The notes under the pieces were generated by a model. That model was not told where the DNA came from. It saw only the letters and a program-made list of their open reading frames with translations, and did no database searches. A program made the position numbers and the translations under genes. A stretch of 48,585 nucleotides of DNA from Tissierellia bacterium (lineage in GTDB: Bacteria > Bacillota > Clostridia > Tissierellales > Tepidimicrobiaceae): positions 1-48,585 of the forward strand of contig JAAZMG010000095.1 of the NCBI GenBank assembly GCA_012798935.1. Reading direction: 5' to 3'. Below are positions 1-48,585 of this stretch, piece by piece. Numbering within the stretch: the first letter of the stretch is position 1; every line of letters starts with the position of its first letter.

Positions 1-2082
1 TATAATAGAGAAATATTAGGCATAGTAATTATTTCTTTTGGTATACTATCAATAATTAGTTTGTTTAGTAATAAAACAGGTATTGTAGGGGTATTTTTAA
101 AGAATATTTATTTTACCTTAATGGGTTTTGGTGGCTATATATTTCCTTTAATCATTATAGCAATAGGATTATTGTTTATAATAAATAGACTTGATATAGG
201 TGGAGATGTAAAATCCATCTATCTCCTTATTTTGTTTTTTTGTTTTTTGACTTTAATAGATATAAAGAATCCAGGTGCAGCTAATTTGACCGCAAAAATT
301 ACTCAATCCTTAGAACTAAGTAAAGATGGACTAGGGGGAGGATTCATTGGAGCGGTTTTTGGTTATGTATTTTTAAAACTATTCGGTTCTGTAGGCTCCT
401 ATATAATAATAGTATTTATTGTTTTTATTTCTATATTGCTTTTTACAGAAGTTAAGGTTAAAGATTTTTTAAAAAGACCAAAGTTTAATATTAAAGAAAC
501 GAATAAAGTTTTAAATAATGAAAGAAAAAAACCAGATAGGTCAATACATAAAAAAAACAAAGAAGTAGTAATACACGACTATACTAAAGATAATACAAAC
601 AGGGATAATATAATCAAAGATGGAGAAGTTATAAACAACAAAAATACAATAACAAATTATACTCTCCCATATTTAGATCTATTAGATGATTTTATTGTTA
701 AACAGGATGTCAATGATAAAAAAGAAATTTTAAATAATGCAAAAAAAATTGAAGAAACTATGAAAAATTTTGGTATTGCTGCCTCCATTATTCAAATAAA
801 CAAAGGGCCAACTGTTACATGCTATGAATTACAGCTAGCCCCAGGTGTAAAAGTAAGTAGGATTCTCAATCTATCTGATGATCTAGCATTGAATTTAGCA
901 ACATCGGATATTAGAATTGAAGCACCTATACCTGGTAAAGCTGCCGTTGGAATAGAAGTCCCTAATAAAGTTAAAGATAGTGTAGGTTTAAAGGAAATTT
1001 TACAATCTGATGAATACATATCATTAGATAATAAATTGCCATTATCCCTGGGAAAAGACATATCTGGTAAACCAATTATATCTACTATAGATAAGATGCC
1101 CCATTTGTTAATTGCGGGAGCTACCGGTTCAGGTAAAAGTGTTTGTATAAATACTATTATAATGAGTATTTTATTTAAAGCCCTTCCTGATGAAGTGAAA
1201 CTGCTCCTTATCGATCCCAAGATGGTAGAGTTGAGTATATACAATGGAATACCCCATCTATTAATACCTGTAGTTACTGAACCTAAAAAAGCTGCTTCTG
1301 CTTTAAATTGGGCTGTTAGTGAAATGGAGAAAAGATATAAATTATTTGCTAAAAACAATGTAAGAGATATAAGATCCTATAATGATAAATTTAAAAATAA
1401 TAAAGATGAAAAATTACCTAATATAGTAATCATAATTGATGAATTAGCTGATTTAATGATGGTTGCTGCAGAAGAAATAGAAGACTATATTTGTAGATTA
1501 GCACAAATGGCAAGAGCAGCAGGGATTTATTTAATAGTAGCTACTCAAAGACCTTCAGTAGATGTTATAACTGGTATTATTAAAGCTAATATTCCTTCAA
1601 GGATATCCTTTTCTGTATCTTCCCAGGTTGATTCAAGAACCATACTAGATATGGCTGGCGCTGAGAAATTATTAGGGAAAGGAGATATGCTTTTTTATCC
1701 TTCTAGTTTTTCAAAACCTATTCGTGTTCAAGGAGCATTTATTAGTGACGCAGAGGTTGAAAAAGTTGTAGACTATTTAAAGTCCCAAAATGTAACTGAG
1801 TATGATGCTAAAATTATAGAAACTATTCAAAATGAAGTAGAATTAGAAAATATTGCAGAAGATACAGATGAGCTGCTACCAGAAGCCATTAATTTAGTTG
1901 TAGAAGCAGGACAGGCTTCCATATCTTTGCTACAAAGAAAATTAAAAATAGGCTATGCAAGAGCAGCAAGAATTATTGATGAAATGGAAGAAGGAGGCAT
2001 TGTTGGTGGTTTTGAAGGTAGTAAACCAAGAAAGGTTTTAATAACAAAAGAAGAAGTAGATTCTTTGTTTAAGGAGCGATAA
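1..2082 (+). CDS. ftsK: DNA translocase FtsK/SpoIIIE (5' end cut by window edge)
   Basis: Frame is open from nt 1 ([23 protein letters not shown]... runs into the 61..2082 ORF). N-terminal TM helices, Walker [10 protein letters not shown], Walker [11 protein letters not shown]-terminal winged-helix gamma domain [23 protein letters not shown]. Confidence 0.95.
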
Positions 2083-2084
2083 AA

Positions 2085-3425
2085 ATGGGAGTAAAAAACA
2101 TATCTATAGTAACATTAGGTTGTTCAAAAAATGAGATAGACTCTGAATTAATGAAAGGTCTTTTAAAAAATAATAATTATAAAATTGTAAACTTATTGGA
2201 AGAAGCAGAGGTAATAGTTGTAAATACTTGTGGTTTTATAAAAGATGCTAAGGAAGAATCTATAGAAATGATTTGGGAAATGAGTAGGTATAAAAAGGAA
2301 GGAAAGTGCAAATATCTTATATTAGCTGGTTGTTTAGCCGAAAGATATTCCAGTGAACTATTAGAAGAAATAAATGAAGTAGATGGAGTCATAGGTACAG
2401 GTAATATAAAGGATATTATAGATATAATTACTGAATTAGAGAAAGGAGGGAAAAAAGTTCAAAAAATAAACAATATAAATGAATCCTATCTAGAAAAAAT
2501 TAATAGGCAAAGTTTTAGACCTACTGAATACGTAAAAATATCTGAAGGTTGTAATAATTTTTGTACTTATTGCATTATACCCAGTTTAAGAGGCAAACAT
2601 AGAAGTAGGAAAATGGAAGATATAATCGAAGAAGTAAAATATCTTGTTGACAATGGAGTCAAAGAAATTATATTAATTGGTCAAAATACTACGGATTATG
2701 GTATAGATTTATATAATGAATATAAACTAAGTGAATTATTAGATAGATTAAATAAAATTGAAAAATTAAAGTGGATTAGATTGCTTTATTTATATCCAGA
2801 CAATATTACTGATGAACTTATTTCCTCTATCAAAAACAATAATAAAGTATTAAAATATGTAGATATACCTTTACAACATATAAATGACCAAATACTAAAA
2901 AATATGAACAGAAAAACTTCTAAGAAAAACATTATAAATTTAATAGCAAACTTAAGAGAACAAATTCCTAATATCATAATAAGAACAACTTTTATAGTAG
3001 GGTTTCCTGATGAAAAAGAAAAACATTTTTATGAGCTGTATGATTTTATAAAAGATATTAAATTTGATAGACTAGGAATATTTACTTACTCTAGAGAAGA
3101 AGGAACTCCTGCATATTATTTTGAAAATCAATTAGATGAAAAAACAAAAGAATATAGGCGAAACAAAATAATGGAGTTACAGCAAAACATATCCTACTCT
3201 TTAAATAGCAAAAAAATTGGAAAGATATACGAAGTTTTAATTGAAGATATATATGAAGAGGATTTGTATGTAGGAAGGACTTATATGGATAGTCCTGAAA
3301 TAGATGGAGTTGTATTTGTTAAGGCTTATAATAAGCTTGAAATTGGAGAATATGTTAATGTAAAAGTAACTGATTATTTAGAGTATGATTTGATTGGAGA
3401 GATAATAGATGAATTTAGCAAATAA
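2085..3425 (+). CDS. rimO: Ribosomal protein S12 methylthiotransferase RimO (radical SAM MTTase)
   Basis: 446 aa. N-terminal GCSKNEIDSE (RimO-type), radical-SAM CNNFCTYC, C-terminal TRAM-like domain. ftsK-rimO-pgsA-cinA-recA order is typical of Firmicutes. Distinct from the MiaB paralog at 25482..26804. Confidence 0.85.
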   Translation: MGVKNISIVTLGCSKNEIDSELMKGLLKNNNYKIVNLLEEAEVIVVNTCGFIKDAKEESIEMIWEMSRYKKEGKCKYLILAGCLAERYSSELLEEINEVDGVIGTGNIKDIIDIITELEKGGKKVQKINNINESYLEKINRQSFRPTEYVKISEGCNNFCTYCIIPSLRGKHRSRKMEDIIEEVKYLVDNGVKEIILIGQNTTDYGIDLYNEYKLSELLDRLNKIEKLKWIRLLYLYPDNITDELISSIKNNNKVLKYVDIPLQHINDQILKNMNRKTSKKNIINLIANLREQIPNIIIRTTFIVGFPDEKEKHFYELYDFIKDIKFDRLGIFTYSREEGTPAYYFENQLDEKTKEYRRNKIMELQQNISYSLNSKKIGKIYEVLIEDIYEEDLYVGRTYMDSPEIDGVVFVKAYNKLEIGEYVNVKVTDYLEYDLIGEIIDEFSK

Positions 3426-3954
3426 GATAACTTTATTACGAGTATTATTAATTCCTATTTTTATGATAGTATTGTTTTCTGATTTTAATAATAGCAATTA
3501 TATTGCTGCGCTAATATTTACCATAGCCTCTGCAACTGATGGCTTAGACGGTTATATTGCAAGGAGTAGGAATCAGGTTACTACTCTTGGCAAATTTATT
3601 GACCCCTTAGCAGATAAATTACTAGTATCTACAGCATTAATTTCCATGGTTCAATTAGGTAAAGTACCTGCTTGGATTGTTGTAATAATAATAGCTAGGG
3701 AGTTTACTATAACAGGTTTTAGAATTATTGCTGCATCAGAAGGGATAACCATTGCTGCAAGTCCTTTAGGAAAAATCAAGACTATCACACAGCTTATTGC
3801 TATAATCTCTTTACTAATAAACAATTATCCATTTAGATTAGTAAACTTTCCATTTGATACTATTATGTTATATGCAGCGCTGATCTTTACCGTAATATCT
3901 GGAATAGATTATATATATAGAAATAAAGAGGTTTTAAAGACAGGTGAAAAATAA
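3409..3954 (+). CDS. pgsA: CDP-diacylglycerol--glycerol-3-phosphate 3-phosphatidyltransferase
   Basis: CDP-alcohol phosphatidyltransferase motif DGLDGYIAR-x8-GKFIDPLADK, multiple TM helices, N-terminus MNLANKITLLR typical of PgsA. Overlaps the rimO end by 17 nt. Confidence 0.9.
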   Translation: MNLANKITLLRVLLIPIFMIVLFSDFNNSNYIAALIFTIASATDGLDGYIARSRNQVTTLGKFIDPLADKLLVSTALISMVQLGKVPAWIVVIIIAREFTITGFRIIAASEGITIAASPLGKIKTITQLIAIISLLINNYPFRLVNFPFDTIMLYAALIFTVISGIDYIYRNKEVLKTGEK

Positions 3955-3969
3955 TAGGAGTTGATTATA

Positions 3970-5190
3970 ATGAAAGCTGAAATTATTTCAGTAGGGACAG
4001 AAATAATATTAGGAAGTACTTTAAATACAAATACCCATTATATAACACAGCAATTGTCAGAGATTGGTATCGATGTGTTATTTCATACATCTGTAGGAGA
4101 TGATCCAAATATATTAAAAGATGTAATAAAAATTGGATTAAAAAGAGCCGATTTATTAATTTTTACTGGAGGACTAGGTCCTACAGCAGACGATATGACT
4201 AAGGAAATTGTTAGTGAAACTTTAGGAATTAAACTTGAATTAAATCCAGCTGTAGAAAATGGTATAAAAGAATATTTTTATAAAATTAATAGGCCAATGT
4301 CTTCAAATAATACTAAACAAGCTTATATTCCTAAGGGAAGTAAATTCCTAGTAAATGAAATTGGTACAGCCCCTGGGATTTACATAGAGTGGAATAAAAA
4401 AATTTTAATATTGCTTCCTGGTCCTCCTAGAGAAATGGAATTAATGTTTCATAATCAAGTAATGCCTTTAATAAAACAAAACTCTATTATCAAAATAAAA
4501 ACAATAAATACTATAGGTATTGGTGAATCAACGTTGGAAATGGCATTAAAAGATCTTATAGAGGAAAAAGAAAATCCTACTATTGCTACTTATGCAAAAG
4601 AGGGAAGTGTAGATATAAAAATAATCGGCAAGGGCAAAAATCAAGAAAAAGTAAATGCCTTATTAGAAGAAACCGTTAAAAAAATAGACAGTAGAATATC
4701 TCAATATATATATAGTTACAATGATGAAGCTATTGAAGAAGTTTTATATAAAAAATTAAAAGAAAAAAATATGAAAATAGCTTTTTGTGAATCATGTACA
4801 GGAGGACTTATCACTAATAGGTTTACCCAAATACCAGGTATATCTGAAGTACTTGATAGAGGTATTATAACCTATAGCAATAAATCAAAGATAGAAGAAT
4901 TAGGAGTAAATAAAGAGACATTAGATAGACATGGTGCTGTAAGTAAACAAACTGCTTTAGAAATGGCCACAGGACTTCTCAACAAAACTGGAGTTGACAT
5001 AGCTCTATCTACTACAGGGATTGCTGGACCATCTGGAGGAAGTAAAGAAAAACCAATAGGTCTTGTTTTTATAGGAATTGCAACTGAGAATAATTCCTAT
5101 GCTATTGAATGTACATTAAGTGGTAATAGAATTTCTATACAAAATAAAGCTACATCAAAGGCTTTTGACGAGTTAAGAAGGATTTTATAA
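3970..5190 (+). CDS. cinA: Competence/damage-inducible protein CinA (MoCF-like domain + nicotinamide-nucleotide amidase domain)
   Basis: AGGAG sits 9 nt upstream of ATG 3970 (MKAEIISVGTEI...), so the track TTG at 3961 is less likely. Two-domain CinA architecture, located directly upstream of recA. Confidence 0.9.
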   Translation: MKAEIISVGTEIILGSTLNTNTHYITQQLSEIGIDVLFHTSVGDDPNILKDVIKIGLKRADLLIFTGGLGPTADDMTKEIVSETLGIKLELNPAVENGIKEYFYKINRPMSSNNTKQAYIPKGSKFLVNEIGTAPGIYIEWNKKILILLPGPPREMELMFHNQVMPLIKQNSIIKIKTINTIGIGESTLEMALKDLIEEKENPTIATYAKEGSVDIKIIGKGKNQEKVNALLEETVKKIDSRISQYIYSYNDEAIEEVLYKKLKEKNMKIAFCESCTGGLITNRFTQIPGISEVLDRGIITYSNKSKIEELGVNKETLDRHGAVSKQTALEMATGLLNKTGVDIALSTTGIAGPSGGSKEKPIGLVFIGIATENNSYAIECTLSGNRISIQNKATSKAFDELRRIL

Positions 5191-5208
5191 CATTATTAAA
5201 TTAATTAT

Positions 5209-5237
5209 TTGACTAATTTAGAAAAATATAATACAAT
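5209..5237 (+). promoter_or_regulatory. sigma-A type promoter of recA
   Basis: TTGACT (5209..5214), 17-nt spacer, TACAAT (5232..5237). Confidence 0.6.
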
Positions 5238-5244
5238 CTAAGTT

Positions 5245-5258
5245 AGAACTTGTGTTCG
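5245..5258. promoter_or_regulatory. LexA (SOS/Cheo) box upstream of recA
   Basis: AGAACTTGTGTTCG is a perfect GAAC-N4-GTTC palindrome, 8 nt downstream of the -10 element. Confidence 0.85.
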
Positions 5259-5277
5259 AATACTTGAAAGGTGGTGA

Positions 5278-5294
5278 ATCCAGTTTAACTGGGT
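5278..5294 (+). promoter_or_regulatory. Small hairpin between the recA Shine-Dalgarno and start codon
   Basis: SD-like GAAAGGTGGTGA (5266..5277) lies 21 nt from ATG 5299. The intervening AATCCAGTTTAACTGGT can form a 7-bp stem (one G-U) with a 3-nt loop. Confidence 0.4.
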
Positions 5295-5298
5295 AAAA

Positions 5299-6348
5299 AT
5301 GGCCGATTTGAAAGAAAAAGAAAGAGCACTAGAAATAGCTATAGGTCAAATTGAAAAACAGTTTGGTAAAGGATCCATAATGAGATTAGGCGATACAAAA
5401 ATTCAAGGTATTGAAGTTATACCAACAGGTTCCTTGGATTTAGATATTGCCTTAGGTATTGGAGGCTTACCAAGAGGAAGAGTAATAGAGATATTTGGCC
5501 CGGAATCATCAGGCAAAACTACTGTTGCTCTTCATGTAATTGCTGAAGCACAAAAACGTAAGGGCATAGCAGCTTTTATCGATGCAGAACATGCCTTAGA
5601 TCCTGGATATGCGAAAAAGTTGGGAGTAGATATTGAAAATCTTATTATTTCTCAACCAGATACTGGAGAAGAGGGATTAGAAATTGCTGAAGCTTTAGTA
5701 AGAAGCGGGGCAGTTGATATTGTGGTTGTAGACTCGGTTGCTGCACTAGTGCCAAGAGCAGAAATAGAAGGTGAAATGGGTGATAGCCATGTTGGATTAC
5801 AAGCAAGATTAATGTCTCAAGCTTTAAGAAAACTAGCAGGTGCAATAAATAAATCTAATACAACTGTAATTTTTATAAATCAATTAAGAGAAAAGGTTGG
5901 AATAATGTTTGGTAATCCTGAAACAACAACTGGTGGAAGAGCATTAAAATTTTACTCTAGTGTACGATTAGATGTAAGAAGAATTGAATCCATTAAGCAA
6001 GGGGATAATGTCATAGGTAACAGGACTAGAGTGAGGGTTGTTAAAAACAAAGTAGCCCCTCCTTTTAAACAAGCAGAATTTGATATTATGTATGGTCTTG
6101 GCATATCGAAAGAAGGTAATGTTTTAGATGCTGGAGTTACTGCAAATATAGTTAACAAATCGGGCTCTTGGTATAGTTATGGAGAGCATAGACTTGGACA
6201 AGGTAGGGAAAATGCTAAAGATTTTCTAAGGGATAACCCTGAAATCACATTGGAAATTGAAACAAAAATAAGGGAAAACTTTAATCTTAGTCCAAAAAAA
6301 GAAGATTCAAATGACGATAAAGAAAAAACTATAAAAAACAAAAACTAA
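5299..6348 (+). CDS. recA: Recombinase RecA
   Basis: 349 aa, near-universal RecA sequence with Walker [19 protein letters not shown] and L2 loop region. Confidence 0.98.
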
Positions 6349-6378
6349 ATAGACCTCCTTATATAAGGAGGTCTATTT
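6347..6378 (+). terminator. Strong hairpin after recA (weak/leaky terminator candidate)
   Basis: 14-bp stem AATAGACCTCCTT / AAGGAGGTCTATT around loop ATAT. The T residues are inside the stem and are followed by GTAAGG, so there is no free U tract. Confidence 0.5.
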
Positions 6379-6395
6379 GTAAGGAGTGTTTTTAA

Positions 6396-7382
6396 TTGAG
6401 ATTGCTTTTTTTAACTGATACTCATATAAGGGGAACAACCCCTAAAAATAGAATGGACAATTTACCTGAAACTTTGGAAAACAAATTTAAGGAAATAGGA
6501 AAATTTGTTGAAAATTATAATATAGACTTTGTACTACATGGTGGAGATTTGTTTGATAGACCAGATATATCCGTTTCTATTGTAGGTAATTTTGCCCCTA
6601 TATTAAACAATATTAAAGTTCCTATATATATTGTCTGCGGTAATCATGATATATATGGACATAATCCAGATACCATAAACAGAACTATGCTTGGACTATT
6701 AAATTCCTTAAATGTAGTAAGAATAATTAATAAAGGTGATCTCATATATTTAAATAAAAATGGTATTAAAGTTCAACTAACTGGCCAACCCTATACATAT
6801 AATATTGATAGTGAATTAAATAGGTCTAGCTATATTATAGATAGACCTTCAGAGGATGTAGATTATTCTATTCATATGGTTCATGGAATGCTTCTAAACA
6901 AGCCTTTTATTAAAGGGATACCTTATACTCTAATAGACGATATTAAAGATACTAAAGCTGATATTACGTTATCAGGCCACTATCATACTGGGTTTGGGAT
7001 AATCAATACTAACGGTAAGTATTTTATAAATCCAGGTAGTCTTATAAGGGTTACCAATAGCTTACTAGAAATAGATAGAATACCAAAAGTAGTATTAATA
7101 GAATTAGGTAAAACTATTAATATTGAACTTATAGAGTTAAAGACTGCTAAAGAGGGAAAGGAAGTATTAAATAGACAAGAAATTGAAAATCACATATTTA
7201 AAAGTGAAAGGTTATTTGAATTTAAACGCTCAATAGATAGTTCTGTAAACTTTGAAAAATTAGAGATAAATGAAATTTTAATGGAAGTTTCTAATGCAGA
7301 AGGTGTGTCACAAGAAGTAAAGGAAGAGGCTCTTAAAAGAATAGCTCTTTCCCAAATGAAGGATTTAGGAGATGAGTTATAA
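6396..7382 (+). CDS. Mre11/SbcD-like metallophosphoesterase (putative DNA exonuclease subunit)
   Basis: TTG start 9 nt after AAGGAG. Ordered calcineurin-like/Mre11 motifs: LTDTH (DxH), HGGDLFD (GDxxD), CGNHD, MVHG (H), SGHYH (GHxH). 328 aa. Confidence 0.8.
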   Translation: MRLLFLTDTHIRGTTPKNRMDNLPETLENKFKEIGKFVENYNIDFVLHGGDLFDRPDISVSIVGNFAPILNNIKVPIYIVCGNHDIYGHNPDTINRTMLGLLNSLNVVRIINKGDLIYLNKNGIKVQLTGQPYTYNIDSELNRSSYIIDRPSEDVDYSIHMVHGMLLNKPFIKGIPYTLIDDIKDTKADITLSGHYHTGFGIINTNGKYFINPGSLIRVTNSLLEIDRIPKVVLIELGKTINIELIELKTAKEGKEVLNRQEIENHIFKSERLFEFKRSIDSSVNFEKLEINEILMEVSNAEGVSQEVKEEALKRIALSQMKDLGDEL

Positions 7383-7383
7383 T

Positions 7384-8826
7384 ATGAAATATATCAAAAA
7401 AGTAATTTTAGAAAACTTTCAATCCCACAAATATACAGAAATTGAATTCGACCAATATTTAAATGTTATTGTAGGACCATCCGATCATGGTAAAACTGCA
7501 ATTATAAGAGCCTTAAAATGGGCCTTGTTTAATGAACCTTCTGGAGATTTTTTTATTAGAGAAGGAGAAAAAGAATGCAGTGTAACAGTTATATTTAGTG
7601 ATAATACGAAAGTTAAAAGATCCAGGAGTAAAAGTAAAAACGCCTATTATTTATATGATAAAAAAGGAAAAGAAATGATATTTGAAGGTTTTGGTACCAC
7701 AGTACCTCAAGAAATTATAAATAAAACCTCTATGAGAAAAATAGAATTAGATAGTAGTCAATCTAATTCTATAAATATTAGTGAACAATTAGAAGGACCT
7801 TTTTTGCTTTCAGAAAAGAATGCAACAAGAGCTAATGCAATTGGTAGATTAGTTGGAGTTCATATAGTAGATGACGCTTTAAAAGATACATTAAAGGATA
7901 TTAGAAATTTAAATATGAAGAAAAAAAGCTATGAGGATGTTTTAAAAAAATTAGAAAAAGATTTAATAGAATATGACTATTTAGAAGATCTAGTGAAAAA
8001 AGTTCAACAAATAGAAAAATTAAAACATTATATTTATAATAGTCAATTGAAATTAAATAAATTAAGTGAAATATTAACAGATTTAAATAAACTAGAGAAA
8101 AATATTAGATTAGTGGAAGAATATTTAGATAGACTAGAGAATCTATATAAAGTGATAAATATTGAAAAAAATTTGAATGAAAAGATTCGTATTTATAACT
8201 ATATTAGCAACAAATATAGCAGGCTAGATAATATTAAAATTCAAAAAAAATACAATTCTAATTTACTTAATTCCCTTAAAGAAACTAACAGGACAGAAGA
8301 AATTATTGATAAGATAAATTCGTACTATGATAAAATAGTTAGTTTGAATAAAATCAATAAAAAATATATGTATGTCCACCATAATATTTTAAAAAATAAA
8401 AGAATCTATTTTAAATTAAAAAATATTAGTAATGCGGAAAAAAGTATTAAATTAGGTGAGAGAAAATATTTAAGGCTTGTAGAGTTGTTAAATTTAAATT
8501 ACAAACTAGATTGTACAAACAAAAGCCTTTCTATTGGTACAATTTATATTGACAAACTATCAAACTTAGATCTAATTTCAAAAACACAAAATACATTGAA
8601 AGAAAAAAATAAAGCATTGAAAGTTATAATGGATTATAAAAACAAATATGATAAAATTATGATTAGAAAGCTAAATATAGAAAAAAACTTGACTGAAATA
8701 AAAATAGATATAAAAGAACAGTTAAAACAATATAAGTTTATATTAACTAAAATAGAAGTATGCCCTTTATGTTTTAGCAGTATAGATGGAGTAAAAATAG
8801 ATGAAATAGTCAATAACTATAAATAG
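7384..8826 (+). CDS. Rad50/SbcC-like ATPase, N-terminal half only (Walker A lobe + coiled coil + CxxC hook)
   Basis: ATG 7384 gives MKYIKKVILENFQSH..., a typical SMC/Rad50 N-terminus; the in-frame ATG 7372 abuts the AGGAG. Walker A GPSDHGKTA, about 300 heptad-rich K/E/L/N residues, CPLC at 8761..8772 only 17 residues before the stop. No Walker B or signature motif. Confidence 0.7.
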   Translation: MKYIKKVILENFQSHKYTEIEFDQYLNVIVGPSDHGKTAIIRALKWALFNEPSGDFFIREGEKECSVTVIFSDNTKVKRSRSKSKNAYYLYDKKGKEMIFEGFGTTVPQEIINKTSMRKIELDSSQSNSINISEQLEGPFLLSEKNATRANAIGRLVGVHIVDDALKDTLKDIRNLNMKKKSYEDVLKKLEKDLIEYDYLEDLVKKVQQIEKLKHYIYNSQLKLNKLSEILTDLNKLEKNIRLVEEYLDRLENLYKVINIEKNLNEKIRIYNYISNKYSRLDNIKIQKKYNSNLLNSLKETNRTEEIIDKINSYYDKIVSLNKINKKYMYVHHNILKNKRIYFKLKNISNAEKSIKLGERKYLRLVELLNLNYKLDCTNKSLSIGTIYIDKLSNLDLISKTQNTLKEKNKALKVIMDYKNKYDKIMIRKLNIEKNLTEIKIDIKEQLKQYKFILTKIEVCPLCFSSIDGVKIDEIVNNYK

Positions 8827-8839
8827 GAGGAAGAAATTT

Positions 8840-9088
8840 ATGGATTATGAAAAAGAACTTAATGCTTTAAGAGATAATCTTGAAAAGGCAAAAAGCTTAA
8901 AATATAAAGCTGAAGCAAGATTAGAGCAGCTTAATAATCAACAACAAGAAATAATCAAAGAATTAAAAGATTTAGGAGTAAACCCAGAAGATTTGGAAGA
9001 GGAAATCAAAAAGTTAAAATCAGAAATAGACAAACTATTTGAAGAAGCTAATACCTTGCTACCAAAAGATATTTTAGAAAAGAAGTGA
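8840..9088 (+). CDS. Small coiled-coil-like protein (82 aa), function unknown
   Basis: AGGAGG 9 nt upstream of ATG. Highly charged heptad-like sequence (AEARLEQLNNQQQEIIKELKDL...EEEIKKLKSEIDKLFEE). No catalytic motif. Confidence 0.6.
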   Translation: MDYEKELNALRDNLEKAKSLKYKAEARLEQLNNQQQEIIKELKDLGVNPEDLEEEIKKLKSEIDKLFEEANTLLPKDILEKK

Positions 9089-9092
9089 TATA

Positions 9093-9749
9093 ATGATTAA
9101 CAATTACGAAGAATTGGATAATTATTTATCCAAAATCAATTCTTATATTTCCAAAGAACAAGGCAAAAAAGAAAAAATATTAGAACAAATTGATGAAAAT
9201 AAGGAATTAATAAAAAACATTCAGTTAGAATCTAACCTTATAGAAAAGGTAAGCTTACTTCTGCAAAAAACTTCTGAATTCGCAAGAAACCAAGCAAAAA
9301 AACAGATTGAATCTTTGGTAACTAATTGCTTACAGTATATATTTGAAAATAGTATTGAATTTGAAATTGAAATTGAGGAACTATATGGTAAACCAAATGC
9401 AGAATTTTATGTTACCACAAAAATAGATGATACAATAATTAAAACCAAGCCTGAACAATCTCGGGGTGGAGGGGTTGTGGATATAATATCTCTAGCACTA
9501 CGTATAGCTTTTCTCCAAGTCCATAAACCCAAAATAGAAGGGCCTCTTATTTTAGATGAACCGGCTAAACATGTAAGTGAAGATTATATATTTAATGTTG
9601 CAGATTTTTTAAAAAGAACATCAGAGATGTTTGAAAGACAAATTATTATGGTCACCCATAATAATCACCTTTCATCTATTGGTACAAAAGCATATAAAAT
9701 TCATATGAAAGGAACAGAAAGTCATCTAGAAAAAATAACACCTTATTAA
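9093..9749 (+). CDS. Rad50/SbcC-like ATPase, C-terminal half only (signature + Walker B lobe)
   Basis: 218 aa. The first ~100 aa are heptad-rich, followed by signature-like SRGGG, Walker B LILDEP and H-loop-like VTHN. No Walker A. Confidence 0.7.
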   Translation: MINNYEELDNYLSKINSYISKEQGKKEKILEQIDENKELIKNIQLESNLIEKVSLLLQKTSEFARNQAKKQIESLVTNCLQYIFENSIEFEIEIEELYGKPNAEFYVTTKIDDTIIKTKPEQSRGGGVVDIISLALRIAFLQVHKPKIEGPLILDEPAKHVSEDYIFNVADFLKRTSEMFERQIIMVTHNNHLSSIGTKAYKIHMKGTESHLEKITPY

Positions 9750-9754
9750 TCTTC

Positions 9755-9783
9755 TTGACATATTTGGCTAAAAGTAATAAAAT
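9755..9783 (+). promoter_or_regulatory. sigma-A type promoter-like sequence upstream of rny
   Basis: TTGACA (9755..9760), 17-nt spacer, TAAAAT (9778..9783). Confidence 0.5.
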
Positions 9784-9826
9784 GAAATCGTACCTAGCTA
9801 TACAAAATTATATGTGTAGACTCTAT

Positions 9827-9858
9827 AAGCCGAGACTACTCGGTTTATATTTTTATTC
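9827..9858 (+). terminator. Intrinsic-terminator-like hairpin in the gap before rny
   Basis: AAGCCGAG-ACTA-CTCGGTTT (8 bp including one G-U) followed by ATATTTTTATT. Lies 78 nt after the stop of the preceding gene and about 40 nt downstream of the promoter-like element. Confidence 0.55.
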
Positions 9859-9925
9859 AATGTTTGAACTAAAAGAGTATGTGGTATGAAACTTGAAAAC
9901 TAAATAGAATAGGAGGTGCATCGTT

Positions 9926-11455
9926 ATTGAAGTTGTTTATGTAATTGTAAGTGCTGTTGCAGGAATTGTAATTGGTTTTTATATAAGAAAAACCATAGGT
10001 GAAGGAAAAATTAATAGTGCCGAGGAGTTATCAAGGCGAATTATAGAAGATGCAAATAGGGATGCTGAAACACATAAAAAAGAGCTCCTGCTAGAAGCAA
10101 AAGAAGAGATTCACCAAATAAGAATTGAAAATGAAAAGGAGAACAGAGAGAGAAGGGCCGAAATTCAAAAACTGGAAAGACGTATAATGCATAAAGAGGA
10201 AGCTATTGATAGAAAGAGTGACTCTCTTGAAAGAAAAGAAGAAGCTATTAATAAAAGGTCTAAAAAGTTAGACGAGAAGGAAAATCTCATTGATGAATTA
10301 TATAATAAACAAGTTGAAGAATTAGAAAGGCTATCAGGTTTAACCTCTGATGAAGCAAAAGAGATATTATTAAATGACATTAAAAAAGAAATAGCACATG
10401 AGTCAGCTATAATGATAAAAGAAATGGAAAATAAAGCAAGAGAAGAAGCAGAGAAAAAAGCAAAAGAAGTTATATCCTGTGCAATTCAAAAATGTGCTGC
10501 TGATCATGTTGCTGAATCTACTGTAACAGTTGTCGCCTTACCAAACGATGAAATGAAAGGCAGAATAATAGGTAGGGAAGGCAGAAATATTAGAACCCTT
10601 GAAACTTTGACGGGTATTGATTTAATAATAGACGATACCCCAGAAGCAGTAGTATTGTCTGGTTTTGATCCTATAAGAAGGGAAGTTGCAAGAATTGCTC
10701 TTGAAAAATTAATAATAGATGGAAGAATCCATCCAGCAAGAATTGAAGAAATGGTAGAAAAAGCTAAGAAAGAAGTAGATAATGTTATCAGAAAAGAAGG
10801 GGAACAAGCAGCTTTTGAAACTGGAATTCATGGTCTACATTCAGAGTTAATAAAACTACTGGGTAGATTGAAATATAGAACAAGCTATGGGCAAAATGTG
10901 CTTAGACATTCTATTGAAGTGGCACATCTTGCAGGAATTATGGCTGCTGAATTAGGTACTGATGTAAAAGTAGCTAAAAGAGCCGGTCTTCTACATGATA
11001 TAGGTAAAGCTGTAGACCATGAGGTAGAAGGTCCTCATGTGGATATTGGTGTTGATTTAGCTAGAAGATATAAAGAATCAAAAGAAGTTCTTCATGCAAT
11101 TGCGGCCCACCATGGGGATATAGAGCCTGAAACAGTGGAGGCAGTGCTAGTACAAGCAGCTGATGCAATATCCGCAGCAAGACCAGGTGCACGAAGAGAG
11201 ACTTTAGAAGCTTATATTAAAAGATTAGAAAAACTAGAGGAAATTGCTAATTCTTTTGAAGGTATAGAAAAATCCTATGCAGTACAAGCAGGTCGCGAAT
11301 TAAGAATTATGGTAAAACCAGAAAATGTTAGGGATGATGAAATAATTCATACTGCTAGGGAAATTGTTAAAAAAATAGAAGCTGAGCTAGACTATCCTGG
11401 TCAAATAAAGGTAAATGTTATTAGAGAAACCCGTGCTATCGAGTATGCAAAATAA
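9926..11455 (+). CDS. rny: Ribonuclease Y (start codon non-canonical, probably ATT 9926)
   Basis: KH domain [12 protein letters not shown] and HD domain LLHDIGK. The track ORF begins at ATG 10187, but the 87 in-frame codons upstream encode the conserved TM helix ([21 protein letters not shown]) and coiled coil. AGGAGG (9911..9916) lies 9 nt before ATT 9926. 509 aa, as expected for RNase Y. Confidence 0.88.
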
Positions 11456-11533
11456 AATATAAACATAGAATTTAAACACTATTTAAATTAAATTTATATA
11501 AAAATTCTTTTTTCATAATATTTTCAAAATAAA

Positions 11534-11562
11534 AGAGGATTTTAACATTATCTGTAGAATAA
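11534..11562 (+). promoter_or_regulatory. sigma-H type promoter-like sequence upstream of spoVS
   Basis: AGAGGATTT, 11 nt, GTAGAATAA matches the RNAGGAWWW-N11/12-RNNGAATWW consensus as I recall it. B. subtilis spoVS is sigma-H dependent. Confidence 0.5.
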
Positions 11563-11611
11563 ATAATATAAACATAAAATATATTAAAATAGTGTAGAGG
11601 GGGATATTTTA

Positions 11612-11872
11612 ATGGATATATTAAAAGTATCAGCAAAATCAAGTCCAAATTCTGTAGCAGGAGCACTAGCCGGAGTTTTAAGAGAAAAAGGCAATGCGGA
11701 AATCCAAGCAATTGGAGCAGGTGCTTTAAATCAAGCAGTTAAGGCAGTAGCTATAGCACGAGGTTTTGTTGCACCTAGTGGAATCGATCTTATTTGTATA
11801 CCAGCTTTTACTGACATCGAAATTGATGGTGAAGAAAGGACAGCTATCAAATTGATTGTTGAACCAAGATAA
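11612..11872 (+). CDS. spoVS: Stage V sporulation protein S (copy 1)
   Basis: 86 aa, MDILKVSAKSSPNSVAGALAG...IKLIVEPR, unmistakable SpoVS family sequence. GAGGGGG RBS. Confidence 0.95.
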   Translation: MDILKVSAKSSPNSVAGALAGVLREKGNAEIQAIGAGALNQAVKAVAIARGFVAPSGIDLICIPAFTDIEIDGEERTAIKLIVEPR

Positions 11873-11891
11873 TCTTAAGGGGGATGTTTTA

Positions 11892-12152
11892 ATGGATGTA
11901 TTAAAAGTAGCAGCAAAGTCAAGTCCAAATTCAGTAGCAGGGGCACTAGCCGGAGTTTTAAGAGAAAAAGGCAGTGCAGAATTACAAGCAATTGGAGCAG
12001 GTGCTCTAAATCAAGCAGTTAAGGCAGTAGCTATAGCGCGGGGTTTTGTTGCACCTAGTGGAATCGATCTTATTTGTATACCAGCTTTTACTGACATCGA
12101 AATTGATGGTGAAGAAAGAACGGCAATTAAATTAATTGTTGAACCAAGATAA
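11892..12152 (+). CDS. spoVS: Stage V sporulation protein S (copy 2)
   Basis: 86 aa from ATG 11892 (RBS AAGGGGG). The track start 11856 is a spurious extension. Differs from copy 1 at 4 residues (I3V, S7A, N28S, I31L). Confidence 0.93.
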   Translation: MDVLKVAAKSSPNSVAGALAGVLREKGSAELQAIGAGALNQAVKAVAIARGFVAPSGIDLICIPAFTDIEIDGEERTAIKLIVEPR

Positions 12153-12164
12153 TCTTAATAAAAT

Positions 12165-12207
12165 AATAGGAAGCCTGCTAATATTAGCAGGCTTCCTATT
12201 ATTTTAT
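12165..12207 (+). terminator. Rho-independent terminator after spoVS copy 2
   Basis: 16-bp stem AATAGGAAGCCTGCTA / TAGCAGGCTTCCTATT, loop ATAT, then ATTTTAT. Confidence 0.85.
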
Positions 12208-12294
12208 ATTTGTTTTACCTTAAAACAAATGATTCTTGATACCAAGGCTAAGGATGTATATAATATAGTTACGGTATTAAAAGGAGCGTTTGAT

Positions 12295-13110
12295 ATGATT
12301 TTTGATTTACATGTACATACTACTTATTCCGATGGATTATTTACCCCCGAACAAGTAATAAATTTAGCTATTGAAAAAGGTATGAATGGTATTGCTATTA
12401 CAGATCACGATACTGTACTGGGTATAGAACCAGCTATTGAATACAGTAAAAATATAGATAACTTTTATCTTATTCCAGGTATTGAATTTGGTTGTATATA
12501 TAAGGATGAGGAAGTTCATATATTAGGATACTTTATTGACTATAAATCATCTGATATAATAGATATAACTAAAAAATTGAGAAATTTTAGAGTTATTAGA
12601 GGTTTAGAGATGATAGAGAAGTTAAACAATTTAGGAATAAATTTATCATTAGATCAAGTTAAATCCCCATCAAAAAAAGAATACATTGGAAGACCACATA
12701 TTGCTAGAGCTTTAGTAGAGTTTAGACATACTGATAGTATTACTGAAGCATTCGATAAATATCTTGATAGAGGTAAGCCTGCTTATGTTGAAAGATATAA
12801 ACTGAAAATAGAGGATACTATAAAATTAATACACAGGGTCAATGGTATTGCTGTTCTTGCTCATCCAGGTATATTAAAGAATAAAAAAATAATAAATTAT
12901 TGTATAAAAGCAGGAATTGATGGATTGGAGGCAATACACTCTAAACATAATAAATCTCAAGTTAAATATTTATTAGAGATTGGAAAAAGCCATGGATTAA
13001 TTATAACAGGTGGTTCTGATTGTCATGGTGAAACTGTAAATGGGGAATATCTATTAGGTGAATATTATGTTAATATGAACCATATCCCAATTATGAAAGG
13101 GAGGATATAA
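12295..13110 (+). CDS. PHP-domain phosphoesterase (TrpH/YciV-like)
   Basis: AAGGAG upstream of ATG 12295. MIFDLHVHTTYSDG, ITDHD and GGSDCHG are PHP metal-binding motifs. The track start 12136 lies inside the upstream terminator. Confidence 0.85.
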   Translation: MIFDLHVHTTYSDGLFTPEQVINLAIEKGMNGIAITDHDTVLGIEPAIEYSKNIDNFYLIPGIEFGCIYKDEEVHILGYFIDYKSSDIIDITKKLRNFRVIRGLEMIEKLNNLGINLSLDQVKSPSKKEYIGRPHIARALVEFRHTDSITEAFDKYLDRGKPAYVERYKLKIEDTIKLIHRVNGIAVLAHPGILKNKKIINYCIKAGIDGLEAIHSKHNKSQVKYLLEIGKSHGLIITGGSDCHGETVNGEYLLGEYYVNMNHIPIMKGRI

Positions 13111-13494
13111 TTGACCAATTATAGAAATCAAAGAAATAGGCAATTCCCTTCTAAAATAAGTACTACTTCTTTTGTAAAGCTATATATTCTTCACTTACTA
13201 AAAGGTAAAGATTATTATGGTAATGAAATTATTGAAGAAATCAAAGGTAGATTAGATAATAAATGGGAACCAAGTCCTGGAATGGTATATCCTCTTCTTC
13301 GAAAACTAGAGGAGGAAGGTTATGTAACTGGGCGATGGGAAGAGCCAGATAAAAGGTCTATAAGAAGGTACCGCCTTACAAATGAAGGATATAAACATTA
13401 TCAGATAATCTTATTACAACACAAGTCAACTTTTGAGGATTCTCTACATATAGTAAAAAATATTCTAAGGGATATATATGGATTGAAACTCTAA
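13111..13494 (+). CDS. PadR family transcriptional regulator
   Basis: Winged HTH typical of PadR: YILHLLKGKDYYGNEIIEEI...GMVYPLLRKLEEEGYV...RRYRLTNEG. GGGAGG before the TTG start. Confidence 0.85.
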   Translation: MTNYRNQRNRQFPSKISTTSFVKLYILHLLKGKDYYGNEIIEEIKGRLDNKWEPSPGMVYPLLRKLEEEGYVTGRWEEPDKRSIRRYRLTNEGYKHYQIILLQHKSTFEDSLHIVKNILRDIYGLKL

Positions 13495-13541
13495 ACTGTA
13501 AAGTATGTGTTTTTACTTAATTTTTAAAGGGAGGTTTTATT

Positions 13542-14738
13542 GTGGATATAAATCTATCACAAAAAGGATTAAAAATTTCACCATCTGTTACCCTTGATAT
13601 TACTGCAAAAGCAAAAGCTATGAAAGCAGAAGGAATTGATGTAATAAGCTTTGGTGCAGGTGAACCAGATTTTAATACTCCAGAAAATATTAGAAAAGAA
13701 GGTATTAGAGCTATAGAAGAAGGTTTAACAAGATACACCTCTACATCTGGAATTATTGAGTTGAAAAAAGCTATTTGCAAAAAACTAAAAAAAGAAAACA
13801 ACTTAAATTATTCACCAAATAATATTATAGTATCAAGTGGAGCGAAACACTCTATTTATAATGCTTTAATGGCTATTATAAACCCAGGAGATGAAGTGAT
13901 TGTAGCTTTACCTTATTGGGTAAGTTATCCTGAAATGATTAAAATTGCAGGGGGCCAACCAGTATATATACAAACAGAGGAAGAAAATAATTTTAAGTTT
14001 ACCATCTCTGATTTAAATAGAGTTTTAACTAATAAAACAAAAGCTATAATATTAAATAGTCCAAGTAATCCTACTGGTTCAATATATGAAGAAAAGGAGT
14101 TAAAAGAAATTGCTAGTTGGGCAGTTAAAAACAATATCTTTGTTATCTCTGACGAAATATATGAAAAGCTAGTATATGATGGAAAACATATAAGTATTGC
14201 ATCTTTTAATGAAGATATTAAAAATTTAACTATTGTAATAAATGGTATGTCAAAAGCCTATGCAATGACTGGTTGGAGAATAGGATATGCAGCAGCTCAT
14301 GAAGATATTATAAAAGTTATGGGTAATATTCAAAGTCATACTACCTCAAATCCTTGTTCTATATCTCAATACGCTAGTGTAGCAGGATTATTAGGAGACC
14401 AAGAAGGTATTGAGGAAATGAAAAATCATTTCATGAAAAGAAGAGATTATATGGCAAACACTATAAATTCAATTAAAGGTTTAAGCTGTAGGAAACCAAA
14501 AGGTGCTTTCTATATAATGGTCAACATTACCAATATAAAGGGAAAAAACATAGAAAATACAAAGATAGACAGTTCCTTAGACTTTGCAAAATTGCTTCTT
14601 GATAAAGGGAAGGTTGCTGTAATACCTGGAATAGGTTTTGGAGATGATGACTATATTAGATTATCCTATGCTACATCTATGGAAAATATTGAAAAAGGAC
14701 TTGAAAGGATTAGAGATGTTATTAAAAATGTTAATTAA
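13542..14738 (+). CDS. Aspartate aminotransferase (class I PLP aminotransferase)
   Basis: 398 aa. GEPDF, NPSNPTG and the PLP-lysine motif SKAYAMTGWRIGY. AGGGAGG before the GTG start. Confidence 0.85.
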   Translation: MDINLSQKGLKISPSVTLDITAKAKAMKAEGIDVISFGAGEPDFNTPENIRKEGIRAIEEGLTRYTSTSGIIELKKAICKKLKKENNLNYSPNNIIVSSGAKHSIYNALMAIINPGDEVIVALPYWVSYPEMIKIAGGQPVYIQTEEENNFKFTISDLNRVLTNKTKAIILNSPSNPTGSIYEEKELKEIASWAVKNNIFVISDEIYEKLVYDGKHISIASFNEDIKNLTIVINGMSKAYAMTGWRIGYAAAHEDIIKVMGNIQSHTTSNPCSISQYASVAGLLGDQEGIEEMKNHFMKRRDYMANTINSIKGLSCRKPKGAFYIMVNITNIKGKNIENTKIDSSLDFAKLLLDKGKVAVIPGIGFGDDDYIRLSYATSMENIEKGLERIRDVIKNVN

Positions 14739-14756
14739 TAAATAATTTATTTTAAT

Positions 14757-14795
14757 CAACAATGTTTACGTAATAATATTATGTAAACATTGTTG
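14757..14795. other. Palindrome with dif-like core (candidate Xer recombination site, or an atypical terminator)
   Basis: CAACAATGTTTACGTAA-TAATA-TTATGTAAACATTGTTG with 17-bp arms and one G-T. Contains ATATTATGTAAAC. No downstream T tract on the + strand. Confidence 0.4.
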
Positions 14796-14863
14796 GCAGA
14801 AATTACTATAAATAATAAATCTATTAATTATATATAATTAAAGAAGATAGTTGGTGAATATAC

Positions 14864-15547
14864 ATGAAACGATATTTAAAAAACATGAATGCCTTGTCTG
14901 TTAAAGAAATTGAAAAATTAAATAGCAGTAAGGTTTGCGTTATTGGTTGTGGGGGTTTAGGTGGATACATAATTGAAATGCTAGGAAGGATTGGAGTAGG
15001 ATATATAACAGCTATAGATGGAGATGTTTTTGACGAAACTAACTTAAATAGACAAATAGTAAGTCATGTAGAAAATATTGGAATGGGTAAAGCAGAAGAA
15101 ACTAAAAATAGGATGAAATTAGTCAATCCTCATATACATGTAGAAGCAGTTAAGACCATGTTAGATAATTCTAATGCAACAACCTTACTTAAAGATCATA
15201 ATGTTATTGTAGACGCTTTAGATAGCATTAAAACACGAATTATAGTTCAATCAACATCTACAAAATTAAACATTCCTATGGTTCATGGTGCTATAGGAGG
15301 TTTTTATGGTCAAGTAACTACAATATTTCCTAACGACAAAACTTTAGATTTTCTCTATCCTGAAAATAGTAGAGTAGATAAAGGAGTTGAAGAAGAATTA
15401 GGAAACCCATCTTTTATACCGCCATTGGTAGCTTCTATACAAGTAGCAGAAGTAATAAAAATACTAATTAATAGAGGTGACTTATTAAGGAAAAAAGTCT
15501 TATTCATAGACGTCCTAAACAATAATTTTGATTTAGTAAAATTTTAA
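14864..15547 (+). CDS. ThiF/HesA/MoeB family E1-like adenylyltransferase
   Basis: Rossmann GCGGLGG, NLNRQ, VHGAIGGFYGQVTTIFP. 227 aa. No ThiS/MoaD-like partner gene is adjacent. Confidence 0.8.
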   Translation: MKRYLKNMNALSVKEIEKLNSSKVCVIGCGGLGGYIIEMLGRIGVGYITAIDGDVFDETNLNRQIVSHVENIGMGKAEETKNRMKLVNPHIHVEAVKTMLDNSNATTLLKDHNVIVDALDSIKTRIIVQSTSTKLNIPMVHGAIGGFYGQVTTIFPNDKTLDFLYPENSRVDKGVEEELGNPSFIPPLVASIQVAEVIKILINRGDLLRKKVLFIDVLNNNFDLVKF

Positions 15548-15562
15548 TAATATAAATTCTGC

Positions 15563-15604
15563 TAATCCAGATTAACATAAAACATTTTATGTTAATCTGG
15601 ATTA
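15563..15604 (+). terminator. 20-bp perfect palindrome after the thiF-like gene (terminator candidate)
   Basis: TAATCCAGATTAACATAAAA-CA-TTTTATGTTAATCTGGATTA followed by TTAATTG. Confidence 0.6.
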
Positions 15605-15664
15605 TTAATTGAAAATTTATATTAGCTAAATTAAAATAACAAATTCTAATCTTATACTGACCTT

Positions 15665-15688
15665 GTATATGTTAATGTATATGTTAAT
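15665..15688. repeat. Tandem 12-mer x2 (GTATATGTTAAT)
   Basis: Exact duplication read directly at 15665..15676 and 15677..15688. The ATGTTAAT octamer also occurs in both arms of the 15563..15604 palindrome. Confidence 0.9.
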
Positions 15689-15987
15689 TTTAATATTCTT
15701 ATCATATTAAGTCTATAAAGTAGCTAATAGGTGTTATAAGGCCTTAGCAGCTTATTTAAGAGCTTTATGCTTGTACTATATAAACTATATGTATATACGC
15801 AATTAAGTTCCTTAGACGTCAATTATAAGGGTTGTTTTAAAGCTAATTATTTAAAAATGTATTTTCTTGTAAATATCCTTAAGTTTATGTAAGTATACAA
15901 ACTATGTATTGAATTTGAATTATATTTATATATCGGAAAATAAAGAAAATAAAAAAGAAGGATTTTTCAAATTTATGTCGAAATATA

Positions 15988-16023
15988 ATATTAGTCACAA
16001 AATATCTATTTTGTGACTAATAT
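15988..16023. promoter_or_regulatory. Perfect 17-bp inverted repeat 30 nt upstream of the recombinase start (operator-like)
   Basis: ATATTAGTCACAAAATA-TC-TATTTTGTGACTAATAT. Not followed by a T tract. Confidence 0.4.
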
Positions 16024-16052
16024 ACTCAGTTATATAGAAAAGAGGAATAGAA

Positions 16053-17030
16053 ATGCATGATATACCATTAATACTTGAAGACTACTTAAATTATATGGAA
16101 ACTATTAAAGGGGTATCTCCTAATACCACAAAAGAATATTTCTTTGACTTGCGTACATTCTTTAGATTTATTAAACTTCGATATAAACTTGTAGATAAAA
16201 ATACTCCTTTTGAAGAAATTAAGATTGATGATATTGACATTAAGTTAATTAACAAAATTAATTTGCAAGATTTACACGCCTTTATATCCTATGCAGATAA
16301 AAATAGAGATAATGGAAATTCTGCAAAATCAAGAAAAGTAGCAAGTTTAAGATCATTTTTCAACTACCTCTATACTAAAGTTAATTTAATTTCTAAAAAT
16401 CCTGCAGGCAACCTAGAATCCCCTAAAACTAGCGCTAGGCAACCTATATATTTAACTTTGGAGGAATGTGATAAATTATTAAACACTATATTAAAAAATA
16501 AAAATAAGATATTTAGAAAACGTGATTATGCTATAGTTATGTTATTTTTAAATTGTGGTTTAAGATTATCAGAATTGTCTAGTATTGATATAAATAAAAT
16601 AAAAAGCGATACCTTAACCGTAGTTGGAAAAGGAAATAAGGAAAGAACTATTTATTTAAACCAATCCTGTATCAATGCAATAAATGATTATATTGCAGTA
16701 AGACCTAAGGATGCTTTGGATAATGAAGCTTTATTTTTAAGTATGAGAAAACAGCGAATGAGTAATAGGGCTATCCAACACATGATAGATAAATATCTTG
16801 GACAAGCCGGATTCGATATCTCTATTTATTCTACCCATAAGCTTAGACATACTGCTGCTACTTTAATGTACAAGCATGGTAATGTAGATATAAGAGCTTT
16901 ACAAGAGATACTTGGTCATGAAAGTGTATCAACAACCCAGATATATACTCATATTGATGATGAAAGATTAAGAGAAGCTGTTAAAAGTAATCCTTTAGGG
17001 AATATAAAACCTGAAGAAAGAAAAGAGTAG
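16053..17030 (+). CDS. Tyrosine site-specific recombinase, XerC/XerD family
   Basis: 325 aa. N-terminal SAM-like core-binding domain, then catalytic residues in context: GLRLSEL (R), HKLRHTAAT (HxxR), LGHESVSTTQIYTH (H...Y). Confidence 0.85.
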   Translation: MHDIPLILEDYLNYMETIKGVSPNTTKEYFFDLRTFFRFIKLRYKLVDKNTPFEEIKIDDIDIKLINKINLQDLHAFISYADKNRDNGNSAKSRKVASLRSFFNYLYTKVNLISKNPAGNLESPKTSARQPIYLTLEECDKLLNTILKNKNKIFRKRDYAIVMLFLNCGLRLSELSSIDINKIKSDTLTVVGKGNKERTIYLNQSCINAINDYIAVRPKDALDNEALFLSMRKQRMSNRAIQHMIDKYLGQAGFDISIYSTHKLRHTAATLMYKHGNVDIRALQEILGHESVSTTQIYTHIDDERLREAVKSNPLGNIKPEERKE

Positions 17031-17116
17031 ATAGAAAATAAAATAATATAGCTGCCTACTCTATAAAATATAAGCAAAATAATATACTTTCAAAATAATA
17101 TACTTTCATAGATAAT

Positions 17117-17163
17117 AAAAAAAGCCTAAAGGAATTTACTAGTAAATTCCTTTAGGCTTTTTT
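17117..17163. terminator. Bidirectional terminator between the recombinase and the LysM gene
   Basis: A7-GCCTAAAGGAATTTAC-TA-GTAAATTCCTTTAGGC-T6. Confidence 0.85.
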
Positions 17164-17166
17164 CTT

Positions 17167-17487
17167 TTATTTAGAGTTGTATTTGATAGGTATTTTTATT
17201 AGATCCCCAGGATAAATATTTGCGCTTTCCATGTTGTTAAATTGTATTATTTCAAATACCATTTTTCTTACATCATAATCCTCCGGCATATTGTTTATTG
17301 CAATATTCCATAAAGTATCTCCTCGTACTACTTTCACTTTTACATAATTTCCCTCACCCTCATATGTAGAACTATAAACCTTGTTATCTTTAACAAATAA
17401 CAAAACTATAAACATAGCCATAGTGAATACTAATAATAAAAATGATATAAATTTTCTTTTGTTTGCTATTTTATATTTCTTTTTCAT
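17167..17487 (-). CDS. LysM-domain membrane protein, YneA-like SOS cell-division inhibitor candidate
   Basis: 106 aa. N-terminal TM (FISFLLLVFTMAMFIVLLFV) and C-terminal LysM (VVRGDTLWNIA...YPGDLIKIP). Divergent from lexA, with LexA boxes in its promoter. Confidence 0.7.
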   Translation of the reverse strand: MKKKYKIANKRKFISFLLLVFTMAMFIVLLFVKDNKVYSSTYEGEGNYVKVKVVRGDTLWNIAINNMPEDYDVRKMVFEIIQFNNMESANIYPGDLIKIPIKYNSK

Positions 17488-17499
17488 AATACCACCTCT

Positions 17500-17526
17500 C
17501 GTACATAAGTTCTAAACGTCTGTTCT
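17500..17526. promoter_or_regulatory. Two abutting LexA-box-like sites downstream of the yneA-like promoter
   Basis: Read on the - strand: AGAACAGACGTTTA and AGAACTTATGTACG (GAAC-N4-GTTT / GTAC). Confidence 0.6.
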
Positions 17527-17534
17527 GTAATTAT

Positions 17535-17563
17535 ATTATACGCAAACACCCGTTCTTTGTCAA
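17535..17563 (-). promoter_or_regulatory. Consensus sigma-A promoter of the yneA-like gene
   Basis: On the - strand: TTGACA, 17 nt (AAGAACGGGTGTTTGCG), TATAAT. Confidence 0.65.
17543..17556. promoter_or_regulatory. LexA-box-like site inside the yneA-like promoter spacer
   Basis: On the - strand: AGAACGGGTGTTTG (GAAC-N4-GTTT). Confidence 0.6.
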
Positions 17564-17579
17564 TGGTTATTTTGAAAAA

Positions 17580-17593
17580 AGAACTTTTGTTTG
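17580..17593. promoter_or_regulatory. LexA-box-like site overlapping the lexA -35
   Basis: AGAACTTTTGTTTG on the + strand. Overlaps the TTGATT -35. Confidence 0.65.
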
Positions 17594-17619
17594 ATTCTTT
17601 AATATATCTATGATATAAT
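17591..17619 (+). promoter_or_regulatory. sigma-A type promoter of lexA
   Basis: TTGATT (17591..17596), 17 nt, TATAAT (17614..17619). Confidence 0.6.
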
Positions 17620-17771
17620 TAGTAATAATCTTTAAACTATACCCTATCATTAAAAAGTAAGCTAAGTATTAGATACATATAAACAAACATTTAGAATAAT
17701 AAGTATGAAAAACTATGGATATTAATTATGTAAAGTAAATTTCTATAGATATATTATGGGAGGTGTTTTAA

Positions 17772-18389
17772 ATGTACGAAGACTTAACCCAAAAACAAAT
17801 TGAAATTTTATATTATATTAAGAATCAAGTGCAAAAACAAGGCTATCCACCGTCTGTAAGAGAAATTTGTAAAGGTGTTAATTTAAAGTCAACTTCTACT
17901 GTGCATAATCACTTGGAAAAATTAGAAATGAAAGGCTATATTAGAAAAGATCCTACTAAACCAAGAGCTATCGAAATTTTAGATAAGGATGAAAACTCTT
18001 TATTTGCACCTAAAAAAACTGTTGATATACCTATTATTGGCAAGGTTACTGCTGGTCAACCAATTCTAGCAGTAGAACATATTGAAGATACATACCCAGT
18101 TCCTATAGATATGGCTGAACGGGGCCCTCTATTCATATTAAAAGTTCAAGGTGATAGTATGATAAATGCGGGAATTTTAAATGATGATTATGTTCTTGTA
18201 AAACAGCAAAATCAAGCTGTAAATGGAGATATTGTAGTGGCATTACTAGAAGATGAAGCTACCATAAAGAGGTTTTTTAAGGAAAAAGACCATATACGTT
18301 TACAACCTGAAAATGAATCTATGTCACCAATACTGACTAAGAATGTAATGGTTCTCGGAAAAGTAATTGGATTGTATAGAAGAATATAG
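17772..18389 (+). CDS. lexA: LexA repressor
   Basis: 205 aa. N-terminal winged HTH (GYPPSVREI), cleavage-site region, S24 peptidase domain with [11 protein letters not shown] (Ser) and ATIKRF (Lys). Confidence 0.97.
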
Positions 18390-18407
18390 CTTTGTCTATT
18401 AATTAAT

Positions 18408-18440
18408 AAAAAGCTAACCATTTTATTGGGTTAGCTTTTT
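18408..18440. terminator. Bidirectional terminator at the convergent lexA / ynbB-like junction
   Basis: AAAAAGCTAACC, 9-nt loop, GGTTAGCTTTTT. The loop contains the stop codon of the - strand gene. Confidence 0.8.
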
Positions 18441-19727
18441 ATTATCTATTAAATTATTAATATATAAATTATTTAAAGATTTCATTACACCTAATTTGCA
18501 ATGCTCATAGGTTAAACCACCTTGATAATAGGCAAAATAAGGCTCCCTCATTGGTCCATCAGCACTTAACTCTATAGAAGAACCATCTATAAAACCTCCT
18601 GCTGCCATAATAACCTTATCTTCATAGCCTGGCATATCCCATGGAATAGGCGTTACATAGGAGTCTACTACAGATGCATTTTGAATCCCCTTGCAAAATT
18701 CAATAACCCTATCTGGCGAATTAAATTTTACAGCTTGAATAATATCACTTCTAGTATCATGGATTTCAGGTACAATATCAAATCCTAACTCCTTATAAAC
18801 TATTCCAACTAATAAAGCTCCTTTCACAGCTTCTGAAACTATATGAGGTGCCAAATAAAACCCTTGTAATGTAGTTCGTGTGGTTCCGAAGGTCAATCCA
18901 CAATCTTTGCCTAATCCTGGTGCTGTACTTCTGTTAGCAACCTGTTCCACTAAATTAGATTTTCCTACTATATACCCTCCTGCTAATGCTAATCCTCCTC
19001 CAGGATTTTTAATCAATGATCCTGCCGTTATATCAGCACCTATATCCGTTGGTTCTCTTTTTTCTAAAAATTCACCATAACAGTTATCCACCATAATAAT
19101 AACATCTTTATTTTTACTTTTAATTTTTTCAATAACTTCTTCCATTTCATCTATAGTTATGGCTTTCCTATCGCTATAACCTGTAGATCTTTGTATAAGT
19201 AAGACTTTAGTATTATTAGATATATTTTTTAATACTTTCTCTACATCCATTTTCCCATTTTTTAAAGCTATTTCTTTATAATTTATACCATATTCTAGTA
19301 AAGTACCATTTTGGTTTCCCTTTACGCCGATTATTTTTTGCAATGTATCATATGGACTTCCAGTTATGGATATAAGCTCATCATTTGGCCTTAATAGTCC
19401 AGATAAAGTTAATGTAATAGCATGGGTACCCGATGCTATTGTTGGCCTAACTAGAGCATCTTCAGTATTAAAAACCATAGCATAAATTTCTTCTACCTTA
19501 TCCCTACCTATATCTCCATATCCATATCCAGTAGTCCAACTAAAATCCGTAGAACTAAGTCTAGCTTCTTGCATACTTTTAATTACCTTATATTGATTAT
19601 ATTCTTTTATCTCATCAATTCCGTTAAATTTTTTATTTATTAATTTTTCTTTTGAATTTACAAAATTAATAACTTCTTCTTTAATTTTAAATTGTTTACA
19701 TAATATATTTATTGTCCCCTTTTCCAT
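18423..19727 (-). CDS. YnbB-like PLP enzyme (methionine gamma-lyase / aluminium-resistance family)
   Basis: 434 aa with a Cys/Met-metabolism PLP-enzyme-like fold sequence. Its position downstream of hfq matches the Firmicute ynbB-type gene as I recall it. Confidence 0.75.
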   Translation of the reverse strand: MEKGTINILCKQFKIKEEVINFVNSKEKLINKKFNGIDEIKEYNQYKVIKSMQEARLSSTDFSWTTGYGYGDIGRDKVEEIYAMVFNTEDALVRPTIASGTHAITLTLSGLLRPNDELISITGSPYDTLQKIIGVKGNQNGTLLEYGINYKEIALKNGKMDVEKVLKNISNNTKVLLIQRSTGYSDRKAITIDEMEEVIEKIKSKNKDVIIMVDNCYGEFLEKREPTDIGADITAGSLIKNPGGGLALAGGYIVGKSNLVEQVANRSTAPGLGKDCGLTFGTTRTTLQGFYLAPHIVSEAVKGALLVGIVYKELGFDIVPEIHDTRSDIIQAVKFNSPDRVIEFCKGIQNASVVDSYVTPIPWDMPGYEDKVIMAAGGFIDGSSIELSADGPMREPYFAYYQGGLTYEHCKLGVMKSLNNLYINNLIDNKKLTQ

Positions 19728-19809
19728 AAATTACTCAACCTTTCTAATTTGAACTTCAAATACAAAAGCCCCCGATACAATATCAGAGACATTTGCCTAA
19801 TTAATAAAA

Positions 19810-20049
19810 TTATTCTTCAATTAAGTTTTTATCTACTAAATTAATTGGTGTACTTGGTATAATTGTCGATATAGCATGTTTATAGATAAGTTGCTGTTTT
19901 CCATCACTATCCAATATAATGGTATAATTATCAAATCCTTTTACTACACCTTTAATTTGGTATCCATTTATTAAGTAAATCGTAATACTTATATTTTCTT
20001 TTCTTGCTCTATTAAGAAAAGTATCTTGAAGATTGATTATTTGTCTCAT
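19810..20049 (-). CDS. hfq: RNA chaperone Hfq
   Basis: 79 aa. Sm1/Sm2 motifs: [39 protein letters not shown]...LIYKHAIST. Confidence 0.95.
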
Positions 20050-20083
20050 ATATTTCCCTCCTTTAGAAATTTATACTAATAAG

Positions 20084-21016
20084 TTATTTTATATAGCTAA
20101 TAATAGTTTCACTAATCTTTTCAATGGAATCATATTTATTAATATCAATCCACTTTATTCTATTATCTCTTCTGAACCATGTTAGTTGCCTTTTAGCATA
20201 TCTCCTTGTATTTCTTTTAAGCATTTCAATAGTTTCATCTAATTTTGTCTCTCCTTCTAAATAAGAGATAATTTCTTTATATCCAATACCTTGCATAGAT
20301 ACTAGATCCTTGCCATATCCCATATCCATTAATTTTCTGACCTCATCTATTAATCCTTCTTCAAGCATAAGATCAACTCTTCTATTAATACGGGAATATA
20401 GCTTAGCCCTATCCATAGTTAAACCAATCATAGTTAAATTATACTTATCCGTTTCTTTTCTAAAATTTTTATTATAATAAGACATAGGTTTGCCAGTTTC
20501 ATGATAGATTTCTAAAGCTCTAATTATTCTTTGTCTATCATTAATATTTATCCGATTTGCAGATACAGCATCAACTTTGGATAATTCATCATGTATATAT
20601 TGATTTCCATACATATCTGCTAAGTAATCATATTTTTTTCTAAATTCTTCATTTGCCTCTACTTTAGTAAAATTTAATTCATATACTATAGAGTTAAGAT
20701 ATAATCCTGTTCCTCCAACTAATATAGGTAGTTTATCACTTTTATTTATTTTTTCAATGTGTTTTTCAGCTTTGTTTTTAAAATCTGCTACAGTAAATTC
20801 TTCATCTGGATAGACCATATCTAACATATAGTGGGGTACATGATCCATTTCCTCTAATGTCACTTTAGCAGTGCCAATATCCATATACTTATATATTTGC
20901 ATGGAATCTGCCGATATTATTTCTCCATTTAGTTTTTTAGCTATATTTATAGATATAGTAGTTTTACCTATTGCCGTTGGTCCTATAATTACCAATAAAT
21001 CATCCTTATTTTCCAT
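20084..21016 (-). CDS. miaA: tRNA dimethylallyltransferase MiaA
   Basis: P-loop GPTAIGKT, SADSMQIYK, GGTGLY. miaA-hfq synteny. Confidence 0.95.
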   Translation of the reverse strand: MENKDDLLVIIGPTAIGKTTISINIAKKLNGEIISADSMQIYKYMDIGTAKVTLEEMDHVPHYMLDMVYPDEEFTVADFKNKAEKHIEKINKSDKLPILVGGTGLYLNSIVYELNFTKVEANEEFRKKYDYLADMYGNQYIHDELSKVDAVSANRININDRQRIIRALEIYHETGKPMSYYNKNFRKETDKYNLTMIGLTMDRAKLYSRINRRVDLMLEEGLIDEVRKLMDMGYGKDLVSMQGIGYKEIISYLEGETKLDETIEMLKRNTRRYAKRQLTWFRRDNRIKWIDINKYDSIEKISETIISYIK

Positions 21017-21033
21017 TTTGTTTGATCATCCTT

Positions 21034-22848
21034 TTACATAATTCTTTTAAACTCCTTTTCAAGTTCTTCTTTCGATACCTCAATAATTGTAGGCCTGCCA
21101 TGGGGACAGGTGTAAGGATTTTTTGTTTTGCTTAATTGTTCAAATAAACTTTTTATTTCAATATCTACTATTTTATCACCACTTTTAATAGCTTTAGTAC
21201 ATGCTATTTTTATTATTTTATCTAGCTTTACCTCATAACTACTTTTAATATCCAGCTTTATAGTATCAATTAACTCTAAAAATAACTTTTTAACTTCAGG
21301 TTTCCCAAATAATATTGGTACTCCTCTAATTATAACGCTATTGGTTCCAAACTCTTCTACTATAAATCCTAGTTTTCTTAAAAGTTCAATATTATCCATT
21401 ACGATTGCAACCTCTGTATTGGTTAACTCTATCACCTCAGGAGTTAAAAGATTTTGAGTTATCACTTTTTCATTTTCATATTCTTCCTTATATTTTTCAT
21501 ACATAATTCTTTCATGAGCAGCATGTTGATCTATAATAAGTAGTTTATTCAATTCAGAGTCTTCTGCTAGTATATAGGTAGAAAAAAGAATGCCTATAGG
21601 CCTGATCCTTTGCAAAATATCCCTCAATATATCATCCGCTTTTTCATTTGAAAACTCTTCATCAGTAGGTTTATCATCATATTTTAGTTTTTCTTCTATC
21701 ACTTTATTTATGCTACTCTTATGTTCGTTTATATCATAAAAAGTAGTATCAGGTCTTACTATGTTTTCATTTTCCACGAAACTTTTTTCAAAAAGAAGGG
21801 GCAATTCTTCTATTTGTTCTTTCTTCTTCTCCTTACTAAATAAAACTTCAGGAATAGATAGAGCATTTTTTAATGTTCTATCTATTACATAATCTAGCTC
21901 TTTATCTATTAGTTGTTGATTTATAAATTTAATTTGCTGTTTAGTAGGATGAATATTTACATCAATTAATGAAGGGTCTACATTGATGAACAATATAAAT
22001 ACCGGGAACTTATTAATAGGTATAATGGATTTATATTTATTCTCTATTAATCTAGATATATGATCATTTTTAATATACCTATTATTCACGTATAAATACT
22101 GGTGACTTCTATTGCCTCTATAAAAGGTATTGTTAGATATATATCCGGATATACTAAAATTTGAGCCTTCATAATCAATCCTAAGAAGGTTATCGCTAAA
22201 ATCCTTTCCTAATAAAGTATATATGTTAGAAATTAAATCATTATCTTTAGAAGTCTTTAATATAACTTTATTATCTTTAATATATTTAAAGGAAATATCA
22301 GAGTTTCCTAAAGCTAATTTATATACTATATCACTAATATGATTAGCTTCTATTATATGGCTTTTTAAAAATTTTTTCCTTACAGGAATATTATAAAATA
22401 TATCTTTAACTATCATAGTAGTTCCTTTAGGACAACCTACAGGTCTTTTTTTAATTACTTCCCCTTCTTCTACAAAAGCTTGAATTCCCAATAAATCATC
22501 ATCAGTCTTCGTAAGGACTTGAACTTTAGATACTGTAGATATACTTGCTAAAGCCTCGCCTCTAAATCCAAAGGACATAACCCTATATAGATCATCTACA
22601 TTAGATAGTTTACTTGTAGAGTGACGTTTAAATGCAATATCTAAATCTTCTTCAAGAATACCATCTCCATCATCTGTAACTCGAATATAGGATTTTCCTC
22701 CATTGTTTATTTCAATAACAATATTAGAAGAATTTGCATCTAACGAATTTTCGACAAGTTCTTTAATAATAGATGAAGGCCTTTCAATAATTTCCCCTGC
22801 TGCAATCTTTTGTATTGTTACCTCATCAAGTTCCTTTATTCTATTCAC
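21034..22848 (-). CDS. mutL: DNA mismatch repair protein MutL
   Basis: GHKL ATPase N-terminus (IAAGEIIERPSSIIKELVENSLDA, DDGDGI, FGFRGEAL). C-terminal dimerisation/endonuclease region including CPHGRP. Confidence 0.95.
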   Translation of the reverse strand: MNRIKELDEVTIQKIAAGEIIERPSSIIKELVENSLDANSSNIVIEINNGGKSYIRVTDDGDGILEEDLDIAFKRHSTSKLSNVDDLYRVMSFGFRGEALASISTVSKVQVLTKTDDDLLGIQAFVEEGEVIKKRPVGCPKGTTMIVKDIFYNIPVRKKFLKSHIIEANHISDIVYKLALGNSDISFKYIKDNKVILKTSKDNDLISNIYTLLGKDFSDNLLRIDYEGSNFSISGYISNNTFYRGNRSHQYLYVNNRYIKNDHISRLIENKYKSIIPINKFPVFILFINVDPSLIDVNIHPTKQQIKFINQQLIDKELDYVIDRTLKNALSIPEVLFSKEKKKEQIEELPLLFEKSFVENENIVRPDTTFYDINEHKSSINKVIEEKLKYDDKPTDEEFSNEKADDILRDILQRIRPIGILFSTYILAEDSELNKLLIIDQHAAHERIMYEKYKEEYENEKVITQNLLTPEVIELTNTEVAIVMDNIELLRKLGFIVEEFGTNSVIIRGVPILFGKPEVKKLFLELIDTIKLDIKSSYEVKLDKIIKIACTKAIKSGDKIVDIEIKSLFEQLSKTKNPYTCPHGRPTIIEVSKEELEKEFKRIM

Positions 22849-25465
22849 CTTGTGCTCTCTCCTTAAGTTTTTTAGCCTCTTCTATTAAATCATATAATAT
22901 ATTGATAGATTCTATTGGAGTCAGTCTTGATATATCAATATTATTTATCTTATCAATCAAATAATCTTTTCTGTAGTCTGAAATACTTAATTGTTGACTA
23001 GTTTCTACAGATTTATTAGTAGTCGTTAGTCGGTGGTTTTGCTCTATCTGATGTAATATTTCGTTAGCCCTATCAATAACTTGTTCATCAATTCCAGCTA
23101 ATTTTGCTACTTCGATTCCATAGCTTTTATTAGTGCTACCTTTAACAATTTTTCTCAAAAATATTATTTCATCACCTTTTTCTTCAACTAATATAGTAAG
23201 ATTTTTTATTCCTTCTAGCTTGTTTTCTAACTCTATTAGTTCATGATAATGAGTAGCAAATAAAGTTTTTGCTTTTATATTTTCAGCAATATATTCAATT
23301 GTAGCCCAGGCTATGCTAAGACCATCATAAGTGCTTGTGCCTCTCCCAACTTCATCCAATATTATTAGACTATCTTTTGTTGCATTCTTAATTATATGAG
23401 CTACCTCATTCATTTCTACCATAAAAGTACTTTCTCCTTGAGATAAATTATCACTAGCACCTATTCTAGTAAAAATTCTATCTACAACAGCTATATTTGC
23501 TTCCTTTGCAGGAACGAAAGAACCTATTTGTGCTAACAAAGTAATTATAGCAACCTGCCTCATATAGGTAGATTTGCCAGCCATATTTGGACCAGTTATT
23601 ATTTGAACTCTGTTATCTTCATTATCTAGATAGGTGTCATTTGGTACAAATATACTATTTTCCATAGTCTCTTCTACTACAGGATGTCTACCCTCTACAA
23701 TGTTTATTATCCCCTTATTATTAAGTTTAGGTTTCACATAATTATTTTTATATGCAACTTGTGCAAAGGAGTTTAAAACATCAATCTTTGAAATTTGCTT
23801 ACTCACTTTTTGAATTCTATGGGTTTCAAGCTTTACTTTTGTTCTTATATCTTGAAAAATAGCATACTCAATTTCTACCATTTTCTCTTCTGCTCCTAAG
23901 ATCTCCATCTCCATTTCTTTCAATTGATCTGTATGATATCTTTCAGAATTAGTCAATGTTTGTTTCCTTATGAAGTAATCTGGAACTAAATCTAAATTTG
24001 AATTAGTAACCTCAAAAAAATAACCTGATTTTTTATTAAATCCAATTTTTAAATTTTTAATTCCCGTCTTTCTCTTTTCCTCATACTCTAATTTTGTAAG
24101 CCACTTTTTACCTTCTGTACTTGCCCTTTTCAATTTATCTAATTCTTCATCATAGCCTAGTTTTATCAGCTCCCCCTCTTTAATTGAAAGAGGAGGATTG
24201 TCTACAATTGATATATCTATTAGCTCAAAAATATCATTTAAAGAATCAATTCTCATGCTCAGTTCAATTAACAGTTTTTCATTAGATTCCATTAATAATT
24301 CTTTTAATTTTGGTATCATACCAATAGATGATTTTAAAGAATATAGATCTCTAGCATTACAATTACCATAGGATATTTTTCCAATAAGTCTTTCTAAATC
24401 ATATATTTTCTTTAAACAATTTTTGATCTGATCCATTAATATAATATCTTTTACAAATATCCCAACTACCCTTTGTCGCTTTTCAATATCTTTTATATTT
24501 ATCAAAGGCTGTTCTAACCAGCTTTTCAAAAGCCTACCACCCATCGCAGTAGAAGTTTTATCTAAAATCCAAATCAGTGCTCCTTTTTTTTCTCTGCTCA
24601 TTATTGTTTCATGTATTTCTAAATTGGTACGTGTATTTATATCTAGTATCATATACTCCCTTGGTTCATAAATTTTAAGCTCATTTATATGTTCTAAGGA
24701 TTTTTTTTGAGTCTCATATAAATAATCAATTAATTTTCCCAAGGATAAAATTGAATACATCTTACCTTCTAAACCTAATTCTTTCAATCTGTCTACATTA
24801 AAATGGTGAATAATAATATCTTTTATTTGAATTTTATCTACTATATCATCTTCATAAACATTTATATAAGGATTTATTCTATTTTCAATAAATTTTAATA
24901 TCTTTTTATCTTCAATAAAGGTTTTATTGCATATTACCTCTGAAGGGAATATCTTTCCCAATTCATCTAAAATAAAGTCATAAGAGCTTTCTTCATCCCC
25001 AATATACTCTGTAGTATACATCTCTCCTGTAGAACTATCTACATAAGATAAGCCTACTCCAAAATCATCTAAATATATGGATACAAGATAGTTGTTAGAT
25101 TTCTCATCTAAAACATTTATATCCATTATTGTGCCTGGAGTTACTACTCTTACTACATCTCTTTTTACTATCCCTTTTGCTATAGAAGGGTCTTCCAATT
25201 GCTCACATATGGCTACTTTATAGCCTTTTCCAACTAATCTAGAAATATATATTTCTGATACATGATGGGGCACTCCACACATAGGGGCCTTTTCATTACT
25301 ACCGCAATCTCTTTGAGTTAAAGCTATCTCAAGCTCTTTAGATGCAATAATAGCATCTTCAAAAAACATTTCATAAAAATCTCCTAATCTAAAGAACAAT
25401 ATAGAGTCTTTATACCTTTCTTTAACTGACATATATTGTTTCATCATTGGTGTTAAATTATCCAA
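22841..25465 (-). CDS. mutS: DNA mismatch repair protein MutS
   Basis: 874 aa. Mismatch-binding N-terminus (TPMMKQY...FFRLGDFYEMF), Walker A GPNMAGKST, ILDEVGRGTSTYDG. Confidence 0.97.
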   Translation of the reverse strand: MDNLTPMMKQYMSVKERYKDSILFFRLGDFYEMFFEDAIIASKELEIALTQRDCGSNEKAPMCGVPHHVSEIYISRLVGKGYKVAICEQLEDPSIAKGIVKRDVVRVVTPGTIMDINVLDEKSNNYLVSIYLDDFGVGLSYVDSSTGEMYTTEYIGDEESSYDFILDELGKIFPSEVICNKTFIEDKKILKFIENRINPYINVYEDDIVDKIQIKDIIIHHFNVDRLKELGLEGKMYSILSLGKLIDYLYETQKKSLEHINELKIYEPREYMILDINTRTNLEIHETIMSREKKGALIWILDKTSTAMGGRLLKSWLEQPLINIKDIEKRQRVVGIFVKDIILMDQIKNCLKKIYDLERLIGKISYGNCNARDLYSLKSSIGMIPKLKELLMESNEKLLIELSMRIDSLNDIFELIDISIVDNPPLSIKEGELIKLGYDEELDKLKRASTEGKKWLTKLEYEEKRKTGIKNLKIGFNKKSGYFFEVTNSNLDLVPDYFIRKQTLTNSERYHTDQLKEMEMEILGAEEKMVEIEYAIFQDIRTKVKLETHRIQKVSKQISKIDVLNSFAQVAYKNNYVKPKLNNKGIINIVEGRHPVVEETMENSIFVPNDTYLDNEDNRVQIITGPNMAGKSTYMRQVAIITLLAQIGSFVPAKEANIAVVDRIFTRIGASDNLSQGESTFMVEMNEVAHIIKNATKDSLIILDEVGRGTSTYDGLSIAWATIEYIAENIKAKTLFATHYHELIELENKLEGIKNLTILVEEKGDEIIFLRKIVKGSTNKSYGIEVAKLAGIDEQVIDRANEILHQIEQNHRLTTTNKSVETSQQLSISDYRKDYLIDKINNIDISRLTPIESINILYDLIEEAKKLKERAQGE

Positions 25466-25481
25466 AATTATAACCTCCGAA

Positions 25482-26804
25482 CTAAATTATATAACCTTCC
25501 AATGTAAAGGATTTTACCGTTGTTATTTTCACATTAACTAGTTTTCCAATTAAAGATTTATCACCTTCAAAATGGACAAGTTTTCCTGTCCTCGTTCTAC
25601 CAGTTAACACATTATCATTGTTTTTGCTAACTTCTTCTACTAAAACTTCTACAACTTTATTCATATACTTAAGATTTTGTTCATAAAATATTGGATATAT
25701 GGTATCCAATAACCTTTGAAATCTCTCATGTTTTATCCTATTAGGAACTTGATTTTTCATATTTGCTGCAACAGTTCCTTCTCTAATTGAATATAAGAAG
25801 GTAAAAGCTGAATCATATTTTACTTTTTTAATTAAATCTAAAGTTTCATTGAAATCCTCTTCTGTTTCCCCTGGAAACCCTACTATTATATCTGTTGATA
25901 TGGCGATATTAGGTACTGCTTTGGTGATTTTTTCAATTAATAATATATAATCCTCTTTAGTATATTTTCTATTCATAGCTTTTAAAACCCTATTGCTTCC
26001 AGATTGTACAGGCAAATGGAGTTGTTCACATACTTTATCTAATTCAGATATAGCCTTAATTAATTCATCCGATAAATCCTTTGGATGAGAAGTCATAAAT
26101 CTTATTCTTTCTATTCCATCAATTTTATTTACTTCTCTCAGTAACTTTGCAAAGGAATAATCATAACCTAATGTTTTACCATAAGAATTTACATTTTGAC
26201 CTAATAAAGTTATTTCTTTATAACCTTTTTCCCCTAGCTCCTGTATTTCTTTTAAAATGTGTTCTGGTTCTCTACTTTTCTCTCTTCCCCTTGTATATGG
26301 AACAATACAATAGGTACAAAAGTTATTACAGCCATACATAATATTCACAAAAGCTTTAAATGAATATTTACGATTAGCTTCTACCTCCTCTATTGTTTCT
26401 CTATCATCTTCCACTATATCAACTACAGTCTTACCAGTCTGCTCATATCTATTAATAAGTTGTGGTAATTTGTGTATATTACTAGTACCAAAGATTATAT
26501 CAACATGTTTATACTTTGACAATATAACGTTCCTAGCTTCTTCCCGTTGCATCATACAACCACAAACCGCAATTACTAGATCTGGTTTTCTTCTCTTTAA
26601 ATTTTTTAATGCTCCTAACTGTCCATATACTCTTAATTCTGCATTTTCTCTCACTAAGCAGGTATTATATATAATAAGATCACTTTCTTTTTTATTATCT
26701 GTCCATTCATATCCCATCTTTTCTAATAACCAGGATATTTTTTCTGAATCATGCTCATTCATTTGACAACCATAAGTGACAATAGTATATTTTTTATTTT
26801 TCAT
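25482..26804 (-). CDS. miaB: tRNA-2-methylthio-N6-dimethylallyladenosine synthase MiaB
   Basis: TYGCQMNEHDSE (MiaB-type), radical-SAM CNNFCTYC, C-terminal TRAM. Upstream of mutS, as for B. subtilis ymcB. Confidence 0.9.
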   Translation of the reverse strand: MKNKKYTIVTYGCQMNEHDSEKISWLLEKMGYEWTDNKKESDLIIYNTCLVRENAELRVYGQLGALKNLKRRKPDLVIAVCGCMMQREEARNVILSKYKHVDIIFGTSNIHKLPQLINRYEQTGKTVVDIVEDDRETIEEVEANRKYSFKAFVNIMYGCNNFCTYCIVPYTRGREKSREPEHILKEIQELGEKGYKEITLLGQNVNSYGKTLGYDYSFAKLLREVNKIDGIERIRFMTSHPKDLSDELIKAISELDKVCEQLHLPVQSGSNRVLKAMNRKYTKEDYILLIEKITKAVPNIAISTDIIVGFPGETEEDFNETLDLIKKVKYDSAFTFLYSIREGTVAANMKNQVPNRIKHERFQRLLDTIYPIFYEQNLKYMNKVVEVLVEEVSKNNDNVLTGRTRTGKLVHFEGDKSLIGKLVNVKITTVKSFTLEGYII

Positions 26805-26929
26805 CGTTTTTTCCTCCTAATAACTAGTCCTTACTATTATATCATTATAACAAAAATAAATAAAAAAAAACCTGGGAAATAATTAATAAAATTAATTCAG
26901 GTTGCAGGTTAAATAATGTAAATTTATAT

Positions 26930-26964
26930 AAAATAGCCTATTAGATTTTTGAATAGGCTATTTT
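26930..26964 (-). terminator. Terminator after the six-Cys micro-gene (bidirectional shape)
   Basis: AAAATAGCCTATT, 9-nt loop, AATAGGCTATTTT. Confidence 0.75.
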
Positions 26965-26990
26965 ATAATTTATTATATTTGTATTAACTT

Positions 26991-27137
26991 TTAATCTTCT
27001 TGTATAAGTACATTTTCATAGAGTTCACATTTTTCACAATTGCATAAACCACAAGCATTGTTTATACAGGAAATTGCTCCACATTTTTTATAATTATGAT
27101 TTTGTTTTACTGTGTTTATTTTAACCTCCTTTTTCAT
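26991..27137 (-). CDS. 48-aa six-cysteine small protein (not in the ORF track)
   Basis: ATG to TAA gives MKKEVKINTVKQNHNYKKCGAISCINNACGLCNCEKCELYENVLIQED. It has its own promoter-like element, a G-rich SD-like GGGGTAG 8 nt upstream and a terminator about 26 nt after the stop. Confidence 0.55.
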   Translation of the reverse strand: MKKEVKINTVKQNHNYKKCGAISCINNACGLCNCEKCELYENVLIQED

Positions 27138-27169
27138 AACTATCTACCCCTTATTATATGTTTAATCAA

Positions 27170-27198
27170 ATTATACCATAAGATTTAACAAAATACAA
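27170..27198 (-). promoter_or_regulatory. sigma-A type promoter (extended -10) for the six-Cys gene
   Basis: On the - strand: TTGTAT, 17 nt, TATAAT preceded by TGG (TGgTATAAT). Confidence 0.55.
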
Positions 27199-27300
27199 AG
27201 GATTATTCTGAAAATTGAATAAATTATATTATATACTTGCAATTCCTTACACATACATAAACATATAATCTATGTTATGCAGGATATATTTATTAACAAT

Positions 27301-27897
27301 TCATTTATTTGTTTTAAATATTCTTTGTAAAAGCCCTTTATTGTTTTCCAATCTTTTTATTTTGTCTTTTAATTCGGCAGTTTCATAAGACTTTTCCTTA
27401 ACTTTCATCTTTAATTTTGCATTTTCACATATCAGTACATCCCTCTCTTTACTACTTAATTCATTTCTTAACTCCGTTATTTCATCTTTTAATTTTTCAA
27501 TCATCTGTATACTACACTCACTATTACTATCAAGCCTTTTTATTAAATCATCAAAAAACCCTTCCTGCAAGTTTAAGCTAATCTCTTTAGCTAATTCCAA
27601 TGAATTTATGTTTTCTCTAGGAGTAATATTGGTTAATGCTGTTTCCTCATTAGAATCTACTAATAATTCAGGAGACTTTATAATTAACTTAATTTGCTTA
27701 TTGCTAAACCCTTTATTTTGCAGGGATTTTATATACTGAAATATCTCGATTTCAAGATAAGTATAGTACCTATGGTTTGACTGGTTTCTTGGGATCTCTA
27801 ATTCAAACTCCTTTTCATAATATCTAAGTACATGAGGAGGGTAGCTTGTTAACTCAGCTACTTCAGATATTGTATATTCCTTATCAACTTCTAACAT
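27301..27897 (-). CDS. MerR family transcriptional regulator with long C-terminal coiled coil
   Basis: N-terminal MerR HTH (YTISEVAELTSYPPHVLRYYEKEFEL...YYTYLEIEIFQYIKSLQNKGFSNKQIK). The C-terminal ~70 aa are heptad-rich (LKDEITELRNELSSKE...ELKDKIKRLENNK). Confidence 0.8.
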   Translation of the reverse strand: MLEVDKEYTISEVAELTSYPPHVLRYYEKEFELEIPRNQSNHRYYTYLEIEIFQYIKSLQNKGFSNKQIKLIIKSPELLVDSNEETALTNITPRENINSLELAKEISLNLQEGFFDDLIKRLDSNSECSIQMIEKLKDEITELRNELSSKERDVLICENAKLKMKVKEKSYETAELKDKIKRLENNKGLLQRIFKTNK

Positions 27898-28041
27898 AAG
27901 ATTGCCCCCTTAAAAACATTGTTATATTAGTTATTCTTTAATACTTTAAAAATTCCTTCATAAATAACAAGTTTTTATTTATCAAATATTGATATAATCC
28001 TTCAAATATCATCATCTATTGTTTTTTCTCTACTAAATAAG

Positions 28042-28073
28042 AAAAAAGAGCTGAAATATTTCAGCTCTTTTTT
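28042..28073 (-). terminator. Terminator after the cheR-M42 operon
   Basis: A6-GAGCTGAAA-TA-TTTCAGCTC-T6. Confidence 0.85.
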
Positions 28074-28076
28074 CGT

Positions 28077-29075
28077 TTATAATATGATATCCCTATTCAA
28101 TAATTTTATTAACAACCTTATTGAATTAATTATATCGTTCTTTGATGCCATCTCTATTGTAGAATGGACATATCTGGTAGGAATAGATATCACCCCAGAA
28201 GGTACTCCTTCTTTAGTCAGATGAATACTCCCTGAATCAGTACCTCCAAATTCCAAAACTTCCATTTGATATGGTATATCATTTTCTTCAGCTATATCTA
28301 TCATAAATTGTCTTAATTCTGGATGGGTTAATATAGAATTATCCTTTACCTTTATTGCAGCTCCTTTATCTAAACCTACTGCAAAAGTTTTAGCTTTTGG
28401 TGTATCTCCACTTCCTGTAACATCTAAAGCTATACCTATTTCTGGATTAATTCCATAGGCAGAAGTCTTTGCTCCTCTTAAACCCATTTCTTCTTGTACT
28501 GTAAACACGAAATATAAATCATTTTTTTGATTTTCTATTTGTTTAATGGTTTCTATAGCTATATAGCATCCCACTCTATCATCTAGACACTTTGTAAACA
28601 CTACATTATCATTCTCTTGGTATTCTGTTTTATAAACACATATATCACCAATATTCACAAATTTTTCTGCTTCTTCTTTATTTCTTGCTCCTATATCTAT
28701 AAACATATTTGATAATTTAAGCTTAGAAATATCCTCCATTGGTTCAGAGAAAATTACGCCTACTACACCATTTTCAAACACTACTTGTTGACTTAAGGTA
28801 ACAAATGGAGATGTTCCTCCAATATTTGTAAATCTTAGAAAACCATTATCGTCAATATCTGTAATCATAAACCCAATTTGATCCATATGGGCTGCTATCA
28901 TAATTCTTTTTCCGCTACCTTTTTTCCTAGCAATTAAATTTCCTAAATTATCTATTTTTATTTCATCAACATAATCTTTAATTTCTTTCTCTATATATTC
29001 TCTAATAATACTTTCATTGCCTGAAGGTCCATAAATACTTACTAATTTTTTCATAAGCTTAGTGTCAAACTTCAT
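28077..29075 (-). CDS. M42 family metallo-aminopeptidase (paralog 3 of 3)
   Basis: 332 aa. YsdC/FrvX/TET-like: GPSGNE, AAHMDQIGFM, DDRVGC, TVQEEMGLRGA, LDVT. Confidence 0.9.
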   Translation of the reverse strand: MKFDTKLMKKLVSIYGPSGNESIIREYIEKEIKDYVDEIKIDNLGNLIARKKGSGKRIMIAAHMDQIGFMITDIDDNGFLRFTNIGGTSPFVTLSQQVVFENGVVGVIFSEPMEDISKLKLSNMFIDIGARNKEEAEKFVNIGDICVYKTEYQENDNVVFTKCLDDRVGCYIAIETIKQIENQKNDLYFVFTVQEEMGLRGAKTSAYGINPEIGIALDVTGSGDTPKAKTFAVGLDKGAAIKVKDNSILTHPELRQFMIDIAEENDIPYQMEVLEFGGTDSGSIHLTKEGVPSGVISIPTRYVHSTIEMASKNDIINSIRLLIKLLNRDIIL

Positions 29076-29076
29076 A

Positions 29077-30096
29077 TTATAGCTCCCCCTTTTTATACTC
29101 GTATAAAATAGCCTTTAATAATTTAAAAGTATTTTTATAATCATCTTTACTCATTACCGATGTTGGAGAGTGTATGTTTCTACAAGGTACAGATATTGTA
29201 GCTGTAATTGAACCTTCCTTATTAGTGTGTATCTTTCCTGAATCGTTTCCACCCATAGCAATTTTTCTATATTGATAAGGTATATGATTATTTTCCGCAA
29301 TTTGAACTATTTTTTTTCTAAAATTAATATTATATAAAGTTGTTCTATCTACTAGTGAAATAGCAGGTCCCTTATTTAGAGTTGTTGGTATTAAATGTTG
29401 GTCTAATTTTGGTATGTCATAACATAAAGTTCCCTCTAATATAATACCTAAATCTGGATTAACCCTATAAGCAGCTGGTCCAGCGCCTACAAGACCAATT
29501 TCCTCCATAACAGTAAATACACCATAAAAATCAATATCCTTTATTTCTTTAATCAATTCAACTAATAAACAACAACCTACTCGATTATCCAAAGCCTTTG
29601 CCTTAACTAAATTTTCTCCAAACTCTATATATTGACTATCAAATGCTACATAATCCCCTATGTTTACCAACTTTTCTGCTTCTTCTTTGGTGTTCACACC
29701 TATATCTATGTACAATTGTTCAATATCTAATGCATTTTTCCATTCTTCCTTTTCCTGTAAATGGGTAGGTTTAGCACCAATAACTCCTGATATTTTCTTT
29801 TTCCCTATTATAACCGGCTTGGATACTAAAATTCTCTTATCTATTCCTCCAACAGTAGTAAACTTAAGTAGTCCCATATCATCTATATCTGTAACCATTA
29901 AACCAACCTCATCCATATGGGCTGCTATCATTAGTTTCTTAGAATTATTTTTCCCTTTTTTATAAGCTATAATATTTCCTAATCTATCAACCTTTATTTC
30001 ATCTACAAAAACTTTTATTTCATCTAAAATAATATCTCTAACTTCTTTTTCGTTACCTGATACACCTGAAGCTTCAGTTAGCTTTTTTAATAACAT
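29077..30096 (-). CDS. M42 family metallo-aminopeptidase (paralog 2 of 3)
   Basis: 339 aa. GVSGNE, AAHMDEVGLM, LDNRVGC, TVMEEIGLVGA. Confidence 0.9.
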   Translation of the reverse strand: MLLKKLTEASGVSGNEKEVRDIILDEIKVFVDEIKVDRLGNIIAYKKGKNNSKKLMIAAHMDEVGLMVTDIDDMGLLKFTTVGGIDKRILVSKPVIIGKKKISGVIGAKPTHLQEKEEWKNALDIEQLYIDIGVNTKEEAEKLVNIGDYVAFDSQYIEFGENLVKAKALDNRVGCCLLVELIKEIKDIDFYGVFTVMEEIGLVGAGPAAYRVNPDLGIILEGTLCYDIPKLDQHLIPTTLNKGPAISLVDRTTLYNINFRKKIVQIAENNHIPYQYRKIAMGGNDSGKIHTNKEGSITATISVPCRNIHSPTSVMSKDDYKNTFKLLKAILYEYKKGEL

Positions 30097-31142
30097 AATA
30101 ACCCCTCCAAATTCTCATTTGAAATAGAAGCTATAAAAAACGTTAATAGTTTTCCAGTGTTTTTAATGTCTTTCATATCCACTACTTCCACTGAGGTATG
30201 CATATATCTTAAAGGTATAGATAAACATAAAGATGGAACACCTTCTCTGGTAATTTGCATTGCTCTTGCATCGGTACCAGTAGGACCAGGTGTTACCTCA
30301 ATTTGGAAAGGTATATTATATTCCTTAGAAACTTCTACCATTTTTTCTCTTAAACCTAGGTGTATATTTCCACCTATTGTTATTCCGGGGCCTTTCCCCA
30401 TATCTAAAGTATCAGATTTTGAAAGTTCAGGAGTAGATCCAAACCCAACATCTATTGCAATACCAATATCTGGATTGATTTTATATGTGCTAGTTAAAGC
30501 ACCTCTCGTTCCTACTTCTTCCTGGACAGTACATACAAAATATACGTCAGCTTCATGATTTATTTTGGACAGTTCTTTTACACATTCATACATAGCTGCA
30601 ATTCCTGCTTTATCGTCCAATGCTTTACCAGTAAATCTATCTCCTTGTAGTTCTTTAAAATCTCTTTTAATAGTAATAGTATCTCCTATACTTATAATTT
30701 TTTCTAACTCTTCTTTAGAATATCCTAGATCTATTATCATATCTTCCATTTTAATAGCTTTGTTGACTTCAGCTGGTTCTTGTAGATGAGGTGGCTTTGA
30801 ACTAATAACACCAAATAAATCTTTCTTTCCATGTACTATTACTTCCTGTCCTAAAATAGTTCTAGGGTCTATGCCTCCTATATTTGTAAATCTTATAAAA
30901 CCATTATCTTCAATATATTTAACCATCAATCCAATTTCATCCATATGTCCTGCAATCATTATTTTTGTATTAGAGCCATTATTTTTCCCTTTTTTTAGTA
31001 TAATTATATTTCCTAAATTATCAATTAATATATTATCTGCATATATTTTAAAGACAGAGAAAATAGCATCATTAAGCCTAGATTCATGGCCTGATACACC
31101 ACTACTATTACTTAGCATCTCTAACAAGTCCTTAGTATCCAA
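30087..31142 (-). CDS. M42 family metallo-aminopeptidase (paralog 1 of 3)
   Basis: 351 aa. TTG start 7 nt after GGGGG. GVSGHE, AGHMDEIGLM, LDDKAG, TVQEEVGTRGA. Confidence 0.9.
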   Translation of the reverse strand: MDTKDLLEMLSNSSGVSGHESRLNDAIFSVFKIYADNILIDNLGNIIILKKGKNNGSNTKIMIAGHMDEIGLMVKYIEDNGFIRFTNIGGIDPRTILGQEVIVHGKKDLFGVISSKPPHLQEPAEVNKAIKMEDMIIDLGYSKEELEKIISIGDTITIKRDFKELQGDRFTGKALDDKAGIAAMYECVKELSKINHEADVYFVCTVQEEVGTRGALTSTYKINPDIGIAIDVGFGSTPELSKSDTLDMGKGPGITIGGNIHLGLREKMVEVSKEYNIPFQIEVTPGPTGTDARAMQITREGVPSLCLSIPLRYMHTSVEVVDMKDIKNTGKLLTFFIASISNENLEGLLCY

Positions 31143-31176
31143 TATTAAGCCCCCTTACTCATTTTATTTATATATC

Positions 31177-31953
31177 CTAGTTAATTTTTTTATAAAAGAA
31201 TGTTTTAACAGATCTAAAATTATATCTTTCAGGTAATATTATTTGTTCAGTACTGCCTACAAAGAGAATCCCATCTTTGTTTAAACTTTGATGAAACTTT
31301 TTATACAATAATTCTTTTGCCTCATCTGTGAAGTAGATTATAACATTTCTGCAAACAATCAAATCTAAGTTTTGAGGAAATCTGTCTTTTAGGAGATCTA
31401 TCTTTTGAAATTCTACTTGACTTTTAATCTCATCTTTAATTAGATAAGAATCCTGAACTTTTTCAAAATATTTATCTTTAAATTCTATTGGTAAATCATC
31501 TAATGATTTTTCAGTATAAAGCCCTACTTTAGCTTTTTCTATAGCTTCCTCATCAATATCCGAAGCCAGTACCTTTATTTCTTTCAGGTCATAAAATTTA
31601 GTCAACAACATAGCCAAAGAGTAAGGTTCTTCACCTGTAGAACAAGCGGAACTCCAAATTTTTAACGGTCTTTTAGAATTATCAATTAATTCTGTTAGTA
31701 TATCTTTTTCTAGTACTTGCCACTGGGATGGATTTCTATAAAATTCTGATACATTAATTGTAAGATAATTTATAAATTGATTTAACATGGACTTATCTGA
31801 TTTTAAAGCTAAAAAATATTTATCAAAATCTTCAAATCCATTTCTATTCATTAAAGAAGTAATCCTTCTTTTCATTTGCTTTTCTTTATAATAGTTTAAA
31901 TTTATATTAATTAAAGCATTTATTTTTTCCTTGAAAACCTCATACTTATCCAT
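31177..31953 (-). CDS. cheR: CheR-type protein-glutamate O-methyltransferase (orphan)
   Basis: 258 aa. CheR N-terminal helical domain (FEDFDKYFLALKSD...LTINVSEFYRNP) and SAM-binding IWSSACSTGEEPYSLAM. No other che or MCP genes in the window. Confidence 0.88.
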   Translation of the reverse strand: MDKYEVFKEKINALININLNYYKEKQMKRRITSLMNRNGFEDFDKYFLALKSDKSMLNQFINYLTINVSEFYRNPSQWQVLEKDILTELIDNSKRPLKIWSSACSTGEEPYSLAMLLTKFYDLKEIKVLASDIDEEAIEKAKVGLYTEKSLDDLPIEFKDKYFEKVQDSYLIKDEIKSQVEFQKIDLLKDRFPQNLDLIVCRNVIIYFTDEAKELLYKKFHQSLNKDGILFVGSTEQIILPERYNFRSVKTFFYKKIN

Positions 31954-32061
31954 GAAAACCCCCTTAGAAAATAATTAGTTTATTTAGATTATTATAAAAT
32001 ATTATAAAAACTTCTATTAAAATATTTAATGCTAAGGAAATTTACACTTTCCTATAGATTA

Positions 32062-32093
32062 TAAAAAATTTCTGTGGTTTAAACCACAGAAAT
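32062..32093 (-). terminator. Terminator after ispH-S1
   Basis: On the - strand: ATTTCTGTGGTTTAAACCACAGAAAT followed by TTTTTTAT. Confidence 0.8.
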
Positions 32094-32184
32094 AATGTAA
32101 AGGGGGTCTTGATGTAATTTATGAGGTTACATTTATTATTTTTTACAATAATAAATTTTTTATACATCAAAACCCTTTACATTA

Positions 32185-34146
32185 TTATTTATCTTTTATA
32201 ACGTCCTCTATTTTTACACCAATATCTTTATTTTCTATTGTTTGGTTTTTTTCTTCGCTCTCTTCTAATTCCTTTATGCTTAAACTAATTCTCTTATCAT
32301 CTTCATTTATATCTATAATCTTAACCTTAACTTCCTGATCTATTTCCAACTTGTCCGATGGCTTATTAACATGTTCCTTAGAAATTTGGGAAACATGTAC
32401 TAATCCATCAACTCCTTCTTCTAGTCTTACAAATGCTCCAAAGTCTAAAAGGTTGACAACTTTACCTGAAACTATATCTCCAATTTGCCTATTCTTAATA
32501 AAAACGTCCCATGGTTTTGGCAATGTTTGCTTTAATCCTAAAGAAATTCTATTTTTTTCCTTATCAAAACCAAGAACTTGCACCTGGATCTTATCACCTT
32601 CACTCACAACTTCTGAAGGATGGTTTATTCTATACCATGATAAATCTGAAATATGAATCAAACCGTCTAAACCACCTATATCTACAAAAGCCCCAAAATT
32701 AGTTAATCTTTCTACTTGTCCATCGATTATCTTATCAACTTCTAAACTATCCCAAAGTTCTTCTCTTTTCTTTTCCAGTTTTTCTTTTTCTACTTCTTTA
32801 CTTGACAAGATAATTCTCTTTTTGTATTTATCAAAATCGATTAACTTGGCAGTTAAAGTTTTACCTTTATAAACAGTTAAATCGTTCACATATTTTATAG
32901 AAATTTGAGACGCTGGCATAAAGCCTGTTATACCATTAACCAATACAGATAATCCACCTTTAACGTCTGTTAAAACCTTACATTCTACTTCCTCTTTATT
33001 TTCATAAACCTCCTCTAGTTCTTCCCAACTTTTTATTGCTTTTAATCTTCTTGTAGAAAGTACTACATTTCCTTCACCATCGTCCAATTTAACTATATAT
33101 ACCTCTATCTCATCCCCTTCTTTAAACAGATCCTTTGGTCTTACTTCAGGGTCATTTGATAGTTCTTCACGGTTTATTATTCCATCAGATTTATAGTTGA
33201 TATTTACCATTACTTCATTTTCAGTTACATATATTACTTTACCCTTCACTATATCTCCTTTATGGATTTTTACTAATGAATTTTCTATTGCTTCCATTAT
33301 TTCATTGTTATTAATATTATTCATTGTATCAACAACCTCCTTAATTATCCAATCAGGTGTAGAAGCACCTGCAGTTATTCCTATTGTATTAAATTTTACT
33401 AGCTTTTGTAAAGGCAAATCTTCAGATACTTCAATATGGTATACATTATTACAATATCTATTACTTATTTCTACTAATTTATTAGTATTAGAACTATGAT
33501 AACCTCCTATAACTACCATAGCATCAACTTTTTTAGCTAATTCTCCACAAGCTTTTTGTCTTAAATTTGTTGCATTACATATGGTATTAAATATCTTAAC
33601 CTCACCACCCTTATTATTGAGGATATTTGATAAACATTCAAATTTTTCTAAAGTATTTGTAGTTTGTGAAACAATGCATATCTTATCATAGTAGGGGATT
33701 TTTCTTGCTTCTTCCTCATTATTTACTATAATCCCTTCATTATTACACCAACCATTAATACCAATTACCTCTGGATGCTCCCTATCACCTATTATTATAA
33801 TCTTATATCCATTATTATTGTACTCTTCTACTTTTCTATGAACCGACTTTACAAATGGACATGTACAATCGATTAATTCTAAATCTAAATCCTCTACTTT
33901 TTTTTGTATATTATAGGGTATACCATGGGCTCTTACAATAATTTTTCCACTATCTAATTCATCAACTTTATCTATAACCTTTAAACCATCTTTAGATAGC
34001 ATGTTAACTACTTGATAATTATGGACTAATGGTCCCAATGAATAGGTAGCTATGTTCTCTGAATCCTTTATTGTTTCTATAGCCATATCCACTGCTTTTT
34101 TTACTCCAAAACAATATCCCGCATGTTCTGCAATATATATTCTCAC
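32185..34146 (-). CDS. ispH: Bifunctional 4-hydroxy-3-methylbut-2-enyl diphosphate reductase (IspH/LytB) / ribosomal protein S1-like fusion
   Basis: N-terminal ~280 aa are LytB with three cluster Cys contexts (GYCFGV, CPFV, ICNAT). The C-terminal part holds four S1 repeats (for example GQVERLTNFGAFVDIGGLDGLIHISD). This fusion is common in Clostridia. Confidence 0.93.
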   Translation of the reverse strand: MRIYIAEHAGYCFGVKKAVDMAIETIKDSENIATYSLGPLVHNYQVVNMLSKDGLKVIDKVDELDSGKIIVRAHGIPYNIQKKVEDLDLELIDCTCPFVKSVHRKVEEYNNNGYKIIIIGDREHPEVIGINGWCNNEGIIVNNEEEARKIPYYDKICIVSQTTNTLEKFECLSNILNNKGGEVKIFNTICNATNLRQKACGELAKKVDAMVVIGGYHSSNTNKLVEISNRYCNNVYHIEVSEDLPLQKLVKFNTIGITAGASTPDWIIKEVVDTMNNINNNEIMEAIENSLVKIHKGDIVKGKVIYVTENEVMVNINYKSDGIINREELSNDPEVRPKDLFKEGDEIEVYIVKLDDGEGNVVLSTRRLKAIKSWEELEEVYENKEEVECKVLTDVKGGLSVLVNGITGFMPASQISIKYVNDLTVYKGKTLTAKLIDFDKYKKRIILSSKEVEKEKLEKKREELWDSLEVDKIIDGQVERLTNFGAFVDIGGLDGLIHISDLSWYRINHPSEVVSEGDKIQVQVLGFDKEKNRISLGLKQTLPKPWDVFIKNRQIGDIVSGKVVNLLDFGAFVRLEEGVDGLVHVSQISKEHVNKPSDKLEIDQEVKVKIIDINEDDKRISLSIKELEESEEKNQTIENKDIGVKIEDVIKDK

Positions 34147-34158
34147 AATACCTTCCTC

Positions 34159-34743
34159 CTATACATCTTTTAATGAATATATAGATTTCATTATATCTAC
34201 ACTAATATCTTTATAGTCTTCTGTTGTAAGTTTTCTACCCTGGTAAGAATCAAAATACATAGGCTCTCCTATTCTTATTGTTACTTTGCTAAATAGTTTA
34301 TATTTAGATTCAATATACACAGGAACAACTGGGGATTTGCTTTTTATACTAATTAAACTCACTCCCGGCTTCGCATTATTTAAATCCATTTTTTGTACCC
34401 TTGTTCCTTCAGGAAAAATGCCTAATATTTTTTCTTCTTTTAATGTTCTTAAAGACCTTTTAACAGACGCTAGATCAGACCCTTCCCTATCTACTGGAAA
34501 AGCCCCTAAGCTGTGAATTAATTTGGCCAAAAGTTTATTTTCAAACAACTCTTTTTTAGCCATAAATATAATTGGTCTAGGTATAGCTATTGCCAACATG
34601 ATAGGATCTAAAAGGCTTATGTGATTTGAGCACAATATAATTCTTCCTTTTCCAGGAATATTTTGTCTTCCCTCAATATCAAATCTAAATATTATCCTGA
34701 ACACAATATTTATAATAAATCTTGCAATATGGTAAAAATACAA
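34159..34743 (-). CDS. plsC: 1-acyl-sn-glycerol-3-phosphate acyltransferase
   Basis: HX4D motif NHISLLD and FPEGTR. 194 aa. Confidence 0.85.
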   Translation of the reverse strand: MYFYHIARFIINIVFRIIFRFDIEGRQNIPGKGRIILCSNHISLLDPIMLAIAIPRPIIFMAKKELFENKLLAKLIHSLGAFPVDREGSDLASVKRSLRTLKEEKILGIFPEGTRVQKMDLNNAKPGVSLISIKSKSPVVPVYIESKYKLFSKVTIRIGEPMYFDSYQGRKLTTEDYKDISVDIMKSIYSLKDV

Positions 34744-34747
34744 TTAA

Positions 34748-35410
34748 CTATCTCCCTCCCATTATAGTGATTATTTCATCTACGCATTCCTCTACTGTTT
34801 TATTTGTAGTATCGATTTCATATGAATCAAAACTTTTTCTTAAGGGAGCCACTTCCCTTGTACTATCTATTTTATCTCTTTTTTGAATTTCTGCTAAAAC
34901 TTGCTTATAGGAAATGTTTTTTTCACCTTTTTCTATTAGTTCCTTATGCCTTCTTTTTGCTCTCTCTTCCACAGAAGCAGTAATAAAAAACTTGAAATTT
35001 GCATTTGGCAATACTACTGTCCCAATATCTCTTCCATCCATAATAATATTATTTGATTTTGATAATTCCCGTTGCATGCTTACCATTTCTTCTCTAACTT
35101 CTCTAATTTTGGCAACATTTGATACATTGTTGTTAATAATGTTTTCTCTAATTTCTTTATCTACTCTTGTCCCATCTAAGTATATTTTATTATCCTTAAA
35201 ACATATGGAAGTAGATTCCATTAGTTTTAATATGCTTTCTGAATCTTTTGAATCAATCCCATTTTTGATTACTTTTAAAGTCAATGCTCTATACATAGCT
35301 CCTGTGTCAATATATTCAATTTCTAATATTTTAGCAATTTTTTTAGCTATGGTACTTTTACCTGCTCCTGCAGGGCCATCTACTGCAATAATTAATTTAT
35401 CACCACTCAT
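34748..35410 (-). CDS. cmk: Cytidylate kinase
   Basis: AGGAGG 6 nt before ATG 35410 (MSGDKLIIAVDGPAGAGKST). The 14-codon extension in the track is rejected. Confidence 0.93.
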   Translation of the reverse strand: MSGDKLIIAVDGPAGAGKSTIAKKIAKILEIEYIDTGAMYRALTLKVIKNGIDSKDSESILKLMESTSICFKDNKIYLDGTRVDKEIRENIINNNVSNVAKIREVREEMVSMQRELSKSNNIIMDGRDIGTVVLPNANFKFFITASVEERAKRRHKELIEKGEKNISYKQVLAEIQKRDKIDSTREVAPLRKSFDSYEIDTTNKTVEECVDEIITIMGGR

Positions 35411-35460
35411 AACAATCCTCCTAATAAAATAATAGCCACCCATTGGTGGCATCGTTGTTT

Positions 35461-35832
35461 TTATTCATTTAAATCAGGTCTCAATGTTTTTGTATCTTTA
35501 AGATAAACATGTTTTACATCCCTTTGTTCCAGAGTATCTTCATATAAAACCATAACCCTAATACATTTCTCTATACTACCTATTACTTCCATTTCATTAA
35601 AACACATTAAAGCACATTGAGTATATCCTAACAACCTGGCAGCCTTAGCAGGGTATTCAGCATTTAAGTCTTTAGTTGATGAAAATAAAATGCTAATAAC
35701 ATTATTTTTATTTAGATTGTTTTTGTCTTCTATTTCTAACAATAAATCTTTTGTACCTTGAATTATTTTTTCCTTATCATTATCTTCAATAGTAGTGGCC
35801 CCTCTAATTGAAACCATTTTCAATTTTATCAC
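35461..35832 (-). CDS. aroH: Chorismate mutase, AroH class
   Basis: 123 aa. VSIRGATTIE near the N-terminus and overall AroH-like length and sequence. Confidence 0.8.
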   Translation of the reverse strand: MIKLKMVSIRGATTIEDNDKEKIIQGTKDLLLEIEDKNNLNKNNVISILFSSTKDLNAEYPAKAARLLGYTQCALMCFNEMEVIGSIEKCIRVMVLYEDTLEQRDVKHVYLKDTKTLRPDLNE

Positions 35833-35873
35833 TTCCTCTAATAATTATATATTAAAACCTATAATCAAACAAG

Positions 35874-36320
35874 TTATTTTAATTGAACTTTACTCATAAT
35901 TTCTATACTTTGTGATGTAGTTACAGTAGTATCAAGTTTAGGCATTTCGATATTGTTGCTTACACCAATAATTTTCACAGGTATTTTTTTATCATACCTT
36001 GTACCATCTATTTCTATCATATCATTATCATATACATATATTTTTATCTCGTCATTTTTGATAAAATTGTCAATGGGATCTCCATTCAATAAAACATCTA
36101 TTTCTTTATGGTTTGGAGACATGTTTTTTAAAATGACTATGCCTTTTTCATAATTATCCGCATTAGAAAATGGGGCAAATATAATTTTTCTATTGATTTT
36201 AGAAGTATAGATTGTATAGTTATTATCATAGCTTAAAAATTGGATAAATAATAAGAATAAAGTAGATAAAATTGCCAATATAAATACAATCTTTTCTAAT
36301 CTATTAAACATAGATTTCAT
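35874..36320 (-). CDS. Hypothetical membrane-anchored protein
   Basis: 148 aa. One N-terminal TM helix (IVFILAILSTLFLLFIQFL), and the rest looks beta-rich. No family recognised. Confidence 0.55.
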   Translation of the reverse strand: MKSMFNRLEKIVFILAILSTLFLLFIQFLSYDNNYTIYTSKINRKIIFAPFSNADNYEKGIVILKNMSPNHKEIDVLLNGDPIDNFIKNDEIKIYVYDNDMIEIDGTRYDKKIPVKIIGVSNNIEMPKLDTTVTTSQSIEIMSKVQLK

Positions 36321-36404
36321 ATAAGCCTCCTAAATCCATTACTTATAATACTTTATGCATATTGTTTGCAAATAATGAAAATATTATGAGGCCTTTTTTT
36401 ATAT

Positions 36405-37628
36405 TCATACGTTAATACCTGCTAAATATCCAGTTGAATAAGCTATTTGAAGATTATATCCTCCTGTTAAGCCATCTACATCGATTATCTCTCCTGCAAA
36501 AAACAAACCAGGTATAAGTTTAGATTCCATAGTAGAAGGGTCAATTTCCACAGTAGATACACCACCCGAAGTTACAATAGCTTCTTCTATTGGCCTAAAT
36601 CCCTTAAAAGTTAAAGATAGGTTTTTAATTGTATCGACCATTTTATTCCTTTCCAGTTTTGTAATCTGATTAATAGGTTTTCCCTCATCTATAGAAGATT
36701 CCTGAATAATTATTGGAATAAGTCTTTGGGGTAATAATTTATCCAATCCATTTTTTATCTGCTTATTTTTATATGTATCAAAATCCCTCAATATTCTTTT
36801 ATCTAACTTTTCCTTTGATAGAGCAGGTTTTAAATCTATACATAGTTGTATATTTTTGTTCTTATATTTATTAATATAGTTACTCATAGATAGTACTATG
36901 GGGCCTGAAATGCCATAATGAGTAAAAAGCATTTCACCAAATTCCTCATGTACTTTTTTATTATCTATACAAGCTGTTAATTTTACATTTTTTAATGATA
37001 AACCTTGAACTTCCTTGATCCAGCCCTTTTCTATTTCTATTGGAACTAATGAAGGCTTTAACGGCTCTATTCGATGCCCAAACTTCTTTGCAAAAGTATA
37101 ACCATCCCCTGTTGACCCCGTTAATGGATATGATTTACCCCCCGTAGCTATAATTAAATTATCAAATATCATACTATCATTATTGTAAAATTTGACTATA
37201 AATTTATTATCTTCATATTCTAAATCCGTAACTCTTTTATTTAATAGTATCTTTACATTATTAGATGCTAAAAATTTTTCTAGAGCTTTTAAAACATCAC
37301 TAGATTTATCTGAAGTTGGAAATACCCTATTACCTCTTTCAATCTTAATTTTAAGTCCACAAGATTCTAAGAGGTTTATTATATCTTCATTTGTAAAAGA
37401 ATAAAAACTACTGTATAAAAAAGTATTATTTGTTATTATATTTTCAAAAAAACTTTCAATCGAAGAAGCATTAGTAATATTGCATCTACCTTTTCCTGTT
37501 ATAAATAATTTTTTACCCAATTGATTGTTTTTTTCAATTAATGTAACGTCTCCTCCCTTTGAACCAGCAAATCCAGCTGCTATTATTCCTGCAGGGCCAC
37601 CACCTATTACCCCTATTTTTTTTACCAT
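36405..37628 (-). CDS. NAD(P)/FAD-dependent oxidoreductase, HI0933/YhiN family
   Basis: AAGGAGAG 10 nt before ATG 37628 (MVKKIGVIGGGPAG). C-terminal GGYNLQIAYSTGYLAG is typical of the family. Confidence 0.85.
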   Translation of the reverse strand: MVKKIGVIGGGPAGIIAAGFAGSKGGDVTLIEKNNQLGKKLFITGKGRCNITNASSIESFFENIITNNTFLYSSFYSFTNEDIINLLESCGLKIKIERGNRVFPTSDKSSDVLKALEKFLASNNVKILLNKRVTDLEYEDNKFIVKFYNNDSMIFDNLIIATGGKSYPLTGSTGDGYTFAKKFGHRIEPLKPSLVPIEIEKGWIKEVQGLSLKNVKLTACIDNKKVHEEFGEMLFTHYGISGPIVLSMSNYINKYKNKNIQLCIDLKPALSKEKLDKRILRDFDTYKNKQIKNGLDKLLPQRLIPIIIQESSIDEGKPINQITKLERNKMVDTIKNLSLTFKGFRPIEEAIVTSGGVSTVEIDPSTMESKLIPGLFFAGEIIDVDGLTGGYNLQIAYSTGYLAGINV

Positions 37629-37633
37629 CCTAG

Positions 37634-38245
37634 TCAACTCTCCTTTATATGACATGTATCGTTTAAAGCTTTAACCACTCTATTATAATCCCTGTTTTCA
37701 ATAATGGTTAAACTTACATTGTTTAAGGTTAAATTTTTAAAATAGACTAAATCCATATTCAATAGCCCTAATATTATAGTCTTTAAAGTTGCACCATGGG
37801 AAACTATTAGTATATTGTCTCCTTCTTCATTGTTTATAATCTTATTTACTGCAAGCATAGCCCTTGATTGTAATTCTTTTAAAGATTCAGCCCCTTCTAC
37901 CCTTAACTTTTCTGGTTTCTTTCTCCATAAACAAAGTTCATTATAATGTTCTGTGTTCATTTTATCAATAGACATGCCCTCCCATACTCCAAAATTAATT
38001 TCTCTAAACTCTCTTATAGGGGTTACATCTAAACTAAGCTTTTTACCAATAATCACAGCTGTATCATAGGCTCTTTTAAGATCACTTGAATATATTATAT
38101 CTATTTCTTCATTGATTAATCTATCTCCGATTAAATTGGCTTGTTTTATTCCTTTAGCCGTAAGTGGAATATCTTGTTGTCCTTGAACTTTTTTTAATAC
38201 ATTCCAATGGGATTCTCCATGTCTTACTAAAAATATTTTTTTCAT
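37634..38245 (-). CDS. Histidine phosphatase family protein (phosphoglycerate mutase-like)
   Basis: LVRHGESHWN catalytic motif and a later SHG. Confidence 0.85.
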   Translation of the reverse strand: MKKIFLVRHGESHWNVLKKVQGQQDIPLTAKGIKQANLIGDRLINEEIDIIYSSDLKRAYDTAVIIGKKLSLDVTPIREFREINFGVWEGMSIDKMNTEHYNELCLWRKKPEKLRVEGAESLKELQSRAMLAVNKIINNEEGDNILIVSHGATLKTIILGLLNMDLVYFKNLTLNNVSLTIIENRDYNRVVKALNDTCHIKES

Positions 38246-38340
38246 ATATTTACCTCCAATATTGTATAAATTATATTATAACAGAAATATAATTATTTTA
38301 TTGTTATAATTTATGAAAGGTCTTATACAATATTTAACTT

Positions 38341-38378
38341 AAAAACTAAAGCTGCCTAATTAGGCAGCTTTAGTTTTT
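38341..38378 (-). terminator. Terminator overlapping the rpiR-like stop codon
   Basis: Perfect 19+19 nt palindrome AAAAACTAAAGCTGCCTAA / TTAGGCAGCTTTAGTTTTT. Confidence 0.8.
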
Positions 38379-39245
38379 AAGTTTATTATTTGTATTGTAT
38401 GTACTATGTTTTTTCCATATCTTTTCTAAATCTTCAAAATAAGTGGTAATATCATCTTTTTTCTCCATTCCAATTGCAACTATAAAGGCATTGATTAAAC
38501 TCATAGGCGCTACTAAAGAGTCAACAAAGGATAACATACTACTACTTGCAATCAAGGTAACATCTGCATATTGTGCCGCTGGAGATATTAAACTATCAGT
38601 TATACCTATTATCTTACATTTCTTATCCTTTCCATAATCTAATGCTTCCAAAGTTCTCTTAGAATACCGAGGATAAGATATTCCAATAATAACATCCTTA
38701 CTAGTAGCCTTTAATAATTGTTCAAAAACATCATTAGGTCCCGATGTTATAATTTTGCTATTGTCCAATAAAAAGTTTAAATAAAAGCCTAAATAACCTG
38801 CTAGAAAGGAAGAACTCCTAAGGCCCAATATAAAAACATTGTTTGCTTCTAGAGTTATTTCTACAGCTTTCTGGAAGGCCTGATAATCTATTTCATTAAG
38901 AGTTTTTTCAATATTGTCCATATCTTTTTTAATAACTTGTTTTAAAGCATTTTCATAATCGGTAAAATCCTTACTCAAGGAAATTCTTTGAACAGTAGTC
39001 AATTTGTTTTTTATCAGCTCCTGCAACTCCTTTTGAAGCTCTCTATACCCATCATAACCAAGGGTATTAGCAAATCGTACTACTGTAGATTCACTTACTC
39101 CTGAAGCCTCTCCTAAAGCAGCTGCTGTCATAAAAGCTGCTCTATCATAATTGTCCATTATAAATTCAGCTATTAACTTTTGCCCCTTACTTAATCTATT
39201 AAAATTATTTTGAATAACCTTTATCAAATCAACATACTTCTCCAT
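38370..39245 (-). CDS. RpiR/MurR family transcriptional regulator (HTH + SIS)
   Basis: N-terminal HTH_6 (LSKGQKLIAEFIMDNY...ASGVSESTVVRFANTLGYDGYRELQ) and a C-terminal SIS domain. AGGAG 8 nt before the ATG, inside the end of the upstream gene. Confidence 0.88.
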   Translation of the reverse strand: MEKYVDLIKVIQNNFNRLSKGQKLIAEFIMDNYDRAAFMTAAALGEASGVSESTVVRFANTLGYDGYRELQKELQELIKNKLTTVQRISLSKDFTDYENALKQVIKKDMDNIEKTLNEIDYQAFQKAVEITLEANNVFILGLRSSSFLAGYLGFYLNFLLDNSKIITSGPNDVFEQLLKATSKDVIIGISYPRYSKRTLEALDYGKDKKCKIIGITDSLISPAAQYADVTLIASSSMLSFVDSLVAPMSLINAFIVAIGMEKKDDITTYFEDLEKIWKKHSTYNTNNKLKN

Positions 39246-39792
39246 ATGGTTTACTCCTATAATTTTTTATTAATTCAAACCCTTTTTTCAGTGCTTTTTT
39301 ATTTAATTCTTCTGTTCCCCGAGGCACTCTGTTTAATACTGCCCTTTCTAAAGAAACCCTATTTACTATTTTGGTCAATTCATATATGCTACCTAATGCC
39401 ACAATGTTTGCAACCATAGATTTTTTTAATCCATTTGAAGCCGTTTTTAAGATTGGTATAGAATAAATTTTTATATCATCCCTATCAGGCAATTTTGTCA
39501 CGCTACTATCTAATATTAGTATCCCACCTGATTTTAAAGAACTAATATATTTATCACAAGCCTTCTGGGTTAATGATAATAATATATCACATTTATTAAC
39601 TTTAGGATAATTAATAGGAGCCTGACTAATAATAACTTCAGATTTGCTAGCTCCACCTCTAGCTTCTGGACCATAGGATTGAGATTGAACAACATTTTTA
39701 CCATCATACAAAGCTGCCTCTGCTAAGATAATTCCTGCTAAAATAAGACCCTGCCCACCAGAACCACTCAATCTTAATTCTTGACGTAACAT
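39229..39792 (-). CDS. 2-oxoacid:ferredoxin oxidoreductase, gamma subunit
   Basis: 187 aa. GSGGQG near the N-terminus, typical of POR/KOR gamma. Operon order is delta-alpha-beta-gamma. Confidence 0.9.
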   Translation of the reverse strand: MLRQELRLSGSGGQGLILAGIILAEAALYDGKNVVQSQSYGPEARGGASKSEVIISQAPINYPKVNKCDILLSLTQKACDKYISSLKSGGILILDSSVTKLPDRDDIKIYSIPILKTASNGLKKSMVANIVALGSIYELTKIVNRVSLERAVLNRVPRGTEELNKKALKKGFELIKNYRSKPYGEVC

Positions 39793-39807
39793 AATAATAT
39801 CTCTCCT

Positions 39808-40617
39808 TTAAAAAGATTCTACCATTCTATTATATTCCTCAACATATTCAGGTCTTTTCCCTTTGTATAGCTCTCCAACTATAATTTTACCTTTACGTTG
39901 TTCCTCGGAAAGTTTTTCATAAGATACTTTGTTTACCGCAATTTCTTTTAAATCTGTAATCATATCCACAGAATCACCTTTTTTATTCTTCCTTCCATAA
40001 TAGGTTGGACAAATAGTTATAGTTTCTATAAATGAAAATCCTTTGTTCTTTATACCATTTTCAACCTGTTTAATAATCATATTGGCACCAAAGACAGTAG
40101 CCCTACTTACATATGTTGCTCCAGCAGCTTTTGCTAAATTACATAAATCAAAATTAGCATCTATATTACCATAAGGGGCTGTAGTACCTCGATCCCCCGT
40201 TGGTGTTGTAGGAGAATATTGACCTCCTGTCATACCATATATATTGTTATTAAACACAATTGTAGTTATATCAATATTTCTTCTTGCTGTATGTATTAAA
40301 TGATTCCCTCCAATTGCAACACAATCTCCATCACCTGTAATTACTATTACATGTAATTTTGGATTGGCAAATTTTATACCTGTTGCAAAAGCTAATGCTC
40401 TTCCATGGGTTGTATGTATAGTGTTAAAATCTAAATAACCAGAAGCCCTAGACGAACAACCAATACCAGATACAATACATACATCATCTTGATTTAAACC
40501 TAAATTGTCTATTGCCTTTACAATAGCTCTTGTAACTATTCCATTTCCACATCCAGGACACCAAATATGAGGTAAACTCTCAGTTCTATAGTACTTATCT
40601 ACTAATTGACTTGGCAA
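39808..40617 (-). CDS. 2-oxoacid:ferredoxin oxidoreductase, beta (TPP-binding) subunit
   Basis: WCPGCGNG and GDGD...GGNH TPP-binding motifs. Confidence 0.9.
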   Translation of the reverse strand: MPSQLVDKYYRTESLPHIWCPGCGNGIVTRAIVKAIDNLGLNQDDVCIVSGIGCSSRASGYLDFNTIHTTHGRALAFATGIKFANPKLHVIVITGDGDCVAIGGNHLIHTARRNIDITTIVFNNNIYGMTGGQYSPTTPTGDRGTTAPYGNIDANFDLCNLAKAAGATYVSRATVFGANMIIKQVENGIKNKGFSFIETITICPTYYGRKNKKGDSVDMITDLKEIAVNKVSYEKLSEEQRKGKIIVGELYKGKRPEYVEEYNRMVESF

Positions 40618-40619
40618 CC

Positions 40620-41756
40620 TTAACCCTCCTTAATAAAAGAAATAATTTCTTCTGGAGTTATTAACTCTCCATGAACACGACCATATTGATTAACTGTTGT
40701 ATATTTACCAGCAATCCTATCTATCTCAAGAAAATATTGTCCCATATTCATTTCTATTACTGAGACTTTTTTTACTTTTCTTGCCATTTCTTCAATTTGC
40801 TTTTGTGCTACTGGCCAAATTGTAATAGGTCTAAACATACCTATTTTACAACCTTCTTCTCTCAAAGAATCAATAGCAGATTTTACAGATCTGGCAGTTG
40901 CTCCATATGCTATAATTACTTTTTCAGCATCTTCTAACCTATATTCTTCATATTCTACAATATCTTCTACATTATCTTGAATTTTATTGATTAGTCTTGT
41001 AATCAAATTTTCAGCAATCTTATGATCATTTGTTGGAAATCCTGTTTCACTATGGACTAATCCAGTAACATGAAATCTATAACCCTCGCCAAAGTTTACC
41101 ATTTCAGGGACTATATCTCCTTCTCTAACATGGAAGGGTAAATATTCACTTGGACTAGACTTAGGCTTTTTCCTATTGTAAATTTCAACTTCGTCAATAT
41201 TAGGTATTTCAATTTTTTCTCTCATATGTGCAATTACTTCATCCATTAATAGTATAACTGGGGTACGATACTTTTCCGCTAAATTAAAAGCTTTTATAGT
41301 AGTATCGTAAATCTCTCTTACCGTAGAAGGGTATAGAGCAATTATTGAATGATCTCCATGGGTACCCCATCTAGCTTGCATAATATCACCTTGTGCAGGG
41401 AAAGTGGGCAATCCAGTACTAGGACCTCCCCTTTGTACATTAACTATAACGCAAGGGGTTTCTGATATAGCAGCATATCCAATACCTTCTTGCTTAAGAG
41501 AAAAACCAGGGCCACTAGTTGCTGTCATAGCTTTATATCCAGTTAATGAAGCACCTATTATAGCACTAATACTTGCAATTTCATCTTCCATTTGAATAAA
41601 CTTGCCTCCTATTCTAGGCAATTTTGCTGCTGATAGCTCGGCAATTTCTGTTGATGGAGTAATTGGATAGCCAGCATAAAATCTCATTCCAGCTGCTATT
41701 GCACCTTCTACACAAGCTTCATTACCTTGCATCAGCCTTATTATTTTTTCTGTCAT
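40620..41756 (-). CDS. 2-oxoacid:ferredoxin oxidoreductase, alpha subunit
   Basis: 378 aa. GNEACVEGAIAAG...GYPITPS N-terminus typical of KorA/PorA. Confidence 0.9.
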   Translation of the reverse strand: MTEKIIRLMQGNEACVEGAIAAGMRFYAGYPITPSTEIAELSAAKLPRIGGKFIQMEDEIASISAIIGASLTGYKAMTATSGPGFSLKQEGIGYAAISETPCVIVNVQRGGPSTGLPTFPAQGDIMQARWGTHGDHSIIALYPSTVREIYDTTIKAFNLAEKYRTPVILLMDEVIAHMREKIEIPNIDEVEIYNRKKPKSSPSEYLPFHVREGDIVPEMVNFGEGYRFHVTGLVHSETGFPTNDHKIAENLITRLINKIQDNVEDIVEYEEYRLEDAEKVIIAYGATARSVKSAIDSLREEGCKIGMFRPITIWPVAQKQIEEMARKVKKVSVIEMNMGQYFLEIDRIAGKYTTVNQYGRVHGELITPEEIISFIKEG

Positions 41757-41757
41757 T

Positions 41758-41952
41758 TTATTGACCTCCTAAATAAATAGCATAATCAGGACATCTTAAT
41801 TCACATTGACCACATTGAATACAAGCCTTCAAATCTTTTATAGCTACTTTATCATCCTTTATTTCCAATACCTTTTTTGGACAAAAGGTTACACATATAC
41901 CACAGCCTTTACACCATTCTTCTACCACATAAAGTGTTTGCAATGTTCCCAA
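41758..41952 (-). CDS. 4Fe-4S ferredoxin-type delta subunit
   Basis: 64 aa with two CxxCxxCxxxCP motifs (CKGCGICVTFCP, CIQCGQCELRCP). Confidence 0.9.
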   Translation of the reverse strand: MGTLQTLYVVEEWCKGCGICVTFCPKKVLEIKDDKVAIKDLKACIQCGQCELRCPDYAIYLGGQ

Positions 41953-42133
41953 CGTAAAATCCCCCTTGTTGTGATATTTTCTACTTTTATAATAACAAAA
42001 TTATCCTATTTGTGCAAGTTTTATTTCATTAATTTGATGTTGTTAATAGAAATGCAAGATTTGTTTCATTAGTTAAAATAAAAACAAGCCTTAAGACTTG
42101 TTTTTTAAAGGGGAAAATACAAATTTATTTACT

Positions 42134-42709
42134 TTATAGTTTTTCTATGCCATAAAGTATTGGCGGATTGTTTTGCTGATTTATAAAATTAAATTCTAGA
42201 ACATTATATTCTTTTTGATTTAAAAGTTTTAAAAAGTTTTCTATTTCCTCTTTTTCTTCTAATCCACCTTCATGGCCAATATAGCAAGTTACTAATAATA
42301 ATCCATTACTATGGAGTAAATTTAGTGCTTTTTTAATGCTCTCTAATGTTGTACTAGCATTAGTTTTAATTGCCCTATCGCCATTTGGTAGATAACCTAA
42401 ATTATATACTGCAAAGTCTATTTTCTGTTCAATATATTTATCTATATTTTCATGGCCATCATTAATAAGAGTTACTCTTTCCTCTAAATTTTTTTCTAAT
42501 AATTTATTCTTGGTTATATTAATAGCCATAGATTGGATATCAAATCCATAAACTTTGCCAGTTTCTCCAACAAGTTTTGCTAAAAACAAAGTATCATTCC
42601 CATTTCCTACAGTACAGTCCAAAACAATGTGTCCTTCTTCTACATAGTAGGTCATAATCTTCTTCACTGTTTCTACCGGGTTGATAAAATGTTTAAATCT
42701 CATCTTCAT
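42134..42709 (-). CDS. Class I SAM-dependent methyltransferase, YtqB/MnmM-like
   Basis: VLDCTVGNGNDTLFLA SAM-binding motif and YGFDIQ. Overall similarity to the B. subtilis YtqB type, from memory. Start uncertain (ATG 42709 or 42703); overlaps the GNAT stop. Confidence 0.7.
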   Translation of the reverse strand: MKMRFKHFINPVETVKKIMTYYVEEGHIVLDCTVGNGNDTLFLAKLVGETGKVYGFDIQSMAINITKNKLLEKNLEERVTLINDGHENIDKYIEQKIDFAVYNLGYLPNGDRAIKTNASTTLESIKKALNLLHSNGLLLVTCYIGHEGGLEEKEEIENFLKLLNQKEYNVLEFNFINQQNNPPILYGIEKL

Positions 42710-43103
42710 AGCTACAACACCCCTTACTAAAAAAATCCTCAATGTTTAAAAACATTTTGTAAGATCCAGTTTCTTCTTCACCGTATTTAAATCCTTTTTT
42801 AAATAAATAATCATTCATATTATAATAGAATATCTTTTTTATTCCTATTGACTCTGCCTTAAACAATAAGGACCTTAATAGAGCATCTCCTAAGTTTAAT
42901 CCTCTATATTCTTCTTCAATAATTACATATTCCAAAACACCATAATCACCCTCAAGTCTTATTTTGCCTACACCTATAATAATATTATTATCTATAAATA
43001 CATAAACAATCCCTTTTAATAAATCATCTTTTATATTTTCTTTTTCAAGAATAGATTTTGCTTTTAAATATTCTTCCTTATTTATTTTACGTAATGCTAT
43101 CAT
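42693..43103 (-). CDS. GNAT family N-acetyltransferase
   Basis: 136 aa. Motif A YRGLNLGDALLRSL. Confidence 0.8.
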   Translation of the reverse strand: MIALRKINKEEYLKAKSILEKENIKDDLLKGIVYVFIDNNIIIGVGKIRLEGDYGVLEYVIIEEEYRGLNLGDALLRSLLFKAESIGIKKIFYYNMNDYLFKKGFKYGEEETGSYKMFLNIEDFFSKGCCSYEDEI

Positions 43104-43277
43104 CCCTATTAAATCACTTCCATTTCTTACAATCTTGTCAAGAACATCTATAGATTAAAAAAAATTAAAAGATAGAAAGTTAGCAAAATGGGGTTACTAT
43201 AAATAATATATAAGGTTTCACGAACTAAAAATTTTATGGGTAAAATACTGTATGTAACAATACAAATGACCACAATG

Positions 43278-43994
43278 TTAAAGTTTCTTTAAATATTTAA
43301 CTTCTTTTTCAGTTAGATATCTCCATTTGCCAATTTCTAAATTATCTAAATTTAGCTCACCAATTGCCACCCTTTTTAGTTTTATTACAGGATGTTTTAT
43401 ATATTCGCACATTTTTCTTACTTGCCTATTCCTACCTTCATGAATTGATATTTTAAGCACTGATGAATCCTTATACCTTTTTACAATTTTAACATAAGCT
43501 TCTGCAGTTACCCTACCGTCAATCTTTAATCCTTTTCTAAACCTATTCAACTTTTTATTATTTGGAACTCCCTCCACTAAAGCTATATATTTCTTTGGTA
43601 CTTCATGGCTTGGATGGGTTAATTTATAAGCTAAATCCCCATCATTAGTCATGAGAAGTAATCCAGAAGTATCTAAATCAAGCCTTCCTACCGGAAAAAT
43701 TCTTTCTTCAATGCTCTTAATTAAGTCTAATACTATTTTGTCACTATGTTTATCCTTCAACGTAGTAACATATCCTTCTGGTTTATTTAACATTATATAG
43801 ACCTTGTTTTTTTCTATTTGTATTTCTTTATTATCTACCTTTACTATATCTTTATTTGGATCAATTATTGTACCAAGTTCTTTTACAACTAGGCCATTAA
43901 CAGTTACTCTACCTTCTAAAATTATCTTCTCTGATTTTCTTCTTGAAGCCACTCCACATTTAGCCATATATTTTTGTAATCTCACATTATTCAT
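43278..43994 (-). CDS. rluB: 23S rRNA pseudouridine synthase, RsuA/RluB family
   Basis: N-terminal S4 domain (RLQKYMAKCGVASRRKSEKII) and catalytic GRLDLDTSGLLL. Confidence 0.9.
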   Translation of the reverse strand: MNNVRLQKYMAKCGVASRRKSEKIILEGRVTVNGLVVKELGTIIDPNKDIVKVDNKEIQIEKNKVYIMLNKPEGYVTTLKDKHSDKIVLDLIKSIEERIFPVGRLDLDTSGLLLMTNDGDLAYKLTHPSHEVPKKYIALVEGVPNNKKLNRFRKGLKIDGRVTAEAYVKIVKRYKDSSVLKISIHEGRNRQVRKMCEYIKHPVIKLKRVAIGELNLDNLEIGKWRYLTEKEVKYLKKL

Positions 43995-44051
43995 CCCTTC
44001 ATCTTTTGCTATATATATTCTATTCCTTTTTAAATTCTTTGTAAAATCATC

Positions 44052-45335
44052 TTATAATTTCTCGTATATATTTAATAGTCCTAAATTTTCCACCCGACTT
44101 TTTATTTTATGCAAATCTGTTGTATATAATCCTTTTTCGATCATCCTATTAAAATAAGTACTACCAGCAAAAGTATATCTATCCTTAAGTCCCTCTTCTG
44201 TTTGTATCATATAGTTACCATAATAGATTAAGTCTCCAACAGCTAATTCAGTAGGTAATTCTAGCAATCTTTTACCTAATATATATCTAACACTATTATA
44301 TCCTGCTAAGCTACCTGTAGAAATAGCTTCTGTGTGCCCAACAAATAATCCTGATTTTTCTCCTCCGCAAAATAAATTATTTACTCCATTTACTTTCATT
44401 GTATTTTGTCTTGGTGCAATAGATAAATACCTAACAGAATTGCCTATTCCCCCTGAATAAGGATCCTCATACCTTGCATTTTCTAAGCCCTTTATCTTCC
44501 TTAGTTTTTCTAAAGGATAGAAAGAAGTCATCATCTTAGCATGACCTGTATCTAGTAGAATAATATTTTCTCCATATTCTTTTAATGCATATTGTTGACA
44601 CACCTTTTTTGTTAGTTTATCCATCTTAATATCTTCCTTGGGCACCGGTAATATTACTACCCCCTCTCTCTCTAGTTTATCTTTAATATCAGCACTTAAA
44701 GAATCTTTATTCAACTTACAAGACCCGCTAAAAGCACCAAATGAACCATCCTTTTTCATTCCTACTATATCTTTGACCCCTGCTTTTTGACTAATACTAA
44801 CCCTTGGTCCGAAAGAAGGACATCTTAGGATACACATAGCACATCCGTTGCCATATTTAAAACAGTTGCCCATAGGCCCTGTAGAGCCTGTAGTGTCTAT
44901 AAAGGCCTTCCCATATACTGTCTCCCCATCACTTAAAACTACTCCCTCTATATCCTTTCCTTCCATTATTACATCTATAACTCTTTTCTTCAATTTTACC
45001 TCTATTCCTAATTCTATTAATAACTTTCTAACTGCTGGTTCAATTTTGGTTACATCATATAAGTAAGCATGTTTATGTCCAGGAAATGATATGTTTTTAT
45101 GGATTGAAAACTTATCTGTAATTTCAAATAACTCCCTAGCCCCTAAAAATATGTTTTCTTCTGCCGCTGTAAACCGCCCATTATTTCTCATTATTCCACC
45201 TACGTTTCCTAATCCTATAAGCATATCAGTCTTTTCTAAAAGTATAACATGAACCCCTAATTTTTTTGCTATAATACTTGCTGCACATCCAGCCCAACCT
45301 CCACCTATTATGACTAAAGTAGTCACTAAAGTCAC
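44052..45335 (-). CDS. FAD-dependent oxidoreductase (uncharacterised; GidA/TrmFO-like dinucleotide fold)
   Basis: N-terminal IIGGGWAGCAAS, an internal Cys cluster (GNCFKYGNGCAMCILRCP) and a C-terminal GGEKSG. 427 aa. Confidence 0.75.
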   Translation of the reverse strand: MTLVTTLVIIGGGWAGCAASIIAKKLGVHVILLEKTDMLIGLGNVGGIMRNNGRFTAAEENIFLGARELFEITDKFSIHKNISFPGHKHAYLYDVTKIEPAVRKLLIELGIEVKLKKRVIDVIMEGKDIEGVVLSDGETVYGKAFIDTTGSTGPMGNCFKYGNGCAMCILRCPSFGPRVSISQKAGVKDIVGMKKDGSFGAFSGSCKLNKDSLSADIKDKLEREGVVILPVPKEDIKMDKLTKKVCQQYALKEYGENIILLDTGHAKMMTSFYPLEKLRKIKGLENARYEDPYSGGIGNSVRYLSIAPRQNTMKVNGVNNLFCGGEKSGLFVGHTEAISTGSLAGYNSVRYILGKRLLELPTELAVGDLIYYGNYMIQTEEGLKDRYTFAGSTYFNRMIEKGLYTTDLHKIKSRVENLGLLNIYEKL

Positions 45336-45341
45336 CTCCCA

Positions 45342-46280
45342 TTAATACATTTGTTTAGGATCTATTAAAGTTTTACAGGTTTTAATTCTTTCCCCAGAAT
45401 CTATCTTACGAGTGCAAGAACCACATATTCCTTCTCCACAACATAATATATTGTTATTTGTAACAAATATTTTAATATCCTTCCTGCTCTCCTTTACTAT
45501 AGCAGTTACATTCCTATGGAGCATTTCAGAACCAGCACTCAGTACTACATCTATTGGGTTTTCTCTAATAAAATCTATTAATTTTTTCTCACCTTCACTA
45601 GAAAATAAATCTAACATTTCTATTCTTATGTTTTTATCGGAAATATAATTTAAACAATATAAAGAATTTAGTTTCCCTTTATCTAAAAATAAAACTACTT
45701 TATTATTTCTTTTTATTAGTTTATTCAAAGGTATTAAAATCGAAGATTGACCTATACCTCTCACAATTATTAAAATATTAGAATTACTTACTTTTGATAA
45801 TTTATGTTCTCCAATTATTCCATTCCAATAAGGACCCCTTATGGATAACTCTTCTTCACATTGAATATTCTTAGTTTTTGGCCCTATCTCCTGATACACA
45901 ATGTAAATATAATCTTCATCTATATTAAAAATAGACATAGGTGTGTCATAATAATTACTACAATTAACCTTCCTAATGAAAACATAAGAACCTATTGTGT
46001 TTAGTTCATTCAGTAATTTTTTATCTAACTTTATCTTTAATAAAATAAGATTTTTATCTAAAAAAACCTTTCCTATTACAATGCCTCTATAAGTTTTCTT
46101 AAAGTCACTATATTGTTTATTATTCATATAGTATTCGTATAGAATACAAACTCCATTCCAACTACAATCACAGAAATCTTCCCCTGCTAAATGAGAACAA
46201 GAAATACAATTCATAGTATTAGCTAGGTTACAAGGACAATATTTGCTTCCTGCATCTATACAGTTATATGTTTTATCCAT
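45342..46280 (-). CDS. PyrK/sulfide-dehydrogenase-like FAD/NAD-binding electron-transfer protein with Cys-rich N-terminal extension
   Basis: GGAGGTG 6 nt before ATG 46280 (MDKTYNC...). Eight Cys in the first ~45 aa, a ferredoxin-reductase-like core, and a C-terminal 2Fe-2S-type CCGEGICGSC...C. Confidence 0.72.
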   Translation of the reverse strand: MDKTYNCIDAGSKYCPCNLANTMNCISCSHLAGEDFCDCSWNGVCILYEYYMNNKQYSDFKKTYRGIVIGKVFLDKNLILLKIKLDKKLLNELNTIGSYVFIRKVNCSNYYDTPMSIFNIDEDYIYIVYQEIGPKTKNIQCEEELSIRGPYWNGIIGEHKLSKVSNSNILIIVRGIGQSSILIPLNKLIKRNNKVVLFLDKGKLNSLYCLNYISDKNIRIEMLDLFSSEGEKKLIDFIRENPIDVVLSAGSEMLHRNVTAIVKESRKDIKIFVTNNNILCCGEGICGSCTRKIDSGERIKTCKTLIDPKQMY

Positions 46281-46415
46281 GTACACCACCTCCATTTAAA
46301 TAACCACCTAGTATATAGCATATTTATACTAAGGCCTATTGGTTACAAGATAAAAATGGAAATTGTCCCTAGCAGAAGTAACTTTACTATATTTTATTGT
46401 ATAAAAATTAGATAA

Positions 46416-46448
46416 GAGAGGGTTTAATTTATTACTCTATACCCTCTC
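46416..46448 (-). terminator. Possible terminator after dacB
   Basis: GAGAGGGT / ACCCTCTC 8-bp stem with a 17-nt loop, followed on the - strand by TTATCTAATTTTTAT. Confidence 0.4.
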
Positions 46449-46470
46449 CTGTTCAAATCCATAATTTCTT

Positions 46471-47568
46471 TTATTTTTCAAATCCTTTCAATATTTTTTT
46501 TATAACACCCAATCTGTTTATACTTTCTTTAGCTACAAGTTTCTCTTCATGAATTAATTTTCCCTCTAAATAGACAGTCACAGTACCTATAAAATCACCT
46601 TTTTTTATAGGCGCTTCTACTACATCAGGCAAATTTATATAAAGTTTAACCTTTTCTAATTCTTCTTCTTTTAAAGGGTATGAAAAAGATTCTTTAGTAA
46701 CTACAGGAATATAGTCTTTTATCCCATTGTTTATAAGAATTTTATTGAAGTACTGCCCTTTATCAAATATTACATAAGTATTAAAATTATCAAACCCATA
46801 ATCCATCAGCCTATAACAATCCTCAAACCAGTTTCTATCATTCAACACTACTGATATTAGTTGAGTACCAGCTCTTGTAGCGCTTGATACCAAACACCTT
46901 CCCGCTCTTTTAGTATAGCCGATTTTTACTCCATCTCCCCCTTCATATTCCCATAGAGTCTTATTTTTATTATAGAATACATTATTTTTATCTCTATTAG
47001 CCTTCCATAGTTTTGTTTCTGCTATATCTTTAAATTCTTCTATTTTCATAGCCTCTCTTGTAATTAGAGCTAAATCATAAGCTGTAGAGTAGTGATTATC
47101 ATCATGAAGACCATGGGGATTAATAAAATTAGTATTATTGACACCAATTTCCTTGGCCTTTTTATTCATCATTTTTATAAACTCTTCTAAATTTCCTCCA
47201 ATATAGTTTGCTATTGCCACAGCCGAATCATTCCCAGATCTTAACATTAAACCATATAATAGATCTTCCAAAGTAATCAATTCATTTTCATATAGATATA
47301 TACTGGATCCTTCTATTCCTACTGCTTCTTTCTTAATTTTAACTTTATCCTTTAATTGACCATTCTCTAAAGATATCAATGCAGTCATTATCTTTGTAGT
47401 ACTTGCCATTGGTAACTTTATATGAGGATTATATTGTAAAAGTACTCTTCCAGACTGAGCATCTATAAGTATACCACTTTCTGCATCTATAACTGGCTTT
47501 TCACAAAATGAATACCTAATTGTAAATAACACTATAAATAAGATGATTAAGAGTGTCTTTTTTCTCAA
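46471..47568 (-). CDS. dacB: D-alanyl-D-alanine carboxypeptidase (sporulation-type DacB)
   Basis: GGGAGGGG 5 nt before TTG 47568 (LRKKTLLIILFIV signal peptide). SxxK ASTTKIM, SxN RSGND, KxG KIGYT. Confidence 0.88.
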   Translation of the reverse strand: MRKKTLLIILFIVLFTIRYSFCEKPVIDAESGILIDAQSGRVLLQYNPHIKLPMASTTKIMTALISLENGQLKDKVKIKKEAVGIEGSSIYLYENELITLEDLLYGLMLRSGNDSAVAIANYIGGNLEEFIKMMNKKAKEIGVNNTNFINPHGLHDDNHYSTAYDLALITREAMKIEEFKDIAETKLWKANRDKNNVFYNKNKTLWEYEGGDGVKIGYTKRAGRCLVSSATRAGTQLISVVLNDRNWFEDCYRLMDYGFDNFNTYVIFDKGQYFNKILINNGIKDYIPVVTKESFSYPLKEEELEKVKLYINLPDVVEAPIKKGDFIGTVTVYLEGKLIHEEKLVAKESINRLGVIKKILKGFEK

Positions 47569-47618
47569 ATATACCCCTCCCTTTATATAAAGCAATAGAA
47601 GCAGAATGTTTCTGCTTC

Positions 47619-48077
47619 TTAATGAATGGACCCATCTTTATTCTCAATATTTGTAGATTTGTTTTTATCTGTTTTATCTTTACTTATAGCTTCTTGTATA
47701 TTGTCAGTTATTTTTCCCATAAAATCAAACAAGCTGCTTAATGCAGTGTTTCCTTCATCTACAGTTAATAGCTTAATTTGATTATTACCTACTACTATAA
47801 AACCAACAGGTTGCACTGAAATCCCTGCACCACTTCCTCCACCAAAGGGCAATTTCTCATTAGAGTCAATGCTATCCTTATTACTTTTTATCTCACTAAA
47901 TTCAGTGCCTCCAGATGCAAAGCCAAAACATATCTTTGACACTGGAATTATTACTAATCCATCTGGTGATTGTACTGGATCTCCAATTATAGTATTTACA
48001 TCTACCATTTCTTTTAAACTATTCATTGTAGTTTTCATTAACCCTTCTATTGGATGTTCTGTCAACTTCTTCACCAC
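47619..48077 (-). CDS. ytfJ: Sporulation protein YtfJ (GerW family)
   Basis: HPIEGLMKTTMNSLKEMVDVNTIIGDPV...PFGGGSGAGISVQPVGFIVV. Exact start uncertain (GTG 48077 or TTG 48065). Confidence 0.85.
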   Translation of the reverse strand: MVKKLTEHPIEGLMKTTMNSLKEMVDVNTIIGDPVQSPDGLVIIPVSKICFGFASGGTEFSEIKSNKDSIDSNEKLPFGGGSGAGISVQPVGFIVVGNNQIKLLTVDEGNTALSSLFDFMGKITDNIQEAISKDKTDKNKSTNIENKDGSIH

Positions 48078-48585
48078 CTTTATATAGTTTTAAAAACCAA
48101 ATCCATACAATTATAATATAAACCATTCTTATTTTTATTATGCAATTAAATCTAATATCCAATTGATTTTCATTGAATATAGGTATTACATCTATATCAA
48201 TAGATTTTATTTCTTTACTTCTTAATATTAAACTAATAAGAATAGATTTAAAACCCCATACAGTACCATAGACAATGCCAACTAAAGCAGCATCGGTAAA
48301 ACCAATCTTAGTACTCCAATTAATTTGTTTAAAGACAGATTTGTCCCAAATATAATTAATCAATTTCCTATACCTTAAATTTTTAATAATTAGTTTTGAA
48401 TCTCTGTTTTTTTTAAATTTCCTATACCTTTTCTTATCAAAAGGGTAAAGCTCAGGCTTAAATAGATTAAATAGATAGGATGTAGAAATGTTTAATTTGT
48501 TAGAACCATTGTTATATACAAATTTAATCTCAAATTTTACAGACAAAAATAATAGCAAAACAAGAATAGAAGGTACAGAAATTAA
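48019..48585 (-). CDS. ytfI: YtfI-like sporulation protein (DUF2953-like), 5' end beyond window
   Basis: Frame stays open to nt 48585 (LISVPSILV precedes the track start). Membrane N-terminus and basic middle region. ytfI-ytfJ pairing as in Bacillus. Confidence 0.65.
   Translation of the reverse strand, partial: LISVPSILVLLLFLSVKFEIKFVYNNGSNKLNISTSYLFNLFKPELYPFDKKRYRKFKKNRDSKLIIKNLRYRKLINYIWDKSVFKQINWSTKIGFTDAALVGIVYGTVWGFKSILISLILRSKEIKSIDIDVIPIFNENQLDIRFNCIIKIRMVYIIIVWIWFLKLYKGGEEVDRTSNRRVNENYNE

Follow-up and report, generated by a model that had tools for sequence, protein, structure and literature searches.

A probable Rad50/SbcC-like ATPase divided among three polypeptides and encoded with an Mre11/SbcD-like nuclease between recA and rny in a Tissierellia bacterium

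The window analyzed here is a contiguous stretch of 48,585 nucleotides of DNA from a Tissierellia bacterium (contig JAAZMG010000095.1). Four same-strand genes, designated g1, g2, g3, and g4, occupy positions 6396-9749 of its plus strand between recA and rny, with only 1, 13, and 4 nt separating one gene from the next. The features of the locus are as follows.

5209-5237, plus strand: recA promoter-like site, TTGACT-17-TACAAT (from sequence)
5246-5257, plus strand: perfect LexA/Cheo box, GAACTTGTGTTC, 3' of the recA promoter-like site (from sequence)
5299-6348, plus strand: recA (from translation; recA at this position in related loci L001-L020 is 70-90% identical)
6347-6378, plus strand: hairpin between recA and g1, ACCTCC...GGAGGT and then TTATTT, kept in relatives
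6396-7382, plus strand: g1, Mre11/SbcD-like metallophosphoesterase nuclease, 328 aa, TTG start, helical C-terminal tail (Pfam Metallophos, AF2, Foldseek)
7384-8826, plus strand: g2, 480 aa, with Rad50/SbcC N-terminal head lobe, helical arm, and candidate zinc hook (profiles, PHROG 16465)
7474-7497, plus strand: Walker A of g2, GPSDHGKT
7999-8703, plus strand: five tandem 47-residue repeats, g2 arm residues 206-440 (boundary motif L-K-[ND]-[IL]-[DN]-x-[VI]-E)
8761-8772, plus strand: candidate CPLC zinc-hook motif, g2 C460-C463 (orthologue conservation)
8840-9088, plus strand: g3, helix-loop(GVNPED)-helix protein, 82 aa (PHROG 18563)
9093-9749, plus strand: g4, N-terminal helix and Rad50/SbcC C-terminal head lobe, 218 aa (Rad50 models, PHROG 15167)
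9459-9473, plus strand: g4 signature SRGGG (motif aligned to Rad50 SGGE)
9546-9563, plus strand: g4 Walker B, LILDEP (motif)
9651-9662, plus strand: g4 H-loop, VTHN (motif)
9755-9783, plus strand: promoter-like site TTGACA-17-TAAAAT at the downstream module boundary, ahead of rny (from sequence)
9824-9849, plus strand: hairpin with T-run at the downstream module boundary, ahead of rny (from sequence)

The layout given in a preliminary description of this DNA, four closely spaced genes with a different frame for each of g2, g3, and g4, was borne out by the open reading frames and their spacing, and each of the latter three genes has its own start codon and Shine-Dalgarno-like sequence. The four genes are translationally coupled. 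An alternative ATG at 7372 would yield a 484-aa g2, and the methionine at 7384 corresponds to the invariant M1 among orthologues. Profile searches, which the same description had proposed for the four proteins, returned Mre11/Metallophos, AAA_23, and Rad50 C-terminal models.

The product of g1 was matched by Pfam Metallophos (6.7e-16) and by PHROG 100, annotated 'SbcD-like' (5e-15). The full ordered Mre11/SbcD motif set that had been read from its sequence was confirmed by the alignment of 64 orthologues, in which the metal-binding motifs D8/H10, GGDLFD (49-54), GNHD (82-85), H160/H163, and GHYH (194-197), and with them residues D8, H10, D51, N83, H84, H160/H163, H195, and H197, were invariant. 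The protein scored below the curated cut-offs of TIGR00619 sbcd (27.6 versus 77.65 bits) and TIGR00583 mre11 (21.5 versus 434.6 bits). When an AF2 model of g1 (pLDDT 82, pTM 0.78) was compared with the PDB by Foldseek, the best 50 matches were all Mre11 or SbcD (E 1e-12 to 7e-10; query-normalised TM about 0.49-0.63 over 267-380 aligned columns), showing that the modelled fold is Mre11-specific and not that of a generic phosphoesterase. Matches to the nuclease family were thus found by both sequence and predicted fold. About 78 residues follow the catalytic core and are predicted to form three helices (260-283, 291-299, and 306-322), as would suit a tail that binds Rad50. The AF2 model of this short protein showed no clear alpha/beta capping domain.

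The g2 protein was matched by AAA_23 (2.3e-15) and PHROG 16465 (6e-62), and its residues 4-480 aligned to positions 3-458 of the 878-position Rad50 model NF003034, that is, to the N-terminal half up to the hook. Walker A lies at residues 31-38, the Q-loop residue Q135 is invariant, and the best PDB matches in a Foldseek search were archaeal Rad50 structures, with M. jannaschii Rad50 (3auy, 3.6e-6) at the top. The best score of g2, 49.9 bits, lay below the NCBIfam Rad50/SbcC cut-off of 1000. These data agree with the earlier proposal that g2 is an N-terminal head lobe whose chain stops 17 residues after CPLC (residues 460-463). C460, P461, and C463 were invariant in 90 g2 orthologues, and CPxC was at least 98% conserved across comparisons; its conservation, which had been named as a check, was therefore upheld. 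Pfam Rad50_zn_hook (PF04423) matched 24 of the 90 orthologues (best E 6e-6) and did not match the g2 of the window at E 0.1. Of 83 distinct loci compiled, 82 had a CxxC motif placed 5-25 residues before the C-terminal end of g2; the one departure was L066, where g2 carries a fused g3-like tail. The position and conservation of CPLC point to a candidate zinc hook at the end of the arm.

The g4 protein was matched by PHROG 15167 (6e-60), and its alignment to Rad50 models covered their C-terminal end (positions 650-869 of 872, 4e-8), with a best score of 31.5 bits against the same cut-off of 1000. As previously noted, it carries a C-terminal head lobe with SRGGG (123-127, aligned to Rad50 SGGE), LILDEP (152-157), and VTHN (187-190), and D155, E156, and H189 were invariant in 102 diverse homologues. 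The coiled coil of about 100 residues that had been assigned to its N-terminus was not confirmed, the helix there being about 55-65 residues long. The signature, Walker B, D-loop, and H-loop are all present, but on g4, a chain separate from that carrying Walker A. In two natural proteins, P0364 (368 aa) and P0340, a g2 N-lobe (5e-54) is joined directly to a g4 C-lobe (3.5e-46) in a single armless chain; because such fusions join the two lobes, those of g2 and g4 would form one ABC head, in line with the earlier proposal of a head made from two chains. In the two-chain Rad50 heads of PDB entries 1f2t, 1ii8, and 3qkr, g2 matched chain A and g4 chain B.

The third ATPase-related gene, g3, was matched by PHROG 18563, whose function is unknown (2e-10). 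Homologues were found in the Bacillus phages phBC6A51, vB_BboS-125, and 0305phi8-36 and across the majority of viral and chromosomal loci, in each case just 5' of g4. This conservation suggests that g3 is a universal, highly constrained third subunit of the split ATPase. Weak coiled-coil matches to g3 were also returned by PADLOC.

A survey of recA-rny junctions in related genomes, likewise proposed at the outset, showed that the split and its position were kept in all 20 Tissierellia-type genomes fetched. The 20 genomes had the order cinA-recA-g1-g2-g3-g4-rny-spoVS in common, even where g2 was only 36% identical. Peptoniphilus also showed linkage to recA, as did a Thermoanaerobacterales MAG in which recA and g1 are 1 nt apart. 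Uninterrupted sbcC-like ORFs, which might have been expected in close relatives had the split arisen by decay, were not found there; the listed g2 homologues, whose identity fell as low as 44%, were uniformly about 480 aa and the listed g4 homologues uniformly about 218 aa. Among 1284 g4-like clusters (50% identity, E<=1e-10), nearly all of the best 150 were 205-260 aa. The dN/dS ratios were 0.06-0.10 for g1, 0.04-0.07 for g3, 0.04-0.10 for g1, g3, and g4 together, and 0.14-0.21 for g2. The values for g1, g3, and g4 are similar to that of recA (0.06-0.08), and purifying selection is strong on every one of the four genes. Since the split is kept in all 20 genomes and each gene is under such selection, it is not a product of decay.

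We define a split hook-terminated Rad50 family as PHROGs 16465, 18563, and 15167 together with an SbcD-like nuclease. Its members have a g2-type ORF ending 5-25 aa after CxxC with a 47-residue arm period, a g3-type ORF (77-92 aa) directly 5' of a g4-type ORF (about 205-236 aa), and a nuclease of about 327 aa that is nearby or fused to g2; the window locus belongs to this family. The same layout was found in hundreds of related bacteria and phages. Other Bacillota chromosomes have the g2/g3/g4 and g1 module too, in one case immediately behind nurA-herA (Desulfovirgula thermocuniculi, NurA-HerA-g1-g2-g3-g4), and Tepidibacter, Tumebacillus, and Desulfovirgula provide independent chromosomal contexts without phage genes. 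It is also carried by the three Bacillus phages named above, by phage-like plasmids, and by about 68 IMG/VR viral contigs. The phage module adjoins genes for a Holliday-junction resolvase, helicases, a primase, an MCM protein, and DnaE, and in phages g2 can be separated from g3/g4 by as much as about 3 kb of other genes. The architecture is old and common to Bacillota and their phages. In a rough NJ tree the chromosomal copies formed one clade nested among viral ones, and transfer may have run from phage to host. No published description of a three-piece Rad50 with this layout was found in the literature.

The setting of the module behind recA offers a possible route to its expression. A LexA box was found at about -54 of recA in 16 of 18 related loci, and lexA itself, also encoded in the window, is preceded by a cluster of near-boxes. 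The hairpin between recA and g1 was present in all 18 loci with a readable junction, where the gaps were 39-69 nt and the g1 ribosome-binding site followed directly; it is likely a leaky terminator or attenuator. As the recA-g1 gap in the window is 47 nt, there is no promoter space before g1, and the module is probably transcribed from the LexA-controlled recA promoter by read-through of the hairpin. In that case the module would rise with the SOS response. No LexA box was found upstream of the module in Tepidibacter and Tumebacillus, where recA is not adjacent, indicating that SOS control is not a family-wide property.

The module shares with canonical SbcCD/Mre11-Rad50 (E. coli, T. maritima, and archaeal) an ABC head with Walker A, Q-loop, signature-like, Walker B, and H-loop motifs, a CP[LVT]C hook motif, which is also CPLC in E. 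coli SbcC, and a metallophosphoesterase partner with the Mre11 fold. T4 gp46 is a single chain and canonical Rad50 is one polypeptide, whereas the module has three, with one chain ending 5-25 residues past the hook; furthermore, its returning arm, supplied in trans, is about half the outgoing length, its nuclease is short, and its arm is a 47-residue repeat array that is absent from E. coli SbcC. Separate N- and C-terminal fragments are known to form a working head in engineered two-chain Rad50 catalytic domains (1f2t/1f2u, 1ii8, 1us8, and 3qkr). Those constructs, however, are laboratory truncations without arms or hook, while the split described here is natural, leaves arm and hook together on a single chain, and brings in a third subunit. 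The best NCBIfam hits were archaeal Rad50 models, and the Desulfovirgula module directly follows nurA and herA; unlike the archaeal herA-mre11-rad50-nurA end-resection operon, the window locus lacks nurA and herA and is linked to recA instead.

The phage SbcCD-like nucleases of PHROGs 16465, 18563, 15167, and 100 are true homologues of g2, g3, g4, and g1, respectively (phBC6A51 BC1852/1854/1855/1857; vB_BboS-125 gp32/34/35; 0305phi8-36 gp8/7/5). In contrast to these copies, the window locus is chromosomal and has the order g1-g2-g3-g4, not g2-g3-g4-g1, without inserted genes. The 0305phi8-36 protein gp8 was listed among Mre11::Rad50 fusions by Yoshida et al. 2011 (PMC3175470). We found it to be a g1::g2 fusion of the present split-Rad50 family, with g4 as the separate downstream gene gp5 and g3 as gp7 in between; L025, L027, L066, and C. 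baratii pCBJ carry this g1::g2 fusion as well, while g1 and g2 of the window are unfused.

Taken together, these data make it probable that the four genes encode one Mre11-Rad50-type end- or hairpin-processing nuclease complex, whose Rad50/SbcC ATPase is drawn from three polypeptides. Gene anatomy, motifs, retention of the split, distribution, selection, and the g1 fold are established by the present data; we infer the assembly, stoichiometry, substrates, and regulation, with the mechanism drawn by analogy from SbcCD and Mre11-Rad50. From g2 would come the outgoing arm with its zinc hook and the N-terminal half of an ABC head that g4 would complete with the C-terminal half, bearing the signature motif, Walker B, D-loop, and H-loop; g4 would also provide a short incoming helix. 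Judging from gene order and one natural fusion, g3 may be the small helical subunit between the hook and g4. The g1 protein would act as a Mn-dependent Mre11/SbcD-like nuclease, its C-terminal helices probably binding the base of the g2/g4 coiled coil. On ATP binding, two composite heads would engage, and two CPLC hooks could share a zinc ion. The complex might thereby clamp DNA ends, hairpins, or blocked ends, which g1 would cut so as to feed RecA-dependent recombination.

A heteromeric variant tied to recombination repair, one of two readings originally put forward, fits the fixed core place behind a LexA-controlled recA, the nurA-herA adjacency, and the phage replication/recombination modules. 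The other, a Lamassu- or Wadjet-style nuclease defence module, was not supported, as there were only generic PADLOC matches to ABC heads, no partner proteins, and no variable location. We consider it unlikely that an SMC-like defence module, of either style or of a new kind, restricts phage or plasmid DNA here and stands beside recA by chance. Such a module would share with Lamassu the combination of an SMC/Rad50-like ATPase, a small helical subunit, and a nuclease (LmuB, LmuC, and LmuA), and PADLOC gave weak LmuB matches for g2 (7.7e-15) and g4 (4.8e-8) and matched g4 to mad3 (1.7e-8); relatives are, moreover, carried by phages and phage-like plasmids, on which defence genes also travel. These matches nevertheless cover only generic parts of the ABC head (partial LmuB/GajA/PtuA-type), the closest profiles and structures being Rad50/SbcC and Mre11. 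LmuB is one chain, and neither an LmuA-type effector nor JetA/B/D partners are present at the locus. The position in a housekeeping block was fixed in 20 of 20 genomes, with no variable island and with constraint about as strong as that on recA, one lineage links the module to nurA-herA, and the phage copies lie in the early replication/recombination block, like T4 gp46/47-type genes.

It seems rather improbable, too, that the locus is a captured phage replication/recombination module or prophage remnant that has no host function of its own and owes its position to inherited accident. No other phage genes flank the module, and chromosomal contexts free of phage genes recur in Tepidibacter, Tumebacillus, and Desulfovirgula. 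Homologues of each of the four parts in Bacillus phages and on the viral contigs, and a chromosomal clade that falls within viral ones in the rough tree, would be expected of a capture; but the junction has been kept while g2 falls to 36% identity, and dN/dS is 0.04-0.2, both of which argue for selection of the module by the host. The three ATPase ORFs are colinear with Rad50 and lie in three frames with gaps of only 13 and 4 nt, as might result from frameshift breakage of a single sbcC or allow a ribosome frameshift or hop to make one chain. This possibility is very remote, since every relative examined has these three ORFs, each with a start of its own, and each piece is under purifying selection, and recoding as a general mechanism is ruled out by the up to about 3 kb that separates phage g2 from g3/g4. 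Decay or recoding of a single sbcC was rejected as already contradicted by the conserved separate ORFs.

If the four genes do encode one Mre11-Rad50-type complex, its arm would differ from the canonical form. In place of one polypeptide with an intramolecular antiparallel coiled coil of matched length, three polypeptides are encoded, and the returning arm is, as had been supposed, far shorter than the outgoing one (about 285 helical residues in g2 against at most about 165 supplied in trans by g3 and g4). In an AF2 model of g2, helix breaks and pLDDT dips coincided with the boundaries of the 47-residue repeats, and no 47-residue period was present in E. coli SbcC, used as a control; the repeat array is a new feature. 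Across the family the arm length steps by 47 residues and the hook of g2-type proteins lies at positions from 292 to 515, with no change in the sizes of g3 and g4; a canonical antiparallel Rad50 coiled coil is therefore excluded for the g2 arm. We tentatively propose, as a possibility that falls somewhat short of an even chance, that the arm is a modular rod of 47-residue repeats on one chain with a C-terminal zinc hook, and that g3 serves as an adaptor or latch between the hook and the g4 helix. Such a rod could grow or shrink by whole repeats with no matching change in its partner chains. It would imply either a self-contained three-helix segment in the g2 arm or two g2 arms paired in parallel and clamped by zinc, as well as non-covalent ring joints through which DNA could pass. 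This would represent a new SMC-like DNA clamp architecture and a natural experiment on the importance of arm continuity.

The arm repeats of g2, the universality of g3, and the large family shared with phages were all additional to what the preliminary description had recorded.

The preliminary description had reported four same-strand open reading frames between recA and rny, with gaps of 1, 13 and 4 nt and with the three ATPase-related frames (g2, g3 and g4) all different, and the gene coordinates agreed with this in every respect:

g1, 6396-7382, same strand as g2-g4, 328 aa with a TTG start, Mre11/SbcD-like nuclease
g2, 7384-8826, same strand as g1, g3 and g4, 480 aa, Rad50 N-terminal head lobe with arm and hook
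g3, 8840-9088, same strand as g1, g2 and g4, 82 aa, helical protein
g4, 9093-9749, same strand as g1-g3, 218 aa, short helix and Rad50 C-terminal head lobe

The four proteins were examined by profile searches, as the preliminary description had proposed. The g1 protein was recognized as a calcineurin-like phosphoesterase (Pfam Metallophos, 6.7e-16), and its metal-binding motifs showed no variation among 64 orthologues. Its predicted structure (pLDDT 82, pTM 0.78, from the 64 orthologues) had a phosphoesterase core with three helices behind it at the C-terminus, and all of its best 50 PDB structure matches were Mre11/SbcD (E 1e-12 to 7e-10), in support of the earlier assignment to this family. 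Rad50/SbcC is the textbook ABC head carried on a single polypeptide, which extends to a zinc hook and then returns. The g2 protein bore a Rad50-type N-terminal lobe (AAA_23, 2.3e-15), and its residues 4-480 aligned with positions 3-458 of the 878 in the Rad50 model; behind the lobe come about 285 helical residues, then CPLC (460-463), and 17 more residues complete the chain. The g4 protein aligned with Rad50 models over their final 220 positions and bears SRGGG, LILDEP and THN. The reading of g2 and g4 as the two separated lobes was thus upheld. Only coiled-coil noise was obtained for g3 against Pfam and NCBIfam. Among PDB sequences, g1 was closest to archaeal Mre11, and both g2 and g4 were closest to archaeal Rad50; in the two-chain Rad50 head crystal constructs (1f2t, 1ii8, 3qkr) the A chains correspond to g2 and the B chains to g4.

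The split of the ATPase into three chains was found to be widely conserved. Nearly all of the best 120 g2 homologues were 479-490 aa long, with identities down to 44% (two shorter ones were partial sequences), and the best 120 g4 homologues were about 217-243 aa, two fragments excepted. A g4 search of 1.84 billion cluster representatives gave 2919 clusters at E<=1e-3 and at least 1284 at E<=1e-10, the best 150 being nearly all 205-260 aa. A survey of recA-rny junctions, suggested earlier, showed that the order cinA-recA-g1-g2-g3-g4-rny-spoVS, split included, was retained in 20 Tissierellia-type genomes, over which the lowest identities were 36% for g2, 55% for g4 and 54% for g3. The dN/dS values against four relatives were 0.06-0.10 for g1, 0.04-0.07 for g3 and 0.05-0.09 for g4, the same range as for recA (0.06-0.08), and 0.14-0.21 for g2. 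The hook residues C460, P461 and C463 were invariant in 90 g2 orthologues, so that the loss of CPLC, named earlier as evidence against the proposal, was not seen; Pfam Rad50_zn_hook matched 24 of the 90 (best E 6e-6). Of the 83 distinct loci tabulated, 82 had a CxxC that lay 5-25 residues short of the g2 C-terminus. The sole exception, locus L066, has a 138-residue tail past the hook, and because this tail bears a g3-like motif, g3 is fused to g2 there. Close relatives with an uninterrupted ORF would have meant frameshift decay of a single sbcC, as the preliminary description had noted, and the best g2 and g4 homologues were mostly of split-piece length; this conservation, together with phages in which other genes part the pieces, ruled decay out. 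The same conservation ruled out translational recoding, as did the kilobases of other genes between the pieces in phages.

The proposal that one ABC head assembles from two chains gained support from natural lobe fusions and from the strict co-occurrence of g2 and g4. In the metagenomic proteins P0364 (368 aa) and P0340, the g2 N-lobe (HMM positions 2-169, 5e-54) is joined straight to the g4 C-lobe (positions 43-212, 3.5e-46) in a single armless chain, with a joint of about 15 residues. These proteins are Rosetta-stone evidence that the g2 and g4 lobes make a composite head. Lacking arm and hook, they form a RecF-sized offshoot of the split-Rad50 family.

The AF2 model of g2 (pLDDT 79, 90 orthologues) showed a head lobe resembling Rad50. 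Its helical arm is interrupted at residues 197, 300 and 346-347, and past the arm come a short hook loop and a final helix (469-479). Profile autocorrelation of residues 173-456 gave peaks at lags 47 (z = 2.9) and 94 (z = 2.4), corresponding to five repeats that start at residues 206, 253, 300, 347 and 394 and share a conserved boundary motif, L-K-[ND]-[IL]-[DN]-x-[VI]-E; the boundaries coincide with the helix breaks and pLDDT dips of the model. In single-sequence autocorrelation, lag 47 or 94 (+/-1 residue) was among the top two lags in 17 of 22 diverged g2 members, phages included, and neither arm of E. coli SbcC gave a signal at these lags. In a coiled coil, 47 residues span about 7 nm, roughly half of a superhelical turn. 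Over the family, the hook lies at about 292, 340, 363, 414, 460 or 507, in steps of roughly one repeat, with g3 (77-92 aa) and g4 (205-236 aa) constant as the hook position shifts. For the return, g2 offers 17 residues, g3 82 and g4 about 55-65, a length that amounts to about half of the outgoing helix and does not scale with it; the g2 arm therefore cannot form a continuous antiparallel two-chain coiled coil.

Three arrangements of the arm may be considered, its topology being drawn from the helix boundaries and pLDDT of the single-chain model. It could contain a Z-shaped three-helix segment within g2, for which helices 198-299, 301-345 and 348-456 give a net rise of 166 residues versus 164 in trans; two g2 arms could be paired in parallel and clamped by zinc; or more than one copy of g3 could be present per arm. 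Our confidence in how the arm is built is low. Gap placement by MAFFT in arms of unequal length was uninformative on topology, because conserved sequence anchors both arm ends. The g3 protein has evolved at a third of the rate of the g2 arm; this suggests that it is not a filler but contacts conserved surfaces at the hook end, the head or g1.

Relatives of the module were also detected outside chromosomes. By tblastn, g4 matched three Bacillus phages (vB_BboS-125, phBC6A51 and 0305phi8-36; 38-46% identity) and 14 Bacillota plasmids, several of them phage-plasmid-like. Each of the four module proteins is represented by homologues among these phages, whose genes were as follows:

phBC6A51: BC1852, g2 (CPLC 10 residues from the end); BC1854, g3; BC1855, g4
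vB_BboS-125: gp32, gp34 and gp35, homologues of module parts
0305phi8-36: gp8, a g1::g2 fusion; gp7, g3; gp5, g4

A full-length g1 homologue of 38% identity, BC1857, is also present in phBC6A51. The pieces fall into separate PHROGs families, 16465 ("exonuclease"), 18563 ("unknown") and 15167 ("ATPase"). An IMG/VR scan seeded by a 12-sequence g4 alignment yielded 68 loci; a viral scan with a single g4 protein as the query returned zero matches. Custom HMMs revealed the order g2-(0 to several inserted genes)-g3-g4-g1 in nearly all complete IMG/VR loci, and in short-arm divergent forms a 78-84-aa helix-loop-helix ORF lay immediately 5' of g4. The g2-g3 junction often carries inserted genes in the phage and IMG/VR loci (L022-L092). 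By Pfam, the insertions included sub-threshold AP2 and HNH_3 matches, a C5 cytosine methylase and a DnaE-type polymerase, which suggests that the junction past the hook is an insertion hot spot; that homing or mobile endonuclease genes gave rise to the fission of Rad50 is a conjecture. The neighbours of the phage modules were a Holliday-junction resolvase, helicases, a primase, an MCM protein or DnaE. A rough neighbour-joining tree built from g4 placed all the chromosomal copies in a single clade nested among viral clades, a nesting that is only suggestive because the tree carries no support values. The Tissierellia module is a candidate for a recombination module of phage origin that has become fixed in a host chromosome.

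Among other chromosomes, the module again followed recA in a Thermoanaerobacterales MAG, with a 1-nt gap and with rny-ymdB-spoVS past the module, and in Peptoniphilus. In Tepidibacter and Tumebacillus it occupied other sites with no phage genes close by, and in Desulfovirgula thermocuniculi (L095, 1516-7675) nurA and herA lay immediately upstream. In archaea, NurA and HerA act with Mre11-Rad50 in end resection; the Desulfovirgula cluster is an archaeal-style end-resection gene set in a Bacillota bacterium. These contexts point to recombination. Of the two identities originally considered, a recombination-repair variant is favoured by the recA and nurA-herA linkage and by the phage recombination neighbours. 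A defence module of the Lamassu/Wadjet style was not supported, as PADLOC matched generic head parts only, no partner proteins were present and the position in the core genome is fixed. The module shares the motifs and fold of Mre11-Rad50/SbcCD but departs from it in not being one fold-back polypeptide and in scoring below the curated cut-offs, and in function it is probably a nuclease of this type.

The elements bearing on expression in the window were as follows:

5209-5237, promoter-like site of recA
5246-5257, perfect GAAC-N4-GTTC box before recA
17772-18389, lexA (LexA_DNA_bind and Peptidase_S24)

The position of the recA box was matched in 16 of 18 relatives. The 47-nt gap between recA and g1 is filled by a hairpin (ACCTCC...GGAGGT, TTATTT; 6347-6378), next to which lies the g1 ribosome-binding site, and this arrangement was kept in all 18 loci with a readable junction. 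We infer that transcripts reading through from the SOS-controlled recA promoter would cover g1-g4 at a reduced level, and that translation of the four genes would be coupled; the module is likely an SOS-linked double-strand-break processing enzyme in Tissierellia. No LexA boxes were found upstream of the non-recA modules of Tepidibacter, Tumebacillus and Desulfovirgula.

We found no description of a split Rad50 or split SbcC in the literature, and a broader search gave only a report in which 0305phi8-36 gp8 is an Mre11/Rad50 fusion of which one P-loop segment "was not observed" (2011; PMC3175470). This segment is the separate gene gp5. The split-Rad50 family is large and natural, spanning Bacillota chromosomes, phages and phage-like plasmids, with the Rad50 chain cut once right past the hook and a second time in the returning arm, and with a third subunit, g3, constrained like RecA. 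How arm and hook relay ATP state and DNA entry in Rad50/SbcC is debated, and the naturally separable parts offer a means of testing the roles of arm continuity, arm length and the hook. Hundreds of genes that now carry the names "AAA family ATPase", "ATPase", "ParA", "OLD family protein" or "hypothetical" thereby receive a corrected annotation; g4 homologues are also called "chromosome segregation ATPase" and "RecN", and their public names are likely misleading.

Several further features of the window were observed. The lexA gene is divergent from a 106-aa LysM ORF (17167-17487, yneA-like), and four one-mismatch GAAC-N4-GTTC boxes lie between them at 17501-17592. The rny gene (RNase Y) has no ATG, GTG or TTG start in the window; its frame opens at ATT (9926-9928), 9 nt past GGAGG (site 9912-9928), and because the string GGAGGTG-N7-ATT-GA was kept in at least 12 related loci (among L001-L019), a conserved non-canonical ATT start codon is suggested. 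Two tandem copies of spoVS are present at 11612-12152, as in L001 and L006, and most other relatives have one. A sign change of the GC skew at about 17-18 kb coincides with a switch in gene orientation (about 16000-19000) that is adjoined by a tyrosine recombinase gene (16053-17030); this change may mark a replication terminus or a mere strand switch.
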